Source: a virus | Length of the DNA: 64,000 bases | IMG/VR virus record: IMGVR_UViG_3300034101_003479 | Coordinates: 1-64,000 of that record | Strand: one strand, 5' to 3' | Part shown: positions 1-64,000 of the stretch, piece after piece | Position numbering within the stretch: position 1 is the stretch's first letter | Layout: each line of letters starts with the position of its first letter | Made by a program: the position numbers and the translations under genes | The notes under the pieces: generated by a model | Told to the model about the DNA's origin: nothing | Databases searched by the model: none | What the model saw: the letters and a program-made list of their open reading frames with translations, nothing else

Positions 1-152
1 TCAGATAAATCTTTATTTAAAGTAAAATCTCCATAGTAGCCAGTGCCATTGCCATGAAAAATTCTTTCTTTAACCTTTACCTTGCCATATCTGGTTACAG
101 CAAAGTTTAATAACTCATACATGTTGCCAGCATGCTTTAATATCTTTTTCAC
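1..152 (-). CDS. hypothetical protein, 3' truncated by window edge
   Basis: GTG at 152 overlaps the upstream stop; frame stays open to position 1 (MKKILKHAGNMYELLNFAVTRYG...). Confidence 0.55.
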   Translation of the reverse strand, partial: MKKILKHAGNMYELLNFAVTRYGKVKVKERIFHGNGTGYYGDFTLNKDLS

Positions 153-355
153 TTAACTCTTCCCCATTGTATATAGTTCCATCCACGCTCATGTGCGTAG
201 TAAATAAATACTTTAACTACCGTTTCCCAAAAGGCAATTGCACCTGACAGGCTGGCACTTCTTGTTATAACATAGGCAACAACAAATGAAGAAAGTGTTC
301 CCCATATGCGATAACTTAATGCCTTGGCAAAAGATCTGGCCCTAGTTACTGTCAT
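149..355 (-). CDS. DUF2061-like small membrane protein
   Basis: RSFAKALSYR...YYAHERGW pattern with two hydrophobic segments. Confidence 0.8.
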   Translation of the reverse strand: MTVTRARSFAKALSYRIWGTLSSFVVAYVITRSASLSGAIAFWETVVKVFIYYAHERGWNYIQWGRVK

Positions 356-435
356 CTTTATCTTTCTTCTTAAACATTGCTGCTACCATTCGGTCGTCAG
401 CATCATTCATTGCTTTTCCTGATTTTTCTAATTGT

Positions 436-1197
436 TTAAATACCCAACTGCTTGCGTTTTTCAGTAGCCGATATAGCATGAATGTCTGCCCCCAAATCTA
501 CTTGTTCAATCTTGTACCCTACATCTCTACCGTATACAATATTAGTAATGTTAGGTAATCTTAATACTAATGCGCCATCCATAAATTCATCTTTAGCAAT
601 ATATTCTTTTACCTTATCAAACTTAAGAGGATCCTTTTCGCTTGTGTTGTATGTGTTGCGAACACCAAGTAGTACCTGGTCAGTTCTCTTGCCAGCCTCT
701 TTGTAAAGGGCATGGTGGCCTTCGTGCCAAGGCTGGTATCTACCTAGCATTAGAGTTGTAGGTGCGGACCAATCATGTAAATTAAACTTTTGAATGATAT
801 GAGATGCTTTTGCTTCTGAATCTAAGTTGTGGCTAATAAAAGATACGTCAAACTCTGTTGGTCTCTCAAACATTTTATTGGTATCTTCAAAGCGACCTTC
901 TGCAAGCGTGTCCATAAACACAAGAATATCTGGCTTACCAAATGCTGCACGAGTTATATCTGTTGGACACACAAAGTCTACAATTACTGGGGCAACTCCT
1001 TGTTTTGCAATAAGCCTAGCCATCTCACCCATGCGTCTTGCTTGTTCAATTCTATCTTCTGATGTGAAACTTAAATCTGAGTTTACAGTCGCACGAACTT
1101 CATCTGCATTAAGATGAATTGCATTTATACGTTCTTTTAAGGCTTTTGCTAATTCTGTTTTACCAGATCCTGGCAAACCAATTATTTGAATAATCAT
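436..1197 (-). CDS. adenylylsulfate (APS) kinase-like domain fused to a HIGH-class nucleotidyltransferase domain
   Basis: N-terminal P-loop GLPGSGKT, NADEVR, DRIEQARR; C-terminal GRYQPWHEGH and ISAT motifs. Confidence 0.8.
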   Translation of the reverse strand: MIIQIIGLPGSGKTELAKALKERINAIHLNADEVRATVNSDLSFTSEDRIEQARRMGEMARLIAKQGVAPVIVDFVCPTDITRAAFGKPDILVFMDTLAEGRFEDTNKMFERPTEFDVSFISHNLDSEAKASHIIQKFNLHDWSAPTTLMLGRYQPWHEGHHALYKEAGKRTDQVLLGVRNTYNTSEKDPLKFDKVKEYIAKDEFMDGALVLRLPNITNIVYGRDVGYKIEQVDLGADIHAISATEKRKQLGI

Positions 1198-1313
1198 TAA
1201 AGCTCTTTCTGCTAAATAATTCCTGTTTCTTCTACAGCGTCTACTTGGTCATCTATTGTTCTTAAAATATCAATATGCAACTCGGAAGAGCTGCATATTG
1301 ATTGTCTACTCAT
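1197..1313 (-). CDS. small hypothetical protein (38 aa)
   Basis: Read manually (MSRQSICSSSELHIDILRTIDDQVDAVEETGIILAERA); fills the gap with a TAATG overlap to the next gene. Confidence 0.55.
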
Positions 1314-1315
1314 AA

Positions 1316-1534
1316 TTAAACTTTCTTTGGCTTTCCAGTTTTCTTTGGAGCCATATTAGTTTCTCTGCGTATACCATGTTTATTCTTATCAACCTTCATT
1401 GGTCGCTTTTGTGTTGGAAGACCAGATCTAAATTTTCCTTGATTTGGTTTCTTTCTGCCAACTTCGTTAGAGCTTACTGCACCAGATGGTTCATTATTTG
1501 GCGGAGTAGTCATACCAGTTCCATTTTCACTCAT
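1316..1534 (-). CDS. small basic disordered protein
   Basis: ORF track; Lys/Pro-rich; start overlaps the upstream ORF. Confidence 0.65.
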   Translation of the reverse strand: MSENGTGMTTPPNNEPSGAVSSNEVGRKKPNQGKFRSGLPTQKRPMKVDKNKHGIRRETNMAPKKTGKPKKV

Positions 1535-1676
1535 TGATAAATTGTCTTGTCTGCTCAGGTGTTGAAGTCATGTTTAATGTTAAACCAGCTTCTCCATCTC
1601 TTGAAACATCTGTGACTGTAGCTGGGGCAATCCCTGTTGTGCTTCCTACTGATTCACATCCGCATTCAAAACACAT
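1527..1676 (-). CDS. small hypothetical protein (49 aa) with N-terminal CxxCxC
   Basis: Read manually (MCFECGCESVGSTTGIAPATVTDVSRDGEAGLTLNMTSTPEQTRQFINE); tightly packed between neighbours. Confidence 0.65.
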   Translation of the reverse strand: MCFECGCESVGSTTGIAPATVTDVSRDGEAGLTLNMTSTPEQTRQFINE

Positions 1677-1678
1677 TA

Positions 1679-1843
1679 CTACTTACCGCCGTTGTTTACG
1701 CCTGCGCCATCTTGTGATGACTTATCCTGCGCTGCTGGGAATGATCCAGTTGCTGGTGAGTAGTCGCCTGTTGCGTTAATATCGTTTGTTCCTGCTGGCT
1801 TGCGATTTGCTGTAAAGCCGTCTAAGTTTAATCCGTCTGTCAT
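1679..1843 (-). CDS. small Gly/Asp/Asn-rich protein (54 aa)
   Basis: Read manually (MTDGLNLDGFTANRKPAGTNDINATGDYSPATGSFPAAQDKSSQDGAGVNNGGK); AGGAG RBS and TGCTATAAT promoter upstream. Confidence 0.7.
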   Translation of the reverse strand: MTDGLNLDGFTANRKPAGTNDINATGDYSPATGSFPAAQDKSSQDGAGVNNGGK

Positions 1844-1868
1844 TTTATTTCTCCTATAGGTTTGTATT

Positions 1869-1908
1869 TAGATGGTTCTAGAAGTCCATCTATGAATCTA
1901 TTATAGCA
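1869..1908 (-). promoter_or_regulatory. extended -10 promoter followed by an inverted repeat
   Basis: TGCTATAAT, then TAGATGG...CCATCTA inverted repeat (1869-1892). Confidence 0.65.
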
Positions 1909-1917
1909 TTTAGTTGA

Positions 1918-2037
1918 TTAAGATTTATACTGTAAATTATAGCAATCTGTGCATATTGATATGGTATTTGACTGCGATAGGGCCATTCTTGTTGCCTTTT
2001 TACTGCACCCTTCAATTTCGCAATTACTTTGAGTCAT
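1918..2037 (-). CDS. small putative zinc-finger protein (39 aa)
   Basis: Read manually: MTQSNCEIEGCSKKATRMALSQSNTISICTDCYNLQYKS (Cx4C...CxxC). Confidence 0.55.
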   Translation of the reverse strand: MTQSNCEIEGCSKKATRMALSQSNTISICTDCYNLQYKS

Positions 2038-2237
2038 TATTTAACTTTTTTCCCAAATCTAACCCATACTCTTTCGTGTAAATAATAACCTAAAGCTTCC
2101 CATCCAATGTAAATTAAGGCTCCAAGGCTCGCATACTCCCACTCACCAGTAAATAAAAATATTACGCCCGCCACACCAACAAGGTGAAATGTTTCCCAGC
2201 TTGCTGTTTTTAATAAAGTTCTTTTATTTGATTCCAT
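2037..2237 (-). CDS. DUF2061-like small membrane protein (second copy)
   Basis: MESNKRTLLKTASW...YYLHERVW pattern. Confidence 0.8.
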   Translation of the reverse strand: MESNKRTLLKTASWETFHLVGVAGVIFLFTGEWEYASLGALIYIGWEALGYYLHERVWVRFGKKVK

Positions 2238-2260
2238 ACCACTATTCTATCATTTAAATA

Positions 2261-2294
2261 TTAAAGGGGCAAGACCTAAGCCCTGCCCCTTTAA
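2261..2294 (-). terminator. intrinsic terminator hairpin
   Basis: TTAAAGGGGCA / TGCCCCTTTAA inverted repeat just downstream of the 2305 stop. Confidence 0.7.
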
Positions 2295-2304
2295 TTGAAG
2301 TTAT

Positions 2305-3327
2305 TTACTTCTTTAATGCAACCTTTAGCTTAGGGAACTTCTTGTTCCACTTTGTTGCTAGAGCGTTGTACTCTTTGATATATGTAGCCTTAGCAAGATC
2401 TGAAGCTGCCTTTGCTGTTGCTGCTGCTGCTGTTGCAGTTGCAGAATCTGATGCACGTCCAGCCTTTTCTGCTGCTAGAGCATCTTGTGCTGCTTTGAGT
2501 GCTGCATTAGCTGTTGCTAACTCTGCATTCTTTGCTGCTAGTTCTGCTGCAATATCACGGACTACAATTGTAGCGCTTACAGAACCAATTGGCGCTGATA
2601 GGCCTGTCACGGCTGTTGCTACTGTTGCATATGCAACTACTGTGATTGAACCAGTTGCAGGAACTGTTACTGTCTGCTCCTTGGTTCCAAGTGTTGCTAC
2701 TGCTGTGTCAGTTGTCAGCGCTGTTGCCAATGCTGCTCCAGAGCTTGAAACCAAAGTATTAATTGTGGCTCCACCCTTTAGATTACCAAACACATCGTAT
2801 CCTGATACCTTAAGTACCTGTGATGTACCTGCTGCTGCTGATGCAGGAGCGGTTAGTGTAATTGAGTTCAAAGCACCTGCGGTACCTTGTACATAATAAA
2901 CTGTTGTAGTTCCAGCACGAGTAATCGATACTGATCCTACTGCTGTACTTTTAGTATATACATAAAAGTCTGCTGATGTTCCAGTTCCTGTTGCAATTGA
3001 TAGCGTTGAGGTTCCAGATGATGCTGTTACTGCTGCACCAGTTGCTGATAGAGCGGGTACAAGTGTTGCGTTTACTGCAACTGCTGTTACTGCTGTTCCA
3101 GTGTCTACGCCTGTTACGGCAATCTTCAATGCATCTGCTGCATCTACACTGTTATCTGCTGGTACTGGTAGTGATACAGGAGTTGTTACTACTGTTCCAC
3201 CCGTTGCTGCAGTTCCCGCCACCGTTAGGGTGACAGTTCCAGCATTAGCCTGAGCTGCTGGCGATACAAGCATTGTGCTAGTCAGGGCTGCAGCGATGAT
3301 TAGCGATACTTTCTTAAATGAGTTCAT
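2305..3327 (-). CDS. secreted Ala/Thr-rich surface protein with C-terminal coiled coil
   Basis: Sec signal peptide (…PAAQA-NA), beta-rich body, Ala-rich helix ending KWNKKFPKLKVALKK; AGGAG RBS; own terminator. Confidence 0.75.
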   Translation of the reverse strand: MNSFKKVSLIIAAALTSTMLVSPAAQANAGTVTLTVAGTAATGGTVVTTPVSLPVPADNSVDAADALKIAVTGVDTGTAVTAVAVNATLVPALSATGAAVTASSGTSTLSIATGTGTSADFYVYTKSTAVGSVSITRAGTTTVYYVQGTAGALNSITLTAPASAAAGTSQVLKVSGYDVFGNLKGGATINTLVSSSGAALATALTTDTAVATLGTKEQTVTVPATGSITVVAYATVATAVTGLSAPIGSVSATIVVRDIAAELAAKNAELATANAALKAAQDALAAEKAGRASDSATATAAAATAKAASDLAKATYIKEYNALATKWNKKFPKLKVALKK

Positions 3328-3402
3328 TTAATTTATTCTCCTTTTTACCTGCCTCTGTTGAGTACAGGAATCTATGTGGTATTTTTATATCACAATATGT
3401 AA

Positions 3403-3427
3403 GACGTTTATGTGACACAAATGTTGC
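3403..3427 (-). promoter_or_regulatory. possible ECF-sigma-type promoter
   Basis: GCAAC-N16-CGTC on the minus strand. Confidence 0.35.
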
Positions 3428-3429
3428 GT

Positions 3430-3633
3430 TTAATTTAATTCATTTACTCTAACTTGAAAAGAACAGGGGTCTCCGCCCTCTTCCCACTCTTGCATTTCTT
3501 CGTCAGACATTGGGGGAGCATCATGTGTATTGCAAAATACATCTGAAATCCATCCTCGATCATAGCCATTTTTAAGCCATATTTCAAACTCTACGTGATT
3601 TATATATCCTTCGTCAGGATCTAATTCATCCAC
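3430..3633 (-). CDS. acidic hypothetical protein
   Basis: ORF track; overlaps the thioredoxin stop. Confidence 0.7.
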   Translation of the reverse strand: MDELDPDEGYINHVEFEIWLKNGYDRGWISDVFCNTHDAPPMSDEEMQEWEEGGDPCSFQVRVNELN

Positions 3634-3935
3634 TGCTCGATCTCCTTTAGCATTAAATGTTTTGGCTTTGCCCCAATGATTCTTTTTACTTCTTCTCCAT
3701 TTTCAAAAACAATTGTAGTTGGTAAAGATATAATCCCATACTTTTCTACCATACTCTTATTTTCGTCAGCATTTATTTTACCAACCCATATCGAGCACTC
3801 CTCAGATATTTCATCTAAAATTGGAGAAAACATCTTGCACGGCCTACACCACTCTGCCCAGAAATCAACTAAGATTACCTTGTGGGTAGAAATAGCTGTT
3901 TGAAAATTGTTGTCGTCGACTATCATATTATACAT
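3621..3935 (-). CDS. trxA: thioredoxin
   Basis: VDFWAEWCRPCK active site; start may be ATG 3926. Confidence 0.95.
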   Translation of the reverse strand: MYNMIVDDNNFQTAISTHKVILVDFWAEWCRPCKMFSPILDEISEECSIWVGKINADENKSMVEKYGIISLPTTIVFENGEEVKRIIGAKPKHLMLKEIEQWMN

Positions 3936-3958
3936 TATATATAATCAACGTCTTGGTG

Positions 3959-4546
3959 TCAATAGAGATTGACATCGTTAGGTGTCATCTTTAATCTAAT
4001 TACATCTTGAGCTTCTTTTGGCAAGCTTCTAAATGCCCTAGTTTTTTTAATTATTTCACTGTCTTCTGGTGCTAAATTGACAAAAATTGCTATAACGTAA
4101 TCCTTTTCATCAGATGACGGATACTCTGGTCTATTGTGGAAGTCTTCGTCTCCCTTTAGAAAGACTGCTGAGTTAGTAACACTTGGAAAGTCTACTCCCT
4201 CAACCGTCAAGGGCCAGTTGAGGGTTGAATCTACAATAATATTTAACGTATGAGTGGCATAAAAGTCATCTACGTGATTTCCTAAAGACGGGATCACGCC
4301 GTCTACTATTTGATACTTTACGCATTGAGTATAAACTATTTCTAGGTTGTCTACATTAAATCCGTCTCTAGAAGTTTTAACTAATAATTGATTTATCTCT
4401 TCAGGAAAATGAATAGTGTTCCAGTATCTACCATATATTTTTGTGTAATTAAAATCTTTTGAATTCTCTATATGCGAAACCACATGATCTTTAATTAGAT
4501 TAAAGTCTTTGTCGTTAAATAAATTTTCTTTGTAAAAAGATTTCAC
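3959..4546 (-). CDS. 2OG-Fe(II) oxygenase-like protein
   Basis: HVD and distal HNR motifs; paralogue of 10918..11499. Confidence 0.65.
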   Translation of the reverse strand: MKSFYKENLFNDKDFNLIKDHVVSHIENSKDFNYTKIYGRYWNTIHFPEEINQLLVKTSRDGFNVDNLEIVYTQCVKYQIVDGVIPSLGNHVDDFYATHTLNIIVDSTLNWPLTVEGVDFPSVTNSAVFLKGDEDFHNRPEYPSSDEKDYVIAIFVNLAPEDSEIIKKTRAFRSLPKEAQDVIRLKMTPNDVNLY

Positions 4547-4628
4547 GATTCTCCCTTAATAAATAAATCTTTTTGTCCTGTTTAATTCTTTTTTTAGCTT
4601 TCTTTTTCTATATAGATAAATAATTTTT

Positions 4629-5582
4629 TTAATCATTGAACAGGCCTCTTTTTTCTATTTCTTTCATAAAGCATGATGTCCAGTATTGGTGGATAGCGCT
4701 TCCACTGTGTCCGTCTCTCTTTTTTAACACAGAGTCTGGAACAGACATTTTGGGATAAAGATTTGCAATAAACTCAAAAAGATCCTTTCCATTCATTTCT
4801 ATAAAATATTGACCTATATACTTGAGATGACTAAGGTTGATATTGTCATCATAAATCCAAGTAGAGTATAAAAGCTTAATGTTATTTGATTTACAATAAG
4901 AAACAAGCATGCTCCATCCAACTGCAAACTCTATATATTGCCTTCTGTATTCATTAAAATCAATTACATTTTCTTTTGGGACAAATTTAGCTGCCCTGTT
5001 CTTTTCTCTTTGTGTGACTGGACGTCTGCTTGGAAGTTCTAGATATTTTTGATTGTATTCCCATCCTTCTCTTTTGTCGTTCCAGTAAAAATTTCTTCCA
5101 ATATTAGGCAGCAATACAAAAAAATGAGTAGGAGCTCCGTATTTTTCTACGTAAGTCATTAGACTTAAAGCTACTTTATGCCATCCGTTACCCGATCTTG
5201 CTAAAGAATAGTATCCGCCGATATCATATTTTTGCTTTAATTCAGAATACAAATTGTATGCCCATAATTCATTTAAATTACCGCCCACGCCTTCTGTTTC
5301 AGAGCAGCCTCCAAATACTACATGATATTTTTCTTTATGATCTTTAGTAAATTCATCGGATCTAAAAAAATCTGAGTTGTACTTATACGAGACAAGCCCG
5401 TCGTCATCACCACTCTCTGTCTTAAATGGCAAATGCGTAAAAGTTCTTGGCCACTCATTTCTATTTTCACCAAAATTGTTAAACCATGTTGCATCAAATT
5501 CATTATAAAAGGCGTCTATAGTTCCTGAACTATTTAAAATATTAGCGTTAGTTATTTCAAACGGATCATTTTTGGTATTCAA
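4629..5582 (-). CDS. SGNH/GDSL hydrolase-like protein
   Basis: YNSDFFRSDEF, FGGCSETEG, C-terminal RDGHSG...H. Confidence 0.6.
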   Translation of the reverse strand: MNTKNDPFEITNANILNSSGTIDAFYNEFDATWFNNFGENRNEWPRTFTHLPFKTESGDDDGLVSYKYNSDFFRSDEFTKDHKEKYHVVFGGCSETEGVGGNLNELWAYNLYSELKQKYDIGGYYSLARSGNGWHKVALSLMTYVEKYGAPTHFFVLLPNIGRNFYWNDKREGWEYNQKYLELPSRRPVTQREKNRAAKFVPKENVIDFNEYRRQYIEFAVGWSMLVSYCKSNNIKLLYSTWIYDDNINLSHLKYIGQYFIEMNGKDLFEFIANLYPKMSVPDSVLKKRDGHSGSAIHQYWTSCFMKEIEKRGLFND

Positions 5583-6273
5583 CTTTGCTCCTTAAATATA
5601 TATCATAAAATCCTAATGTGTGTAACGCAATGGCGTCTACTGACCATTCTTTATTTAAGAATAAAAACTCATTTACAGACTGGTACGTTCCATATGGCGC
5701 ATCTTCAATTATACCATCGTAAATTAAGTAATCATTTAGCCCTATTATTCCCCCAGGCTTAATCATGTCCTTTACTTTATTTAATGTATCTCTAATTAAT
5801 CTTCTATCATTAGATAGGTCTATGTAGACATAATCATATTTTTTATCTATTGTATCAAGTACTTGTGGTACGCTTCCTTTAATTACATTGACACCTGTGT
5901 ATTTACTAAATTTATCCTTAATGTATTCCATGTGTGTCTCTGGAGTATACAGAAGTTCATGTTTTGGATTGCACTGGCAACTTCCAAATTTTCTCCAAGA
6001 CCAGCATTTTAGATCTTGATTGTACCAGTCTACTAAATCTACAGATAATGGATTTCTTGAGCTAACTACTATATCTGAGTAGTAGCCCCAAGCAACACCC
6101 AGCTCCATATAGTCACAATTTAAGGGTAACGTTTTTATGTATTCTTCTCTGTTTGAGTATACACGAGCTTTGCTTAGTTGTGATTGTTCTATGTGGTGCG
6201 AACTTTCAATTTCGTCGTTGGCTAAATTTGTTATTTGATTAAAATCAAATTGTCTGACTGGTTTTTTTGGCAC
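5566..6273 (-). CDS. class I SAM-dependent methyltransferase
   Basis: MELGVAWG, YDYVYID, KPGGIIGLNDY motifs. Confidence 0.85.
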   Translation of the reverse strand: MPKKPVRQFDFNQITNLANDEIESSHHIEQSQLSKARVYSNREEYIKTLPLNCDYMELGVAWGYYSDIVVSSRNPLSVDLVDWYNQDLKCWSWRKFGSCQCNPKHELLYTPETHMEYIKDKFSKYTGVNVIKGSVPQVLDTIDKKYDYVYIDLSNDRRLIRDTLNKVKDMIKPGGIIGLNDYLIYDGIIEDAPYGTYQSVNEFLFLNKEWSVDAIALHTLGFYDIYLRSKVEYQK

Positions 6274-6288
6274 CTAGATATCCTCTGC

Positions 6289-6975
6289 CTAAGACCATTT
6301 AGATTGCTCATCAAGAATTAAGCTTTTAGTGTCTTCATAAATCTTTTGTATTTTATCAAAACCCTTGGTGTTTAAAAGCAAATCCTTTGCCTGATCATAA
6401 GGATCAGGCTTCTTTTCTACTGGGACTGCGTTGTTATATCCAGGCTCACCCTTATCGTGCACACGTATCTGGCTTTTGGCCTCTGCCTTTAATTTTTCAA
6501 TGTCGCTATTTTTTGCATCCATATCCAGCAAAGACTTAACCACATACTCTATGTCTGTGGTTGCCTGCTCAAAAGTAAATGGCTTTAAGTTTTTAATATT
6601 CTTTTCTATTCCGTAAGCATAGTTCTTGTATACATAAAAATGCTCCATGATCAGTCTATCTAAACTTACATAGTTATATTCATGTGGCTGAGCTATACCG
6701 CTAACAATACTATTGCCTAGACCAGACATAATTTTTGTAATTACTGAGGGTATTAAATCTACTGGATCTCTTAGTATTGTTGTTTGAGTTATACCGTCAA
6801 ATTTTGCTAGCAAAGCTACTGGGGTATGAACCCTTAAAATAAATGAATCGACATAGATATTGCCACCATACTCTACATCCTTAAGTAGGGATATTTTATG
6901 CTTATATAAAACATATTGTAGCCATGCAGTTCCGCTTCTCGGAGCAGAGTTTATCAATATCTTGTCGTTTATCAA
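6289..6975 (-). CDS. sulfotransferase-like protein
   Basis: 5'-PSB-like SAPRSGTAWL and 3'-PB-like LRDPVDLIPS motifs. Confidence 0.7.
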   Translation of the reverse strand: MINDKILINSAPRSGTAWLQYVLYKHKISLLKDVEYGGNIYVDSFILRVHTPVALLAKFDGITQTTILRDPVDLIPSVITKIMSGLGNSIVSGIAQPHEYNYVSLDRLIMEHFYVYKNYAYGIEKNIKNLKPFTFEQATTDIEYVVKSLLDMDAKNSDIEKLKAEAKSQIRVHDKGEPGYNNAVPVEKKPDPYDQAKDLLLNTKGFDKIQKIYEDTKSLILDEQSKWS

Positions 6976-6979
6976 ACGA

Positions 6980-7186
6980 TTATGTATCCTTTAGTTCGTC
7001 CGCTGCTGCATTGAATTTATTCATAAATGTTTGAATAACCCAAACTGCAGTTTCTCCAGCATTAGCAGCCATTGCTTTTGAAGATTCTTCCGTCCTATCT
7101 TCAATGGCAAGACCATTGTACCATTTTTGGTACAACTCCTCGCCAATTTCTTTAATAATTTCTTCTAATACTGTCATGTTAGCCAT
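6980..7186 (-). CDS. hypothetical protein
   Basis: ORF track; coupled to the upstream gene. Confidence 0.7.
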   Translation of the reverse strand: MANMTVLEEIIKEIGEELYQKWYNGLAIEDRTEESSKAMAANAGETAVWVIQTFMNKFNAAADELKDT

Positions 7187-8309
7187 TTATTTTCTTGTTC
7201 CAATCTGCTTTAATCTTAGCAAGCTTTTCAGCAGCAGCCTTGATTTCTAGTTGGTACTGTGCCTCGGCTGCAGCAATTTCTTTAGCCGATTCTGCTACAA
7301 GAGCAGCCTTTGCCTCAGCAGCCAATTGTTCTGCGGTTTTAACCACAGGCTTTGGTGTAGGAGTTGGTGCTGGGGCCTGTGCAACTATTGCTGTTTGAGA
7401 AGACATAATAAGCTTTCCCTCTTGTCCTCTTGCACCCTTGATTATCTTAGAATTTGCATTCAGCATACCAATAACTTCATTATATGAAGCGTTAGGATTT
7501 GAAGATTTAATTCCAACCCACACTGCTGCTGCAACTTGTGTTGAAATTGAAGACCCCATTGCATTTCTAATTTGTCCTCCTGGAATCATAACCTGCATGT
7601 TTCCAGTAGCATAGTAATCTAATCTGTTTTTGTCAAAATTAGAATTGTTATCTATTTGCTCATATTGATCAGACATTCCAATTGATATTGAATCATTAAT
7701 GCATCCTGGCCACGATAGTCTTGATAGGTCTCGCATATTTCCTGCTGGAAAAAATGAAGGGATTCCTGCTGTGACCAATGAGGATAGCATGCCACGCAGA
7801 GTTGGAGTTGCAGGGCAATAATCTGTTGCTGTAGTTAGGATTGCATGGTTAGCTTGTGACATGGAAACCGCTTGAATGTTAAACTTTTCTTTATTATCTA
7901 GTACCCACTTGAGGGCCAATGATACTCCGACTTCACCAGTGGACTGTCTCATTCCAGTTGTGGTATTTCCAATAATTCTAACAAACACGATTTTAATATT
8001 TGGATTAGTTCTAACAGCAACGGAAGCCATTTGCGTTCCATGATCAAATCCATTTGAAGAAATCATGTTAGAAGGAAGAACCGCTGAACCAGTTCCTTCC
8101 ATAAACTTCTGTCCGTTTGGACATGAGGCCCATTCTAACACACAAACTTCATGTGCAATCTTATCTTTAAAGATTGGCAACGAAGTGTCTAGAGCTGTGT
8201 CTAGAATAGCTAATGTAGGGGCTTTTGGTTCCGCCTTTGCCTCTACAGCAAAAAATAAAGTAAATAGTAGTGATGTTGCAGATACTGCACTTATTAGTTT
8301 TTTATTCAT
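7179..8309 (-). CDS. secreted subtilisin-like (S8) serine protease
   Basis: Signal peptide; catalytic AILDTA, HGTQMA and GSSIST; oxyanion PAGN; Pro/Thr linker and Ala-rich tail. Confidence 0.88.
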   Translation of the reverse strand: MNKKLISAVSATSLLFTLFFAVEAKAEPKAPTLAILDTALDTSLPIFKDKIAHEVCVLEWASCPNGQKFMEGTGSAVLPSNMISSNGFDHGTQMASVAVRTNPNIKIVFVRIIGNTTTGMRQSTGEVGVSLALKWVLDNKEKFNIQAVSMSQANHAILTTATDYCPATPTLRGMLSSLVTAGIPSFFPAGNMRDLSRLSWPGCINDSISIGMSDQYEQIDNNSNFDKNRLDYYATGNMQVMIPGGQIRNAMGSSISTQVAAAVWVGIKSSNPNASYNEVIGMLNANSKIIKGARGQEGKLIMSSQTAIVAQAPAPTPTPKPVVKTAEQLAAEAKAALVAESAKEIAAAEAQYQLEIKAAAEKLAKIKADWNKKING

Positions 8310-8315
8310 AATGAC

Positions 8316-8345
8316 ATTCTACTAAATTAGTAGGCAGTTTGTCAA
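8316..8345 (-). promoter_or_regulatory. sigma70-type promoter (leaderless)
   Basis: TTGACA-N18-TAGAAT, 6 nt before the ATG at 8309. Confidence 0.7.
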
Positions 8346-8512
8346 GAGTTTCTATCTAGTCGTCGTTGATACCATTTCCCAGCATCAAGCTGTGGCTGTT
8401 GAAGGTTGTTTGCCTCTATTAGGGTTGCAAGCATATTGTTAACTAGATCTAATTCAAATTCTAGCTTGATTACTTGCATCTCTAGCAATCTAAGTCTTTC
8501 AGATTTTCTCAT
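8342..8512 (-). CDS. small coiled-coil protein (56 aa)
   Basis: Read manually (MRKSERLRLLEMQVIKLEFELDLVNNML...); ATGA overlap with the upstream stop. Confidence 0.6.
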   Translation of the reverse strand: MRKSERLRLLEMQVIKLEFELDLVNNMLATLIEANNLQQPQLDAGKWYQRRLDRNS

Positions 8513-8718
8513 TCTGTTCTATCCTCTGGTGTAGGGGCGGTTGCTAATGTACCGCAATTTGCACATTCCATGTCTAAAAAGTATGTAGCAATATCAAAAT
8601 TTTCAAAAACAACTTTTAGGTTCCAGACAAAACATCCGCAGGGACAAACATGGGTTGGTGTTCCACGAATGTCCATAGCCATATCGTAGTTTTCTGGCCT
8701 TAGATCGTTTATGTCCAT
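8509..8718 (-). CDS. zinc-ribbon protein
   Basis: CPCGC...CANCG. Confidence 0.7.
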   Translation of the reverse strand: MDINDLRPENYDMAMDIRGTPTHVCPCGCFVWNLKVVFENFDIATYFLDMECANCGTLATAPTPEDRTE

Positions 8719-8733
8719 AAAGTTTATTATACT

Positions 8734-9300
8734 CTAAATCTCTATTATTGTAAATGGTGGTCTAACCGACATATTAAATTTTGCTGCTGCATCTAGAGCC
8801 ATTCTAACACGCTTTCTAGGAGTTTTAATTGCTGTAGTAGAAAAAAGCGATCCAAGAGCTAGCTCTTGTCCAGCACCTTCAGCCATGTATTGAACATCAG
8901 CCTCTCCAACGTGAAAGTCAGAGTCCATTGTAAATATTCTTCCAGCGCCTTGTACGGCTATTATAAATATACCACCAGCATCGCCATCATCTGTTCCTGT
9001 ACCAAAACTTCCATATCCTTGTTCTTTAAATGCATCTTTGATAGACTCAATAAACTTTGTTCTGATGAACTTATCTAGGTTTCTGTATCCCGTTGTTGGT
9101 TTGTATACAGGTGGGGTCCAGTTGTATTGTAATATCTGACCCATTCTAAAACTATCAACAAACGCTATACCAAACTGACCAACTTTAAATACTTTTGGAT
9201 CAGTTCTTTGAAATATCAATCCGCTTTTATCGTCTGAGGCAGCAGCATCTCCGCCAAGGAGTACTTTGTTTTCATGAATTAGGGCTACTACACAGGTCAT
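8734..9300 (-). CDS. HslV/proteasome-beta-like Ntn protease
   Basis: N-terminal M-T-C, GGD, KVF, GAG...ALGSL motifs. Confidence 0.8.
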   Translation of the reverse strand: MTCVVALIHENKVLLGGDAAASDDKSGLIFQRTDPKVFKVGQFGIAFVDSFRMGQILQYNWTPPVYKPTTGYRNLDKFIRTKFIESIKDAFKEQGYGSFGTGTDDGDAGGIFIIAVQGAGRIFTMDSDFHVGEADVQYMAEGAGQELALGSLFSTTAIKTPRKRVRMALDAAAKFNMSVRPPFTIIEI

Positions 9301-9337
9301 AAGATAAGTATACTATTTTTAAATTATATAGGCAACC

Positions 9338-9640
9338 TTATTTTTCATCAAAATCAAAGCCATTTAGCTCTCTAAGGGCATTTTCGAGCTCTGACTTAAT
9401 TAAAATTAACTCCTCAATTGTTTTATAATATTTATCTTTCCAGTCAGTCAATTCTTTTTCTAATTGATATAGCTCAATTTTTAAATCTTTAAGCTCTATT
9501 TTTAATAAGTCTTGCTCACGCTCTTTTTGTCTATTTTTCTCTCTCTTGCTCTCGCTCAGACCAGCAATAATTGCCGTCCCCATGCCAGACAATAGAGCAG
9601 CAGATATTGCAATAATTATAGTAGTCAGATCTAGATTCAT
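9338..9640 (-). CDS. membrane-anchored coiled-coil protein
   Basis: N-terminal TM followed by a heptad-rich helix. Confidence 0.7.
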   Translation of the reverse strand: MNLDLTTIIIAISAALLSGMGTAIIAGLSESKREKNRQKEREQDLLKIELKDLKIELYQLEKELTDWKDKYYKTIEELILIKSELENALRELNGFDFDEK

Positions 9641-9669
9641 TATACATTAATTATACCGTATTACATATA

Positions 9670-9906
9670 CTAAATTAATAATTCAGAAGCGGTAATCTCT
9701 AGTCCAACATACTTCTTTTTTAAAACAAAATCTTTTACTGCGTCTGACCCTAGCTGTCTGCCAGCCAATATGATCAGCCATCTTGGCTCAAATTTAGAAG
9801 ATATGCAGCTTTCGCACATCAATAAGTTGATAGGCACTAGAACCGACTTCTTAAGACTTAGCTTATTTTTTGTTTTATTGCATGAATAGCATAATACTTT
9901 ATCCAC
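9670..9906 (-). CDS. putative zinc-binding protein
   Basis: CYSC...CESC. Confidence 0.7.
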   Translation of the reverse strand: MDKVLCYSCNKTKNKLSLKKSVLVPINLLMCESCISSKFEPRWLIILAGRQLGSDAVKDFVLKKKYVGLEITASELLI

Positions 9907-9910
9907 TTGT

Positions 9911-10123
9911 TTACTCCTCTATGTGTGTAAAAACAATTTCATCCATAATTGAAAACTCAGAATTATCTATCATTTCTTCATGTTCAACTTCATCTTTAAT
10001 ATATTTTACTAAAGATGCGTATGCTCCAAGCTTTTCTGTTGATCCGTAGCACCCCAAATCATGAATAAAGACTATCATGACTCTGTCATAATACTCTCGC
10101 ACTAGGAACCCCTTCCAGCTCAC
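9911..10123 (-). CDS. hypothetical protein
   Basis: ORF track; true start probably internal. Confidence 0.6.
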   Translation of the reverse strand: MSWKGFLVREYYDRVMIVFIHDLGCYGSTEKLGAYASLVKYIKDEVEHEEMIDNSEFSIMDEIVFTHIEE

Positions 10124-10403
10124 ATCTTACTCCATATGATTCTAGCAACTTTTTAACTTTAGTTACATATTCAATCAACATTTCTTTTTCTAAGCCTTGG
10201 TATTGTATAAAGTTATCTTCATATAATCTTATTGCTAAAAATTCTGGATACTTAACTATATCCATTTGTAAGTTGTGCACTGGGCGCTTAATCCCTCTTA
10301 ATGCTTTTGCCATATCCTGTGTGTAAAAAACTGGTTTGTTAGGCTCCCCAGTCCATTGATTAATTCCATATTTAAAATGATCTTTATTTTTATCAATGTA
10401 CAT
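10086..10403 (-). CDS. hypothetical protein
   Basis: ORF track; operon packing. Confidence 0.7.
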   Translation of the reverse strand: MYIDKNKDHFKYGINQWTGEPNKPVFYTQDMAKALRGIKRPVHNLQMDIVKYPEFLAIRLYEDNFIQYQGLEKEMLIEYVTKVKKLLESYGVRCELEGVPSARVL

Positions 10404-10704
10404 TCTTTGCCTTCAATCTTTTCCAAACTTCTTTTGTCTTGTGTATATTTCTAGGTTTGTCTATGGACCCAGAATTTAAATAGACGCCACCCCAAACTCC
10501 ATGCTCATTATTTTTTACACCAGACTGGTAACACATTTGTATGACTGGGCAGGATAGGCATGCCTCATCTATGTTTTGTGCTATCTTTTCATCAATTTCA
10601 TATTTTTCGTAAAATAAGTTTGTATTCATTCCACGACATATAGCAAGATGCCACCAATCAAAATCATCTTCATCAATGCCTAAACTATTTAAGATACTTG
10701 ACAT
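10393..10704 (-). CDS. whiB: WhiB-family Fe-S transcription factor
   Basis: Four Cys (AIC...CLSCPVIQMC) and GVWGG; start placed at ATG 10704 (track gives 10737). Confidence 0.93.
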   Translation of the reverse strand: MSSILNSLGIDEDDFDWWHLAICRGMNTNLFYEKYEIDEKIAQNIDEACLSCPVIQMCYQSGVKNNEHGVWGGVYLNSGSIDKPRNIHKTKEVWKRLKAKNVH

Positions 10705-10918
10705 ATTTTTTTGGCAACCTCCAAGATCCATTTTCATTTAGGATAAACGTTTTAAATGTACCCCAACTGTCTTTATGATACATTCCATTTACATTAAAGT
10801 ACCCAGAGGCATCTTTTTCCCACACAATTAAATCATAATTATTCCAGAATGAATCCTGCAATAAATTATTATATCTTTTAATAAAGATTTCTACTCCAAT
10901 TGTGTTTAAATGTAGCAT
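10685..10918 (-). CDS. hypothetical protein
   Basis: ORF track; TAATG coupling. Confidence 0.7.
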   Translation of the reverse strand: MLHLNTIGVEIFIKRYNNLLQDSFWNNYDLIVWEKDASGYFNVNGMYHKDSWGTFKTFILNENGSWRLPKKYVKYLK

Positions 10919-11499
10919 TACTTCCTGCTTGCCATCTTTACTTGATCCATAATTCTTTTTCTAAATTCTACATCAATATCATCTAGATCAGAGTGCTCTA
11001 GGTGGCAAAATATCATATCGCAAACATCATCTTCTTTAAACTCTACTGGTTTTCTTGAATGAACCTGATGGGTGCCAGAGAATGTTAAAGCTTGATTATC
11101 CTTTAAGGAATATTCTTTGCCATTAACTATTATAGGCCAGTCTAATGTTGATTTCATTTGTATATCAAAAGTCAACATTGGCTTTGTAAACACCGAATCT
11201 ATGTGGAAATCTAGATTTGGCGCTATATGAGAACTTGTGTCATACCGTGCAAATTGAATTCCCAAGATATTGATTCTTTTGCCGTACTCTTTCTCGACAG
11301 CATCCTCAATAGTATTGTATATATCTTCTGCACCACTAGATCTTGAATCAAATTCTTTAATATAAAATACAGTTTGTCCCCATGGATTTTGATTCTTAAT
11401 CTTGTCTTTTGGACAATTTTCTACAGACTTATATATTCTATCTATTTGATCTTGTGTAAAAATATTATCGATAATTTTATTCTCTATGTCTGGATTCAT
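10918..11499 (-). CDS. 2OG-Fe(II) oxygenase-like protein
   Basis: HID and distal HSR motifs; paralogue of 3959..4546. Confidence 0.7.
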   Translation of the reverse strand: MNPDIENKIIDNIFTQDQIDRIYKSVENCPKDKIKNQNPWGQTVFYIKEFDSRSSGAEDIYNTIEDAVEKEYGKRINILGIQFARYDTSSHIAPNLDFHIDSVFTKPMLTFDIQMKSTLDWPIIVNGKEYSLKDNQALTFSGTHQVHSRKPVEFKEDDVCDMIFCHLEHSDLDDIDVEFRKRIMDQVKMASRK

Positions 11500-12200
11500 T
11501 AGTATTGCCTCAAGTGTGAGGAGTCCTCCCCTTCATTAACCCATAAATTCTTAGAAGCCTCAGAATTATATTCTAAGTTTGGAACTTCCATTCCAATATC
11601 AAAAGTGTACCAAGTGGGTAAAGTAAATCTTAAACCTGAATCTACATTTTTAACATAATGTAGATAAGAATTGTTTGCTGGGAACAGTACCATGTCGCCA
11701 GCTTTTGGCTTTATTTCTAAATCGTAATCAGGCCAGCCGATTTCTCCGCCCACATAGTTATCATTTGGGTAGATTAGAGCAGTAATGTTTAATTTAAAAT
11801 AGTTTGATTTTATAAGTGGAGATCCGTCTGGATACTGGCAATCTGAGTGTAGTCCACTTGACATTTCTGGTTGCCACTTAACAATATGGAATGGGTTCCA
11901 TGGCATTCTCTTTACCTTAATTCCATACTTTTTAGAATAGTTTTCCTGTATTAACTCATAAACCTTATCCGCACATCTTTGCATGATATTAAACAGTTCA
12001 ACATTTTCTTCGTATATCTTTTTACCTGTAAGGGTCTTACCGCCAGAAAATTCTGGGTCATCTTTGTAGAGCTCTACATATGACATTATGGTGTCAATCT
12101 CATCTTGTGTTATGAAATTGTTTACATGTATAATGTTGTCTTTTGACTTTCCTATTTTGTCAAAAAAGTTTTGATAATAACTCCATATCTCATCGTACAT
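11499..12200 (-). CDS. 2OG-Fe(II) oxygenase, prolyl-4-hydroxylase-like
   Basis: HSD, YPNDNYVGGEI, KPKAGDMVLFP, HYV...G.RFT; start ATG 12200 (track gives 12257). Confidence 0.88.
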   Translation of the reverse strand: MYDEIWSYYQNFFDKIGKSKDNIIHVNNFITQDEIDTIMSYVELYKDDPEFSGGKTLTGKKIYEENVELFNIMQRCADKVYELIQENYSKKYGIKVKRMPWNPFHIVKWQPEMSSGLHSDCQYPDGSPLIKSNYFKLNITALIYPNDNYVGGEIGWPDYDLEIKPKAGDMVLFPANNSYLHYVKNVDSGLRFTLPTWYTFDIGMEVPNLEYNSEASKNLWVNEGEDSSHLRQY

Positions 12201-12924
12201 TTTTTTCGATCTCCTTTTTAAAAGAATTAAAAATATGCTCTTGGTCCATATTTCCAATCATATAGAAAAACCCATCAAAGTTGTGCTTGTTTAAAAAATT
12301 GTTTGTTCTTGGATCCCAAGATGTCCAACATAAATCTATTCCTGCAGCTTTACAATATTGTTCTAGCGTAAAAATTGACTGTATATACTTTAAAGCCAAT
12401 AGCTTTGGAGAAACATCATGAGGGTAAGCCATCAGGTTATGTTCTATGCCACCATCTTCTTTTCTATACATCTTGGGCTTAAAACCCTTAGCTTCTGGCC
12501 ACCAGCCGTAAGCCCTAATCATCTCTGGCATCAGCACGAATATCTTTGATGGCTTTCCGTATGAGTTAATATATTTTAAAATGTTATATATTATTCTATT
12601 AGAGTCAGCTCCTGGGTAGGATAGGTTTACAAACTTAGACTTATCTTTATAGAACTCGTTATGTATTCTGTAGGCCCACCCATTTTCATACTTAACGTCT
12701 ATTGGTATAGTAACCTCGCAACCAGCAAAAACAATATTGTTCTCTGGGTCTGCAACTGGTGAGAAATCGTCACACCTTAATCCAACATTATTTAATTTAT
12801 AATTAATGTCTTCTGTTTCTTCCCATGGATTTTGATAATCAAATAGTTTTTCAACTTTATTTGAAAACCAAGAATAGAAAGACGGACTAATGTCTTCTAT
12901 TTCATTAAAATATTGTGGTTCCAA
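12190..12924 (-). CDS. SGNH-like protein, degenerate active site
   Basis: LNNVGLRCDDF and FAGCEVT (Ser replaced by Glu); paralogue of 4629 and 18877. Confidence 0.55.
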   Translation of the reverse strand: MEPQYFNEIEDISPSFYSWFSNKVEKLFDYQNPWEETEDINYKLNNVGLRCDDFSPVADPENNIVFAGCEVTIPIDVKYENGWAYRIHNEFYKDKSKFVNLSYPGADSNRIIYNILKYINSYGKPSKIFVLMPEMIRAYGWWPEAKGFKPKMYRKEDGGIEHNLMAYPHDVSPKLLALKYIQSIFTLEQYCKAAGIDLCWTSWDPRTNNFLNKHNFDGFFYMIGNMDQEHIFNSFKKEIEKNVR

Positions 12925-12961
12925 TTTTACCTAATCTGTTAGTGTTAAGCCTTAATATACA

Positions 12962-12991
12962 ATTATACAGTAATTTAAAATAGATTGTCAA
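12962..12991 (-). promoter_or_regulatory. sigma70-type promoter
   Basis: TTGACA-N18-TATAAT. Confidence 0.7.
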
Positions 12992-12997
12992 CTGTTT

Positions 12998-13225
12998 TTA
13001 TGGTTTATTTTTAGGTATTAATGTTTGAGGTCCATCTGTTCCAAACAAAGACTTTTTTACTGGGACGCAGTTAGGAACTCTTCTTCCGTTTTTGTCTTTC
13101 ATTCCTACCTGTTTATATCCAGCCCAGCAAGCTTTTTCTACATTGTCCCATTTATCTTCTTCCTCATTTTCTGAGTCGTAGGATTTTGAAATTTCTTCGT
13201 CTGATAGGTTATATAAATTATCCAT
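12998..13225 (-). CDS. small protein with CWxGY...VPNCV motif
   Basis: KACWAGYKQVGMKDKNGRRVPNCVPV, a motif recurrent in phage proteins. Confidence 0.7.
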   Translation of the reverse strand: MDNLYNLSDEEISKSYDSENEEEDKWDNVEKACWAGYKQVGMKDKNGRRVPNCVPVKKSLFGTDGPQTLIPKNKP

Positions 13226-13227
13226 TT

Positions 13228-13812
13228 TTAGTCTTTAATTGCTTGTCCACATGATGAACATGTTTTTGGCTTTTTTGCTTTAGCAGGAGTTTCTGTTTTT
13301 GTTTTTCCAGATGCACCAAACTTAGGTCTTCCAAAACCTACAATAGAAATCATTACGCCAGCTTTATTCTTTTTGTAGGCACGAAGTTGTTTGCAAACTT
13401 CTCCGCCATTTCTTTGGCTTCCAGATTTCTTTGAAGAAGTGTTTCCTTCAATACACCAAACAGTTCCGTCTTCGTTGTCTTTAACAACAATTCCTACATG
13501 AGAAATTCTATCGACGCCATCTGATGGGAAATCAAAATAGGCAATATCTCCTGGCTCTGGATCTGCAATATCTCCATCAACCCATGCCCCAGCCTTTTTA
13601 AAGGCTGCTGCTCCGCCTGGAGTATAAACAGTGTTTGGAATCTTTACTCCAGCTTCATTTCCGCACCAGTTAACAAAACTTCCGCACCATGGTTGAAAGT
13701 TAGCTTTTGTGTAAGCGCCGTACTTTGTTTCGTTATCCTTTGGACCCTCAATAGTTCCTAATTCTGCTGTAGCAACTTCAATCAAACGTGCTGCTGTACC
13801 TTGCTCTGCCAT
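13228..13812 (-). CDS. CHAP-domain endolysin / peptidoglycan hydrolase
   Basis: PWCGSFVNW, PGDIAYF, SHVGIV, IEGNT; start ATG 13812. Confidence 0.92.
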   Translation of the reverse strand: MAEQGTAARLIEVATAELGTIEGPKDNETKYGAYTKANFQPWCGSFVNWCGNEAGVKIPNTVYTPGGAAAFKKAGAWVDGDIADPEPGDIAYFDFPSDGVDRISHVGIVVKDNEDGTVWCIEGNTSSKKSGSQRNGGEVCKQLRAYKKNKAGVMISIVGFGRPKFGASGKTKTETPAKAKKPKTCSSCGQAIKD

Positions 13813-14222
13813 TAGTCTTTGTCCCAATTTGTGTCAACTGGCTGCTCTGATGGCATCTGTCCATCTGGCTTTGCTGCAAGACGTGCTGCTGTAGCATCGA
13901 TCTCTGCCTCTAACTTCTTATCAGCCTGTGTGTTCTTAGCATCCATTTCTTTGTTTTGAAGCTGTGCTGCCATAATATCTTTAGCGCCTGAATTACCAAT
14001 AAGAATTCCTGCAAGTGTGCCTGTAATAAATGTTGCAATACTTCCTAGAACATTAAAAAACATTTTGTCGTTTTCTGACTGTGCTCCTATTGGTTGAGTT
14101 ACAAATAATAATCCGTAAATAATTCCAATTGCTGTTAGAAATAAAATGCTTCCAAGAGTTATTCCTAGAATAAACTTTAATCGAGCATCTAAGTCTGCAG
14201 GCGTTAATCTTTCTTTAGCCAT
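13812..14222 (-). CDS. two-TM membrane protein, holin-like
   Basis: Two hydrophobic helices, charged tail, TAATG-coupled to the endolysin. Confidence 0.6.
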   Translation of the reverse strand: MAKERLTPADLDARLKFILGITLGSILFLTAIGIIYGLLFVTQPIGAQSENDKMFFNVLGSIATFITGTLAGILIGNSGAKDIMAAQLQNKEMDAKNTQADKKLEAEIDATAARLAAKPDGQMPSEQPVDTNWDKD

Positions 14223-14430
14223 TTGTTATTTCCTGTTCTGGTGTAGTAGGTGTAATTTTTATTACATCCTTTGTGCAAGTCTGTGAGGCCTCACAGACTG
14301 GTGGATTACATTCTGAGTTTTTCCAGTTTGCTGGATCTTGGCATGGGTATCTATAATGCCCACTATATCCACACGAACTCAATAATACCATTAATAGCCC
14401 AGATAGGGCAATAGCGATTGACTTATTCAT
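14215..14430 (-). CDS. small Cys-rich lipoprotein
   Basis: Lipobox LSSC plus four more Cys. Confidence 0.75.
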   Translation of the reverse strand: MNKSIAIALSGLLMVLLSSCGYSGHYRYPCQDPANWKNSECNPPVCEASQTCTKDVIKITPTTPEQEITNG

Positions 14431-14444
14431 ATCCCTATTATACC

Positions 14445-14627
14445 CTACTCTGAATCCTTATTTCTGATTGGGCTAGTTGCTACCCATAAAGCAGTCGTGG
14501 CTATAATTCCATATCCAACAATAGTCTTTGCACTTCCGTCCAGAACTACCCAAGCAATAAACATTCCAAGAAGGGTCCATGCTTGGTCAACCATATCTTT
14601 TAGGATATTCTTTATTATTCTTACCAT
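14445..14627 (-). CDS. small two-TM membrane protein
   Basis: Two hydrophobic segments; overlaps the stop of the large surface protein. Confidence 0.75.
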   Translation of the reverse strand: MVRIIKNILKDMVDQAWTLLGMFIAWVVLDGSAKTIVGYGIIATTALWVATSPIRNKDSE

Positions 14628-17161
14628 TTTCTTCCTCCTCGTGAACCTGGTGAATTAGCTCCTGATGAGCCTCCCCCAGAATTTCCTCCGCCTCCTGTGC
14701 CACCTCCAGTGGCTCCTCCTGTGGCAACTGCTGCTGCGTTAATTGCTGCACCTGCTGCGACAACTGTTGCTACAACCATTTCTGTTGCCTCTTCTCTTTC
14801 TTCATCTGACATATCGGCGCCTATATTGCTTAGTGCTTCAATAGCCGCTCCAGGGTCTGAAAATGCTGTTGATAATAACTCTGCAGGATTTTCAAGCAAT
14901 ACCAAAGATGCTGCTACCTCTGCTGTAATAACAACTTCGTTACCATTTTCATCCTGCCTTACTTCAACTGGAGTAGATGCAGGTAAGTCTTTATATTCAA
15001 TTCCAGCTTCTTGAATTTGTTCTTTAGTTAAAGATTCTCCAGGAACAATAGACTCTACGAGTGCATCTGCTATCAATTCCTTTTCTGAATTAGTTAATTT
15101 TCCATCTTCAGATAAAGCATCTGCAAGGTTTTGAACTTCTTCTGCAGTTACTTCACCATCACTTGCTAATTCATTTAAAATATCTTCTGCTTCCTCTGTA
15201 TCTATTTTACCATCAGATATTGCGTCATCAACAGATTCTTCTACTGCTTCTTCTGATCCCGTCACAGGCTCTGTGTCAATTGGTTCTGTCTCCACAGGCT
15301 CTGTGTCAATTGGTTCTGTCTCCACAGGCTCTGTGTCAATTGGTTCTGTCTCCACAGGCTCTGTGTCAATTGGTTCTGTCTCCACAGGCTCTGTGTCAAT
15401 TGGTTCTGTCTCCACAGGCTCTGTGTCAATTGGTTCTGTCTCCACAGGTGTGGTATCAACTGGTGTGGTAGTTACTGGTGTAGTGTCTACAGGTGGCACG
15501 ACTACTGGTGTAGTGTCTACAGGTGGCACGACTACTGGTGGTTCAACTGGTGCAGGTGGAGTAGGGGCTGGCAAGGGCGCTGGTGCAGGAACTGCATCAA
15601 TTACTGTTTGTGCTGCTGCTACTATTGTAGGTGCAGTAGTTACTTTTTCTACGGCTGTAGAAACAATTGCAAGGTCTGCCACCTTTTCAGTTAATGTTGT
15701 GCTTGCTGCTGCTAATGCCGTTACAGTATTTTGTGAAACAGTTGCAATAGGTGCAATAACTGTATTTGTATTTGCTGTATTTGTTGCAACAATAGCAGTA
15801 ACTGCTGAGTTTAATGTAGCAATTTGTGCATTTGCTGTATCAATTGCTGCCAAGACTGCTGCATTGTCTGGATCAGGGGTAGGAGTAAATGCAGCGCCTT
15901 GACTAATTGTTCCAGTAAATCCCGTAGTAGTACTTGTATTACTAATATTTGTTACGGGACCATTTGTAGTCTCTCTTACGTTAAATCTAGCACCATTTGG
16001 GATTGGTCCAGTCACGCTTACATCTGCTTGCCAGGCACCATCTGAAGGATTAACATCCGCATTAAATCTAACTTGAGTCATTTGTGTTTCTGCTGTCTGC
16101 AAAGGATAAACTCTAAGATCCCAAGCAACGCTAAGGGTGTTTGTAGTTGTTGAATATGTAATTCCAGATCCATTACTCCAGGTAGTCCAGTCATATCCTG
16201 CTATAGAAATAGAAGGCGCATTTGGAGTAGAATAATAGTTTGCACCTTCATTTACACCAAATGTAATAGTGGCATTGGACCCGACGTAAACATTATTGTA
16301 TGTGACTCCGCCCATCTGTAAATTAAATGGAAGGTTCATTCGAACACCAGCGTCATCTACATTAGATAAAACGTTTGTGGTAGTGCCAATGGTTGCCGCT
16401 AGAGCATTGACTGCATCTTGAGCGTTATTAATTGCTACGTTTGCTTGAGTTAATTGTGTTTGAGCCTCTGTCCGTGCAGGTGTTACTGCTGCCACTGCCG
16501 TAGTTGCTGTAGCAACTGTTGTAGTGGCCGTATCTATTGCTGTTTGTGCTGATTGAACTAAAACTGTGGCCGTTTCTGATTGGGCAACTTCTGTTGCAAT
16601 TGCTGTGGCTACTTGTGCAACTGTGGTTGGGGTCTCTGTCATTAATGGAGTTGCTGTTGCTATCACAGTGGCTACTGCAGAATCTACAGTAGTAACGGCT
16701 TGCGTTATTACTGCTTGTGCCGCTACAACCTCTGGTGTTTGGGTTGTGGCTGTTGCTGGTATTGCGGCTACAGCCTGTGTAACTGCTGTTACCGTTGAAG
16801 TAATTGTTTGAACAACTGTTGTTGCAGTTTCTACTGCTGAAGATACATTTGATACTTCTGCTACCGCCGTAGTTGCTGCTGCTACGGCCGTAGTTGCTGC
16901 TGCTACGGCAGCGTTAGACGCTGTTACTGATTCAACTGCAGTGGCTATGGTTACTGTTGCTGTATCTGATGCTGCTGCAGCTTGTGCAACTTCTGTAGTT
17001 GCTGTTGCAATTGCTGTGTTAACTGCTTGCTGTGCAGGGCTTACTACAACTTGCTCTGCAGGTGCTGGTGGCTCATTAGCATTAGCAAAATTAGGACTAA
17101 AAAGGAAAAGCCAGCCGATTATAAAAAGGCTGGTTAAAAAATACTGTAGCTTTCTAGTCAA
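14621..17161 (-). CDS. large secreted mucin-like surface protein
   Basis: Signal peptide; Ala/Thr/Val stalk; NIDO-like core (DD..LPF...YVGSNATITFG); Pro/Thr/Glu repeats; acidic DGxxxxEE-like repeats; C-terminal hydrophobic and Gly-rich tail. Confidence 0.8.
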   Translation of the reverse strand: MTRKLQYFLTSLFIIGWLFLFSPNFANANEPPAPAEQVVVSPAQQAVNTAIATATTEVAQAAAASDTATVTIATAVESVTASNAAVAAATTAVAAATTAVAEVSNVSSAVETATTVVQTITSTVTAVTQAVAAIPATATTQTPEVVAAQAVITQAVTTVDSAVATVIATATPLMTETPTTVAQVATAIATEVAQSETATVLVQSAQTAIDTATTTVATATTAVAAVTPARTEAQTQLTQANVAINNAQDAVNALAATIGTTTNVLSNVDDAGVRMNLPFNLQMGGVTYNNVYVGSNATITFGVNEGANYYSTPNAPSISIAGYDWTTWSNGSGITYSTTTNTLSVAWDLRVYPLQTAETQMTQVRFNADVNPSDGAWQADVSVTGPIPNGARFNVRETTNGPVTNISNTSTTTGFTGTISQGAAFTPTPDPDNAAVLAAIDTANAQIATLNSAVTAIVATNTANTNTVIAPIATVSQNTVTALAAASTTLTEKVADLAIVSTAVEKVTTAPTIVAAAQTVIDAVPAPAPLPAPTPPAPVEPPVVVPPVDTTPVVVPPVDTTPVTTTPVDTTPVETEPIDTEPVETEPIDTEPVETEPIDTEPVETEPIDTEPVETEPIDTEPVETEPIDTEPVTGSEEAVEESVDDAISDGKIDTEEAEDILNELASDGEVTAEEVQNLADALSEDGKLTNSEKELIADALVESIVPGESLTKEQIQEAGIEYKDLPASTPVEVRQDENGNEVVITAEVAASLVLLENPAELLSTAFSDPGAAIEALSNIGADMSDEEREEATEMVVATVVAAGAAINAAAVATGGATGGGTGGGGNSGGGSSGANSPGSRGGRKW
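15263..15448. repeat. perfect 30-bp tandem repeat x6
   Basis: CACAGGCTCTGTGTCAATTGGTTCTGTCTC six times; encodes ETEPIDTEPV. Confidence 0.97.
15474..15540. repeat. 30-bp tandem repeat x2.2
   Basis: ACTGGTGTAGTGTCTACAGGTGGCACGACT; encodes VVVPPVDTTP. Confidence 0.9.
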
Positions 17162-17229
17162 CTAGGTATCTCCTAAGTAATGCAATATTTTTGCTTACTT
17201 AGTAATTATAGCAGATGTGTTAGTTTAAA

Positions 17230-17409
17230 TTACTTAGAATCTGTTTTGTAAAATCCATTACCTTTAAATTGTATACCAAAGGAGTGATAGACCTTGTTCA
17301 TCTTATATCCACATTTTTCACAAATTTCTACAGAATCTGACTCTGCAATTGGTCTGTTTACTTCTTTAGTAGAGTCACACTCTATGCATGAGTATTCATA
17401 TGTTGGCAT
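17230..17409 (-). CDS. FmdB-family zinc-ribbon protein (59 aa)
   Basis: Read manually: MPTYEYSCIEC...CEKCG...IQFKGNGFYKTD; AAGGA RBS. Confidence 0.88.
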   Translation of the reverse strand: MPTYEYSCIECDSTKEVNRPIAESDSVEICEKCGYKMNKVYHSFGIQFKGNGFYKTDSK

Positions 17410-17425
17410 CTTTAATCCTTTGTTA

Positions 17426-17544
17426 GAGAGCAGTTTTTTACAGTCATGCTCAGGACTATACCAGTTATTTATAGTCGCTGTCTCCCCCGACTATCCTGGG
17501 CGTCGATGCCCGAATCTGCGACTCCCCAGTGACGGGGTGCAGAT
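17426..17544 (-). ncRNA. candidate structured leader RNA (three hairpins plus H-type pseudoknot)
   Basis: GC-rich non-coding island just after a TATAAT box (17549-17554); four base-paired elements visible. Confidence 0.65.
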
Positions 17545-17557
17545 ATCTATTATACTA

Positions 17558-17965
17558 TTACTTTATTTTAATTGTTTTTGGCTTTTTCTCTTCTGGGACA
17601 TTTTTTCTAATGTGTATATGAAGCATGCCGTCTTTCATTTCAGCGTTATCAACTTCCATATACTCTCCTAATGAAAATGACCTTTCGAAGTTTCTTTTGG
17701 CAATACCTTCGTGGATATATTCTCCATCCCAGTGTTCTCCGTGTAGCTCACCTTTGATTACCAAATTATTATTTTCAACATAAACACTTATGTCTTCACG
17801 TTGAAATCCAGCAATTGCCAAACTAATGCCATAAGCACCGTTATCGAATTTAACTAGATCATAAATTGGATAGTTAGAGTTTGAAGATTGCATTTTTGCA
17901 AAATTTGTATCCCATCCAATAAAAAATGGATCATTAAAAAGATCCATAGCAAGTTTTGTTACCAC
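17558..17965 (-). CDS. hsp20: Hsp20 small heat-shock protein
   Basis: NYPIYD, LAIAGF, HEGIAKRNFERSF, DGMLHI, PEEKKPKTIKI. Confidence 0.95.
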   Translation of the reverse strand: MVTKLAMDLFNDPFFIGWDTNFAKMQSSNSNYPIYDLVKFDNGAYGISLAIAGFQREDISVYVENNNLVIKGELHGEHWDGEYIHEGIAKRNFERSFSLGEYMEVDNAEMKDGMLHIHIRKNVPEEKKPKTIKIK

Positions 17966-17966
17966 T

Positions 17967-18017
17967 TTATTCCTCCTTCAAGCGAATAAGTTAAATTAGG
18001 CCCCATTCGGCGACCTA
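17967..18017 (-). promoter_or_regulatory. hsp20 leader with RBS-occluding hairpin
   Basis: TTATTC-GCTTGAAGGAG-GAATAA just before the GTG; upstream TAGGTC/GGCCTA stem. Confidence 0.5.
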
Positions 18018-18052
18018 TATATTATTATATCAAATCTTAGACGTTTTTACAA

Positions 18053-18880
18053 TTAAACAGACATCTCTTCCATAAGCTTTAAAAGACTAGAGATATCCTT
18101 TTGGCTTGTAACTATCATAAAGTCCTCTACCCCATATTTTTTAGATATTTCAAGAATTTGTTGCTTTACCTCTTCCATGTTTCCCTTAATGGAATGATGT
18201 TGTTTTTCTAGCACAACTGGCTTTTCTCCCAAATTAGTATTCCAAGACTGCTTGCGATACTCTATATCCTGATCAAGCTCTTCTTTTGTTTCTCTAATTA
18301 AAGGATCAATTGTTAATACGATTTTTGTATTTTTTAATTTATTAACCGACTCCTCAAGCCTGCCCTCATGCACAATAGCATAGTCTGTCCACCTATTAGC
18401 TAAATCAAGCGTAATTGGAGAGTTTGCAATTGTATAAGATATTGGTGGCTTGAGATTCTTTTTGCTATAAAAGTTAAAAAATTTATCTGCCCATTTATCT
18501 GCCAGATCTATTCTTTTATCAACAGTATCAATAAGAGACTTGTCGAAGTTATACATTTCAATGGCTTCTTTTTCTTCATGCTCTACCATCTTTCCAGCAA
18601 CTAAATTAAAAGTAAGCCTACTGCCATAGTTATTTTTCATTGTTTCAAATATTCTAATTGCATATTCTGGGCTAAGAGTATAAGATCTTAGAGCTAACAT
18701 AAATTTGAGTTTTTTTGTTGACTTTATCATGCTTGGTAAAAACGGAACAAAGTCTGGTGATCCGAAGGAATAGGTTAGTAGGACTGAATAGGCTTTTGAT
18801 TTTTCTAGCGTTTCCGCCATGTAAACCAATTCCTTTTCTCTGTTTCCAAAATCAAACCTATGCATCCAATGAAATCTCAT
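18053..18880 (-). CDS. luciferase-like (LLM) flavin-dependent oxidoreductase
   Basis: MRFHW, SVLL, KLKFMLALR, RLTFNLVAG, G..EEVKQQI...GVEDFMI pattern. Confidence 0.75.
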   Translation of the reverse strand: MRFHWMHRFDFGNREKELVYMAETLEKSKAYSVLLTYSFGSPDFVPFLPSMIKSTKKLKFMLALRSYTLSPEYAIRIFETMKNNYGSRLTFNLVAGKMVEHEEKEAIEMYNFDKSLIDTVDKRIDLADKWADKFFNFYSKKNLKPPISYTIANSPITLDLANRWTDYAIVHEGRLEESVNKLKNTKIVLTIDPLIRETKEELDQDIEYRKQSWNTNLGEKPVVLEKQHHSIKGNMEEVKQQILEISKKYGVEDFMIVTSQKDISSLLKLMEEMSV

Positions 18881-19884
18881 TTGTTTTGCATCTTCTCCTT
18901 ATATGCAGCAAATAATTTTTCTGCCCAGTATGCGTGATACAACTTACCGCAATGCCCTTTGTCTCTAGCGCTTAAATCCTCTATGGCATAACCGTTTTGA
19001 TCTGCCCATTCGTATAGGCTTTTAATGTTTCCTATGTTTGTATAGTTATTAAACAAACCACTATTTTCTACGCTAGTTGAGGAGTACATATCCCAAGTTC
19101 CCCAAAATAATTCTATGTCAAGTATTCGACAAAGCTTCTCTACTAAATGAAAATACCTAACTCCATTAAATACGGCATTGGCATATTTATCTTCAGACAT
19201 TAATTCTGGAACAAAGTACGCTCCATTGACTGCGCCAGAAAACTGTGCAAGGTCTTTATTCATAATGTCTTTCATTAGATTGGACTCTTCTTTATACATA
19301 CCAGTTTTAAAATCTTTTAAATAAAACTTGTCGTATATATTGTAGGCTGCTGCTGACTCTATGCCTATCTTTGCTACCCACCTTTGTTGCTTTTCATCCC
19401 AAATATAAAATTTAAATAGGTCTGGGAAATTTATAAATAGTATATCTGGCTTTCCAAATTTTTCAATATAAGCAAAAATTTGTTCTACAATAAGATCTAT
19501 ACTGAACCCCTTAGATCCAATATTAAAAAATCCAGAACACTTTTCTGTTTCGGTTATCTTTTGATAAACCCTATAGGCCCAAAGGTTTTCTAGGCTTGTT
19601 CCTACACCCTCTGTTTCAGAACATCCAGCAAACAAAATATGCTTGCCATCGTGTGGCTCACCCAGCTTTATAAAATCATCACCCCTGTAACCGTCAGAGT
19701 TATATTTATAAGAGTGGCTTTTATCTTCTGGTATGCCCATTCTAATTTCAAAGTTTTGCCTATAGTAGAAAGCATTTGGCTCCTCATACTGAACCAGACC
19801 AGAATCAAAATATTTTCTAAAGTTTTTCTTTTCGTAAATTCTCATACGATCAATTTCTTTCATCATAGTCCTCCTCCATCTCAA
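18877..19884 (-). CDS. SGNH/GDSL hydrolase-like protein
   Basis: YNSDGYRGDDF, LFAGCSETEGVG, RDKGHCG...H; true start probably near 19863. Confidence 0.6.
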   Translation of the reverse strand: MRWRRTMMKEIDRMRIYEKKNFRKYFDSGLVQYEEPNAFYYRQNFEIRMGIPEDKSHSYKYNSDGYRGDDFIKLGEPHDGKHILFAGCSETEGVGTSLENLWAYRVYQKITETEKCSGFFNIGSKGFSIDLIVEQIFAYIEKFGKPDILFINFPDLFKFYIWDEKQQRWVAKIGIESAAAYNIYDKFYLKDFKTGMYKEESNLMKDIMNKDLAQFSGAVNGAYFVPELMSEDKYANAVFNGVRYFHLVEKLCRILDIELFWGTWDMYSSTSVENSGLFNNYTNIGNIKSLYEWADQNGYAIEDLSARDKGHCGKLYHAYWAEKLFAAYKEKMQNK

Positions 19885-20164
19885 TCATTCCATGCTCTCT
19901 TGCTATTCTTTTAGCCTCTTCAGTCAAGGTAATTGTAGCTTCAAGATTTTCATTATACTCTACAGAAATTAAATCTTTTTCATACAGATCTAATAGTGTT
20001 TGATCTATATAGTCTTTATGGGCTTGCCAAAGTTCTGGGACTAAGAATTCAGCTTTGTCTGTAATCTTAAAAATTACTTCACCGTATTCATCTACGCCAG
20101 ACAATTCTACAGCACCTATCTCTATGTAGTGCTCTAAATCTCTTTCGAACTCATCATCTTCCAT
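19850..20164 (-). CDS. acidic hypothetical phage protein
   Basis: ORF track; AGGAG RBS right after the tRNA. Confidence 0.75.
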   Translation of the reverse strand: MEDDEFERDLEHYIEIGAVELSGVDEYGEVIFKITDKAEFLVPELWQAHKDYIDQTLLDLYEKDLISVEYNENLEATITLTEEAKRIAREHGMIEMEEDYDERN

Positions 20165-20176
20165 TTTTTCTCCTTG

Positions 20177-20250
20177 TGCAACAAGTAGGACTTGAACCTA
20201 CGATTACCGAATTATGAGTTCGGGGCTTTAACCAACTAAGCTATTGTTGC
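20177..20250 (-). tRNA. tRNA with CAT anticodon (elongator Met or Ile2)
   Basis: Cloverleaf: acceptor GCAACAA/TTGTTGC, D arm GCTT/AAGC, anticodon CCGAA-CTCATAA-TTCGG, T arm GTAGG-TTCAAGT-CCTAC; no encoded CCA. Confidence 0.93.
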
Positions 20251-21673
20251 CAGTTAGTATATTATAACTATAATGTACCTGCCAGTCAATAGCATCTTGC
20301 TTATCATTTAATAAAGGCTGCCCTTTTATATTTAAACTTGTATTTAAAAGGACTGGGCAGCCAGTATCCCAATACCATTTTCTTAAAAGCATGTGTAGCC
20401 CTGGGTGTTGATCCCTATTGACAGTTTGAACTCTAGATGTTCCATCTTTATGAACAACTGAAGGTATCTTGTCTGGCTGCTTGCACTTTACTGTATACTG
20501 CATGTATGGGGATGCAAAGTCCATATCAAACCACTCACTTGCAAACTCTTCAAGCACAACTGGTGCAAACGGTCTAAACTGCTCTCTTTGTTTAATTGTA
20601 TTAACTTTATCTTTAATATTGGGATCCCTAGGGTCAGCTAAAATACTTCTATTCCCAAGAGCTCTTGGTCCGTATTCTGCTCTGCCAGTTGCAACTGCTG
20701 CTATCTTATTAGTTTTTAATTCTTCAAGTATTTTATTTACTGGGTACTCTCCGCCCATATCGTAACCAAGATACGGCCCTTTCCAGTCAATATGCTTTCC
20801 GTATAGGGCTGCTGCTGCCCCAAGAGATGAGCCAGCATCGCCTGGGTTTGGCATGATCCAAATATCTTTAAATATATTCCATAGCAATGTATTTGCAGAT
20901 GAATTTAAGGCGCATCCGCCCATAAAAACAAGGTTTGATTTTCCAGTTAATTTTTTTGCCATTTGCATAAAATCAATTAGTCTTTGCTCATATACAACTT
21001 GAACTGCTGCAGCTATATCAAACTTGTCTTGTTCATTAATTGGAAGACCCCAATCTGTTATTCCTTGATGAAAATTATATGATTGCTCATGATACTTTGG
21101 AAAATATGAATCTACTTCTTTATAGTATCTTTGCCAGTCTCCATATGCAGCCATGCCCATCATAATATACTCTTCTTGATTAGGCATAAGTCCAATTAAT
21201 TTAGTAAATGCTGAGTAGAATAGTCCAAAACTGACTGGGTAGTTCTGCTTAAACTTTAAGCTAATTTTTTCGCCTTCCCCTACCCAAATAGTTGAAGTGT
21301 TATATTCCCCTATGGCATCTAGCACCACTATTGCTGCGTCTGTAAAACTACTAGTATAATAACCAGCGCATGCATGAGAATAGTGATGGCTAAATGATTT
21401 CCTAGGGATTGATTTTATATCAAACCTAGGCTTCCAGTCCCCAGAACCACCCTTTATAAATAGCCTAGAGGCCTTTAGGAGCGGTTTTTCGTAGTAGGCT
21501 ATAGCATCAGGTACCCCATACGACAAAGCATCCCCAATTAGGCTGTCGTTGACGTACCAATCATTTTTTTGCTTACTATATCTTTCTGCATGACCAGCAA
21601 ATAATATTTCTCCATCTTTAATTAAAGATACTGAGGCGTCGTGTGATGTTTCATTTACTCCCAGAATTATCAT
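20228..21673 (-). CDS. NodU/CmcH-family carbamoyltransferase
   Basis: HDAS, HHYSHA, GGCALN, DAGSSLGAA, EYGPRALGNRSILA, KQREQFRPFAP, LLNTSLN. Confidence 0.95.
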   Translation of the reverse strand: MIILGVNETSHDASVSLIKDGEILFAGHAERYSKQKNDWYVNDSLIGDALSYGVPDAIAYYEKPLLKASRLFIKGGSGDWKPRFDIKSIPRKSFSHHYSHACAGYYTSSFTDAAIVVLDAIGEYNTSTIWVGEGEKISLKFKQNYPVSFGLFYSAFTKLIGLMPNQEEYIMMGMAAYGDWQRYYKEVDSYFPKYHEQSYNFHQGITDWGLPINEQDKFDIAAAVQVVYEQRLIDFMQMAKKLTGKSNLVFMGGCALNSSANTLLWNIFKDIWIMPNPGDAGSSLGAAAALYGKHIDWKGPYLGYDMGGEYPVNKILEELKTNKIAAVATGRAEYGPRALGNRSILADPRDPNIKDKVNTIKQREQFRPFAPVVLEEFASEWFDMDFASPYMQYTVKCKQPDKIPSVVHKDGTSRVQTVNRDQHPGLHMLLRKWYWDTGCPVLLNTSLNIKGQPLLNDKQDAIDWQVHYSYNILTGNNSLVG

Positions 21674-22605
21674 ACTGTTAGCACGTTCTTTCCTATGGTA
21701 TCCCTATTTCTCATTTTTTCATGCATTGCTTTTGCATCCTTTAATTCCATTTTATCACCAACGAATATTTTAATTTTTTTAGTTTTAATTAAATCAAATA
21801 TATAGTAAACGGCTTGGCTTAATTTATCTCTATCACTAAACTCTTTTGTACCCCAAAAAATAGATGCTGTTTTTAAAGACCCTGTTTCTTTAAGCGCTGG
21901 CGGTAGGCCCTCTCTAGCAGAAGCTCCATATGTGCATATATGTCCTTGATCAGACAGAATGTTGTAGTATTTCATAAAAGACCTACCGCCGTATGAATCC
22001 ATAATAAAGTCTGGCTTGCGACCTATACTGGCTATTAACTTTTCTATCTCATCAAAGTTATTTAGGCATGCAAAATCAACATTTAAATTTTTTACAAACT
22101 CTATCTTTTTTTTGCTTGAAGTTACAGCTATAACCTCTGCGCCAATCATTTTACAAAGCTGTATTAAAATTATTGACAGTCCACTTGAGGCTCCGTTAAT
22201 AAGAACTAGGTCCCCCCTTTTTATCTTACAGGCATAATTTACTAGACCATAAGCAGTTGTTCCTTGAGAAAGAGCTGCTAGGGCCTCCTCTTCTGAAATA
22301 CCATCTGGGACCTCAAACATTTTCTTTTTGTGAACAGTAGCTTTTTCTGCATACGATCCACTTTCCGTAAAACCAACAAAATTTTTATTATCCATAACAA
22401 AAGATGCTTCTACTCCAGGAACCATGGGTGCGCTTGCAGCCATAAAATAAAAATAACTATTTTCAATTTGATAGGTGTCTGCATAGTTTACGCCTACCAT
22501 TTTGACGTCTACTAAAAATTGATCCGTTCCAGGAATTGGATCCTTAAAGTCTCCATACTCAATAACTTCTGGTCCGCCAAACTTATTGATTACAATTGCT
22601 TTCAT
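21670..22605 (-). CDS. NADPH:quinone oxidoreductase (zeta-crystallin/MDR family)
   Basis: MKAI..FGGPEV, GVNYAD, PGVE, GSYAE, GASSGLS, GKNVL. Confidence 0.9.
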   Translation of the reverse strand: MKAIVINKFGGPEVIEYGDFKDPIPGTDQFLVDVKMVGVNYADTYQIENSYFYFMAASAPMVPGVEASFVMDNKNFVGFTESGSYAEKATVHKKKMFEVPDGISEEEALAALSQGTTAYGLVNYACKIKRGDLVLINGASSGLSIILIQLCKMIGAEVIAVTSSKKKIEFVKNLNVDFACLNNFDEIEKLIASIGRKPDFIMDSYGGRSFMKYYNILSDQGHICTYGASAREGLPPALKETGSLKTASIFWGTKEFSDRDKLSQAVYYIFDLIKTKKIKIFVGDKMELKDAKAMHEKMRNRDTIGKNVLTV

Positions 22606-22868
22606 TAAACTTCCATTTCCTTTTTAGTCTGCTCATTTTCATTTCTAAAAAATTCTTCTACAATTTGCTGAACATACTCTGAAAAATGTTTTCTTATATT
22701 GCCTTGAGGCCTTTTACCTATAGAGTTCCATATTCTTTGGTACTCAATAATATTTGAAAATGTAGTAGGGCATACAGTTTTACTATTGTATTCTTTTAAA
22801 ACGGTTGGCAAAGGAACATGTTTGGTACAGCATTTACATTCCTTTGCTCTTTCTTGATATTCGCTCAT
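22605..22868 (-). CDS. hypothetical Cys-containing protein
   Basis: ORF track; coupled to the terminase stop. Confidence 0.7.
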   Translation of the reverse strand: MSEYQERAKECKCCTKHVPLPTVLKEYNSKTVCPTTFSNIIEYQRIWNSIGKRPQGNIRKHFSEYVQQIVEEFFRNENEQTKKEMEV

Positions 22869-24658
22869 AGCATAGTCATCCTTTCTAAAGACTCTGACAA
22901 ATGATCAGGCATCTTTGGCGCTCTAATCATATTAACTGGGAACTCTTCTTCTCTTCCGAAATCGTTATCGTAACTCATTGATTCATATGTGTGAACATTT
23001 ATTTCTTGATTTAAATCAAACCTAGTGCCACTTATTGCATTATATATAGATCCGCATACAGCATCAGCTAAGTCTTTTGAGCCTTTTCTGGGGTGGTCAA
23101 CTTTATCTCTCATAATTTTTAGCTGGAGCAATTCGTCTATGAGCAAAGGTATATGTGGCCCACGCAATCTTTCTTCTAAAACAATCATGGCCATATCGTC
23201 ATAATGTTTTTTAGCAACAGACAAAATCTCTGTGTTAATGCCGTACTGTTTTAGCTGTTGCATCATATCATGAGAGTTCCATCTATCAAATGTGCAAAGC
23301 TTTATATTAAACCCCTTTGTCCTTAATGATAATATATAGTCTCTAACTTCTGCAAAATCTACAGACTTATCTGGGGTCGGAGTCCAGTATCTAACTGCAT
23401 CTACTTCCACTATTGGCGCTGGCTGGGAATATGTGTCTGTGACTTTTACATTAACCCATTTCTGAACATGAGCTATTGAAACCGCACAGTGGTCATGTTT
23501 TTGTGCAAGGTCAACGTGTATAAAATAATGTTTGTCTGGGTCTGGGGCAAACCAATTTTCAAACCTACCAAATTGATCAATGGCTAAAGCTGTGTTATTA
23601 AATGCAACTTCAATTTTTTCTCTTGATTTAAAAAATGCATCTACTGCGTCTGACGGCATGCAGGCAAATCTTCCAAGAGCATCTACAGAATTTTTATAAA
23701 AAGCAACTTTAAAATCATTTATATTTCGTGTTGGGTTAATTTCCCAAGTAGGTCTTTTTAATGCATACACCTTTGGGATGCTATAAGAAATAATATGATC
23801 TTCTTCCCACTCTACAGTAAATTCATTTCCTTCTGTGCCCTCTGGAAGATCCTCGTCCATTTTAAATCTGTGGCTTCGAACTACAATTTCTTTTTCAGAA
23901 ATTACTGAGTCGTAAAATTTTTGTATTGGATCGTTTTTAAATCTTGGAAAAGATAGCAATATAACCTTTCCAAAATCTGGAAATCTGGAATCTACTGATG
24001 CACGGTACATATCATATATAGCATCTGCTGTTTTTGCTTGATCGTGACCAGTAGTGTTCTCTGTGGCAAAGCCAGATATCTCGTCAAGGATTACAACAAT
24101 TACGTTATACCCTTCCCAAGCTTCTCTCTCTGAGTGTCCTGAGTGAACTGTTATAGCTTTATCAAATTTCATTTCTGAGGCCTTGTCGGTGTACTTGCCA
24201 GTAAACCAAGGAGACTTTTCAATTCTTGTTTTAAACCCTTTAAAAAAAACATTGTTTGCTTGCTGTGCGTTAATAGCAATATTCAAAATATCAATAGCAT
24301 CGCCTGGCGGCTTTCCATAATAAGACGCTGGGTCTTTGAGGCACAGTAGTAAATAAACGATATAAGAAACTGCGATAGTAGAGCAGTAGTCTTTTCCAGA
24401 ACCTTTTCCTAATTGAGCAATTACTTCGGTAGCCGTTTGTTTAAATATTCTTCTTCCTTCATCTTCTCCAAAAAGTTTTATTAAAGTAGACTCTTTGTAT
24501 ATCTGGGAAGACTTCTCTATTAATGCATACTGGTAATTAGATAAGGGAGGTAGCGCTAGATAATTTGGGCTTGTAACAAACTCACGAAGATCAACTGGCC
24601 TTTCTTCAAACTCTTCGCCATCTAAAATATCGATAAGATCATTAAAGTTAAGATTCAT
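22865..24658 (-). CDS. terL: terminase large subunit
   Basis: Walker A GKGSGKD, Walker B VILDE, nuclease HVDLA...FDRW...KDLADA. Confidence 0.9.
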   Translation of the reverse strand: MNLNFNDLIDILDGEEFEERPVDLREFVTSPNYLALPPLSNYQYALIEKSSQIYKESTLIKLFGEDEGRRIFKQTATEVIAQLGKGSGKDYCSTIAVSYIVYLLLCLKDPASYYGKPPGDAIDILNIAINAQQANNVFFKGFKTRIEKSPWFTGKYTDKASEMKFDKAITVHSGHSEREAWEGYNVIVVILDEISGFATENTTGHDQAKTADAIYDMYRASVDSRFPDFGKVILLSFPRFKNDPIQKFYDSVISEKEIVVRSHRFKMDEDLPEGTEGNEFTVEWEEDHIISYSIPKVYALKRPTWEINPTRNINDFKVAFYKNSVDALGRFACMPSDAVDAFFKSREKIEVAFNNTALAIDQFGRFENWFAPDPDKHYFIHVDLAQKHDHCAVSIAHVQKWVNVKVTDTYSQPAPIVEVDAVRYWTPTPDKSVDFAEVRDYILSLRTKGFNIKLCTFDRWNSHDMMQQLKQYGINTEILSVAKKHYDDMAMIVLEERLRGPHIPLLIDELLQLKIMRDKVDHPRKGSKDLADAVCGSIYNAISGTRFDLNQEINVHTYESMSYDNDFGREEEFPVNMIRAPKMPDHLSESLERMTML

Positions 24659-25184
24659 TTACCTGCTCAATTATCTCTATTGGCTCGACCAACCCAGTAA
24701 TTTGAGAAAGTCTTTTTGCTACATCCATTTTACATTTTGGGCAAGAGGCAGTAACTTCTTTTAAAATCTTAATTAATATTTCTTGCTTATGCTCTGTTTC
24801 TGCAATTTGAGATGCCATTTCTGCATTGTCAAGAATGCCAACTTCTTTAAGCATTGTAATTCTTTTTGTTTCAATATCTGCTATAAGCTTTAGGGCGCCC
24901 GCCTTTACGCTAAGTTGACCTTGAGTATCCGCATCTTCTACCGTTTTCCAGGCCTCTTTGATAAGCATAGAGTAATGCTTGTCAGCTCCAGATATAGCCT
25001 CTTTAGCTCTTTCTTTAGAAGCGTTATCGTTATGAACAACAGTCTTCCACTCATCTATAAGGTCAACGACTTCAGCTCTTTTAAAGCCAGTCATAGTAGC
25101 AATTTGTGTTGGGTTGTTGCCTTTTAAAAGTTCGGCAACTACCTTATTCATGCGATCAAAATGATCAGCTAATTCAATTTCCAT
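24648..25184 (-). CDS. HTH protein, probable terminase small subunit
   Basis: N-terminal HTH-like PTQIATMTG; directly upstream of terL. Confidence 0.5.
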   Translation of the reverse strand: MEIELADHFDRMNKVVAELLKGNNPTQIATMTGFKRAEVVDLIDEWKTVVHNDNASKERAKEAISGADKHYSMLIKEAWKTVEDADTQGQLSVKAGALKLIADIETKRITMLKEVGILDNAEMASQIAETEHKQEILIKILKEVTASCPKCKMDVAKRLSQITGLVEPIEIIEQVNES

Positions 25185-25192
25185 ATATATTT

Positions 25193-25221
25193 ATTATAAT
25201 TCTAGTTGACTAAAATGTCAA
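25193..25221 (-). promoter_or_regulatory. consensus sigma70-type promoter
   Basis: TTGACA-N17-TATAAT, 8 nt before ATG 25184; TTGAC/GTCAA inverted repeat over the -35. Confidence 0.8.
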
Positions 25222-25556
25222 TTGGAATTTGCTTTAGCAATTTTAAGTAAGATTAAATAACCTATCATATCGTCAATATCATTATCTCCAGCAAACCCTT
25301 TGCCATTCTTAATTCTATTTATTTTATCATCAATACGAATTTTAATTTGCTCTTGATTGTCCGCCTGAGAAAATATACGAATTGGGGTCAAAGCTGAGTC
25401 TCCGTAGGATATATTCTTTTCAATCAACATTTGTGCTATTTCAAGACACTCTACAATTATCTTATTTCCAGATGGTGCATCTGTTGCCATTAACTGTAAA
25501 TCTGTAACCCACATTTGATACCCGTTTTCTTTATTTGGATATGATGTAAATCCCAT
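25218..25556 (-). CDS. DUF1599/Nmad1-like nucleotide-modification-associated protein
   Basis: KNISYGDS, RIDDKINRI, DDMIGYLIL pattern. Confidence 0.65.
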   Translation of the reverse strand: MGFTSYPNKENGYQMWVTDLQLMATDAPSGNKIIVECLEIAQMLIEKNISYGDSALTPIRIFSQADNQEQIKIRIDDKINRIKNGKGFAGDNDIDDMIGYLILLKIAKANSN

Positions 25557-26218
25557 TATTCCATCTCCTTATATAACTGTTTAAGTCCTCTTAGCGTTCC
25601 AATATCCATATATTGTCCGCCTGGTCTTACCGCCCGAATGTTAGCACCCTTTGCAATCCATTCTTTTAATTGTTTTCCTGGATGATCTAGTGATGTATCT
25701 ATGTATCTTATCATATTCTTTCGGAATAGCATAGTGCCCCACATATCTGGGTAATCACAATTGTCTACCTTATCTTCTGACTCAATTACTTTATCATTAG
25801 AAACCAAGACCTGACCAACACGGCCTTTTATAGATTCTCCGCATTCCCAAATTCCCAGAACAAGGTCTGCGGTATTATCTTTAAATAAAGGCTTATATAT
25901 ATTTCCAGGTGCGTTTAATATATATGTATCTGGCATACCAATTAGCACCGTATCATTATACTCACCGACCATAAACTTTACTGCATCTGACATTGTTGAT
26001 GGCTCACGAACAATTAGTTTAATATTCATGTCCATGTTTTGAATAATTGGAACCCACTCAGCTCTTGTAGAAACTCTAACCTCATCACACACTTCAAGCA
26101 TCTGCTCTACGTGCCACTGCAAAAGAGATCTTTCATCTGATATAGGCAAACAAAATTTAGGGATGCCTCCAATTCTAGAAGCTTTTCCTGACGCTGGCAA
26201 TACTCCAATAGTAGACAT
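25556..26218 (-). CDS. sugar-phosphate nucleotidyltransferase
   Basis: LPASGKASRIGGIPK, GMPDT, YMDIGT; start ATG 26218. Confidence 0.85.
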   Translation of the reverse strand: MSTIGVLPASGKASRIGGIPKFCLPISDERSLLQWHVEQMLEVCDEVRVSTRAEWVPIIQNMDMNIKLIVREPSTMSDAVKFMVGEYNDTVLIGMPDTYILNAPGNIYKPLFKDNTADLVLGIWECGESIKGRVGQVLVSNDKVIESEDKVDNCDYPDMWGTMLFRKNMIRYIDTSLDHPGKQLKEWIAKGANIRAVRPGGQYMDIGTLRGLKQLYKEME

Positions 26219-26976
26219 TACTTTTCCCAATCGTGAGGATTAAATCCGTTAGGATATGATTCATTTACTCTAGGATCTTTTTTCCAAGCAATCCATCCCT
26301 CTTCTCTGTCGTCTCCCCAATATAGATGAACTACATCTCTGTCTAGGAGTCTTTTAGCATCTTCGCCATGGAAAATATAAACCTTATTATCTTTTAGGAA
26401 TGGCATCTCAAGGAGCTCTGGTGCCCATTCATTAATGTGTTTTTGATACGGCTCTACACCAAGCTCACGGTATAGTGCATCAGTAAACATTTGAACATCA
26501 GTATAGTAATGAACCATATGGTTGTGTTGAATGACTCCTTCAGAACATCTTTCAACACAAAGGTCTATGGCTGCCTTTAGTAAAGGGTGTCCAGCTTTAG
26601 CGGCAATCGTTTGAGTTGCTAGCCATGGAGTATCTCTTTCAATATCTAGGATCATATCGTACTCAGAGTTTAACCATGTGTCTACTGGAATCTTGCAATG
26701 AGTATCCATATCAGCATATATACCGCCGTGTATGTAAAGAATAGCAAATCTCCACAATCCAGCCTTCATTACTCCCAGAGGCAGGTTCACATACGTCTCG
26801 TATGTTTTTGTATCAAAGTGCTCCTTAAAGAAGTTTTCTCTGTCTTGTCCGCTCATGTATCCATGAGTCCATTCTGGATTTTGATAAGTCCATGTGCCTA
26901 CGCTTTCTTTAGCGTAAGATGGCAATTCATCAAATGGTGTTTCGTAAGTCTGCCAAATCTTTTTTTCTATACTCAT
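26218..26976 (-). CDS. glycosyltransferase family 32 (DxD, OCH1-like)
   Basis: IEKKIWQT, LWRFAILYIHGGIYADMD. Confidence 0.88.
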   Translation of the reverse strand: MSIEKKIWQTYETPFDELPSYAKESVGTWTYQNPEWTHGYMSGQDRENFFKEHFDTKTYETYVNLPLGVMKAGLWRFAILYIHGGIYADMDTHCKIPVDTWLNSEYDMILDIERDTPWLATQTIAAKAGHPLLKAAIDLCVERCSEGVIQHNHMVHYYTDVQMFTDALYRELGVEPYQKHINEWAPELLEMPFLKDNKVYIFHGEDAKRLLDRDVVHLYWGDDREEGWIAWKKDPRVNESYPNGFNPHDWEK

Positions 26977-26977
26977 A

Positions 26978-27124
26978 CTATCTCCTTTTAATTAACTGAA
27001 ACTTTTCTAAATGTCTCTGTATAGTCATAGCAGAAACCTTGCACTCATCAGCAATTTCAGTTACTGTTTTCTTTTGAACAACATATCTTCTATACATCCA
27101 TGGCTGGCTTTGATATAGTTTCAT
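26978..27124 (-). CDS. small HTH DNA-binding protein (48 aa)
   Basis: Read manually: MKLYQSQPWMYRRYVVQKKTVTEIADECKVSAMTIQRHLEKF. Confidence 0.75.
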   Translation of the reverse strand: MKLYQSQPWMYRRYVVQKKTVTEIADECKVSAMTIQRHLEKFQLIKRR

Positions 27125-27126
27125 AT

Positions 27127-27711
27127 TTACTGCAAATACTGTTGTGGGATTATGTCAATAATTAGATGAACCCTGCTGAATTTAGATTTATTTTCAACTC
27201 TGTGCATCTTGTTGTTATTTATCTCCCAGCATTGCCCCTCTTTCATAGTTGCATCTTCGCCATCTATTGAAAATATGACCTCGTCATTTGTTATTATAGG
27301 AATATGGTTTCTGCGGGAAACATCAAGATAATCTCCAACATCCCAATGGGCTGGAATTATACTATTGCCGTTAAGCATGGCAAACATAACGTTTCCCATT
27401 CTTCCACCATGAATGCGCTTTAAATCCATTACTATTGGGTATACAGCATTCCATAGAGCCGACCCCTGATTACTTATTCTTTGTATATACGGGTCTTTAA
27501 CTTTCCATGCTATATCATATTTGTGCAAAAAGTATGAAAATGTACCAGCTAATGCTTTATGCTGGAAGCGCTCATCTTTGCCCAAAACCCATTCTTGATC
27601 CAAATCTTTGATTAGCTCTTTTATCTTTGACACATCATAGTCTTTATGATGCTTAAACGCAAATTCTTCTTGCCTCTTTGATATGTCCACCTTGTTTTTA
27701 TTTTCCATCAT
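27127..27711 (-). CDS. aspartyl/asparaginyl beta-hydroxylase-like 2OG-Fe(II) oxygenase
   Basis: IPAHWD, HIPIITN, EINNNKMHRVEN, RVHLIID. Confidence 0.88.
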   Translation of the reverse strand: MMENKNKVDISKRQEEFAFKHHKDYDVSKIKELIKDLDQEWVLGKDERFQHKALAGTFSYFLHKYDIAWKVKDPYIQRISNQGSALWNAVYPIVMDLKRIHGGRMGNVMFAMLNGNSIIPAHWDVGDYLDVSRRNHIPIITNDEVIFSIDGEDATMKEGQCWEINNNKMHRVENKSKFSRVHLIIDIIPQQYLQ

Positions 27712-27729
27712 ATCTATATTATACTCCTA

Positions 27730-28296
27730 TTATCTTTTAGTCAATACTTCGTTAGAATAATGGGCAATGCCAAATGCATCTGCTACGTCAAAATCATTTA
27801 ATGATAGGCTATATTTTTTATTAAAATAGTCTACAGTTCTTTGCTTACGCATATTTCGTAATTGAGTTTTATACCAAGAATCTGCATACCCTGGATTCTT
27901 TAATCTTATTGCTGCCTTTTCGTCTTTGGTTGGGTTCTTATTTCCAATATACGCCTGCCAGGAGCTAGGTGGGATAGTAATAACCGAAGCCCCAGTAGAC
28001 ATAAGCTCAGCAATAACAACACCGTAGACGTATGATAATTTTATTACCGCATCGGGTGATCTGACAAGTATGGCACCTTCGACAACAATATAATCAGACT
28101 TTAATTCATCTAGCATTGCATTCATTTTTATTTTTGCGTCATATATTTTTTCGTATATATCTGCGCCTTTAAACTCTATCTTCCCCCACTTTAAAGGAAT
28201 ATTGTTTTCCATTAAGCAAAAGGCCACGGAGTTTGTTGAGGCATCTATTCCAAGCACTCTATGCGCTTTAGTTTTTACTAGACTAGCTAAGTTCAC
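27730..28296 (-). CDS. ruvC: RuvC-like Holliday junction resolvase
   Basis: VLGIDAS, IVVE, DVADAFGIA acidic triad. Confidence 0.85.
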   Translation of the reverse strand: MNLASLVKTKAHRVLGIDASTNSVAFCLMENNIPLKWGKIEFKGADIYEKIYDAKIKMNAMLDELKSDYIVVEGAILVRSPDAVIKLSYVYGVVIAELMSTGASVITIPPSSWQAYIGNKNPTKDEKAAIRLKNPGYADSWYKTQLRNMRKQRTVDYFNKKYSLSLNDFDVADAFGIAHYSNEVLTKR

Positions 28297-28561
28297 TTAT
28301 TATGCCCCACAAAATCTTTTTGCTTTCGTTATTTAAATTTTTTTCACAAGTAGAACATACAGATAGCTGGTTATATCTGCTTAGTTTAGTTTTGCAAAAC
28401 TTACAAGATCTTTTTGCGCCGTTCTTGATTGCCTTTTTTTCATAATACTTTTCCATAATTTTACGATTTGTTGCAACCCTACAGCATTGCTCATTACAGT
28501 ATTTTTGATTATGTGTTTTTGGCTCAAAGTCTTTTGCACATTCTATGTTTGAGCAAATCAT
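28283..28561 (-). CDS. Cys-rich zinc-finger protein
   Basis: Cx4C, QKYCxxxC, CxxC, CxxC. Confidence 0.75.
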   Translation of the reverse strand: MICSNIECAKDFEPKTHNQKYCNEQCCRVATNRKIMEKYYEKKAIKNGAKRSCKFCKTKLSRYNQLSVCSTCEKNLNNESKKILWGIISELS

Positions 28562-29334
28562 ATTTTTGGAACCTCAAATTTTTCAATCTGAACAGTTCCA
28601 GTTTCCATAGACCAGCATGCATCTTTTGCTGGGCAGTACTTGCAAGAAGATGTCGACTTTGTAAAAGATCTCATTGGAAGATCGCCTTCTTTAAAGTTAT
28701 CCCAAACCTCGCACATCCATGTAAAAGTATCATCAATAATCTTTTTATTTCTATCATTCATTACGACTGGTATGATGACAACTTCCTGCGTGTTTTTATT
28801 TTCATACAAAAAGAATCCCTCTTTGGCATCAGTTAGCTTCATGTAAGTAAGAAGCTGTAGCATATGGTTTGCTGAGGACTTCATCTCTGCTTGACGGGTA
28901 TCCCAAACCTCTTGCTTGGCGGTTTTGATTTCACCAATTATTGTTTCGCCATCCCATTCCATAACCAGGTCAATAAACCCTCTAATTGGTGGGTATTCGT
29001 TTTTAATTTCACGCTCTTCCTCAACAAAGTTAGGCATTGTCTTAATTAAATTTTGCAGTCTTTCGTGAGCCTGTGTACCCTGAGCCATATTAGCAATAGC
29101 AACAGAATCGTTATCGTTAATAAACATAACTCCGCTAAATGCAAGATACCAATATCTAGGACAATTACCGTGTCCATACCCCAAAGAGCTTGGGCTAAAA
29201 GATGTTTTTGTTGTTACAGCATCTTCTCTTTTGGTTGCTAGGTATGCGTCATCAAGCATCTTGGCAAACACTTCTGGATCAAATTTACCAGAAGTTTTTT
29301 TAAACTTTAAGTTCTTAACGATATCTCTACCCAT
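28558..29334 (-). CDS. Cas4-like PD-(D/E)XK exonuclease
   Basis: CPRYWY, GT..H, GFID, EIKT, QL..Y, CKYCP...C; start ATG 29334. Confidence 0.88.
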   Translation of the reverse strand: MGRDIVKNLKFKKTSGKFDPEVFAKMLDDAYLATKREDAVTTKTSFSPSSLGYGHGNCPRYWYLAFSGVMFINDNDSVAIANMAQGTQAHERLQNLIKTMPNFVEEEREIKNEYPPIRGFIDLVMEWDGETIIGEIKTAKQEVWDTRQAEMKSSANHMLQLLTYMKLTDAKEGFFLYENKNTQEVVIIPVVMNDRNKKIIDDTFTWMCEVWDNFKEGDLPMRSFTKSTSSCKYCPAKDACWSMETGTVQIEKFEVPKI

Positions 29335-29824
29335 TGTTTGGCACCCACATTTTTTCTTTTCCTTTATTGTGATATCTAGCCATAACAAACAATAAGTCTG
29401 ATAGACGATTTAAATACTTAGCAATGTTTGGATTTACATTTTCTATCTTCCAAACCTCACGCTCTGCCCTTCTTACAACAGTCCTTGCATTGTGCAGTGG
29501 ACCTGTTGGTAAAACAAAAGATCTTAGAGGTTCTAGATATTCATTGTAGTCATCAATTACATTTTCTAAATATGTCACTCTGTTTTCAGATATTGCTATT
29601 GTTGGGGCCCCCGCAAGCTCTGCACCAAGATCAAATAAGTCGCTCTGAACTCTTTCAATAATATCATTATACTCATCTGTTGCCATTCCAATAGCAGAGT
29701 TAGCCTCATCTACAGCACCTATTGCTTCCATTACGGGGCTAGTCTTAGACACCCTTTCGTTATTAGCGTTAGAGGTTTGCCCATCGTCACCAGTTTTAGT
29801 ATAAATTTTACTTAGTATTACCAT
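29327..29824 (-). CDS. pduO: PduO-type cob(I)alamin adenosyltransferase
   Basis: KIYTKTGDDGQT, GAVDEANSAIG, RTVVRRAER, YLNRLSDLLF; start ATG 29824. Confidence 0.95.
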   Translation of the reverse strand: MVILSKIYTKTGDDGQTSNANNERVSKTSPVMEAIGAVDEANSAIGMATDEYNDIIERVQSDLFDLGAELAGAPTIAISENRVTYLENVIDDYNEYLEPLRSFVLPTGPLHNARTVVRRAEREVWKIENVNPNIAKYLNRLSDLLFVMARYHNKGKEKMWVPNNG

Positions 29825-29985
29825 TAATGACCCCTTAAAGAACGCCAAATATCTACTGCAATTTCATTAACTACAGATAAAGCAACAACTGTTATAAAAA
29901 GCTGAGCAATAACTAATATTGGAAAAGATTTATTCTTAACCTTTTCTTCTAATAATTCTACTTCTTCTAATAACTCTACGGCCAT
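29824..29985 (-). CDS. small single-TM membrane protein (53 aa)
   Basis: Read manually (MAVELLEEVELLEEKVKNKSFPILVIAQLFITVVALSVVNEIAVDIWRSLRGH); coupled on both sides. Confidence 0.65.
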   Translation of the reverse strand: MAVELLEEVELLEEKVKNKSFPILVIAQLFITVVALSVVNEIAVDIWRSLRGH

Positions 29986-30425
29986 CTTACTTCTCCTTTA
30001 GTAGAAAATACTAGGCCAAGGTGGTCTCCTGGTTCGACAAAAGTTTCATTAATTCCCTTTTGTGCCCAGCCCCATTCATTTCTTGGAAATGGCAAGGCCT
30101 GATTCTTTTTTACTAACACGGCCCAATATGCATTTTCTGGTGGCATGTCTTGGCATTTTTCAACACTGTTGTTGGGAAAATTATTTACTCTGCAGACAAC
30201 AGCATTTCCATACTTTGCTGTCCCCTCTATCTTATATCCATTTGCTTTTAATAGGTCTAAAGAATTAACTTTACCACTAGCACTGACGCATTTCTTTTCT
30301 ACTGTAGAATTATTTCCGTAGTCTACGTGTAGGTTAATGCACTCTGGTTGATTAGAATTTAAAACAAACAATCCTATTGCTGAGCCAATAAAAATAAACA
30401 AAAACATAATTCTTTTTTTAATCAT
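29976..30425 (-). CDS. exported protein resembling DUF4430/transcobalamin-C-like cobalamin-binding domain
   Basis: N-terminal TM; LHVDYG, VVCRVNNFP, C..MPP..AYWA, W.WAQKG, PGD.LGLVF pattern. Confidence 0.55.
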   Translation of the reverse strand: MIKKRIMFLFIFIGSAIGLFVLNSNQPECINLHVDYGNNSTVEKKCVSASGKVNSLDLLKANGYKIEGTAKYGNAVVCRVNNFPNNSVEKCQDMPPENAYWAVLVKKNQALPFPRNEWGWAQKGINETFVEPGDHLGLVFSTKGEVRWP

Positions 30426-30769
30426 TAGTTATACCTAACCACATACTTAAGCGCATCTACAAGTTTGTCTATTGATTCTTTTAAAGAATAATAAACGTTC
30501 TTTTTATTGTTGTTTGTAGTGCCAGCTTTATCTTTTGCAATAGTGGAATAATATGAGGCAAGTACAGCAAATTTAGTAGACATTGCCTGAAGCTCCATAA
30601 TAAGCATTGGTGATTTTGCAGATGGCACATCTGGGTTCATTAATAGTTTTACTACAACTGCTAGAGCTTTATCCAAGTGTTCATCTTTCATAAATTCATG
30701 AAGGTCATTAAACTCAGTAATATCACTGATCAGTTCTAGAGTATTTTTTGAATCAGTTTTATTTTCCAT
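30425..30769 (-). CDS. hypothetical helical phage protein
   Basis: ORF track. Confidence 0.75.
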   Translation of the reverse strand: MENKTDSKNTLELISDITEFNDLHEFMKDEHLDKALAVVVKLLMNPDVPSAKSPMLIMELQAMSTKFAVLASYYSTIAKDKAGTTNNNKKNVYYSLKESIDKLVDALKYVVRYN

Positions 30770-30859
30770 CTCTATTTACCCAATCTGTGTAGTATCCAGC
30801 CCATAGTCCTAATGGGTATGCAATTACAATCCCAAGCAAAACTCCAAAAAGAAACTCAA

Positions 30860-31675
30860 TCAAAAGTGTAACCTCCATATACCGTCGCATCTTAAGGCAT
30901 GTGCCTGTAAGGTAATTCTTCGTTCATCTGTTTTTGCATTTACTGGTGGGGCAATTTGATGCCATGGATCACCAATAACATAAAACAAACTTCCCTTAAA
31001 GTATTCTACAATCTTTGGCTTATCCATATCAAACTCTAAAATCTTTTCGCCATTAAATGGATAACCAGAAGCAGATTTAATTCTATCTAAATCTGACATA
31101 GCGTCCTTTTTTATACTATTTGCATATTCTGTTTCAGAATCCATATCCATATCTTTGTCCCAAACTACAAGGCCAGATCCATTTTTATGAATGTCTAAAG
31201 CAACAGTTATTGTTAGTAGGTCATCTTCAACTTCTTTATACTTTGACCAAACTCCCTTATGATTATATGAAACTGTATCTGAATGTAGCTCTGTGGAATA
31301 TCCAAGATTTGGTATTGGGTTAGCCGACCCCATGTTTTTCTTTTTTAAACCAAAAACTTGAAACCCAGGAATAGCAAGGCTTTCCTCTAATTCACATTTG
31401 CCAACTAGTGGCTCCATTGTTTTAATAATTAATTCGTATAAATAAGAAAAGTTTTCTTTTAATACCGAATTCATCTTGACTGCGGAGTCAGCATATTGAT
31501 TTGGTCTAGCACCTTTATAGGAATCTAAGTACGATGCTGCTCCTACTGTATAGAACATGTTTAAGCCGTTTCTTGGCCTTGGGGTCCAATGTTCTTCTAA
31601 TCTATCTAATATATCGATTGTTTTTAGGCAATCTTCTTCAGACATTAATTTTATCAAGCCATATTGTTTAATCAT
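30860..31675 (-). CDS. 2OG-Fe(II) oxygenase-like protein
   Basis: LHSD, HQI, RITLQ motifs. Confidence 0.7.
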   Translation of the reverse strand: MIKQYGLIKLMSEEDCLKTIDILDRLEEHWTPRPRNGLNMFYTVGAASYLDSYKGARPNQYADSAVKMNSVLKENFSYLYELIIKTMEPLVGKCELEESLAIPGFQVFGLKKKNMGSANPIPNLGYSTELHSDTVSYNHKGVWSKYKEVEDDLLTITVALDIHKNGSGLVVWDKDMDMDSETEYANSIKKDAMSDLDRIKSASGYPFNGEKILEFDMDKPKIVEYFKGSLFYVIGDPWHQIAPPVNAKTDERRITLQAHALRCDGIWRLHF

Positions 31676-31803
31676 TTTTGTATTTTCTTTTTAGTTATAT
31701 AGGGACCAAGATCTGCTTTGATTGCTCCATCTTTTCTTAGCCTAACAATTCTACCATTTTTAATAACTGTTTTATTAAAAGGTATCTTATTATTATTTCC
31801 CAT
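31672..31803 (-). CDS. small basic protein (43 aa)
   Basis: Read manually (MGNNNKIPFNKTVIKNGRIVRLRKDGAIKADLGPY...); ATGA overlap with the next gene. Confidence 0.6.
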   Translation of the reverse strand: MGNNNKIPFNKTVIKNGRIVRLRKDGAIKADLGPYITKKKIQK

Positions 31804-32101
31804 TTTTTTCCTCCCAACAATTTATTAACTCTTCTAAAACAGACCACTCAATTATTCCTAGTCTAACCTTTGACTCATTGCCTATTATTATTTTGAGCGC
31901 TGGGTGCATGTCTCTATCCACCTTAAATGTGTCTGTGCATATTTTTGCCCAAACATCTTTATTTAATGTAAATGACTTTGAAGCCTCTTTATAATCAACT
32001 AAGAACTGGTTCCACTTAGCATCACCTTTTTGATAGTCTCCCCTGCCAGAATTTTTTTGAGCTTTTGCGCCATCACGTTTAACCTCTGATCGTTCCGACA
32101 T
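31793..32101 (-). CDS. PD-(D/E)XK endonuclease / resolvase-like protein
   Basis: SE, NSG, KGDA, VDYKE motif spacing. Confidence 0.65.
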   Translation of the reverse strand: MSERSEVKRDGAKAQKNSGRGDYQKGDAKWNQFLVDYKEASKSFTLNKDVWAKICTDTFKVDRDMHPALKIIIGNESKVRLGIIEWSVLEELINCWEEKNGK

Positions 32102-32289
32102 TAGTTCACCCTGTATTGATTGCTATGTCCATCGGGGCACTGCCAAGACATTATTAATGTATCTGGGTCCCAGAAAGACTCTTCTGCATCTTTACTGCAT
32201 TTGCCACATGGTTTTGTTCCAGAAATAGTTTCTAGATTATTCTTTTGTATCTTTTCTTTTTTATTAAAGAATTCATTTAGATTGGGCAT
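32101..32289 (-). CDS. small zinc-binding protein
   Basis: CGKC...CPDGH. Confidence 0.7.
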   Translation of the reverse strand: MPNLNEFFNKKEKIQKNNLETISGTKPCGKCSKDAEESFWDPDTLIMSWQCPDGHSNQYRVN

Positions 32290-33184
32290 TGATGTTAACC
32301 CTTTCCATTTGATCTGTATTTAATATTTTTGGTGGAAGAACCCAAGTTGATAAGTCTTTCATTCCTGGTGAGGTCAGGAAAACCACACCATCTTCTTCCC
32401 ACATAAAAGGAACTTTGTGGTTTGTTTGATTTGAAGATTTTGTATACGATCCAGATTTAAATTCGTCAGAACCTTCTGTCTCTATACAATAATTCATTCT
32501 AATTGCGTATCTATCGTTTTTATATGTAGTAAGTACACCGTGATAAAATGGCTCACATGAAGGGAAAACAACGGCATCTCCTGCTTTTGGTTTTAGTCCA
32601 ACTATTTTTGTTCCGTCAAAGAAACAAATTTCTCCTCCATCATAGTCATCGTTTAGGTATAGCATTACTGTAAAGATTAGTTTATATCCTGGAGAGTCCA
32701 TATCTTGTTCAAAATAGTCACTGTGAAATGCAGAGGATGTCTTTAAAAATCTTTTATCTTGATAATCTTTTTCATAGTTATACTTCAGAAATGCAATTTT
32801 TGTATTTTTTGCCTCTGTCAGTAAATCAACCTTCTTATAGGAACTTGGCCAAATGTTTTTGTTTCCATATTTAGATATAAAATCTTTTGAAATATACTTA
32901 TATGAATTATAAATATTTTGGAAAATTTCTTTTTGACGGACATCCTCTTGATTATTTTTGTCTAAAGGATTTGCATTAATTGATTGAGAGTCTATTTCTG
33001 TCATTATACCCATGTCTCCCCAATCATGAAATTTTTTCATAATGTAGGTATCTTCGGTATAACTTTCTGCTTCCTTGAAAAAAGAAAGCAGCTTATCAAT
33101 ATCCTTAAAAGCATTTCTATATACAATTGCACCAGGGATTAAACTGTATGCTTCTATATCATTTGCTTTATCAGAATTTTGCAT
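32273..33184 (-). CDS. 2OG-Fe(II) oxygenase, prolyl-4-hydroxylase-like
   Basis: HSD, YLNDDYDGGEI, KPKAGDAVVFPS, HGV, RYA. Confidence 0.9.
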   Translation of the reverse strand: MQNSDKANDIEAYSLIPGAIVYRNAFKDIDKLLSFFKEAESYTEDTYIMKKFHDWGDMGIMTEIDSQSINANPLDKNNQEDVRQKEIFQNIYNSYKYISKDFISKYGNKNIWPSSYKKVDLLTEAKNTKIAFLKYNYEKDYQDKRFLKTSSAFHSDYFEQDMDSPGYKLIFTVMLYLNDDYDGGEICFFDGTKIVGLKPKAGDAVVFPSCEPFYHGVLTTYKNDRYAIRMNYCIETEGSDEFKSGSYTKSSNQTNHKVPFMWEEDGVVFLTSPGMKDLSTWVLPPKILNTDQMERVNINAQSK

Positions 33185-34175
33185 CTATTTCCTCTTTTAG
33201 TTTAACAACAACTTCTGGATTGTCCTTTAGGTACTGCACAGCTTTGGCACGACCCTGAAGTCTTTCACCGTTGACTGTATACCAAGCTCCGCCTTTTTCA
33301 ACAACCCCTGTCATTTCTGCAACGTCTAATGTCTCTCCTATATAATCTACACCAAGAGTTTCCCCTTGGTAGTAAAAGTCATACTGTCCTGAAAGATTAG
33401 GGGGGCCGAGTTTGTTGTAATCAATAATCCAGTTAACTGGTCTTCCGACTCTTTGTTCGATAATCTTGTCGCCAACTTTAATACCAGCTTTAATAGCATT
33501 AGCCTCAGCTTCAGACGACCATAGCTTAATGACTGTGGAAGAAAAGAACTTGACTGCCATGCCACCTGTGGGGATGTGACTAGCATGCATAGATCCAAAT
33601 TGATTTCTTTGTTGCGAGATGAGAACAAGTAGTGTTTTTTTGTTTGCATAATTTAACATCTTGACTGCGTGGGTCATATCCTTTGCTTCAGCGCCGATTT
33701 GCTTTGTATCCTGCAAATCTTTCATTTCATTTCCATCTTTTTCAAAATAAATTGCTGGCAACAATGCAGAAATTGAGTCAACAACTATCATATCAACGCC
33801 AGCATCCATTAGTTTTGTTGCAACATCAACCATATCGTTAACTGTTTTTGCTGAAGAATAAATTAGTTTAGATGAATCTACTCCTAAAGACTCTGCCCAA
33901 GACTGATCGTAAGAAGCTTCAGCATCAATCCATGCACAAGTCTTGCCCTCTTTCTGAGCTATTGCTATCATCTGTAAACAAAAAGAAGATTTTCCAGCAG
34001 ACTTATTTCCCCATACAAGAACTTGTCTGCCGTAGCCTAGCCCTCCACGGAGAGCCATGTTTAATCCAATGCTTGGTGTTTTTTGTTTTTCAACAACAAC
34101 ATTTTGTGCTGATTGCACTCTTGCTCTTGTTTTTGGGTCTAGCTTTGCTAATACATCATCTATTAAAATATTCAT
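33171..34175 (-). CDS. recA: RecA/UvsX recombinase
   Basis: GNKSAGKSS, WIDAE, VVDSI, TGG, GAWY. Confidence 0.95.
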   Translation of the reverse strand: MNILIDDVLAKLDPKTRARVQSAQNVVVEKQKTPSIGLNMALRGGLGYGRQVLVWGNKSAGKSSFCLQMIAIAQKEGKTCAWIDAEASYDQSWAESLGVDSSKLIYSSAKTVNDMVDVATKLMDAGVDMIVVDSISALLPAIYFEKDGNEMKDLQDTKQIGAEAKDMTHAVKMLNYANKKTLLVLISQQRNQFGSMHASHIPTGGMAVKFFSSTVIKLWSSEAEANAIKAGIKVGDKIIEQRVGRPVNWIIDYNKLGPPNLSGQYDFYYQGETLGVDYIGETLDVAEMTGVVEKGGAWYTVNGERLQGRAKAVQYLKDNPEVVVKLKEEIDAKF

Positions 34176-34275
34176 TGTTTTCTTTCTCTATATGCTTATT
34201 ATAGCATTAAAATCAGGGTTTGTGTCATTGTAATTAAAGTCTTTTGATCTTTTATTTAATACGGGAGCAGGAATT

Positions 34276-34515
34276 TCATTGATCTGATTCTGCATCAGCA
34301 TCCTGATTATCAGTTTGTTGTTCAATGTTCTCCTTTAGCTCAAATACAAACGAGGAGCTATCCTCAAGATATTCGACGTTTAAACTTTTTTCTGAGTTAG
34401 ATGCGTTTAAAAATACATCAATCGGAATTGATACCTTTTTTTGCGACTCTAATATTGCAACTAAAATATTAGTAGCATTCATTGCTTGATATATTTCTGC
34501 TGGGGTTTTACTCAT
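34276..34515 (-). CDS. hypothetical protein
   Basis: ORF track; ATGA overlap with the dnaE stop. Confidence 0.7.
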   Translation of the reverse strand: MSKTPAEIYQAMNATNILVAILESQKKVSIPIDVFLNASNSEKSLNVEYLEDSSSFVFELKENIEQQTDNQDADAESDQ

Positions 34516-37500
34516 CTTATTTCCTTTATCATTAAAGTTCCATCTTCTAGTTTAGACAAAACGGGTTTACATTTCATTCCCTCACGCATTCTGCCAAGCA
34601 CCTTTGAATACATAGTTGGGAAAGCAATTGCACGTTGCAATTCTTTATTTTTATTAGTCATAACAATGTGTGCCATTGTTTTTCCAGCTTTTGTTTTATA
34701 TGGATTAAAATTAATTACCATCATTTCATCATCTTCCATATCATATTCTTTTCTATACAGATAGTCAACAAATAGGTCTGAGCCATTGGGGTCAATTTCA
34801 TTGACCTTAACGTATCTTGCAATTCTATTATCTCCGACCAGAATAAAATACATCTGTCCTGTTTCAATTTGAGTTTGCTCATTATGAAATAATCCAATTG
34901 ATCCAGTTTCATCAACAAGCTCTACTCTAGCCCACCCAGTTCCTCTTTTTATACTTTTAACCATTCCAAATACTGGGAATGATCCTAGGTCATCAAAGTC
35001 TTGAATTGGTCTTGCTTGAGCTTTAATTCTTGGTGGCAAATCAATATTAAATGTTGGTATACCTAAGTATTCGTAATAGTTTTCTTTTTCTTTGCCAGTA
35101 CGCTTATTATCCTCAAAAGCAGCCCCACCAATACTATTAAGAGCAGAAATAGCCCTGCTGTTAATCCCACTACCCTTGGTAGACGCCTTTTGAATAAACT
35201 CCGAATAGTCTTCATACGGTCTCTTTTCTATGATTTTATTAGCTATGCTGTCCGATATAAACTTGACTTCAGCTAAGCCAAATTGAACTGCATTTTCTTT
35301 AAGAGAAAAATACAATTCTGATTCATTGATGTGAGGCAATAAAATTTTAAGATTTAATCTCTTAGCCTCAATCAAATATTCTGTTCTTTTATCTTTGTCA
35401 TTTTCGTTTTTAAGAATTGAAAAAATAAATTCAAGTGGGTAATAGTGCTTAAGCCAAGCCGTATAATAACTAAGCATGGAATAAGCAACAGCATGGCTAC
35501 GGTTAAAAGAGTAGCCAGCATGAGCCTCGAAATCATGCCATAACGCTTCGGCCTTTTTCTTAGTAATGTGTTTTGAAGCCCCATCAATAAATTGATCTTT
35601 GAACTGGTCGAATTCTTTTGCATCCTTCTTCTTTCCGATGATTTTACGAACTTTGTCAGCTTCTGACCAAGACATACCACCTAAATGTACACAAGCCTGC
35701 ATAACTTGCTCCTGATATATAATAACACCATACGTATTTTCTGTAAAAGGCTTCATAATCTCATGAACATAGCTAACGGCTTCTCGTCCATGCTTTCTAT
35801 TAATATATGAAGCTCCTACAGTATTCATTGCTCCTGGTCTAACCAAAGCATTAGATGCAGCAAGATCTTCAAATTTGTCCACACCCATTTTAATTAAAAG
35901 GTTTGTGTACGGTGTAGCTTCAGCTTGGAATACTCCCTTTGTATATCCTTCGCTTAATGTTTTATAAACATCTAGGTCGTCAAGTGGTAATTCAGACAAT
36001 ACAATTTCTTTATTGTGTCTTTCTTTGATTGCTTTTAATGTGTCTGAAATTACAGATAATGTTTTTAGTCCAAGTGCATCTAGCTTAATAAGACCAATGT
36101 CTGCGACTGTATCCATGTCATACGCTACTACTGGGATACGACCAGAAACTTTATCTTGTGCATCCTCACGAGATTCAATAGGAGCAAAATTTCTTAGATC
36201 ATCCTTTGCAACGACAACTCCAGCAGCATGAACTCCAACGCTTCTAATTTTTCCACGCAGTCTTTCTGCAAGCCACACAACTTCTGGGTACTTCATTCTA
36301 AACTCTTTTGTGTTTGGAGACTCCATAAAGTCTTCAAATGTATCAATTGATTTCATTGCACGATTTACATCCTGCAACGGAACCATAAATACACGAGCAG
36401 CATCTCTAATTACTCCCTTATCTTTAAAGTAAGTGTATGTAGAAATAGATGCCACATGCTTGAATTTCTTTTTGAGGTAATCCTTTACTTCCTTACGGCG
36501 ACGATCTTCAAAGTCTGTGTCGATATCTGGAAAGTCGTTACGTTCTGGATTAATAAATCTAAAAAATAGCAAGTCATACTCAATTGGGTCTACATCTGTA
36601 ATTCCAAGAGAGTAGCAGACCAAAGACCCAGCAGCAGAACCACGTCCTGGACCCACCATGATATTATTTTGTTTAGCCCAATTAATCATATCTGCTACCA
36701 CAAGAAAGTATGATGCAAATGATTTATCTTTAATTATAGATAACTCTTCTGCTAGCCTGTCCGTGTAGACCTGGTCCCCGTCCAGACCTAGCCTTTTAAG
36801 GCCCTCAGAGGCCATTTGAGAGAGTTTCTCGTCAGCATCCGTCTTGGGTACTGGGAGTAGGTCTAAACCGCTGTTAAAATCGTATTGGCCAATTTTATTG
36901 GCTATCTCAATAGTGTTCTCATAAATGTCTGTTCGTTTAATTCCAGATTTATTAAAGTCTGACTCTATTTCTTCCCTAGATTGGATAAATAGGTTATAGT
37001 CTTGAAAAGAGATTCTTCTATCTGGATATAGGTAGTTGAATCGATCTAGCATATTATTCATATTTCTAGACATTTCAAAGTCTGCTTCTTTATCTGATTT
37101 AGGTGATGTGGAAAGAATTAGCATGGCTTCTTCCAAAACCTTATCTTCGCCTTTAGCAAAGTGTGCATCTCCTGTGGCAACTGGCTTGATTCCAAGCTCA
37201 TCTGCCAACTCTAGCAACTTGCTATTTATTTCTTCTGGGTTGTGAGACTGTACTTCAATGTAAAAGTCTTCGCCAAAAGTTTGCTTAAAGTCCTTGAGTA
37301 TAAGTTTTGCTTCTGAGAATTCCTGGCGTTCAATAGCTTTACTAATAAGACCATTGAGGCATCCAGAAAGAACAATAATGTCTTTTGCATATTCCTTTAG
37401 AACCTCCCTATCAATTCTAGGCTTATGGTAAAACCCTTCGTTCCAAGCTAATTCTTGCAGTCTATTAATATTGCTTAGTCCGTTTTGATTTTTTGCTAAC

Positions 37501-37778
37501 AAAATAATGTGATTGTATGCCTGTATGCTTTTGTCTGTTTTAGATGATCTATCAAATCTATCTGTCGGTGATATGTATGCCTCTACTCCAAGGATTGGCT
37601 TAATACCCAATTCCTTGGCTGCAATTTGCATTTCACGATGTGATGATAGTGTACCATGATCTGTAATAGCAATTGCTGTTTGTCCAGCATCTAATGCTGC
37701 TTGGCAAAGCTCTCTAGGGGAGTTTAGACCGTCCATTAATGAGTAGTATGAGTGAACATGTAAGTGTGCAAAACTCAT
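34512..37778 (-). CDS. dnaE: DNA polymerase III alpha subunit (family C)
   Basis: PHP HLHVHSYYS, TDHG, GPGRGSAAGS, PDIDTDF, YSFNRSHA; start ATG 37778; no intein seen. Confidence 0.97.
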   Translation of the reverse strand: MSFAHLHVHSYYSLMDGLNSPRELCQAALDAGQTAIAITDHGTLSSHREMQIAAKELGIKPILGVEAYISPTDRFDRSSKTDKSIQAYNHIILLAKNQNGLSNINRLQELAWNEGFYHKPRIDREVLKEYAKDIIVLSGCLNGLISKAIERQEFSEAKLILKDFKQTFGEDFYIEVQSHNPEEINSKLLELADELGIKPVATGDAHFAKGEDKVLEEAMLILSTSPKSDKEADFEMSRNMNNMLDRFNYLYPDRRISFQDYNLFIQSREEIESDFNKSGIKRTDIYENTIEIANKIGQYDFNSGLDLLPVPKTDADEKLSQMASEGLKRLGLDGDQVYTDRLAEELSIIKDKSFASYFLVVADMINWAKQNNIMVGPGRGSAAGSLVCYSLGITDVDPIEYDLLFFRFINPERNDFPDIDTDFEDRRRKEVKDYLKKKFKHVASISTYTYFKDKGVIRDAARVFMVPLQDVNRAMKSIDTFEDFMESPNTKEFRMKYPEVVWLAERLRGKIRSVGVHAAGVVVAKDDLRNFAPIESREDAQDKVSGRIPVVAYDMDTVADIGLIKLDALGLKTLSVISDTLKAIKERHNKEIVLSELPLDDLDVYKTLSEGYTKGVFQAEATPYTNLLIKMGVDKFEDLAASNALVRPGAMNTVGASYINRKHGREAVSYVHEIMKPFTENTYGVIIYQEQVMQACVHLGGMSWSEADKVRKIIGKKKDAKEFDQFKDQFIDGASKHITKKKAEALWHDFEAHAGYSFNRSHAVAYSMLSYYTAWLKHYYPLEFIFSILKNENDKDKRTEYLIEAKRLNLKILLPHINESELYFSLKENAVQFGLAEVKFISDSIANKIIEKRPYEDYSEFIQKASTKGSGINSRAISALNSIGGAAFEDNKRTGKEKENYYEYLGIPTFNIDLPPRIKAQARPIQDFDDLGSFPVFGMVKSIKRGTGWARVELVDETGSIGLFHNEQTQIETGQMYFILVGDNRIARYVKVNEIDPNGSDLFVDYLYRKEYDMEDDEMMVINFNPYKTKAGKTMAHIVMTNKNKELQRAIAFPTMYSKVLGRMREGMKCKPVLSKLEDGTLMIKEIR

Positions 37779-37984
37779 TAATATCCCCCCATGCATTCGT
37801 TTCTAGTATGATAAAGTCTAATCTTTGTCATAGTCTTTTTGTTTGGAGCATATAGCTCTTCTCCACAACATGCAGTTTTTAGATACCATTCTTTTGCAAA
37901 GAAATCGTAAACCATGCCCTTGTAGTTATAGTATTTATTAGCCACAAATGTTGTAAATGGATCTGGTATGTCTAAGTTAATCAT
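37778..37984 (-). CDS. hypothetical protein
   Basis: ORF track; TAATG coupling to dnaE. Confidence 0.7.
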   Translation of the reverse strand: MINLDIPDPFTTFVANKYYNYKGMVYDFFAKEWYLKTACCGEELYAPNKKTMTKIRLYHTRNECMGGY

Positions 37985-38003
37985 TTCCGCCTTTTCTTTC
38001 TAG

Positions 38004-38076
38004 TACCAAGGGTGGGATTCGAACCCACGCTTTATAAATTTTAAGTCTACCGCCTCTACCACTGGGCTACCCTGGC
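38004..38076 (-). tRNA. tRNA-Leu(TAA), short variable region
   Basis: Acceptor GCCAGGG/CCTTGGT, anticodon GTAGA-CTTAAAA-TTTAT, T arm GTGGG-TTCGAAT-CCCAC; no CCA. Confidence 0.9.
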
Positions 38077-38080
38077 AGAG

Positions 38081-38100
38081 TGGGGCGGTTTCCCGCCCCA
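38081..38100 (-). other. GC-rich GAAA-tetraloop hairpin between ssb and the tRNA
   Basis: TGGGGCGG-GAAA-CCGCCCCA; no U-tract follows. Confidence 0.75.
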
Positions 38101-38104
38101 CCTT

Positions 38105-38770
38105 TTACCACTCTACGCTACCTGAGCCTGAAGACTGATCTTCTCCGCCTTCGCCGTTAAAAAAGGATTCTTGTTCTGTGTAGGGTAGATCACGAACTGC
38201 AACCTTTTCTAATTCGTATAATTCCAAGCTGGAAGAATCAAAAGGGGATTCATCTTTTGCTAGTGGAATTGCTGTATAGCTTGTGTCTGTTTTTGTGCCT
38301 GTACGCTTAATGCGCCACACTAAGTTTGAAATGCTACCCATTTCGCCAGCATATTCAATTAGTGTTGGGGTAATAGTCTTTCCGCTACTTCCCTGAGACA
38401 AGATGGCAACGTATGGCTCTTCTTTACCATCGTCTACAAGAACATTGATGTAAAGACGAGAACGTCCCTTCCATCCTGCCTTGTAATCCTTGCGATGTTG
38501 TTCACATCCCCAGCATTTTCCTTGATCATCAATTGTGCATAATGCTTTGCGCTTATAATCTCTTGGGTTTGTGTGTTCTACTGCAATGAACCCAAGGCTA
38601 TTTTTTTCATTATAATGTGGGGAGTCAGGATCTAATTCCTGAAGAAATCTAATCTTTACACTTTCTGAATCATCTAATTTTACCCAACGAGCTTTCGTGC
38701 CGTCTCCGCCAGATGATTGCGGTTTATCCATAACTTTATTTAAATCTTTTAGTCCTTTTACTAGACCCAT
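38105..38770 (-). CDS. single-stranded DNA-binding protein (gp32-like)
   Basis: KIRFL, H...C...CxxC zinc site, IKRTG..TDTSY, acidic tail ending W; next to the primase. Confidence 0.75.
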   Translation of the reverse strand: MGLVKGLKDLNKVMDKPQSSGGDGTKARWVKLDDSESVKIRFLQELDPDSPHYNEKNSLGFIAVEHTNPRDYKRKALCTIDDQGKCWGCEQHRKDYKAGWKGRSRLYINVLVDDGKEEPYVAILSQGSSGKTITPTLIEYAGEMGSISNLVWRIKRTGTKTDTSYTAIPLAKDESPFDSSSLELYELEKVAVRDLPYTEQESFFNGEGGEDQSSGSGSVEW

Positions 38771-38823
38771 TTTTTCCTCTTTTCTATAGTTGATGGTATA
38801 AATCCATCTGTTACTTTATTATA

Positions 38824-39822
38824 TCACAAGCTCCAGGATTTGTATTCTATGTCAGAAACAGCATTATTTATACAATGCTTAATTTCATCCTCAGTCATAT
38901 CTCCTGCATCTTTTGCATCATTAGGGTATATCTTACCATAAGAATACGAAGCCCACAAGATGTCTTTGTTCTTTAATTTATTAGAAATAGATAGCCCTAA
39001 TTCTCTTCCAGCCTGATCTGCATCTGTCATTATAACTATTCTATTAAAGTATCTATTAAGTAGATTTAAATTATCTGTTGATATGTGTCCGCCTAAAGTT
39101 GCAATAACATTTGGAAACCCTGACTGGTGCACTCTAATTGCATCAAAGCTAGACTCAACAATGATTACTTGATCTCCAATTCTTTTTGCTCTATGAATAT
39201 TAAATAATGTTTTGTTTTTAGGAAGATTTGTACTGTTCTTAAATTTCTTTTCTAATATTGATCTGCCAACCAAACCAACTGGTATCCCGTCTGGGCTGTG
39301 TACTGGAACAATAACCATTCCTTGTGCCTCAGAGTATCCCAATTTAAAATGACTCATAGACTCTTGATTGATTCCACGAGATTCAAAGTAATCTCTAGCT
39401 GGCTTGTTTAGCGCTAGCTCTAATGACAAATCGTCTAGCTTTCTTTGATCAAACTCTATAAAGTCTGGCTTGTCCTCAAACATTTGACTTAATGCTTCGT
39501 CAAAGTTGTCTAAAGCCTGTGATTCTTTTGCAGTAATTAATCTAATGGCTTCAAAATCATTTTTATTTGCAATTCTTTTAACTAGTTGAACTATGTTTCC
39601 AGTTTCTCCGCATGAAGGATTAAAGCAAAGCCATGCCCCATTTTCTTCGCTGATATAGAAGCTTGGGCTATGTGTGTTGTTATGGAAAGGGCAATATATT
39701 ACTAGGTTATTGTTAGACTCGCTAATTATTCTTAAGCCTATTTCTTTTACTACTGACTTAATGTGTTTTGGTGCATACTGCGTGGTATTAGCTTTCCCTG
39801 TGTTATTCCCTCTGAGTGCCAT
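38824..39822 (-). CDS. dnaG: DNA primase (CHC2 zinc finger plus TOPRIM)
   Basis: CPFH..HSPSF..CF..C, VESSFD, DADQAG, KDAGD; start ATG 39822. Confidence 0.93.
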   Translation of the reverse strand: MALRGNNTGKANTTQYAPKHIKSVVKEIGLRIISESNNNLVIYCPFHNNTHSPSFYISEENGAWLCFNPSCGETGNIVQLVKRIANKNDFEAIRLITAKESQALDNFDEALSQMFEDKPDFIEFDQRKLDDLSLELALNKPARDYFESRGINQESMSHFKLGYSEAQGMVIVPVHSPDGIPVGLVGRSILEKKFKNSTNLPKNKTLFNIHRAKRIGDQVIIVESSFDAIRVHQSGFPNVIATLGGHISTDNLNLLNRYFNRIVIMTDADQAGRELGLSISNKLKNKDILWASYSYGKIYPNDAKDAGDMTEDEIKHCINNAVSDIEYKSWSL

Positions 39823-40058
39823 GCCTTTTTCCTTCCTGTGTATACACCATGGAGTGTCATTAAGAACCTCCATGTTTGTCCTGTAAATTCTACCGAAAAT
39901 GCTGTGTCTATGTCAAGTACTCTTGAATATCCTTTATCCCTCATTTGATGAGTTAGCATATTTTCATATTGATTTCTAATTCTAATCATGTCTGAGTCGT
40001 CTTTAAACTCGACATCAATTTGAAATCTTTTAATTGGCTTGTGGTGGTACGTAGTCAT
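39750..40058 (-). CDS. hypothetical phage protein
   Basis: ORF track; between helicase and primase. Confidence 0.7.
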   Translation of the reverse strand: MTTYHHKPIKRFQIDVEFKDDSDMIRIRNQYENMLTHQMRDKGYSRVLDIDTAFSVEFTGQTWRFLMTLHGVYTGRKKAWHSEGITQGKLIPRSMHQNTLSQ

Positions 40059-41268
40059 ATAGCTCTTTAATAATACCTCTATTGATATCCCAATCTAAAT
40101 GAAAGGCAAACTCATGTCCATGTCTATTTTTTCTAGAAACAATTTCAATCAAATTTGTTCCTGGGTGCCTGTGTACGGCAAGTGCCATATCTGCATCGTA
40201 TTCAATTGCTTTTGACCAAGCAACCTGAGACATCATTGGCGGATTATCTTGATCTGATATGTCATCTGCGGTTGCTGCTGTAATATCAATAACTGGTATG
40301 TTGTTTGTCACAGCCAACAACTTGAATTCACGAGATACGTTTCTATTTCTTTCTACTTCAGAATTGCTTCTTTTGTTATCATTGAATAGTTGATGGTAAT
40401 CTAAGATAACCAAATCTGGCTTGTGCTGATCAATCTTTCCTTGAATTGTAGCAGGTGTAACATCGCCAGCTCCTTCATTAGAAACTAAAACAAAACTATT
40501 TTTTCCTTCAAATTTCTTTTGGCCCCATGACTTGAAGTCATCAATATTGATATCTCCTTTAGACAAATCGCTTGCCTTAAATAAACCTGACCCCAGCATT
40601 GTATAAATACGATCACGCATATTTTCTGGGGACATTTCTAGGGAGATAATCATTGGCTTAAATCCTTGCTCCCAAGCTTTACATGCTAGGTAGGAAGTAA
40701 ACCATGTCTTACCTTTTCCTGGCCAACCAATTGCAACAATTAAATGACCTGGAGCCATACCAGTTGGGTACGCTGTATCTATTGCTTGGAATCCAGTTTT
40801 AATTCCAGGGCTTCCGCCCATTACTGCTGACCTATCCTTTACTGACATAAAGTGTCGCTCTGCTGCATCTAGGTCTGTTACATCTAAGTCTCTTACGTTA
40901 TTAGTAAATCTAGACAGACCAGCAAGTTTGCTTTGCATATCTGATAGGACTCTGGAGGCTGCATCTTCTTTAAGTGCTGCTCCTCCTTGTAACATAATTG
41001 ATTTTAGCCTTGAAGACAAATACTCATTTTTTAATTTGTCTAGGTAATAACCAGTCTCAGCTTTAATATTTATGTCTGGGTCAAAGTCTTTAAACTTTTC
41101 TTGTAGGATTCCAATCTCTGGAACTGCCTTAAACTTATAGTAGTAAGATTTTAATCCGTCCCAAACATCTTTGTGTGAAGTAAATAAGTCATCAACATTG
41201 TCTGCAAGTAAAGTGCTGATGTCTTTATTCTTACAAACTGCTGATATTACTGTTGCCTCTGTATTCAC
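40030..41268 (-). CDS. dnaB: DnaB-like replicative helicase
   Basis: GWPGKGKT, SLEM, ILDYHQL, IEYDAD, KNRHG. Confidence 0.95.
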   Translation of the reverse strand: MNTEATVISAVCKNKDISTLLADNVDDLFTSHKDVWDGLKSYYYKFKAVPEIGILQEKFKDFDPDINIKAETGYYLDKLKNEYLSSRLKSIMLQGGAALKEDAASRVLSDMQSKLAGLSRFTNNVRDLDVTDLDAAERHFMSVKDRSAVMGGSPGIKTGFQAIDTAYPTGMAPGHLIVAIGWPGKGKTWFTSYLACKAWEQGFKPMIISLEMSPENMRDRIYTMLGSGLFKASDLSKGDINIDDFKSWGQKKFEGKNSFVLVSNEGAGDVTPATIQGKIDQHKPDLVILDYHQLFNDNKRSNSEVERNRNVSREFKLLAVTNNIPVIDITAATADDISDQDNPPMMSQVAWSKAIEYDADMALAVHRHPGTNLIEIVSRKNRHGHEFAFHLDWDINRGIIKELYDYVPPQAN

Positions 41269-41582
41269 TCTTCACCCTCAACTAATCTCTTTGTGGCTTC
41301 TTGTAAAGCCTTTCTATTTTGCTTATCTTTTGCTACTTCTCTTTGCATTATATCAATTTTATCAAAGTTAAAAAAGAAGAATTGAATTGGGTGCCCATAT
41401 TTACCAGTGGTAAAGTAGTATTCCAACAATTCTTTTGCACGAGCATATCCTACACTATCAATGACATCTTGCATAGCCCATTTTTCTCTATACTTATTAA
41501 GAAAGGGGGTTTTGCCATATTTTTCCTGATACATATTTTGATACATGCTTAAAAGAATATATGGCTCTTTGCTATTTGCCAC
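41265..41582 (-). CDS. hypothetical protein
   Basis: ORF track; coupled to dnaB. Confidence 0.7.
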   Translation of the reverse strand: MANSKEPYILLSMYQNMYQEKYGKTPFLNKYREKWAMQDVIDSVGYARAKELLEYYFTTGKYGHPIQFFFFNFDKIDIMQREVAKDKQNRKALQEATKRLVEGEE

Positions 41583-41778
41583 TCTTTAGCTCATCTTCTA
41601 TTTCTTGTGTCTTCTGGATAAGCTTGTCTTCGACAAACTTATAGACACGTTCAGTCGCTATATCAACAGTTTCACCTTGCCTGACATCATCTTCAATCCC
41701 GATGCCTATCTTAATGCTCTCGTAGTTTCCTAGGTTTCTAGTAAAAGATAGGTCTACCTTAACTCTTGTCTCTGTCAT
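41572..41778 (-). CDS. hypothetical phage protein
   Basis: TRNLGNYES motif; ORF track. Confidence 0.75.
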   Translation of the reverse strand: MTETRVKVDLSFTRNLGNYESIKIGIGIEDDVRQGETVDIATERVYKFVEDKLIQKTQEIEDELKSGK

Positions 41779-41888
41779 TTCTTATGCTCCGCCCTTAAAT
41801 GTCTTTGAAGCGTATCGCTTGCAAATATTCCCCAACGCACTTCTATTTCTTTACTACACAGATCGCATATAATAAATCTACTAGACAC
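41775..41888 (-). CDS. small C2H2-type zinc-finger protein (37 aa)
   Basis: Read manually: GTG start, CDLC...HLRAEH. Confidence 0.55.
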   Translation of the reverse strand: MSSRFIICDLCSKEIEVRWGIFASDTLQRHLRAEHKK

Positions 41889-42367
41889 TAATCCGCCTTC
41901 CAAACTGGAACAAACCCGCCTTCTGTCTTAGTATACAATATCATATTGTTTTTGAGAAGTGCCTTTAGCTCTGCTTTGGATGGTATATTTTTAGAGTATC
42001 CAGCCTCTAATATATATTCGTGTATTTTAAATATATTAGATTCACTAAACATAAATTTATACCATTTACTTTCTGGCTTGCTTATGGGATAAATTCTTTG
42101 AGGCTGACTGATCTTACCTTGCAGAATGTATTCTTCTAGCGTTACCTTGTGTCTGCCTAGTATTTCTCCAACCTGGACCATGGTATAAGCATTTTCCATA
42201 TTTTTTTCTACATCGCTAAATGAATATAGAACTCTTTTTTTATCTAAATAGCACCAGGCTACTAGCTCGTCTTTAGATCTTGATGATCTAATTACTTTAT
42301 GGAGTTTATTATTTAAGAAGAAATAGAGAAACTTTTTGCGAGTTCCTGGTCTTTTCTTTCCAGCCAT
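41888..42367 (-). CDS. HTH (excisionase/MerR-like) DNA-binding protein
   Basis: YTMVQVGEILGRHKVTLEEYILQGKI. Confidence 0.6.
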   Translation of the reverse strand: MAGKKRPGTRKKFLYFFLNNKLHKVIRSSRSKDELVAWCYLDKKRVLYSFSDVEKNMENAYTMVQVGEILGRHKVTLEEYILQGKISQPQRIYPISKPESKWYKFMFSESNIFKIHEYILEAGYSKNIPSKAELKALLKNNMILYTKTEGGFVPVWKAD

Positions 42368-42498
42368 TTACCAAACCTACTTGTCTCTTTATTAACCATC
42401 CATCTTTTTCCGCATAGCATACAGAAAAGCTCAACATGTAGTTTTTGAGAAAAAACTCTATCAACAAAAACTCTTCCATTACATTTTTTACACCACAT
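42313..42498 (-). CDS. zinc-ribbon protein
   Basis: CKKC...CMLCG. Confidence 0.7.
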   Translation of the reverse strand: MWCKKCNGRVFVDRVFSQKLHVELFCMLCGKRWMVNKETSRFGKWLERKDQELAKSFSISS

Positions 42499-43313
42499 TA
42501 TAAAGCAAACAACTTTCCGTCAACCATACATGTATAATTTGGAGATACGTGAATCATTTGTACGTGTGGGTACTTTCCATTTTCAATATGAGCAATAGCA
42601 AATCCCTTTTGCCAATCATGGTGTTGAGTGTATTTCATTCCTGGACCTTTTTCGTCACACATGTGACCAATCTCATATCCTCTAAGAGTTTCGCCTTTCC
42701 CGTTATTTCTAAGTTCATAGGTTACCATATGAGAAGCAATTCTATGAGAATGTCCTCTAATTAATGAAACCTGCATATCTTCCATATCTTTTCTTACTGC
42801 TCCAGTTGCTGATATTGAAAGTCCGTGGTGAACATGGATATCTCCAAAACGTTTCTTAGGCAAACTGTCGTAATATATATAATCATATCCCAAAGAATCT
42901 AAACTCCATAAAGCTTCTGGGGTAACATGCTTGGCATACTCTGGTATCTTCTTGTCCAGATAATCAAAAATTCTAATGTCATGATTTCCTAACGCTGAAA
43001 ACAATTGTGCTTTTGGAAGCATCTTTCTTGTCTTAGCATAAAATTCACGAGCACCGCTTGCCTCTAACTTCATGTCTTTAAGCATCAGCTCTAAGTCATT
43101 TATAACATCATCATTCTTATATGCCTTTAAAAATTCTGTTGGCTTTCCCTCAGTATATTTACTGTAGCATGCTTGGTCGTCTGTGTCGCCCAGGTAGTCT
43201 ACTACGTCTGGCTTAAACCACTTCATGACCTTAAACCAAAGCTCAATCATCTTGTCATCCTGATATGGAAATTGTTGATCTGATGACAACATCCACTTTA
43301 AATCGTTAGACAT
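42498..43313 (-). CDS. calcineurin-like metallophosphoesterase
   Basis: SDQQ, LGD, GNHD, HHG, GHSHR. Confidence 0.9.
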   Translation of the reverse strand: MSNDLKWMLSSDQQFPYQDDKMIELWFKVMKWFKPDVVDYLGDTDDQACYSKYTEGKPTEFLKAYKNDDVINDLELMLKDMKLEASGAREFYAKTRKMLPKAQLFSALGNHDIRIFDYLDKKIPEYAKHVTPEALWSLDSLGYDYIYYDSLPKKRFGDIHVHHGLSISATGAVRKDMEDMQVSLIRGHSHRIASHMVTYELRNNGKGETLRGYEIGHMCDEKGPGMKYTQHHDWQKGFAIAHIENGKYPHVQMIHVSPNYTCMVDGKLFAL

Positions 43314-43330
43314 GCATTATTCCTTAAATT

Positions 43331-43355
43331 AAAAAAGTCACGTTTTCGTGACTTT
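43331..43355 (-). terminator. intrinsic terminator-like hairpin
   Basis: AAAGTCACG-AAAA-CGTGAC followed by T6. Confidence 0.7.
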
Positions 43356-43356
43356 G

Positions 43357-43401
43357 TATGCTACAAAAATTGTAGCATATTGTTAAACACTGTCAAGTGT
43401 T
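43357..43401 (-). promoter_or_regulatory. promoter overlapped by two inverted repeats
   Basis: TTGACA-N16-TACAAT with extended TG; 10-bp perfect IR over the -10 and 6-bp IR over the -35. Confidence 0.7.
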
Positions 43402-43834
43402 AAATGTCTTTTAGTTGTGCTGCGATCCAGTTTATTTTTATGGATCCCGTGTAGGCTAGACTTGTTGTTACATAAATCTTGCCATTTAACGTATTTGGTG
43501 AAACTACTGCTGCTACTGAAACCGTTCCCATTTTTGAAGTTAAAGCTTCTCCAACAGAGGCAGTAAATGATATATCAACAGCGGGACTAAATGAAGAGCT
43601 AAATGTAACTGCATGGGCAGCTGACGGCACATTTGCCTTGCCACTCAATGGGACTGTTTCTGTATCTGAGTCGACGATGGCAACTCTATTTGTTCCGCTA
43701 GAGTCTTTTGTAGCATTTAATAATGACTTTGATGTATTAAATACATTTGTTAGATTAGTTTGTAATTGATTTAAATCATTTGGATCTAGTGGGGCACCCT
43801 CGTTAAAAGTTACCGACTTCCATGTCTCTGCCAT
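43400..43834 (-). CDS. putative minor tail protein
   Basis: F.EG.PLDP..LN N-terminus, beta-rich C-terminus ending INWIA; end of the tail operon. Confidence 0.55.
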   Translation of the reverse strand: MAETWKSVTFNEGAPLDPNDLNQLQTNLTNVFNTSKSLLNATKDSSGTNRVAIVDSDTETVPLSGKANVPSAAHAVTFSSSFSPAVDISFTASVGEALTSKMGTVSVAAVVSPNTLNGKIYVTTSLAYTGSIKINWIAAQLKDI

Positions 43835-44232
43835 TATAAGTTTTCTCCTAGATCATGAGCATTTGATTCCGCTTCGCTTACCTCTATGGCTTTTGATCGA
43901 TCTAAGCCATATCTATTAAACGAGTCTGGGTCTACCACATGCCTCTTTTTATTTTGAGATATTAAATACATTTTACCATCTGCTATGTTTTTTATCAAGG
44001 CACCGTCTCTAAACCCCAGCTTTCCAGCAAGTTTAATTAGCGATAATGATTCCTCTGTTCCATTTACTGTTGTAAATGACCAAGACTTAGAGGCTCTATC
44101 AGAAATCAGCTTATACCTCTTGTTGTCCTTAATCCAGTAAGTTGCCTTATCTGTCTTAACCGCAATCCCAGAAGGGAAATTAGTTGGAGAGGTTACTAAG
44201 TGAGTCTGAGTACTCTTGAATAGCTTTTTCAT
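43834..44232 (-). CDS. hypothetical protein with internal duplication
   Basis: Two similar halves (YWIKDNKRY / YLISQNKKR); start ATG 44232. Confidence 0.7.
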   Translation of the reverse strand: MKKLFKSTQTHLVTSPTNFPSGIAVKTDKATYWIKDNKRYKLISDRASKSWSFTTVNGTEESLSLIKLAGKLGFRDGALIKNIADGKMYLISQNKKRHVVDPDSFNRYGLDRSKAIEVSEAESNAHDLGENL

Positions 44233-44359
44233 GATCCTGCTTTTCATTAATAAGTTGAGTAATTTCTGCACGTAATACTGCAATCTGAGTTTCATAATTA
44301 GATACAAGTTCTCCTATGCGCTGTTGTAGTGCTGTTATTACTAGTTGTGTTTTATCCAA
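44180..44359 (-). CDS. small coiled-coil protein (59 aa)
   Basis: Read manually: TTG start, DKTQLVITALQQRIGELVSNYETQIAVLRAEITQL. Confidence 0.65.
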   Translation of the reverse strand: MDKTQLVITALQQRIGELVSNYETQIAVLRAEITQLINEKQDHEKAIQEYSDSLSNLSN

Positions 44360-44366
44360 TTTATCC

Positions 44367-44594
44367 CTATTCTGTTAGAGCGTTGACTCTTGCCAACTCT
44401 GACTCTAGTGCTGAGATCTGCCCATCAACTTCATCCATTTGTTCATCAAGCCCATTTATTGCAGCTTCTGACGGATTGTTTCTGGAGTTCTCTTTTAAAA
44501 TATCTATCTCTAAATTATACTTTGTATAGTTAAGATTTCTAATATGCGAAGATATAATTTGAGCCTTTTCTTCTTTTGTTAAATTAATAGTCAT
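44367..44594 (-). CDS. small coiled-coil protein
   Basis: ORF track; AGGAG RBS; TGATATAAT upstream. Confidence 0.8.
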   Translation of the reverse strand: MTINLTKEEKAQIISSHIRNLNYTKYNLEIDILKENSRNNPSEAAINGLDEQMDEVDGQISALESELARVNALTE

Positions 44595-44624
44595 TTTTCT
44601 CCTTTCTTATTATATCATTTAAGT

Positions 44625-44846
44625 TTAATTTGGTAAATTAGATTTTAAAGATTCTAGCGTAGCAATCTGTAAATCGTAATCTCCAATTATTCTAACAATG
44701 TTTTCATAAATTTCATTATCTGTGCTAGATATAGTTTGTAGCTCTATTCTTCTAATTTCATGACTAAACTGTTGAGCTTTTAGCTCAGTAATATGGGCAT
44801 CAATTATTGCTATTTTTTGATCATCATTTAAGTCAGTGCCTGCCAT
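44625..44846 (-). CDS. small coiled-coil protein, paralogue of 44367..44594
   Basis: ORF track; TGATATAAT upstream. Confidence 0.75.
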   Translation of the reverse strand: MAGTDLNDDQKIAIIDAHITELKAQQFSHEIRRIELQTISSTDNEIYENIVRIIGDYDLQIATLESLKSNLPN

Positions 44847-44907
44847 TTATTTACCTTTCTTATACTTGTTCCATTATATCATTTTTATCTATTTTGTAAA
44901 GACCATT

Positions 44908-47886
44908 TTATACGCTGGCTGAGAATCCAGATGAATATGTTTGGCCATTAGTTCCTAATATTGTTGCCTGGTAACTTCCCCATCTACCTGCGGTAGTTGT
45001 AGAGGTATCTCCATCCGTAGTTCCTATTCTATAGTTCCACGGTATACCGTTAATATTTCTAAAACTCGTTGTATATGACCTTGTTCCGCTAGCAATAATT
45101 GTTCCACTCGAACTTCCAGAACGAATTCTCCATGGATAACTAGGGTTTCCAGAGGTACTTCCACTCCAAGAAGCATTATCCCATCCCCAGTTAAAAGTGG
45201 ATCCAGATCTAAAGAAATATGGAGGATTATTGTTTAATGAAATTGATGGGGTGACAAATACGGCATTCCATATTGCTGTTGCTGTTGCATTTGCAGACCC
45301 AAATGTATAAGAGCCTCCTCCAGAATAGGTAGAGCCTCCAATATTCCATCCTCCAAAGCTAAATCCAGATCGTGTTCCAGCTCCTGATGCCAATGTAATT
45401 GTCGCACCGCTTGCTCCAGGTTGAGGTAATGGAGTAGTAGATCCGCCATTTGCAGAATATGTAAGAGTATAAGTAACAACCGTAGAAGCTGTTCCAGTCA
45501 CAGTTGTTGATGCGGTATTATATCCAGAAACAGATTTATTAACTGTTATTGTAGAGGACTGGGCGGATGATAATCCTGATGCCGTGACCGCACCAGTCGA
45601 AGAGTTTACGCTTCCAGAACCAGCGGTTGCTGAAACATATGAGTACGAGGCTTCTGTTTGTGCGCCAGAATTTATAGAAGCCGTCCACCCACCAGCTGCA
45701 GAAGTTGCAGATCCATATGAAAATGCAACTGCATCAGCATTTGCTGAAGTAATCTGATTGCCAAAATAATAATATGTAGTTCCATTGGTTCCCACGACTG
45801 TGTCTCTTACTGTAAATACATAGGGGACTCCAGCGGGATCAGAAGGAACTATTGCGTATGGATTGGCTGTTCTAAATGATGATAATGTATTTCCTGACGG
45901 AGACACAAGGTTTGATGTATTTGTAGAATAAAGTAGTACGGATGTTACTGATGCCGCATTATTATAAGTTCCAGCAGACCAAGTAATGCTATCAAGATAC
46001 TTAACGATAGATGTAGAAAATGTATTAGTTGCTCTTGCTGTTGGTGCAGAGTTTTGTGAAACAGCTGAGGATGTTACAGTAAATGGAAATCCAGCACTCC
46101 AAGAGCTTGCTACTGATGACGGACCTACACTAGTTTCTCCAGTAGAGGCAACAGATCTAACATACATATAATATGTAAATCCTGCAGAAGATGGACCTGT
46201 TGAGTCTGTTACTGGACTAGAAGAACCTGATCCGTCTGGTGTATATTGTACAGTTGTCGACAATGATGAAGCCGTTGTCCAATATATTTGATAAGCTGGA
46301 CCAGATCCTCCAGAAAAATAAGCTGTTACTGGTGCCCCTTCAATTCCAGAAGAAACAAATGAAACTGTTGGTGCTGTTAAAACATTTTGAATTGAAACAG
46401 ATGCGGTGCCAATTGAATAATCTGGTATTGTTTCTACATAGGCGGTGTAGTTTCCAGTTGAGTTATAAGTATTTGATAAACTATACGTTGGCTTGTTGGT
46501 TCCATATGACGGGTAAATCCAACCACTACTACTTCCGTCTCCATAAACAACTCTATATGCATAAGGGTAGCTATTTAATCCAGAAGGATAACTTTGAATT
46601 ATTCCTGAAAACGTTACAGTTGTTCCTGGGCCTCCAGATGTTGGTGTAGCGGTAATAGTACCCAAAGAAGTTGGGTCAATATCCCACCAGTCAAATGAGA
46701 AGCTAGTAGAAACTGTATCTCCAGGAACCCAATAGTATCTGGTTCCACCTATCACTGCACTTATTTCATATTCCCACGTCCATCTTGAAATACCACCATC
46801 ATATGTTGATCCGTTAAAGATTTCTGGGATTGAAAAAACATCATATAGAAAAGCATTACCACCAGATATTGTAACATTGCTTATGTTTCCAACATTATTA
46901 TAATCTGACTCATATACAATCCATGCTGCAGATGCTGTTGCTACCGCCTGATTATCTGGGTTCCAATAAGCTCCTGTTTGATTATTCAACACTCTATATC
47001 TCACTCTAAATGTTGTTGAGGAGTTTACCCCAGAAACTTTCCATTTTAATTTTAATGTGGTAGCTGTTACTAAATTACCTCTATTGTTAAAACCACTGTC
47101 TCCGTTTGAATCTTCAAAAACAACATCTGATATTCCTATTGGCTGACCAATTGTGGATGTCTGATTACTCGTTGATGTTGTTTCTCCGCCTGTATTTGTA
47201 GCAGTTACAGATACCCTTAGTGTATGACCAACGTCTGTGCTTTGAATAGTGTATGTAGAACTAGATCCAAGATCATCTCCAGTAGCATCTCCCCAGTACC
47301 ATCTATAAGTAAAATTATCTGGTGCTGTGTCCCCTGTATTGTCTGTAGTATTCTTCCAGTACGTTCCGAGTGTTGTTAAGGCTGTTACCGTTGAGTTTGC
47401 TGCTAATGTACCACTAATTGCTGGTAATGTAAGTGCAACTGGTTTATACTTTGTTATTTTTACTGCTTTTGCGGCAGCTTCGTTAAAATTGGTTCCATCA
47501 GATGCTCTTACTGTTACAGTAATCCACTTATCGTCATCGTCAGAAACAGTTTTATATGAAGTAGAGGTGGCTGCCGTAATGTTTTCAAATGGTCCAGTTT
47601 CATTATCTGACCTGCTCCATTGTCTTGTATATGAAGTGGCACCGTCCCAGCTTCCATTTGTTGAGTCATAGGTGTCAAAAAGTTTTCCACCTTCTCGTGG
47701 GGTTATCACAGGAGATGAGTTTAATGAGGGACCAGAACCAGCAAATACTTTAGTCCAAGCCCCATTTCTTTTTACATATGCAGTAGCAAGGGCTGTCCAG
47801 GCTCCGTTCCTTTTTAGATACATTTTTTTAATCTGTACCCATTTAGAAACTCCATTAACAGATTTTTTTATAAATGCTACTGGCAT
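44908..47886 (-). CDS. tail fibre / adhesin with Ig-like and PKD-like domains
   Basis: N-terminal Y.K.NGAW repeats, repeated P.I...G.W...Y.W Ig-like units, YGDGS...Y...G.Y, Ser/Thr-rich. Confidence 0.75.
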   Translation of the reverse strand: MPVAFIKKSVNGVSKWVQIKKMYLKRNGAWTALATAYVKRNGAWTKVFAGSGPSLNSSPVITPREGGKLFDTYDSTNGSWDGATSYTRQWSRSDNETGPFENITAATSTSYKTVSDDDDKWITVTVRASDGTNFNEAAAKAVKITKYKPVALTLPAISGTLAANSTVTALTTLGTYWKNTTDNTGDTAPDNFTYRWYWGDATGDDLGSSSTYTIQSTDVGHTLRVSVTATNTGGETTSTSNQTSTIGQPIGISDVVFEDSNGDSGFNNRGNLVTATTLKLKWKVSGVNSSTTFRVRYRVLNNQTGAYWNPDNQAVATASAAWIVYESDYNNVGNISNVTISGGNAFLYDVFSIPEIFNGSTYDGGISRWTWEYEISAVIGGTRYYWVPGDTVSTSFSFDWWDIDPTSLGTITATPTSGGPGTTVTFSGIIQSYPSGLNSYPYAYRVVYGDGSSSGWIYPSYGTNKPTYSLSNTYNSTGNYTAYVETIPDYSIGTASVSIQNVLTAPTVSFVSSGIEGAPVTAYFSGGSGPAYQIYWTTASSLSTTVQYTPDGSGSSSPVTDSTGPSSAGFTYYMYVRSVASTGETSVGPSSVASSWSAGFPFTVTSSAVSQNSAPTARATNTFSTSIVKYLDSITWSAGTYNNAASVTSVLLYSTNTSNLVSPSGNTLSSFRTANPYAIVPSDPAGVPYVFTVRDTVVGTNGTTYYYFGNQITSANADAVAFSYGSATSAAGGWTASINSGAQTEASYSYVSATAGSGSVNSSTGAVTASGLSSAQSSTITVNKSVSGYNTASTTVTGTASTVVTYTLTYSANGGSTTPLPQPGASGATITLASGAGTRSGFSFGGWNIGGSTYSGGGSYTFGSANATATAIWNAVFVTPSISLNNNPPYFFRSGSTFNWGWDNASWSGSTSGNPSYPWRIRSGSSSGTIIASGTRSYTTSFRNINGIPWNYRIGTTDGDTSTTTAGRWGSYQATILGTNGQTYSSGFSASV

Positions 47887-47895
47887 TCTGTTTCC

Positions 47896-49959
47896 TTAGT
47901 TATTCGTGCTAAATGCAATATCGCCATTTTGTCCAACATTCTGCCAAGATGAACCAAGGATTGTTGTAGAAGAAGATCCTGTAGAAAAAAAAGCTCTTCC
48001 TCTAGTAATTTTGCCGCTTGCATCGGCTTGCAAAACTGCTGGCTGGTCTGAAAAGCTTGTTGTCTCGTGTCTATTTGTCCAGTTATCCCCAAAACCATTC
48101 ATATAAAAAGCTTTTTCAGTGCTATTAGATCTTACTTCAAAACTTATATATCCCCCAGGATAATTTCCATATATAGTTGCGTCCCCAGAAGCGGTTCCTG
48201 TTTGCAGCCATAGTTCAGAATAGTATCCAGAGGTTGGTACTCCACCTTTTTCAATTGAGTCTGTAATTTTAAGGGTTTTTGATGTATTTGTAATGGTTGT
48301 GGTTCCGCTTACCCAGGTTTCATTAATAGGGTCATAGTATCCAGTAGACACTTCATCTGTCCACGTATCAAATGCTGGAATCATGCTATAGTTTGCTTCA
48401 GTAAAATTAATTTTTGTAGAAGTATCTGAAGCTTCGCTGTAGTCTCCGCTCTGCCCCCCAGTTCCAACCTGTCTTCCACTTACGTTAATTGTTGTACCAG
48501 TTATTGTTGATGAATTAACTTCACCGTTTGTTAAAGTGCCACCACTCATCGTTAGATTTCCAGTAGAAGTGTTTAGTGTAAATTTACCACTTGCGGATCC
48601 ACCATTATAATGAGCTATAGAATCTGGCGTCAATCTTATATGTGCGCCAGACGCACTTCCAATAAACAAAGCAGGATCATATCCGCCATTTAGCTTAATT
48701 GTCCCTGTTGCGTTTTGCAAGTAGCTTCCAGCAATTGTCCACCCAGCAATTTCTCCAACTGTAGCTTTTAAATATCCGCTTCTGCTTACGCTAAATGGAG
48801 CACTTAAAAAAGTTGTATTTCCTAGCCATATGCCTGTTGAAGGCTCTGCTTTAAATATGTCGTTACCAGATCCAATGGACAAGTCTCCAGTAAATGTTCC
48901 AGATCCTTTTATTGATAAAGTTCCAGTTGTTCCGCTTGTTAGGTATTCTAATAACTTTGTTGTTCCATCTGTTCCATAAATAATAAATGGTGAAGAGCTT
49001 CCTGAGATAACAACTCTTTGCCCTCCACTAACTCCAGCAGTTATTGAGGCTTCAGCCGTTAGTATGCCAGTGCTAATTTCGCTAGCTGGTAGCTTAGAAA
49101 CTGTAATCGGATTTCCGCCTGCAGATATTGGCTGTCCATTTGCAACCTTATTTGCATTTACCGTGTCTATTTTAATATAGTATGGAGTTCCGTATTGCAG
49201 TGTAGCGCCAGATGATTTATCAATAACTGTTCCAACACCTATTGAAACTTTATTTGACCCATTGGCAAAATTTAATGTGTGAACCCAGTTGTTGTCACTT
49301 ACAGTAAAATCTGGGGTAGTACCGATGAAAACTTTAGCCCCAGCAAAGCTGCCAGAAGTAAAGTCTTCAAATCCGCCATTGCCATTTGATTTCTTTCCGT
49401 TCCATTCTACTATTATAGAAGCAAGCCCTGATGTAACTGTTGGTGCATATGGATCTTCTGGTTCTAAAACTGACTGACCAGATTTTGTAACTAAAATACT
49501 TCTTGCATCGCTTACTGCAGATTTAGTTCCGTAGTTTGATATTGCATAAAGAGCTACAGCGTATTGACCTGCTGGTGCAGCTATTGTCTGTGTTCCTGCA
49601 ACCTTGAAGCTGCCAGCTGCCTTTGTTCCATCAAATGGAGCTCCATCTATAAATATATCAACTCTATCTACATTTGTTATTGGCTTTCCAGATTTATCGT
49701 TTCCGTTCCATGTTATCTTAATGAATCCATCATCGCCCACTACGTCTGTTAAAGATAAATTAGGGCTTCCTGGAAGAGTTTCTCCTGGGGTTACAAGAAG
49801 TCTAGATGCCGACCACAGGCCAAAAGTTCCATCTTTATATTTGTATCTAAATTGAATTGGATATGTTTCGTTTACATTTAGGTCTGTTACCGTTACAATA
49901 AAATAGTTTCCGTCTTCTACTGCAACGGAATTGTCTATTAACAAATCCTGATAAGTCAT
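47896..49959 (-). CDS. minor tail protein (FN3-like plus Gly-rich beta repeats)
   Basis: Position in the tail module; composition; GEIAGWTI motif. Confidence 0.7.
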   Translation of the reverse strand: MTYQDLLIDNSVAVEDGNYFIVTVTDLNVNETYPIQFRYKYKDGTFGLWSASRLLVTPGETLPGSPNLSLTDVVGDDGFIKITWNGNDKSGKPITNVDRVDIFIDGAPFDGTKAAGSFKVAGTQTIAAPAGQYAVALYAISNYGTKSAVSDARSILVTKSGQSVLEPEDPYAPTVTSGLASIIVEWNGKKSNGNGGFEDFTSGSFAGAKVFIGTTPDFTVSDNNWVHTLNFANGSNKVSIGVGTVIDKSSGATLQYGTPYYIKIDTVNANKVANGQPISAGGNPITVSKLPASEISTGILTAEASITAGVSGGQRVVISGSSSPFIIYGTDGTTKLLEYLTSGTTGTLSIKGSGTFTGDLSIGSGNDIFKAEPSTGIWLGNTTFLSAPFSVSRSGYLKATVGEIAGWTIAGSYLQNATGTIKLNGGYDPALFIGSASGAHIRLTPDSIAHYNGGSASGKFTLNTSTGNLTMSGGTLTNGEVNSSTITGTTINVSGRQVGTGGQSGDYSEASDTSTKINFTEANYSMIPAFDTWTDEVSTGYYDPINETWVSGTTTITNTSKTLKITDSIEKGGVPTSGYYSELWLQTGTASGDATIYGNYPGGYISFEVRSNSTEKAFYMNGFGDNWTNRHETTSFSDQPAVLQADASGKITRGRAFFSTGSSSTTILGSSWQNVGQNGDIAFSTNN

Positions 49960-51030
49960 TTAGATATTCCACTCCAAGTCTAACTTATATTCAATATCTA
50001 ATGATCTTCCAGCTATTTTCTGTATGCCATAAAAATTTCCAATTCCAGAAACTGTTGCTGTATTATTTTTTGAAAGGGTTATTGTGTAGTCAGATATGCT
50101 TACTATTTCTGCCCCTGAAGCAATTCCATTCCCAGAGACTGGCTGACCTATAAACAAGTTTGTAGCAGAGCCTACGGTTATAGTGTTTTGGCCAGAAGTA
50201 CCAGAAATCTCAGAATTTGTAATAACTAAAGATCTGCTAATTAATCCAAAAATTGGGTCGAATGTGTCTTCATCATTAATTCTTAACCCATCAAAACCTA
50301 CAGAAGATATTGTAGATCCAATTGGTTCTATTGTAATTCCTATTTTATTTATACTTGATTTGTCAGGAGCTGGAGAAGTAGCTCCATTAAATATTTCTGA
50401 CATCGGTATATCCAGTGTCATTTTATGTCCTGTGCCAGACTCTGGTGTGATTGTTTTTAAAAACCATCTGTCGTCTGAGCTGTAAAATTTAATTTTAATT
50501 GAATTAAGATTTTCATCTTTTTTATAGTAAGCTAATTTAAGTGTATCGTTAACGCTATATCCTGATAAATCTAAATTTTCAATACTATATATATACTCAT
50601 TAGAGCCTCCTTGTAGTGACTGCATCAGGAGTAGTGTGTTCCCTATTCTTGAATTTGACGTTAGGTAGTCTGCTTTAAAGCCTTCTTCATCTGTCCACTC
50701 TAAATAAGATTCAAAATCTGTTATAAACTTGCTGTCAAAATTATTAATAGAAGATCTTGTAGATGGGTAAAGACCCATTTCGTTGATACGTCCTTCTACA
50801 TCTTGTGGTATTGTTGTTTTAAATATAACAGAATATGTTGTGACATCATCATTGGTCTGTATATCGGTTGTTCCAAATATTACTGGGGCCCTGTAGAATT
50901 CGAATCCTAATCTAGTATTGTTTTCTGACTCCTGAGAATAATCTATACCGATAGCAATGTCTTTATTTAAGTTAGGGACATTTCCAGATATTTGATTTGT
51001 TAAAAATCTTTTTCCAAATTTTGTTATCAT
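49960..51030 (-). CDS. minor tail/baseplate protein
   Basis: MITKFGKRFL, LGFEFYR, INEMGLY; tail module. Confidence 0.65.
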   Translation of the reverse strand: MITKFGKRFLTNQISGNVPNLNKDIAIGIDYSQESENNTRLGFEFYRAPVIFGTTDIQTNDDVTTYSVIFKTTIPQDVEGRINEMGLYPSTRSSINNFDSKFITDFESYLEWTDEEGFKADYLTSNSRIGNTLLLMQSLQGGSNEYIYSIENLDLSGYSVNDTLKLAYYKKDENLNSIKIKFYSSDDRWFLKTITPESGTGHKMTLDIPMSEIFNGATSPAPDKSSINKIGITIEPIGSTISSVGFDGLRINDEDTFDPIFGLISRSLVITNSEISGTSGQNTITVGSATNLFIGQPVSGNGIASGAEIVSISDYTITLSKNNTATVSGIGNFYGIQKIAGRSLDIEYKLDLEWNI

Positions 51031-51042
51031 TTTTTTCTCCTA

Positions 51043-51843
51043 TTAAAGTGGCGTTGAGTATGCAGACCTATATGTTTGTCCGTTTACTCCAACTACCACT
51101 GTTCTTACTCTTAGCCACCTAGGAGATGAAGTTGATGCAGTATCTCCATTTCTTGAGCTAACTCTATATTTTCTCATATAACTACTAGTTCCAATTTGAT
51201 AATTTCCAGAAGATGGGTATGCAATAGTTCCACTACTTAAAGCAGGTGCGGTTGGAGAATTAGTTGAACTAACTATCCACTCATAGGAAACTGAGGAGTT
51301 TGTGCCAAATCCAGAAGCATCATTCCATCCCCAGGATATTGTATTCCCATCTCGCTTAAATACAACATTGGGTTTTGTTGGGGTTGGCTCTACAAAACTA
51401 ACCGATGACAATGTTTGGGTTGATATCACCTGGACCTGAGATGTTAAATTAAAAATTCTTGCATCTATGCCAGAAACATTTGTTGGATTATCACTAGAGT
51501 TTCTAATTTTGATTAGCGCTCTTACCTTTTGCGCTTTTGATACTGGGTCATAGTAGGGTTCGTAAACTATGCTTTCAATATCGGTTAATGACGGTATGTC
51601 TAAAGATTCTCCAACTACTGGCGGTGTTTCTGTTTCTTGTTCTTTAGGTATACCAATAACTGTTGATGTGCTTGATGCGGAATATAAGTTTGAATTTAAG
51701 TATCTTGAATAATCAATGGACCCAGCTTTTATTGCAATATAATCACTTGGGTGCAAATGCAATGAGTCTGGGTGGTCTAACGGGAGGGCAATTACTGCTC
51801 CTCTTGTTAGATCTTTGACGTCTATTCTTTTTGACTTAGCCAT
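51043..51843 (-). CDS. minor tail protein with C-terminal domain similar to the fibre tip
   Basis: Tail module; WGW...GDT...RW...NGQTY domain. Confidence 0.65.
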   Translation of the reverse strand: MAKSKRIDVKDLTRGAVIALPLDHPDSLHLHPSDYIAIKAGSIDYSRYLNSNLYSASSTSTVIGIPKEQETETPPVVGESLDIPSLTDIESIVYEPYYDPVSKAQKVRALIKIRNSSDNPTNVSGIDARIFNLTSQVQVISTQTLSSVSFVEPTPTKPNVVFKRDGNTISWGWNDASGFGTNSSVSYEWIVSSTNSPTAPALSSGTIAYPSSGNYQIGTSSYMRKYRVSSRNGDTASTSSPRWLRVRTVVVGVNGQTYRSAYSTPL

Positions 51844-51863
51844 ATTTTTATTATACCATTTAA

Positions 51864-53573
51864 CTATAAAGTTCTACAGGTAATTTGGGTCTCCAATCCG
51901 CCAGAATAAGAGTGTGTTACATTTGTTACTATAAAACTTTCAGTTCCTGCTAAGCCATAGTAAGAGTACTTTATTCCAACTATATCGCCTACAGAAATAA
52001 GAGGGTTTCCAAATATTGACATTGTTATAAGCTTGCCTTTATTTACAACATTACTTTTAATCCATTGGGCCAAGCTTTTTACATCAGCCTCATTTTGAAG
52101 CCACATAGACTGAAAAATAATTGGCTCAACTGTTGTGTATTCATTTAATCCTTCAGTTTTATATTCAAGGTCTCCAGAGCTTCCAAGAGTATTTCCATAG
52201 ATGTAAAGGCTTGCTTCTAGACCATTAGATACTGGGATGCTGGTAGAAGTATTGTTTAATATGAATGCTTGAGCGCCAAAGTTAGAAACCTTTTGACCAA
52301 TAATGTTTGCATATTTATTTATACCAGTACTCCATTTAATTGGGTAAGATGGCCTTGAATCGTATTTTATATCAACCTTTAATATCTCTCTTACAACAGT
52401 TCCAAATTCATCAAGGGCGGTTAATTTTTTATTTGCAAGAGATATTTCATCTTGTGAATAATTTGACATGTACGATAAATCACCAAAAGATGTATTTACT
52501 AAATCGTTTCCAAATTGACCTTGATAAAAATTTAAATCAAAAGTAGAGTCTGCATACTGGTAGTCTTTAAGTTCATTTCCGTATACGTAATCAAATGCCA
52601 CCTCGCCTCTTCCGCATAGAACGGCTACTCTATTTGTTGGTGCAAGAATAGATGTTTCTGGTAGCGCAACGGCACCGCTCTTTCTTACCGTGGAGTCCTG
52701 GTAGCTAATTTTATAACCATTAATGTATGCATCTATATTAACAGTTCTGTTTTGTATTTTTACCTTGACATCAATATTATAAATTCGTCCTCCGTATATT
52801 CCTTCTACGGTAGACTCTGTTCTTGTTCCCATTTCTTTTAATGGCTTTATTTTGTTTCCAACAAATTTAACAATTCTTACGGATTTTTTATCTAATGCTG
52901 CGGATGAGGAGGTCGATTCAATAATAATATAGTATCCAGTTTGACCTAAATTGTCTACAAAAAACCCAAGCCCTCCCATTTGCTTTGGGTTGTCAACCAT
53001 ATTATCTAACACTAAACTTGTTCCATATGAAAAATATCCAACATTATATTCGTTTCCATTAGTTCTAGAAACACTTTTTGTTGATGGAACAACAATGGCT
53101 GGGAACTCTCTGTGGGCTATAGCATATCTTTTTGCTAAATAGTCTTGCTCTGTAACAGAAAGAGCCATGTAAGATTTTGCAACTTTAAAATCTTTTGATT
53201 TTTTAGAAAGTGTTTGTATTTGAATTCCGTCTTTTGGCATTGTATAATTTAGTTGTTGTACGCCATACCCCATATTTGAATTTAAGTATGGAACTACTTG
53301 AAAATCATATGTCGCTCCCATTATTAAATTATCAACAATAAATGGATCAGAGGTTTTGCTTAATGTAACCTCTGGAGAAGATGGGTCGTTTACCCACGCA
53401 CCATTAGATAATATTTTTTTCTGTACGTATATACTATACGAAGTTGGCTCTACAGACCAGTTATACGTATCTATATTTATTTCTACCGAGGTGTTAGAGA
53501 TTGGCTTTATCACTAAATTTGTAATAAAGGTTAGCTGCGTATAGGTCCCTCCGATTGGAAATATATCACGCAT
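51864..53573 (-). CDS. minor tail protein (hub C-terminal part)
   Basis: FN3-like N-terminus; C-terminal GNPLISVGDIV. Confidence 0.7.
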   Translation of the reverse strand: MRDIFPIGGTYTQLTFITNLVIKPISNTSVEINIDTYNWSVEPTSYSIYVQKKILSNGAWVNDPSSPEVTLSKTSDPFIVDNLIMGATYDFQVVPYLNSNMGYGVQQLNYTMPKDGIQIQTLSKKSKDFKVAKSYMALSVTEQDYLAKRYAIAHREFPAIVVPSTKSVSRTNGNEYNVGYFSYGTSLVLDNMVDNPKQMGGLGFFVDNLGQTGYYIIIESTSSSAALDKKSVRIVKFVGNKIKPLKEMGTRTESTVEGIYGGRIYNIDVKVKIQNRTVNIDAYINGYKISYQDSTVRKSGAVALPETSILAPTNRVAVLCGRGEVAFDYVYGNELKDYQYADSTFDLNFYQGQFGNDLVNTSFGDLSYMSNYSQDEISLANKKLTALDEFGTVVREILKVDIKYDSRPSYPIKWSTGINKYANIIGQKVSNFGAQAFILNNTSTSIPVSNGLEASLYIYGNTLGSSGDLEYKTEGLNEYTTVEPIIFQSMWLQNEADVKSLAQWIKSNVVNKGKLITMSIFGNPLISVGDIVGIKYSYYGLAGTESFIVTNVTHSYSGGLETQITCRTL

Positions 53574-55590
53574 TTTGAGTCACCAAAGATCCAGTCCAAA
53601 GGTATTCTGTTGACGGAACACCGCTAGCATTGTGTGATGCGGCTGTGGTTCCTAGAGCCCCTCTTGTCTTAACCCTATATACGCCATTTGGCTTAAAGTA
53701 TATTTCTGAATTTATTCCAGAGGATCCAACCTTTGAAAAGTTTCTATATTTATTTACGTCAGCAGAATTTTCTATCCATATGTTTATAAAGTTTGATCCA
53801 TTATTTAAAACGTTTGTTTCTGTTAGTGCGTCATATATTGTTGATGGCGTCAAATCTTTTGGAATGTACTGATATCCTATTGCGTCAAATTCTATAATCT
53901 CTGAATCTATCATAAAATAGCCGTTAAAATTAAAACCAGATTGAAATTTGCTGTACTTGTCTGGGGTTTCTAAATCTAGGTATATCTTGTTGCTTGAAGC
54001 CGTTAGTGTTTCTTTTAGCCCGCCTGCAATTAAATATGAAGTTGGAGACTGCCAAAGAGGGCCAGACCCTCCCATATAACTTGAAGATATTGGAGTAGAC
54101 CAAAGAATCTTTACCTGATTTGCTGAGGCTATATCTTTTTGGTTAAAGTCTACAATGTTTGGTAAATTACTTTCGCTTTGATCGTAGAAAAAATTCCAAT
54201 TCTTATCAGTTCTTGAATACATATAATTTCTGCTATAGAATTGCAATACATTATTCTCATCGATAACCGCATTCATTTGTATGTCTCTGCAAAGCTCTTG
54301 AATGTGCTCCCAAACTGTCTTGCTGCCGTCTGTCCAAAAATAATTAATAAGCGGGATTGATGAATCTGTTTCCGATGTGAGGTTGAAGGCATAGTTTGTA
54401 AACCCTACAGAGTCTAGCAACCTTCTTAATACTGCTGTTGCTGGGTATGATTCGCATAGCATGTCTGGGGCTATGGTCTCCATTAAATACTTTGTGTTGT
54501 CTAGTGCAGTTAATGTAGTTTCACCATAGCTGTCTATGTCCCAGCTGTCTACATAGTATTGACCCTGAAACACCTTATCGTATTTTTCAGATCCTTCTGT
54601 GTGCGTTCCGCCTGCATGGTATATCTTAAAGTATGGGCTCAATACAACATTTTTATATATATAAGTAAGAGAATTTAACATGGCTACATCTCTATTATAT
54701 GAAACATACTCTGGGGAAGACTGGTTATATTTTGCTAAATTTAAATTTAAAGAGTTTGCAGTTACTTTTCCTACTGGAAGAATGTCTTCGGAAGATGCTG
54801 AGGACTCTTTATTTATTGTAAATGACACCACATCTTCTGATATATCTTTTACCCATCTTGCTGAAATCTCTATAACTCCAATTATTTTCCCAGCGCCTGC
54901 GCTTGGAGTTGTTAGAGTAATTGATTTAATTAAAAGTGGGGAAGCAAATGCGCTTGGTTCTGTGGAAGACCATGCGGATCCATTGTAATGCAATACGACA
55001 TTTCCATCAGACGGAACACTTAATGCGCTTGCAATTGTTACTTGAGTGTTATCAGACTTTGTTATAACTAATGTGTAGTTTGATGGCAAGGTGTGATTTT
55101 TTTCAAACTTTAAAACAATTTTATTTGTAAGGGCGTATTTAGTTCCAGATGTTGCATAATTTATTGTTACATTTGCACCAGTGTTTATTGGAGTAACCCA
55201 ATATTTATAAAATGTTTCTACCCCTGGATAATATATTCTAGGCTGTGAGTCTGGGTATTTTACTGACCTATATGATGAAAATGAATTTGTATAGGTGTCG
55301 GCATCTGCTAGGATAAAATATTTTATTCCAGAGTTAATTGGCCTAAAAGGTTTTATTAAAGAATCAACTGGAAATAGTTTTTTATATGGGTTAGGTCTTC
55401 CAGATGGCCATGCTGGCTGATTTACCGAATTAACTATTTGACCAGTATACGATGAATCCGCAATATTATTAACAGCAGAAATGTTATCAAGCATGTTGTT
55501 CATATTATATTCAATATTGCACCCAGCACTTATCTTAATGCTAGTATTATTATAAAGAGTGTTCTTTAGATTAGTTGAAGCATTTATCAT
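53566..55590 (-). CDS. minor tail protein (hub N-terminal part)
   Basis: Position after the distal tail gene; TVWEHIQELCRD..DENNVLQF. Confidence 0.7.
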   Translation of the reverse strand: MINASTNLKNTLYNNTSIKISAGCNIEYNMNNMLDNISAVNNIADSSYTGQIVNSVNQPAWPSGRPNPYKKLFPVDSLIKPFRPINSGIKYFILADADTYTNSFSSYRSVKYPDSQPRIYYPGVETFYKYWVTPINTGANVTINYATSGTKYALTNKIVLKFEKNHTLPSNYTLVITKSDNTQVTIASALSVPSDGNVVLHYNGSAWSSTEPSAFASPLLIKSITLTTPSAGAGKIIGVIEISARWVKDISEDVVSFTINKESSASSEDILPVGKVTANSLNLNLAKYNQSSPEYVSYNRDVAMLNSLTYIYKNVVLSPYFKIYHAGGTHTEGSEKYDKVFQGQYYVDSWDIDSYGETTLTALDNTKYLMETIAPDMLCESYPATAVLRRLLDSVGFTNYAFNLTSETDSSIPLINYFWTDGSKTVWEHIQELCRDIQMNAVIDENNVLQFYSRNYMYSRTDKNWNFFYDQSESNLPNIVDFNQKDIASANQVKILWSTPISSSYMGGSGPLWQSPTSYLIAGGLKETLTASSNKIYLDLETPDKYSKFQSGFNFNGYFMIDSEIIEFDAIGYQYIPKDLTPSTIYDALTETNVLNNGSNFINIWIENSADVNKYRNFSKVGSSGINSEIYFKPNGVYRVKTRGALGTTAASHNASGVPSTEYLWTGSLVTQNA

Positions 55591-55591
55591 T

Positions 55592-56065
55592 TTATACCTG
55601 TACCATTGTTATTGATACATTCCAAAATGGCTGTGCGCCTCTTTTTAAAACTGTAAAGTTGCAATTTGCAAAGACTACTGTATAGGATTCGTAGTTTGCT
55701 GACTCCTGGTTGGTTCCGTCTTTTGCCAGATTTACTCTAATATTAAAAGCTGACTGACCTTCTGCGCTATTATAAAATGCTCTTAAGTCTTCTGCTCCCC
55801 AAGCTCCATCTACCGTAAATGTTCTATATGATGGTAGCATATCCCAAGATAGAGTAAATGTTTTCTTATCTGCAACAAAAAATTTTCTTAGCGTTCCATT
55901 TGCCATTCTCTGTTGCTTTTCTATACGCTCATTACTTATATCAAATTGAGATCTATTATGCTCTGAGACCTTGTTGTATTTTAATGAGCCATCCCCGCCA
56001 TTAGCAGATGCGTCGTAGCCTTGAATTTGAAGAATGGATCCTCTAGGCATTTTCACTATACTCAT
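55592..56065 (-). CDS. distal-tail-like minor tail protein
   Basis: Immediately after the tape measure; RMANGTLR. Confidence 0.65.
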   Translation of the reverse strand: MSIVKMPRGSILQIQGYDASANGGDGSLKYNKVSEHNRSQFDISNERIEKQQRMANGTLRKFFVADKKTFTLSWDMLPSYRTFTVDGAWGAEDLRAFYNSAEGQSAFNIRVNLAKDGTNQESANYESYTVVFANCNFTVLKRGAQPFWNVSITMVQV

Positions 56066-59000
56066 ACTGTTCTGCTCCTTCCAGAGGCTATTTCTCTCAT
56101 TTTCATTTCTCTATGTATTGCTCTTGCTACGTCGTTTGCATCAAGATTTGACCCATTAAGCGTAACATTTATATTATACATTGATCCGCCGCTTGTGGCT
56201 AGTCCACCATCTGCATAAGGCATTCTTGTTACTGGTCCGCCCATTGCGTATTTTTTATTATTAAATGCATTAAATGTTTGAACACCATATTTTTTAACAG
56301 AGTCTGCGTTTATTACATATTCTCCATTTGAAAGCATAGCTGGGATGGAGTCAGATGTCGCTGTGCCAGCTCCTGAGATGTACCCGCCAAGCGCCTTATT
56401 AACAACCTGAACTTGTCCAGATCTATCTACGTTTCCAGAAATTTTATATTCTTTTCCATCTATTGTAATTACAGTTCCAGGCGTCAATTTAAATCCAGCT
56501 GCTGTTACTTCCTGTGCTGAGACGCTTTTAGTTACAATTGCTCCCCTGCTAGTATAACTTGTACTTGTATTAAGCTTAATGTCCTGTCCTGGGTTAAACT
56601 TTGTTTTAGTAAAGAATTTAAGTAGTGCAGCATCATTTGTTTTCAACTCTTTATTTTGATTTATTACGTCTGCAAATGCAGATTTACCAATTCCTTCTAT
56701 ACCAAATGATCCTGGTCTTAGTCCGTCCTTGAAGGGTATATTCGGACCAACGCCACCAATTGCATTTGCTTCTTTAGTAAAGCCAAGTTTTCTTAATTGA
56801 GTTTGCAGATTTGCTACTTCTTTATAATTAACATCTCCATTTGCAGCATTTAATGTTGTAGATACCAAATTATTTAATGTTATTTGTAGGTCTGCAGCTT
56901 TCTTCAAGGAGGCATCTGCTGCAGCGGTGGCTTTTTCAACTGCCTTTTGAGATCCTTCTATCTTCTTTTGTAGGCCCTCAATAATTAGCTCTTGTGCCTT
57001 TACGTCGGCTTCTTCTTTATCTCTGATGGCTTCTACGGCAAGATCTTTTTGTCTAGATGAGTTTAGTAATTTAATATCTATCTGTGACTGCGCTGCTCCT
57101 GCCATATCCCCAGAAGCAAGTTTTTCTTGGTACTGAATCTGTAGCTTTTGGATTTGAAGGTTATAGTCTTCTGCGTCATTCTGTCTATTTAATGCTTCTA
57201 CCTTAGCGTCTGCTTGCTCTTTTATTTGATCAATTATCTTTTGATGTTTTTTAATTTGAGCATCTAAATCTTTTTGAACATTCTGTTGTGTCTTTATTGC
57301 TTTCTGTGACGTACCAGCTTCAGTTAATCTTTTTATTTCATCAGATATGCCTTTAAATTTCCCGCCAATTAAATTTTGAGTTGCAAGGTTTACTGCCTTC
57401 GCTGCAAGTCCTGCCATTTCTGAATTCATAGACTTAAGATCAATATCTATACCGCTTAAATACAATTTCATTTTTGCATACGCACCAGCAACCGTGTCTG
57501 CCTCATTAACAATAAGACCCATTATTGCATTTTGCTTAGACAAAGCCTCTACTCCTTGTTTTTCTAATTGAAGATTTCCAAGACGTGTTCCGCTAATTGA
57601 TTTTAATGTTTCATCAAATGCCTCTCCACTTGTCACCAATTGACCTTGAGCATTTTTTGTTCCAACAAGAGCCTTTTCAGCTTCTTGCAAAGATGTTATG
57701 ACTGTATCAAATGATATCGCTAATTGATCAGTATTTCCTTCTTTTAATAAAGCATTAAACACCTTAACCGATTGAATTGCAGCTGTTGACTTATCCTTAA
57801 TGCTAGCAAATCCCTCATTGGCTATTGCTTGTACTGCTAGGTTTGCTTTATTAGAAACAGAAACCATTGCGTATATCTTTTTGGTTGCTTCTTCTGCACT
57901 CATTCCGCCTGCAACAAATTGTGCCTTTAACTGCTGTGCTTTTATTATAACTTCTTTAGGGCTTGCCTTATCAAACATCTTTACATAGTCTGGGAAGTCC
58001 TTGCGTACTGTTTCTTTTAACTCTGACAGCTGCTTAATTGTTAAGTTTAGTCCAGCCACACCAGAATTTTGTGTTGCAGCATAGAACTCTTCTATTTTTG
58101 CTTTAGTTAATTTTGTTTGGTCAGCAAAGTCTTTCATTTGCTCTGTCAATGAATTGTATTTAATGCCAAGCCTTTGTGCAGACTCTTCTGTAGGGCCAAA
58201 TGCTAAATTAATTATCTTACGATGTTCATTAATTTTATCGTTAACAGTTTTAACGGCTGCGCCTACAGCTAATACAGCTCCAAGCAATTTAACTGGGCCT
58301 GGTAGCAATGTTACAGCTTTTATTGCGTTCTTAAATCTATCTAGTTTTGGTATAGATTCGTCTGCAGACTTTCCTGTTCGCATCATCATTGCAGGGACAG
58401 CCATAGAGCCAGCTATTCCACCAATCATTCCACCAATATCTCCGCCAACCATTGACCCTAGTGCTTGTCCGCCCATCCATCCAGCAGTTCCACCAACCAT
58501 TTGTCCAACCATGCCACCCATAGCATATTTTCTTGGTGCTGGTCCTCCTGGAATCATTCCTCCATTTTTATATCCACGCATCCACTTTTGTCTTAAAGCT
58601 ATTGATCTTGGATCTGGTGCCACGTATCTTGGGTTAGCCCAACCCTTCGCCAACTTTTGCAATGGCATATTTAAAAATGTTTTTCTTCCGTGGGCATTTA
58701 TTGAATATTTATCTGGATGTATACCTCTTGCTGCAGTGTTGTAAGGCATTCCTCCAAATGGTAAAGATGCTCCAACGTGACCTCGTTCTGCTCCAAAAAT
58801 TGATTTAAATGTTTTCCCTCTGCCAAATGCTGGAGTTGCTTTTCTTTGATCCTCTGGGTAAAGCTCTTGCATTCTTTCAAAATGTTTACCTGCCATAGAA
58901 TCTGCTGGTATTCCGCCACCAGTTGAAACAAATGGTTGTGCTACCTTTTGTCCATCAAAACCAATATTTCTTACGCTGCCCTTTAATACACCTTTATTTT

Positions 59001-62000
59001 TTGCATTTCTCTTAAATCCTAGTGAGCCAATCTCTTCTGTTAAAGAAACTCTTCTTCCTTTTGCAGCACTCATTCTGGTAACTCTTTGTAGATGCCTGTG
59101 CATTATCTTAGAAACAATTTGATCGTATTGTTTTGGAGTGATATTTCCAGACTTCATTAAAGTCTCTCTTATTTCTTTTTCCATTGGGTTTATTGCAAAC
59201 TGTAAATCTTTTGAAGAATAGCCTAGCTGTGATCCTATTTCATAAAGAATTCCGCCTGGATGTACGCCAGATCTACGCATTTGTCTAAAATCGTCTGCAA
59301 ACATTTTGCCAGGAATTGTGTTTCCAGTTGTTAATGGTGTGTCAAGATTTAAAGACTTTCTTCTTCCAGCTTGATCTGGGTGGGCCAGTATTGCATTCAT
59401 CTTGCTACCTTGCCATAACATTGTTGCTGGTAAGAATCCGCCTTCTGCATAATTGCCATCTTGATTTCCCATGCCACCGTTAATTGCTGCAAGCAGTGGC
59501 AGATTTTCTCTGGTTGCTTTTGCGTTAACTATAAACTCTCCAGCAGAAGCCATAATTGGAATTGAGTCAGATGTTCCAGTGCCTGGTCCATAAATTTTTC
59601 CACCAGCTGCAAACTTTTTAGGCATTGTGGTTTCTGTAGAATATCCACCACCCCAAGTTCGTACACCAAGACCTCTTGCTATCTTATCAATAATTCCAGA
59701 AGCTGCTCTTTTTGGTCTAAATATTTCTTTAATGTTTGACTTTCCTGTGCTGCTTACAATTGGTTGATCTACTAATGGAACTTGAGTTAGGTTGGCAGTT
59801 CTTCCAAGGCTAGTAGCAACCTGTGTGGTTGTTTGCCCCATCATTCTTTCTAACTCTGCGTTAATTGCAATAATTTTTGTGCGAGCTGCATCTACTGTTA
59901 ATTTACCTGCTTGCAACTCTGCAACAATTGCAGCAGATTGTGATGCTGCATTACTTGTCAATTTTGTCATAGCTGGAAGCAACTGTCCGAATGTGCTATT
60001 TATTTCTGCGCTAAATGTTCCTGTTCTAGCAATTTCTTTCTTTAAATCTGCAACTTCTTTCTTGGACATCATAGATAGTGTTCCCATTAATGCATGCCAC
60101 TTGGCAGCTTCTCCAGCAACAATACCAGTTGAAACTCCCTTAGATGTCGTTAGACCTTCAATTCTTGGAAGATCTCCATCCATAAATACTTGTGGCACCG
60201 CTCCTATTTTTTGGTTTAATGGAATTGGTGCTGGTGTGAATGAGTGTATAGTTTGTGAATCTCTTTGTCCTTGAGTCATTAATGATCTTGGATTGTGGTG
60301 AGCCGCTGCTCTTGTTCCCTGCGCTCCAATTAGTGGGTGAGATGAATTAACGCCTCTTCCTGCTGCATCCATAACTATAGTTCCACCGCTTGAAACAACT
60401 GGGTTCACCGATATAGCAGCGGACATTGCTTTTTGTTCTAGGTTTGCAAACTCGGCAGCTAGTGTTGCTATTGATTGCTTTAATACTGATGCTGCCTTTG
60501 CATCGCTATAAAATGTTTGCTCTACTAAATTTCCTGCTTTTTGTGCAGCTAAAATTTCTGGTGTGAGTAGCTTCCAGCCTTCTCCACCTTTAAATAATGC
60601 TCTAAAGTGAGAAGCACCTTTTATTATATATCCAAAAAAGTTTCCAAGAACACCAGTTAACATAATTAATGGTCCAGCTGCTGCTGTTATCATACCCAAA
60701 AATCCAAGTGCTTGTTTAATTGGATTTGGAAGAGATTGTACAAAGTTAAGTATTCCATTTACAAATTGAATTAAAGTGGTATTGATCTTTAGGAACTGCT
60801 CTCCAATTCCAGCAAGATCTGCTTTTAATCCCTCTACCGCTCTTTTATATTTACCAGAAGCTGACTCTGTAACCTGAGCTAATTCTCGACCAGCTAAATC
60901 TGTTAACTCTTCTGAGCTGGCTTTCATTAGATCCATTACTTGAAGCGTTTGGCTACCTTGTTTTCCAAGATTTTCAAAAAGAGCATTCATTCTAGCAAAC
61001 TGGAACTTACCAAATAGTTGCTCTAAAGCCTGTTGCTTTTGTAGTGGGTTTAAGGTTTCTAAAGCAGACTGTAAATCTAAAATTGTTGCTGTAGTGTCGC
61101 CAGCATTTCTTTGAACAATATCTGTTAATGAAATACCAAATCCTTCAAACATTCCTTTTGCAACCTTTGTTGGATTAATTAAAGAAGCTAGACCAGATTT
61201 TAATGCGTTTGCACCTTCTGATGCGTTAATTCCACCTTCTCTCATTGCGGTTAAATAAAGAGCAAGATCTTTTACGTCTCCGCCAAGACCCTTAACAATT
61301 GGACCTGCTTTTGGAATTGCTTCTACTAAGTCATTTAGTGTTGTAGAGGTTTGGTTTTCTACTGCGTTTAAAAAGTTAATTGATTGAGATAGTTCTTCTG
61401 TATTTTGTTTAAATGCTGTTTGTATTGCAAGAGTTGCTTTCATTGCATCTTGTCTGTCAACTTCACCAAGCACTGCAAGTCTTGTTGTTTCTCTAATTGA
61501 ACCAAGAAGTTCATTGCCTTGTTTTCCAGTTGCTGCGATATCTGCTGCAAGTGCAATAGTTTCTGAGAAAGATGATCCATAAGATCTGGCAAGGTCTGCT
61601 GCGGTGTCGCTTACATCTTTTCGTACTTTACCAAGCTCTTGTGTTGAAACGGCAGACAGTCCGCCGTAAACCTTTGTTAATCTAACTAATTGTTGATCTG
61701 CTTCTTTAAATGCATCAGCTGCAGCTTTACCAAATGCTGCCAGTGGAACTGTTAATCCTACTGTTAACTGACGACCCGCCCACTGTGTGTTTTTACCCCA
61801 GTTAATTAATTGATTTGCACCCTCTTGAATGACCTTATTCATGATCATTAATTCTTGCTTTGCAATAGCAGTTTTATTCTTTACTAGATCAAGACCTCTT
61901 GGGATATGCACATTGTATTGCATTAATCCTTCGGCATTTCTTCCTAAAGGCTGTAGTATAGAGTTTTGTAATTGTACTTGCTGTTTTGCTAAATCTCTTA

Positions 62001-62322
62001 TTAGTCCGCCATTTGTTTTAACATGTTGGCTGTATGTTTGGAAAAATTTTCCAAGTTTTAATTGACCTCTGTCTAGCTGATTTCCAAATTTATCAACATC
62101 AGAAGTTAAGCTTACAAAATGGGTAGAGAATTGACCAGTGCTTCTCATTGTTTCAGCAAATGATCTATTCATTACAGCAACTTGTGCTGCTAATGTTTTG
62201 TTAGTAGTTTGAAGCTTTTCTTGTAGGCCAGTTAATGCTGAAGATACCTTATTAAGATCTGTAATAAGATTTGAAAAATCAGATTTAGCAACTATATTGG
62301 TTACTATTTGTTCTTCAGCCAT
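56062..62322 (-). CDS. tape measure protein
   Basis: 2086 aa helical Ala/Gln-rich protein; follows the chaperone pair; GTxTSDSIP motifs. Confidence 0.95.
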   Translation of the reverse strand: MAEEQIVTNIVAKSDFSNLITDLNKVSSALTGLQEKLQTTNKTLAAQVAVMNRSFAETMRSTGQFSTHFVSLTSDVDKFGNQLDRGQLKLGKFFQTYSQHVKTNGGLIRDLAKQQVQLQNSILQPLGRNAEGLMQYNVHIPRGLDLVKNKTAIAKQELMIMNKVIQEGANQLINWGKNTQWAGRQLTVGLTVPLAAFGKAAADAFKEADQQLVRLTKVYGGLSAVSTQELGKVRKDVSDTAADLARSYGSSFSETIALAADIAATGKQGNELLGSIRETTRLAVLGEVDRQDAMKATLAIQTAFKQNTEELSQSINFLNAVENQTSTTLNDLVEAIPKAGPIVKGLGGDVKDLALYLTAMREGGINASEGANALKSGLASLINPTKVAKGMFEGFGISLTDIVQRNAGDTTATILDLQSALETLNPLQKQQALEQLFGKFQFARMNALFENLGKQGSQTLQVMDLMKASSEELTDLAGRELAQVTESASGKYKRAVEGLKADLAGIGEQFLKINTTLIQFVNGILNFVQSLPNPIKQALGFLGMITAAAGPLIMLTGVLGNFFGYIIKGASHFRALFKGGEGWKLLTPEILAAQKAGNLVEQTFYSDAKAASVLKQSIATLAAEFANLEQKAMSAAISVNPVVSSGGTIVMDAAGRGVNSSHPLIGAQGTRAAAHHNPRSLMTQGQRDSQTIHSFTPAPIPLNQKIGAVPQVFMDGDLPRIEGLTTSKGVSTGIVAGEAAKWHALMGTLSMMSKKEVADLKKEIARTGTFSAEINSTFGQLLPAMTKLTSNAASQSAAIVAELQAGKLTVDAARTKIIAINAELERMMGQTTTQVATSLGRTANLTQVPLVDQPIVSSTGKSNIKEIFRPKRAASGIIDKIARGLGVRTWGGGYSTETTMPKKFAAGGKIYGPGTGTSDSIPIMASAGEFIVNAKATRENLPLLAAINGGMGNQDGNYAEGGFLPATMLWQGSKMNAILAHPDQAGRRKSLNLDTPLTTGNTIPGKMFADDFRQMRRSGVHPGGILYEIGSQLGYSSKDLQFAINPMEKEIRETLMKSGNITPKQYDQIVSKIMHRHLQRVTRMSAAKGRRVSLTEEIGSLGFKRNAKNKGVLKGSVRNIGFDGQKVAQPFVSTGGGIPADSMAGKHFERMQELYPEDQRKATPAFGRGKTFKSIFGAERGHVGASLPFGGMPYNTAARGIHPDKYSINAHGRKTFLNMPLQKLAKGWANPRYVAPDPRSIALRQKWMRGYKNGGMIPGGPAPRKYAMGGMVGQMVGGTAGWMGGQALGSMVGGDIGGMIGGIAGSMAVPAMMMRTGKSADESIPKLDRFKNAIKAVTLLPGPVKLLGAVLAVGAAVKTVNDKINEHRKIINLAFGPTEESAQRLGIKYNSLTEQMKDFADQTKLTKAKIEEFYAATQNSGVAGLNLTIKQLSELKETVRKDFPDYVKMFDKASPKEVIIKAQQLKAQFVAGGMSAEEATKKIYAMVSVSNKANLAVQAIANEGFASIKDKSTAAIQSVKVFNALLKEGNTDQLAISFDTVITSLQEAEKALVGTKNAQGQLVTSGEAFDETLKSISGTRLGNLQLEKQGVEALSKQNAIMGLIVNEADTVAGAYAKMKLYLSGIDIDLKSMNSEMAGLAAKAVNLATQNLIGGKFKGISDEIKRLTEAGTSQKAIKTQQNVQKDLDAQIKKHQKIIDQIKEQADAKVEALNRQNDAEDYNLQIQKLQIQYQEKLASGDMAGAAQSQIDIKLLNSSRQKDLAVEAIRDKEEADVKAQELIIEGLQKKIEGSQKAVEKATAAADASLKKAADLQITLNNLVSTTLNAANGDVNYKEVANLQTQLRKLGFTKEANAIGGVGPNIPFKDGLRPGSFGIEGIGKSAFADVINQNKELKTNDAALLKFFTKTKFNPGQDIKLNTSTSYTSRGAIVTKSVSAQEVTAAGFKLTPGTVITIDGKEYKISGNVDRSGQVQVVNKALGGYISGAGTATSDSIPAMLSNGEYVINADSVKKYGVQTFNAFNNKKYAMGGPVTRMPYADGGLATSGGSMYNINVTLNGSNLDANDVARAIHREMKMREIASGRSRTV

Positions 62323-62332
62323 TAACTATATT

Positions 62333-62701
62333 CTACTCCTTTGAGTATCCTAAACCAGCTCCAATACCAAATCCTTGCTGTGCTGCAAGTGGGCCTTGTA
62401 AAGAAACAACATCGTCTGCTGATGCGTTTATTCCTAGAGCCCTTCTTTGTATATCTTCGAAGGTAGGACCTTCTTTTTTTTCTTCTGTGCCTAGATCTAC
62501 ACCCTGTAAAGAAGCTAAAAATTTTCTTTTTTCTTCTTCTGTTTTTTGCATAGACTTAAACGTTTGAATTAACTCTGGCATTGAAAGGCTTTCTTCTAGT
62601 TCTTCGTAATTTTTCCAATTACCTAAAAGAAAAACTTCCCCAAGCAAAGCGGCTAAATCTAGTTCTGGCCAGCCAGAACCGCTGCCGCTAGAAGGTTTGG
62701 G
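62333..62701 (-). CDS. tail assembly chaperone, -1 frame (GT extension)
   Basis: Frame is open from the slippery site: KPSSGSGSGWPELDLAALLGEVFLLGNWKNYEELE. Confidence 0.8.
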   Translation of the reverse strand, partial: PKPSSGSGSGWPELDLAALLGEVFLLGNWKNYEELEESLSMPELIQTFKSMQKTEEEKRKFLASLQGVDLGTEEKKEGPTFEDIQRRALGINASADDVVSLQGPLAAQQGFGIGAGLGYSKE

Positions 62702-62991
62702 TCGTCAAGTTTAATTCCTCCGCAAACATCAAGAATGCGGTTAATTGTTGGCATGTCTAAAGCATCTTCTAATGCATCTTTATCTGCTACCAAGTCTGGC
62801 AACTGTGACTGTATTGCAATTCCGCATGCGTTAATTAGAATTGTTAATGTTTCGTCTTCATTTTCTGCTGACTGTGTCTTTTGAATTTCTGCCATGAATA
62901 AGCGTAGCGCCTTAATGCTTAATGGCTTAAGCTTAACCTTTGAACCATTTTGTAGTTCAATTTCTTCTACATTGTATACTGTTGTAGCCAA
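62659..62991 (-). CDS. tail assembly chaperone (G)
   Basis: Between the major tail and tape measure genes; GGAGG RBS. Confidence 0.85.
   Translation of the reverse strand: MATTVYNVEEIELQNGSKVKLKPLSIKALRLFMAEIQKTQSAENEDETLTILINACGIAIQSQLPDLVADKDALEDALDMPTINRILDVCGGIKLDDPNLLAAAVLAGQN
62695..62701 (-). other. -1 ribosomal frameshift slippery heptamer
   Basis: C CCA AAC (X XXY YYZ) in frame, followed after 5 nt by a stem-loop. Confidence 0.75.
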
Positions 62992-63048
62992 TTTATCCTC
63001 CTAGGATCGTCTTAATTATTATAACATATAGATATTATCACTACAAAT

Positions 63049-63076
63049 GAAAAGCCCCCATTTCTGGGGGCCTTTC
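63049..63076 (-). terminator. intrinsic terminator after the major tail gene
   Basis: GAAAGGCCCCCA-GAAA-TGGGGGCTTTTC. Confidence 0.8.
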
Positions 63077-63093
63077 TAATTTAATAAATTAAA

Positions 63094-63804
63094 TTATGCT
63101 GTCCATGTACGGTCAATGATCTTACCGTATTCTGAACCGCTGTAAGATGCGTCTGGGAGCAGACGGAATGTTACAGGGAATGTTGTTGCTGTTGTACGAG
63201 CCAAAGAGAACTGTGACTGTTGAACAGAAAGAACACGACGTGCATAGTATACACGCTCTGAATTTGGTGAGCTTGTGGTTGGAGCTTGTCCAACTGCAAT
63301 TAATTGACGCTCTGTTGGAGCTTCACCTAGTGCTCCACCTGCTAGACCAAGAACTCCTGAATCTAGTGTTGCCTTCTTCTGTCCAAATACAACTAGAGTA
63401 TTTTCTAGTGTACCTTCTGACATTTCTGTTGCAATCATAACTTCCATTGCAGACTTGAACAGCTTAGCTGTATCAAGTAGCTGATCTACAGTTACTGAGT
63501 CGTATGTTGGGTTATAAGTGATCTGAAGACCGTTATTTGTAAAACCTACGTTACGATAAGCTGCTGCAGTCTCTCCACCATCTGCTGTGTCGAGTGAGTT
63601 TAATGTTGTTGTGTATGATGCTGATGCGGAATATGCTGGGACCTTTGTAGATGGTTTTGTTGAACCAGCTACTGCAGTTCCTGTTTTAGCGATTCCTGGC
63701 TCCATGTTTGCTGCGTATCCTGGTACTGTTGAGTCGTCTACTGTAAGAAACAGTGGGGACGCACCAACAAGAATATTTTTAGCATTACCTTGTACTTGTG
63801 CCAT
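63094..63804 (-). CDS. major tail (tube) protein
   Basis: NILVGA, VGFTNNG, VDQLLD, EGTLEN, PVTFRLLPD; GGAGG RBS; synteny. Confidence 0.88.
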   Translation of the reverse strand: MAQVQGNAKNILVGASPLFLTVDDSTVPGYAANMEPGIAKTGTAVAGSTKPSTKVPAYSASASYTTTLNSLDTADGGETAAAYRNVGFTNNGLQITYNPTYDSVTVDQLLDTAKLFKSAMEVMIATEMSEGTLENTLVVFGQKKATLDSGVLGLAGGALGEAPTERQLIAVGQAPTTSSPNSERVYYARRVLSVQQSQFSLARTTATTFPVTFRLLPDASYSGSEYGKIIDRTWTA

Positions 63805-63914
63805 GTGTTTACTACCTCCTGTGTTTTAAACTATATATATATATTTTAATACCAAAGCTGGCTAGGCTTCTTTCCTCTTATCCAATGATACGGGATATTG
63901 GGCTATAAAGCAAT

Positions 63915-64000
63915 CTAAACGAATCTGCCGTTTTGGTCTGTTATTCTTGAATACTTAACCTCTAGCGTAATATCAGAGGACAGGAATCCCTGTATTTCTT
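63915..64000 (-). CDS. 3' end of an upstream structural gene (possibly tail terminator)
   Basis: Open frame ...IQGFLSSDITLEVKYSRITDQNGRFV, TAG at 63915-63917. Confidence 0.55.
   Translation of the reverse strand, partial: EIQGFLSSDITLEVKYSRITDQNGRFV

Follow-up and report, generated by a model that had tools for sequence, protein, structure and literature searches.

What is the GC-rich, non-coding stretch that separates an hsp20 gene from a small zinc-ribbon gene in this phage, and what might it do there? An earlier note on this DNA had described an island carrying four helices and a pseudoknot, had read it as a riboswitch-like two-state regulator or an independent small RNA, and had been unable to place it in a known family. 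In the window (the whole stretch of 64,000 nucleotides that was analysed) the island does begin just after a TATAAT box on the minus strand, with a GC content of 0.54 (17450-17549) compared with 0.28-0.33 nearby, and minus-strand positions 17428-17544 form a structured RNA between hsp20 and the 59-aa zinc-ribbon gene. All four helices, P1 to P4, are present on this strand. The features of the locus, in the order of transcription, are:

17558-17965, minus strand: hsp20 gene (PF00011, E 8.6e-20), upstream of the element
17558-17560, minus strand: hsp20 stop codon
17549-17554, minus strand: TATAAT, -10 box of the promoter that serves the leader, located 3 nt past the hsp20 stop
17514-17544, minus strand: P1, the 5'-terminal hairpin, AUCUGC-A-CCCC-GUCACU-GGGG-AGUC-GCAGAU
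17498-17511, minus strand: P2, a small and optional hairpin, GGGC-AUCGAC-GCCC
17488-17494 with 17471-17477, minus strand: full stem of P3, AUAGUCG/CGACUAU
17474-17491, minus strand: P3 core, GUCG-GGGGAGACAG-CGAC, a 4-bp stem with an invariant 10-nt loop
17461-17473, minus strand: conserved A-rich linker, UAUAAAUAACUGG
17428-17459, minus strand: P4 with its H-type pseudoknot, which covaries among relatives
17454-17459 with 17440-17445, minus strand: stem S1 of the knot, AUAGUC/GACUGU
17447-17451 with 17428-17432, minus strand: stem S2 of the knot, (U)GAGCA/UGCUC, pairing loop GAGCA with UGCUC
17407-17427, minus strand: spacer, Shine-Dalgarno (SD) sequence AAGGA (17416-17420) and ATG (17407-17409)
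17230-17409, minus strand: Zn_ribbon_8 gene of the FmdB type, 59 aa (PF09723, E 5.7e-10)

The knot lies 98 nt past the hsp20 stop codon. It ends a few nucleotides before the AAGGA of the FmdB-type gene, as the earlier note had it; the distance is 7 nt (17421-17427), and both SD and ATG lie within 20 nt of its 3' end. A terminator scan called nothing between hsp20 and the element and nothing between the pseudoknot and the zinc-ribbon ORF. The knot is followed by UCUAACAAAGGA, with no U-tract, and an intrinsic terminator was rejected for the window on this and the scan result. Transcripts of hsp20 can extend into the element.

The single-sequence fold is weak (z -1.84, with 10 of 200 shuffles folding as well), and covariation was examined across several hundred IMG/VR loci. 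Among 150 distinct copies, P4 and the pseudoknot are paired in 88% of cells, against 74% in shuffles and 25-37% with a slid partner, and the covariation score of 0.383 (versus 0.131) was reached by none of 500 shuffles. Three positions of S1 take on all four Watson-Crick pair types, while S2 has the compensatory variants GGGC/GCCC, UAGC/GCUA, GGGUA/UACCC and UGGUA/UACCA. The GAGCA/UGCUC pseudoknot proposed earlier is thus well supported. Such compensatory changes, keeping both the helices and the pseudoknot, point to selection at the RNA level, and on this comparative evidence the leader appears to be a real, conserved, structured non-coding RNA with an H-type pseudoknot. The general form of the knot, some 30 nt long, is S1(4-5 bp)-C-UGAGCA-N-S1'-NAAAC-UGCUC(A); in the window its loops are C (L1), U (L2) and AAAAAAC (L3). 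It is single in the 85,870-base record (74% complete): a pattern search gave three matches including the real one, against 0-3 in 20 shuffled genomes, and hence no extra copy beyond chance.

The remaining modules are conserved to different degrees. Of 64 unique copies, 57 form all four pairs of the inner P1 helix, in which three positions show compensatory C-G to U-A exchanges; the A bulge, AGUC and GCAG are the conserved parts of P1, and its loop comes in two types, GUCACU and UUCAUC. P1 occurs both with and without P2 and P3. P2 is missing in many relatives, and in the alignments listed hairpins of other sequence stand in its place. The exact 18-mer of the P3 core was found in at least 118 IMG/VR stretches, with a single compensatory stem variant (GUUG/CAAC, 2 of 83 unique copies); the three outer P3 pairs all form in just 7 of 52 copies, so that GUCG/CGAC alone is general. 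Conservation of the stems in relatives had been named in advance as a check, and it was borne out by compensatory changes for P1, P4 and the pseudoknot, but for P3 it holds only for the 4-bp core and P2 is dispensable. A repeat that had been pointed out, GGGGAG(U/A)C, does occur twice, yet it is not a conserved motif, because its first four letters covary within P1. The linker reads xUAAAUAMCUG in nearly all copies listed, in both variants of the leader, and its CUG might base-pair with the CAG in the P3 loop, both positions being without variation. In the second variant (14 unique sequences), the P3 module and linker are joined to a different domain of about 95 nt, making an RNA of about 130 nt, behind which lie a new promoter and an HNH gene. 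With modules gained and lost independently among relatives, the leader is best described, from the alignments, as what appears to be a mosaic of interchangeable, self-contained RNA modules.

The promoter belongs to this composite. A TAYAAT box was found in 89 of 97 related contexts, and in 78 of 83 cases exactly 6 nt separate its end from the first module, no matter which module that is (50/54 to the CUGC of P1; 28/29 to the GUCG of P3). This fixed gap between -10 box and first helix suggests that the transcript begins with a hairpin, and it marks element and promoter as a coupled cassette. The box at 17549-17554 was missed by a two-hexamer sigma-70 scan, since no -35 accompanies it. Assembled RNA contigs from relatives bear on the question of transcription in that they show presence in RNA libraries, not ends, strand or level. 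They contain the conserved part in 4/4 runs and bridge the end of hsp20 and P1 in 4/4 runs, where DNA carry-over is possible. One relative's 173-nt metatranscriptome contig ends at 17543, which is weak evidence. The 17 RNA runs contain just 5-6% of the sampled words, and parts of the stretch that they leave uncovered are not evidence.

The leader is not bound to the FmdB-type gene. The 5' neighbour of the P3 core is a same-strand hsp20 gene in 79 of 98 unique contexts; what follows is far more varied. Of 75 leaders with P3 core and pseudoknot, 28 precede an SNase gene, 10 a zinc-ribbon gene and 17 a second promoter, twelve other ORFs are found once each, and 8 cases are unclear; behind the leader there is thus either a second promoter or an ORF, and the ORFs are of at least 14 different types. 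Together with the independent turnover of modules, this variation in the downstream gene argues for a generic device rather than a gene-specific sensor. In the near relative L003, whose Hsp20 is 96% identical, an SNase gene sits between leader and zinc-ribbon gene that is absent from the window, and the conserved leader sequence is a likely point of recombination at which the genes behind it are swapped.

Such shuffling raises the question of whether the element might work purely as DNA, as a recombination cassette with no function in RNA. A composite of promoter and stem-loop that stays conserved while the flanking genes differ, and the SNase insertion in L003, are what such a cassette would leave behind, and the PeSLs of T4-type phages described in the accessible part of PMC4122927 are composite terminator/promoter motifs that mediate shuffling. 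PeSLs are repeated, however, and the element is single here, and the compensatory helix changes, including those in the pseudoknot, are the mark of selection on RNA. We consider a purely DNA-level role highly improbable, and recombination is better viewed as a side effect.

The two-state regulator proposed in the earlier note would have a ligand or signal shift the RNA between the fold with P3 and pseudoknot and a rival GACUAUA/UAUAGUC stem, thereby controlling the zinc-ribbon gene. The 7-bp rival stem does exist in the window, sequence conservation is very high, and the knot is built like the smallest aptamers of the preQ1-I type, in which the loop of a hairpin pairs with an A-rich tail. Among relatives, however, the rival stem is complete (7/7 pairs) in only 4 of 52, and stems of at least six pairs form in 7.7% of copies, compared with 12% when partners are swapped. 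Pairing between knot tail and SD sequence runs to a mean of 3.92 nt against 3.88 in the control, and to only 3 nt in the window, where the SD lies outside the knot; a conserved alternative fold that sequesters the SD was looked for among relatives and not found. The genes behind the leader are unrelated and belong to no single pathway, an L2 of one nucleotide leaves little room for a pocket, and no riboswitch model matched at E<=10. With the rival stem at control level and no conserved SD sequestration, a two-state riboswitch is unsupported and, in our estimation, very improbable. The observation behind the earlier note is partly confirmed. Its interpretation is supported as regards a conserved, structured RNA that contains a pseudoknot and matches no Rfam 15 family, but not as regards the two-state mechanism.

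The earlier note could not match the element to a known family, and database searches agree. Rfam 15 at the gathering threshold found two tRNAs in the whole window, neither covering the element, and at E<=10 gave four unrelated matches to 17350-17620, all with E>=1.2 and none to a riboswitch model. No Rfam 15 family covers the element in five variant-2 loci, and the variant-2 RNA had no match at E<=10. Fifteen prokaryote loci with the knot returned only nhaA-I, two tRNAs and a hammerhead, all elsewhere in the loci, and models of the exoribonuclease-resistant RNA (xrRNA) families matched neither the window, nor 17350-17620, nor these 15 loci. ARAGORN and the Rfam tRNA model call no tRNA or tmRNA at the element. 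In the literature searched, the motif and phage xrRNAs are undescribed; the motif may be among the 8,495 candidate structured RNAs from IMG/VR which, according to the available portion of PMC10690425, are listed in its supplementary tables.

The second reading of the earlier note was an independent small RNA. At about 120 nt, such an RNA would act in trans or as a decoy, and the ORF behind it would be incidental. This reading gains from the element having its own promoter, from the second promoter that takes the place of an SD after the knot in 17 of 75 relatives, from the ~130-nt variant 2 with its new promoter and HNH gene, and from the RNA-run contigs that contain the conserved part, which cannot however show a discrete RNA. 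In the window the knot lacks a terminator or U-tract and leads within 20 nt into SD and ATG, and no complementary target was found. In those relatives with a new promoter after the element, an independent small RNA is possible; as an account of this locus we regard it as improbable.

The knot also occurs by itself, and its settings in other phages inform the interpretation. It was found in at least 120 IMG/VR stretches, with up to four copies per stretch among those listed, and in contigs binned with Archaea and many phyla. The 85 proteins encoded upstream of it fall into 52 clusters (at least 52 unrelated families), and PHROGs showed no common function for 10 representatives; a short ORF that ends in the knot's UGA belongs to no Pfam or NCBIfam family. 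Among 123 well-paired copies, the knot follows a same-strand stop codon by 8-14 nt in 53 and by 15-25 nt in 14, and the distance to the next ORF is broad. Of 122 copies, 24 have a U-tract directly 3' of the knot, compared with 2 of 121 at a control offset, and a tRNA gene starts within 34 nt past the knot in 17 of 123, within 15 nt in 16 of these. In the U-tract and tRNA settings, the knot would end up at the 3' end of an RNA. Most of the knots in other phages are anchored to the upstream stop codon, unlike that in the window, so the two settings may differ in role.

The proximity of tRNA genes raises the possibility of a minihelix resembling a tRNA acceptor, which would mark sites for RNase P or the CCA-adding enzyme and so punctuate mRNAs. 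The tRNA-like structure of TYMV is a precedent. Stacked S1 and S2 would amount to about 10-11 bp, GCUC is followed by A in 89 of 123 copies, ACC follows the knot in 20 of 122 (background 1.3%) and ACCA in 12 of 122, and a motif present in many phyla would suit the universal RNase P. Set against this, CCA is missing from most copies, ACCA being enriched yet a minority, and the window knot is followed by UCUA rather than ACCA; the conserved sequence of S2 and AAAC is not needed by RNase P, and neither tRNA detection method makes a call. Such tRNA mimicry seems to us quite remote.

We tentatively favour the element being a constitutive barrier to RNA decay, or boundary device, a function that we infer together with the direction of protection and the enzymes concerned. 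The transcript would start about 6-7 nt after TATAAT and run through the leader into the zinc-ribbon gene, and the same stretch would double as the 3' extension of any hsp20 read-through transcript. Hairpins at the 5' start of an RNA stabilise bacterial mRNAs, and the 5'-terminal hairpins here might keep RNases that depend on a 5' end from reaching it. The knot, for its part, might be braced by its A-rich loop and halt exonucleases or helicase-like enzymes at the gene boundary, and the barrier would thereby shield the downstream ORF and cap the upstream message. A broader proposal, which we hold to be possible though doubtful, is that the knot is a general 'boundary knot' of prokaryotic viruses and mobile elements that caps or insulates messages where genes end. 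A knot with a U-tract would serve as a terminator of the pseudoknot type, one beside tRNA genes as a 3' cap and the one in this leader as a 5' barrier, with the P1 and P3 modules as further parts of the toolkit in this phage group.

The invariant P3 loop and the near-invariant S2 and AAAC exceed what a mechanical role would need, and they hint at a specific partner, be it a protein, RNA polymerase, the ribosome or RNase P. This is where the strongest rival to a decay barrier enters: a site bound by RNA polymerase or by a specific protein, either for antitermination (as with HK022 put or nut/boxA) or as a translational operator like that of T4 gene 32. Its position right after the promoter is fixed, the P1 AGUC bulge is conserved along with the P3 loop and S2/AAAC, and the genes of the window all lie on one strand in long arrays. 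The 3' strand of the knot and the spacer agree with the rrn boxA consensus at 12 of 13 positions (at all 13 in the relative L004), and the gene 32 pseudoknot operator is, in the accessible text of PMC10690425, absent from Rfam. No candidate binding protein was identified, though, the boxA letters are paired within the knot, and the knot's occurrence in contigs binned with Archaea and many phyla speaks against one host factor, such as NusB/E, as its partner. As boxA needs a U where A follows GCUC in 89 of 123 copies, and as S2 covaries away from boxA, boxA was rejected as a general feature. A dedicated protein or polymerase site is, on balance, unlikely.

The likely host also speaks for a decay barrier. 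The phage is siphovirus-like and has a DnaE-like polymerase that is 57% identical to those of Streptomyces phages; from this resemblance, Actinobacteria are the likely host group. Actinobacterial hosts possess both RNase J and RNase E. The knot pattern is absent from the two Streptomyces phages with the closest DnaE polymerase, and a blastn search with 17150-18000 against 50,697 phage records gave no match.

Were the knot a generic barrier to decay or processing, it would explain how neighbouring phage messages can differ in stability without terminators, extend the concept of xrRNAs and end caps to bacteriophages, and offer a small part (~30 nt), independent of the host, with which synthetic transcripts could be stabilised or insulated. 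If the boundary-knot proposal is true, the knot would be the first RNA outside the RNA viruses of eukaryotes to be described as a roadblock that needs no protein. The modular leader represents one promoter-plus-RNA cassette that phages reuse in front of changing cargo genes. For annotation, it is an RNA family absent from Rfam 15 with hundreds of members in IMG/VR.

Several known systems share parts of this design. Like the PeSLs of T4-type phages (composite terminator/promoter motifs, in the portion of PMC4122927 at hand), the element is a conserved composite of promoter and stem-loop bordering variable genes, with a new promoter directly after the knot in some relatives; unlike them, it is single in its genome, belongs to a different phage lineage and has a covarying pseudoknot in place of a simple terminator hairpin. 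The preQ1-I aptamer has a comparable architecture of about 32 nt (a hairpin of 5 bp with a short L1, and an A-rich tail that ends in C and pairs with the loop), whereas the knot has an S2 of 5-6 bp, an L2 of 1 nt, an SD outside it, no riboswitch match at E<=10 and no one pathway behind it. The T4 gene 32 operator, as far as the available text of PMC10690425 describes it, likewise places a pseudoknot in the 5' leader, followed by an A/U-rich spacer and then the SD, but the genes downstream here are unrelated and do not encode SSB, and no autoregulating protein is known.

Stem-loop stabilisers at the 5' end, of the ompA 5' UTR type, have a hairpin near the transcript start, upstream of the SD and free of ligand, and would be similar if the start predicted here from the 6-nt gap is right; the element differs as a multi-module mosaic with invariant loops and a terminal pseudoknot, common to many phages. 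Closest in form are the plant-virus xrRNAs of the Tombusviridae/Luteoviridae and Benyviridae/Virgaviridae types, in which, as described in the accessible part of PMC8374639, the apical loop of a stem-loop pairs with the 3' tail. The phage knot is likewise a compact stem-loop with a loop-3'-tail pseudoknot, supported by covariation, and it shares with the xrRNAs of that source high sequence conservation, a position at the borders of RNA units and a proposed role as protein-independent roadblock. That source, in the same portion, also has xrRNAs stopping bacterial RNase J1 in vitro. Unlike xrRNAs, the element resides in DNA phages, is known from sequence and covariation and matches no xrRNA model. 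For those knots that are anchored to a stop codon, or have a U-tract or tRNA gene behind them, capping of a 3' end fits at least as well as a block to 5'-to-3' decay.

Encoded on the minus strand, the element separates an Hsp20 gene from a Zn_ribbon_8 (FmdB-type) gene. The source, a virus record in IMG/VR, comprises 85,870 bases and has an estimated completeness of 74%. GC content is 0.54 across positions 17450-17549, against 0.28-0.33 in the surroundings. Four hairpins (P1 to P4) follow one another 5' to 3', and the P4 loop pairs with the 3' tail in an H-type pseudoknot (the knot), whose two helices are the P4 stem (S1) and the loop-tail pairing (S2).

Features of the window
17558-17965, minus: Hsp20 gene (PF00011, E 8.6e-20)
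17514-17544, minus: P1, read from sequence
17498-17511, minus: P2, read from sequence
17471-17494, minus: P3, read from sequence
17440-17459, minus: P4, read from sequence
17447-17451 with 17428-17432, minus: loop-tail pairing GAGCA/UGCUC, read from sequence
17470-17476 with 17454-17460, minus: rival pairing GACUAUA/UAUAGUC, read from sequence
17230-17409, minus: Zn_ribbon_8 gene, 59 aa (PF09723, E 5.7e-10)
20176-20250, minus: tRNA Met (CAT), by Rfam and ARAGORN
38003-38076, minus: tRNA Leu (TAA), by Rfam and ARAGORN
20228-21673: Nol-like carbamoyltransferase gene

Every helix proposed in the earlier note, including the rival stem on which a riboswitch-like two-state regulator had been suggested, was found at its site, and P1, P2 and P3 were recovered in the minimum-energy fold. 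The energy of that fold was ordinary (-41.2 kcal/mol, z -1.84, equalled by 10 of 200 shuffles; z -1.53 for the opposite strand), and a single-sequence fold is therefore no proof of structure here.

The element had been described as matching no familiar RNA family, and this held in Rfam 15 both at the gathering threshold, where the whole window gave two tRNAs and nothing else, and at E ≤ 10, where a 271-base region gave only four unrelated matches, each with E of at least 1.2. ARAGORN found no tRNA or tmRNA at the element, and blastn returned no match among 50,697 phage records. Full-text literature searches turned up no account of the motif or of phage exoribonuclease-resistant RNAs (xrRNAs). 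PMC10690425 reports a catalogue of 8,495 candidate structured RNAs from IMG/VR, in whose supplementary tables the knot motif may figure, without a function.

Protein searches confirmed 583 IMG/VR relatives for Hsp20 and 584 for the zinc ribbon, and 80 loci of each were used. Comparison with blastn and MAFFT revealed a series of modules in varying combinations rather than a single unit, in the order -10 box, P1, an optional P2 whose hairpin sequence differs between lineages, AGGAU, P3 core with linker, and P4 with the pseudoknot. Of 81 unique contexts with P1, 51 also had the P3 core and 30 did not. In 79 of 98 unique contexts the gene directly upstream, in the same orientation, was hsp20, a partly biased count in that the first 160 loci were fetched by the two flanking proteins. 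The P3 core reads GUCG-GGGGAGACAG-CGAC, followed by the linker xUAAAUAMCUG; its 18-mer recurs unchanged in at least 118 IMG/VR stretches (141 occurrences, 84 unique 100-nt continuations), at loci where Hsp20 is only 55-60% identical to that of the window. Fourteen unique sequences have the P3 module fused to a different multi-stem domain of ~95 nt, which a long covarying stem closes; 3' of it come a new promoter (-10 box) and a gene for an HNH endonuclease. P3 module, linker and domain together constitute a candidate non-coding RNA of ~130 nt; a Rfam search with the domain gave no fitting family.

Location of the P3 fusion
L175:2925-3056, minus: P3 module joined to the ~95-nt domain; 13 other unique loci, e.g., L163, L200 and L232

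The inner 4-bp helix of P1 was completely paired in 57 of 64 unique copies, with C-G exchanged for U-A or A-U at three positions, and the A bulge, AGUC and GCAG were conserved. P3 stood as originally read in its core, with GUCG/CGAC in 79 unique copies and compensatory GUUG/CAAC in two, but its three outer pairs all formed in only 7 of 52 copies; of two further matches without the GUCG strand, L519 is a copy of the leader in which the 5' side of P3 is changed, and L518 is unrelated GC-rich sequence. For P4 and the pseudoknot, 150 of 170 fixed-length unique copies were aligned free of gaps, the other 20 being left out and some five chance pattern matches retained. Standard pairs filled 88% of pair cells; shuffling the columns lowered this to 74% and sliding the partners to 25-37%. 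The covariation score of 0.383 (against 0.131) was reached by none of 500 shuffles, bearing out the proposed pseudoknot. S1, never part of any selection of loci, showed all four Watson-Crick pair types at three positions; its outermost pair was unpaired in 88 of the 150 copies, making it effectively a 4-bp helix. S2 changed on both sides at three positions, and the variants GGGC/GCCC, UAGC/GCUA, GGGUA/UACCC and UGGUA/UACCA were seen, variation that stems from loci other than the majority, for which the fetch pattern fixes S2. On these comparative grounds the element is a real RNA under strong constraint. A specific partner is suggested by the P3 loop, which is invariant, and by S2 and AAAC, which nearly are; these features would suit a leader that serves as a binding site for a protein or RNA polymerase, a role we nonetheless consider unlikely.

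The rival stem, though present in the window, was fully paired (7/7) in just 4 of 52 copies, and six or more pairs formed in 7.7% of these copies compared with 12% with swapped partners. Nor did the knot 3' strand pair with the Shine-Dalgarno (SD) sequence to excess: the longest run averaged 3.92 against 3.88 in the control, runs of at least six occurred in 8 of 36 copies (control 13%), and the run in the window is 3 nt. Among 75 leaders carrying P3 core and knot, 28 were followed by an SNase-homologue gene (identified in L003 through PF00565, E 1.6e-17) and 10 by a zinc-ribbon gene. Twelve more preceded ORFs that each occurred a single time, 17 led into a promoter-like box lacking an SD, and the remaining 8 were unclear. 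In L003, a close relative with a 96% identical Hsp20, the order is hsp20, leader, SNase, zinc ribbon; unlike L003, the window has no SNase gene. The varied downstream genes thus make the leader a generic cassette ahead of changing cargo, and a sensor dedicated to the FmdB-type gene finds no support. A two-state switch is likewise unsupported, there being no conserved alternative pairing, no conserved SD sequestration and no single gene family. Directly 3' of the zinc-ribbon gene in the window is an 846-aa ORF (14621-17161, minus) with long Ala/Thr/Val-rich stretches, a tandem TEPIDTEPVE-type repeat, a weak Extensin_1 match below cut-off and its own TATAAT ~40 nt upstream.

Of 97 contexts, 89 had a TAYAAT hexamer no more than 120 nt upstream of the P3 core. 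Where P1 led, the gap from the hexamer to CUGC was exactly 6 nt in 50 of 54 leaders; where P3 led, a gap of the same length separated the hexamer from GUCG in 28 of 29. Given this fixed gap, whichever module leads, the transcript is expected to start at the helix foot. A two-hexamer sigma-70 scan did not call the leader promoter because it lacks a -35, and a terminator scan between hsp20 and the zinc-ribbon gene found none. About 5-6% of sampled words were present in seventeen RNA or RNA-labelled runs. Contigs of relatives in four RNA runs span P1, the -10 box and the hsp20 end, with DNA carry-over possible, and one 173-nt contig (depth 6.3) from an RNA run covers 17428-17543 and stops at 17543; such contigs, being assembled, indicate presence and not RNA ends.

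The window also codes for a tape-measure protein of 2,086 aa and for a DnaE-like polymerase, the best cultured-phage matches of which are Streptomyces phages (57% identity); the knot pattern is absent from two of these phages. Relatives such as L173, L183, L207 and L212 have ORFs that lack an SD and begin 6-8 nt after a TATAAT box, a sign of possible leaderless mRNAs. From the polymerase matches, the -10-only promoters and the ORFs right after such boxes, we infer a probable actinobacterial host.

The loop and tail pattern alone occurs in at least 120 IMG/VR stretches, on AT-rich and GC-rich contigs alike, with up to four copies per stretch among the matches listed and a single copy in the source record. 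At least four of five S1 pairs form in 123 of 140 unique copies, and placement was scored for these 123 relative to the nearest same-strand ORF of at least 50 aa. In 53 of them the gap between the end of the upstream ORF and the loop motif was 8-14 nt, the distribution being cut off sharply below 8 nt; it was 15-25 nt in 14, and in 4 the ORF ended within the knot itself. Spacing to the next ORF varied widely (15-30 nt in 29 copies, over 130 nt in 40), and one copy lay within a same-strand ORF of at least 100 aa. The 85 proteins upstream of knots formed 52 clusters, for which PHROGs gave no shared function. Directly after the knot, 24 of 122 copies had a U-tract, compared with 2 of 121 when a control offset was used. 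Of 123 copies, 17 had a same-strand tRNA gene starting no more than 34 nt away, and for 16 of these the distance was at most 15 nt. The base after GCUC was A in 89 of 123; ACC came directly after the knot in 20 of 122 (background 1.3%) and ACCA in 12 of 122.

On prokaryote contigs the pattern mixes chance matches inside ORFs with well-paired copies, the latter in contigs labelled as many phyla, including Saccharibacteria and Methanobrevibacter MAGs, where binning errors are possible. Two Methanobrevibacter-binned contigs carry a well-paired knot with a U-run (L425:377-401 and L464:1893-1917); the former sits just upstream of an ArdC-N/IrrE-like gene and a type I restriction-modification system, a setting that suggests a mobile element. 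Four Saccharibacteria MAG contigs (L401, L437, L453 and L498) share the same knot with near-identical flanks, ~20 nt ahead of a GGGAGG SD and ATG. A contig labelled Polynucleobacter MAG carries a type III hammerhead ribozyme (L421:7541-7595, minus; 50.5 bits against a gathering score of 48.5) ~200 nt ahead of a knot on the same strand. In the unrelated phage contigs L288, L297, L284 and L371, DnaA-box-like words resembling TTATCCACA are repeated 30-60 nt 3' of the knot. Ten prokaryote MAG contigs from several phyla carry a short ORF with its UGA stop inside the knot loop.

Short-ORF units
L429:1775-1876
L431:5503-5565
L445:7517-7579
L448:6839-6907
L455:2136-2198
L469:6385-6447
L485:4345-4407
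L506:4379-4426
L510:7174-7245
L515:1149-1211

Counted from the SD, these ORFs span ~20 aa; the calls made by script range over 15-33 aa. They share the consensus M-K-R-F/Y-x-x-P-R-x-A-H-C-x-E/D-G-C-x3-S and show the variable third-codon positions expected of coding sequence; Pfam and NCBIfam gave no family match. At least three units (L445, L455 and L515) have their own promoter and SD, a terminator lies 3' of the knot in L445, L455 and L466, and ArsR-like or MerA-like genes adjoin some. An nhaA-I riboswitch (L510:6567-6627, 53 bits) lies ~600 nt upstream of one unit.

Across phages, then, knots occur 3' of stop codons and 5' of U-tracts, tRNA 5' processing sites and SD sequences, positions at which, on our reading, RNA ends would arise or need defence. 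Stop-codon anchoring, U-tracts and tRNA adjacency lead us to favour a role as 3' cap in most phages, while the position in the window favours a putative 5' barrier for the zinc-ribbon message combined with a 3' cap for hsp20 read-through. Because promoter spacing would put the helices at the very start of the transcript, and because the knot is compact, has an A-rich third loop and occupies such sites, we tentatively take the leader for a cassette that works constitutively as an insulator or a barrier against decay, gene shuffling being a by-product, and regard this as close to an even prospect, if slightly short of one. Hairpins that act as 5' stabilisers are a known class, and the 5'-terminal hairpins of the leader would act in the same way. 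The knot, for its part, would act like the protein-independent roadblocks of eukaryotic RNA viruses, which also block bacterial RNase J1 in vitro (PMC8374639).
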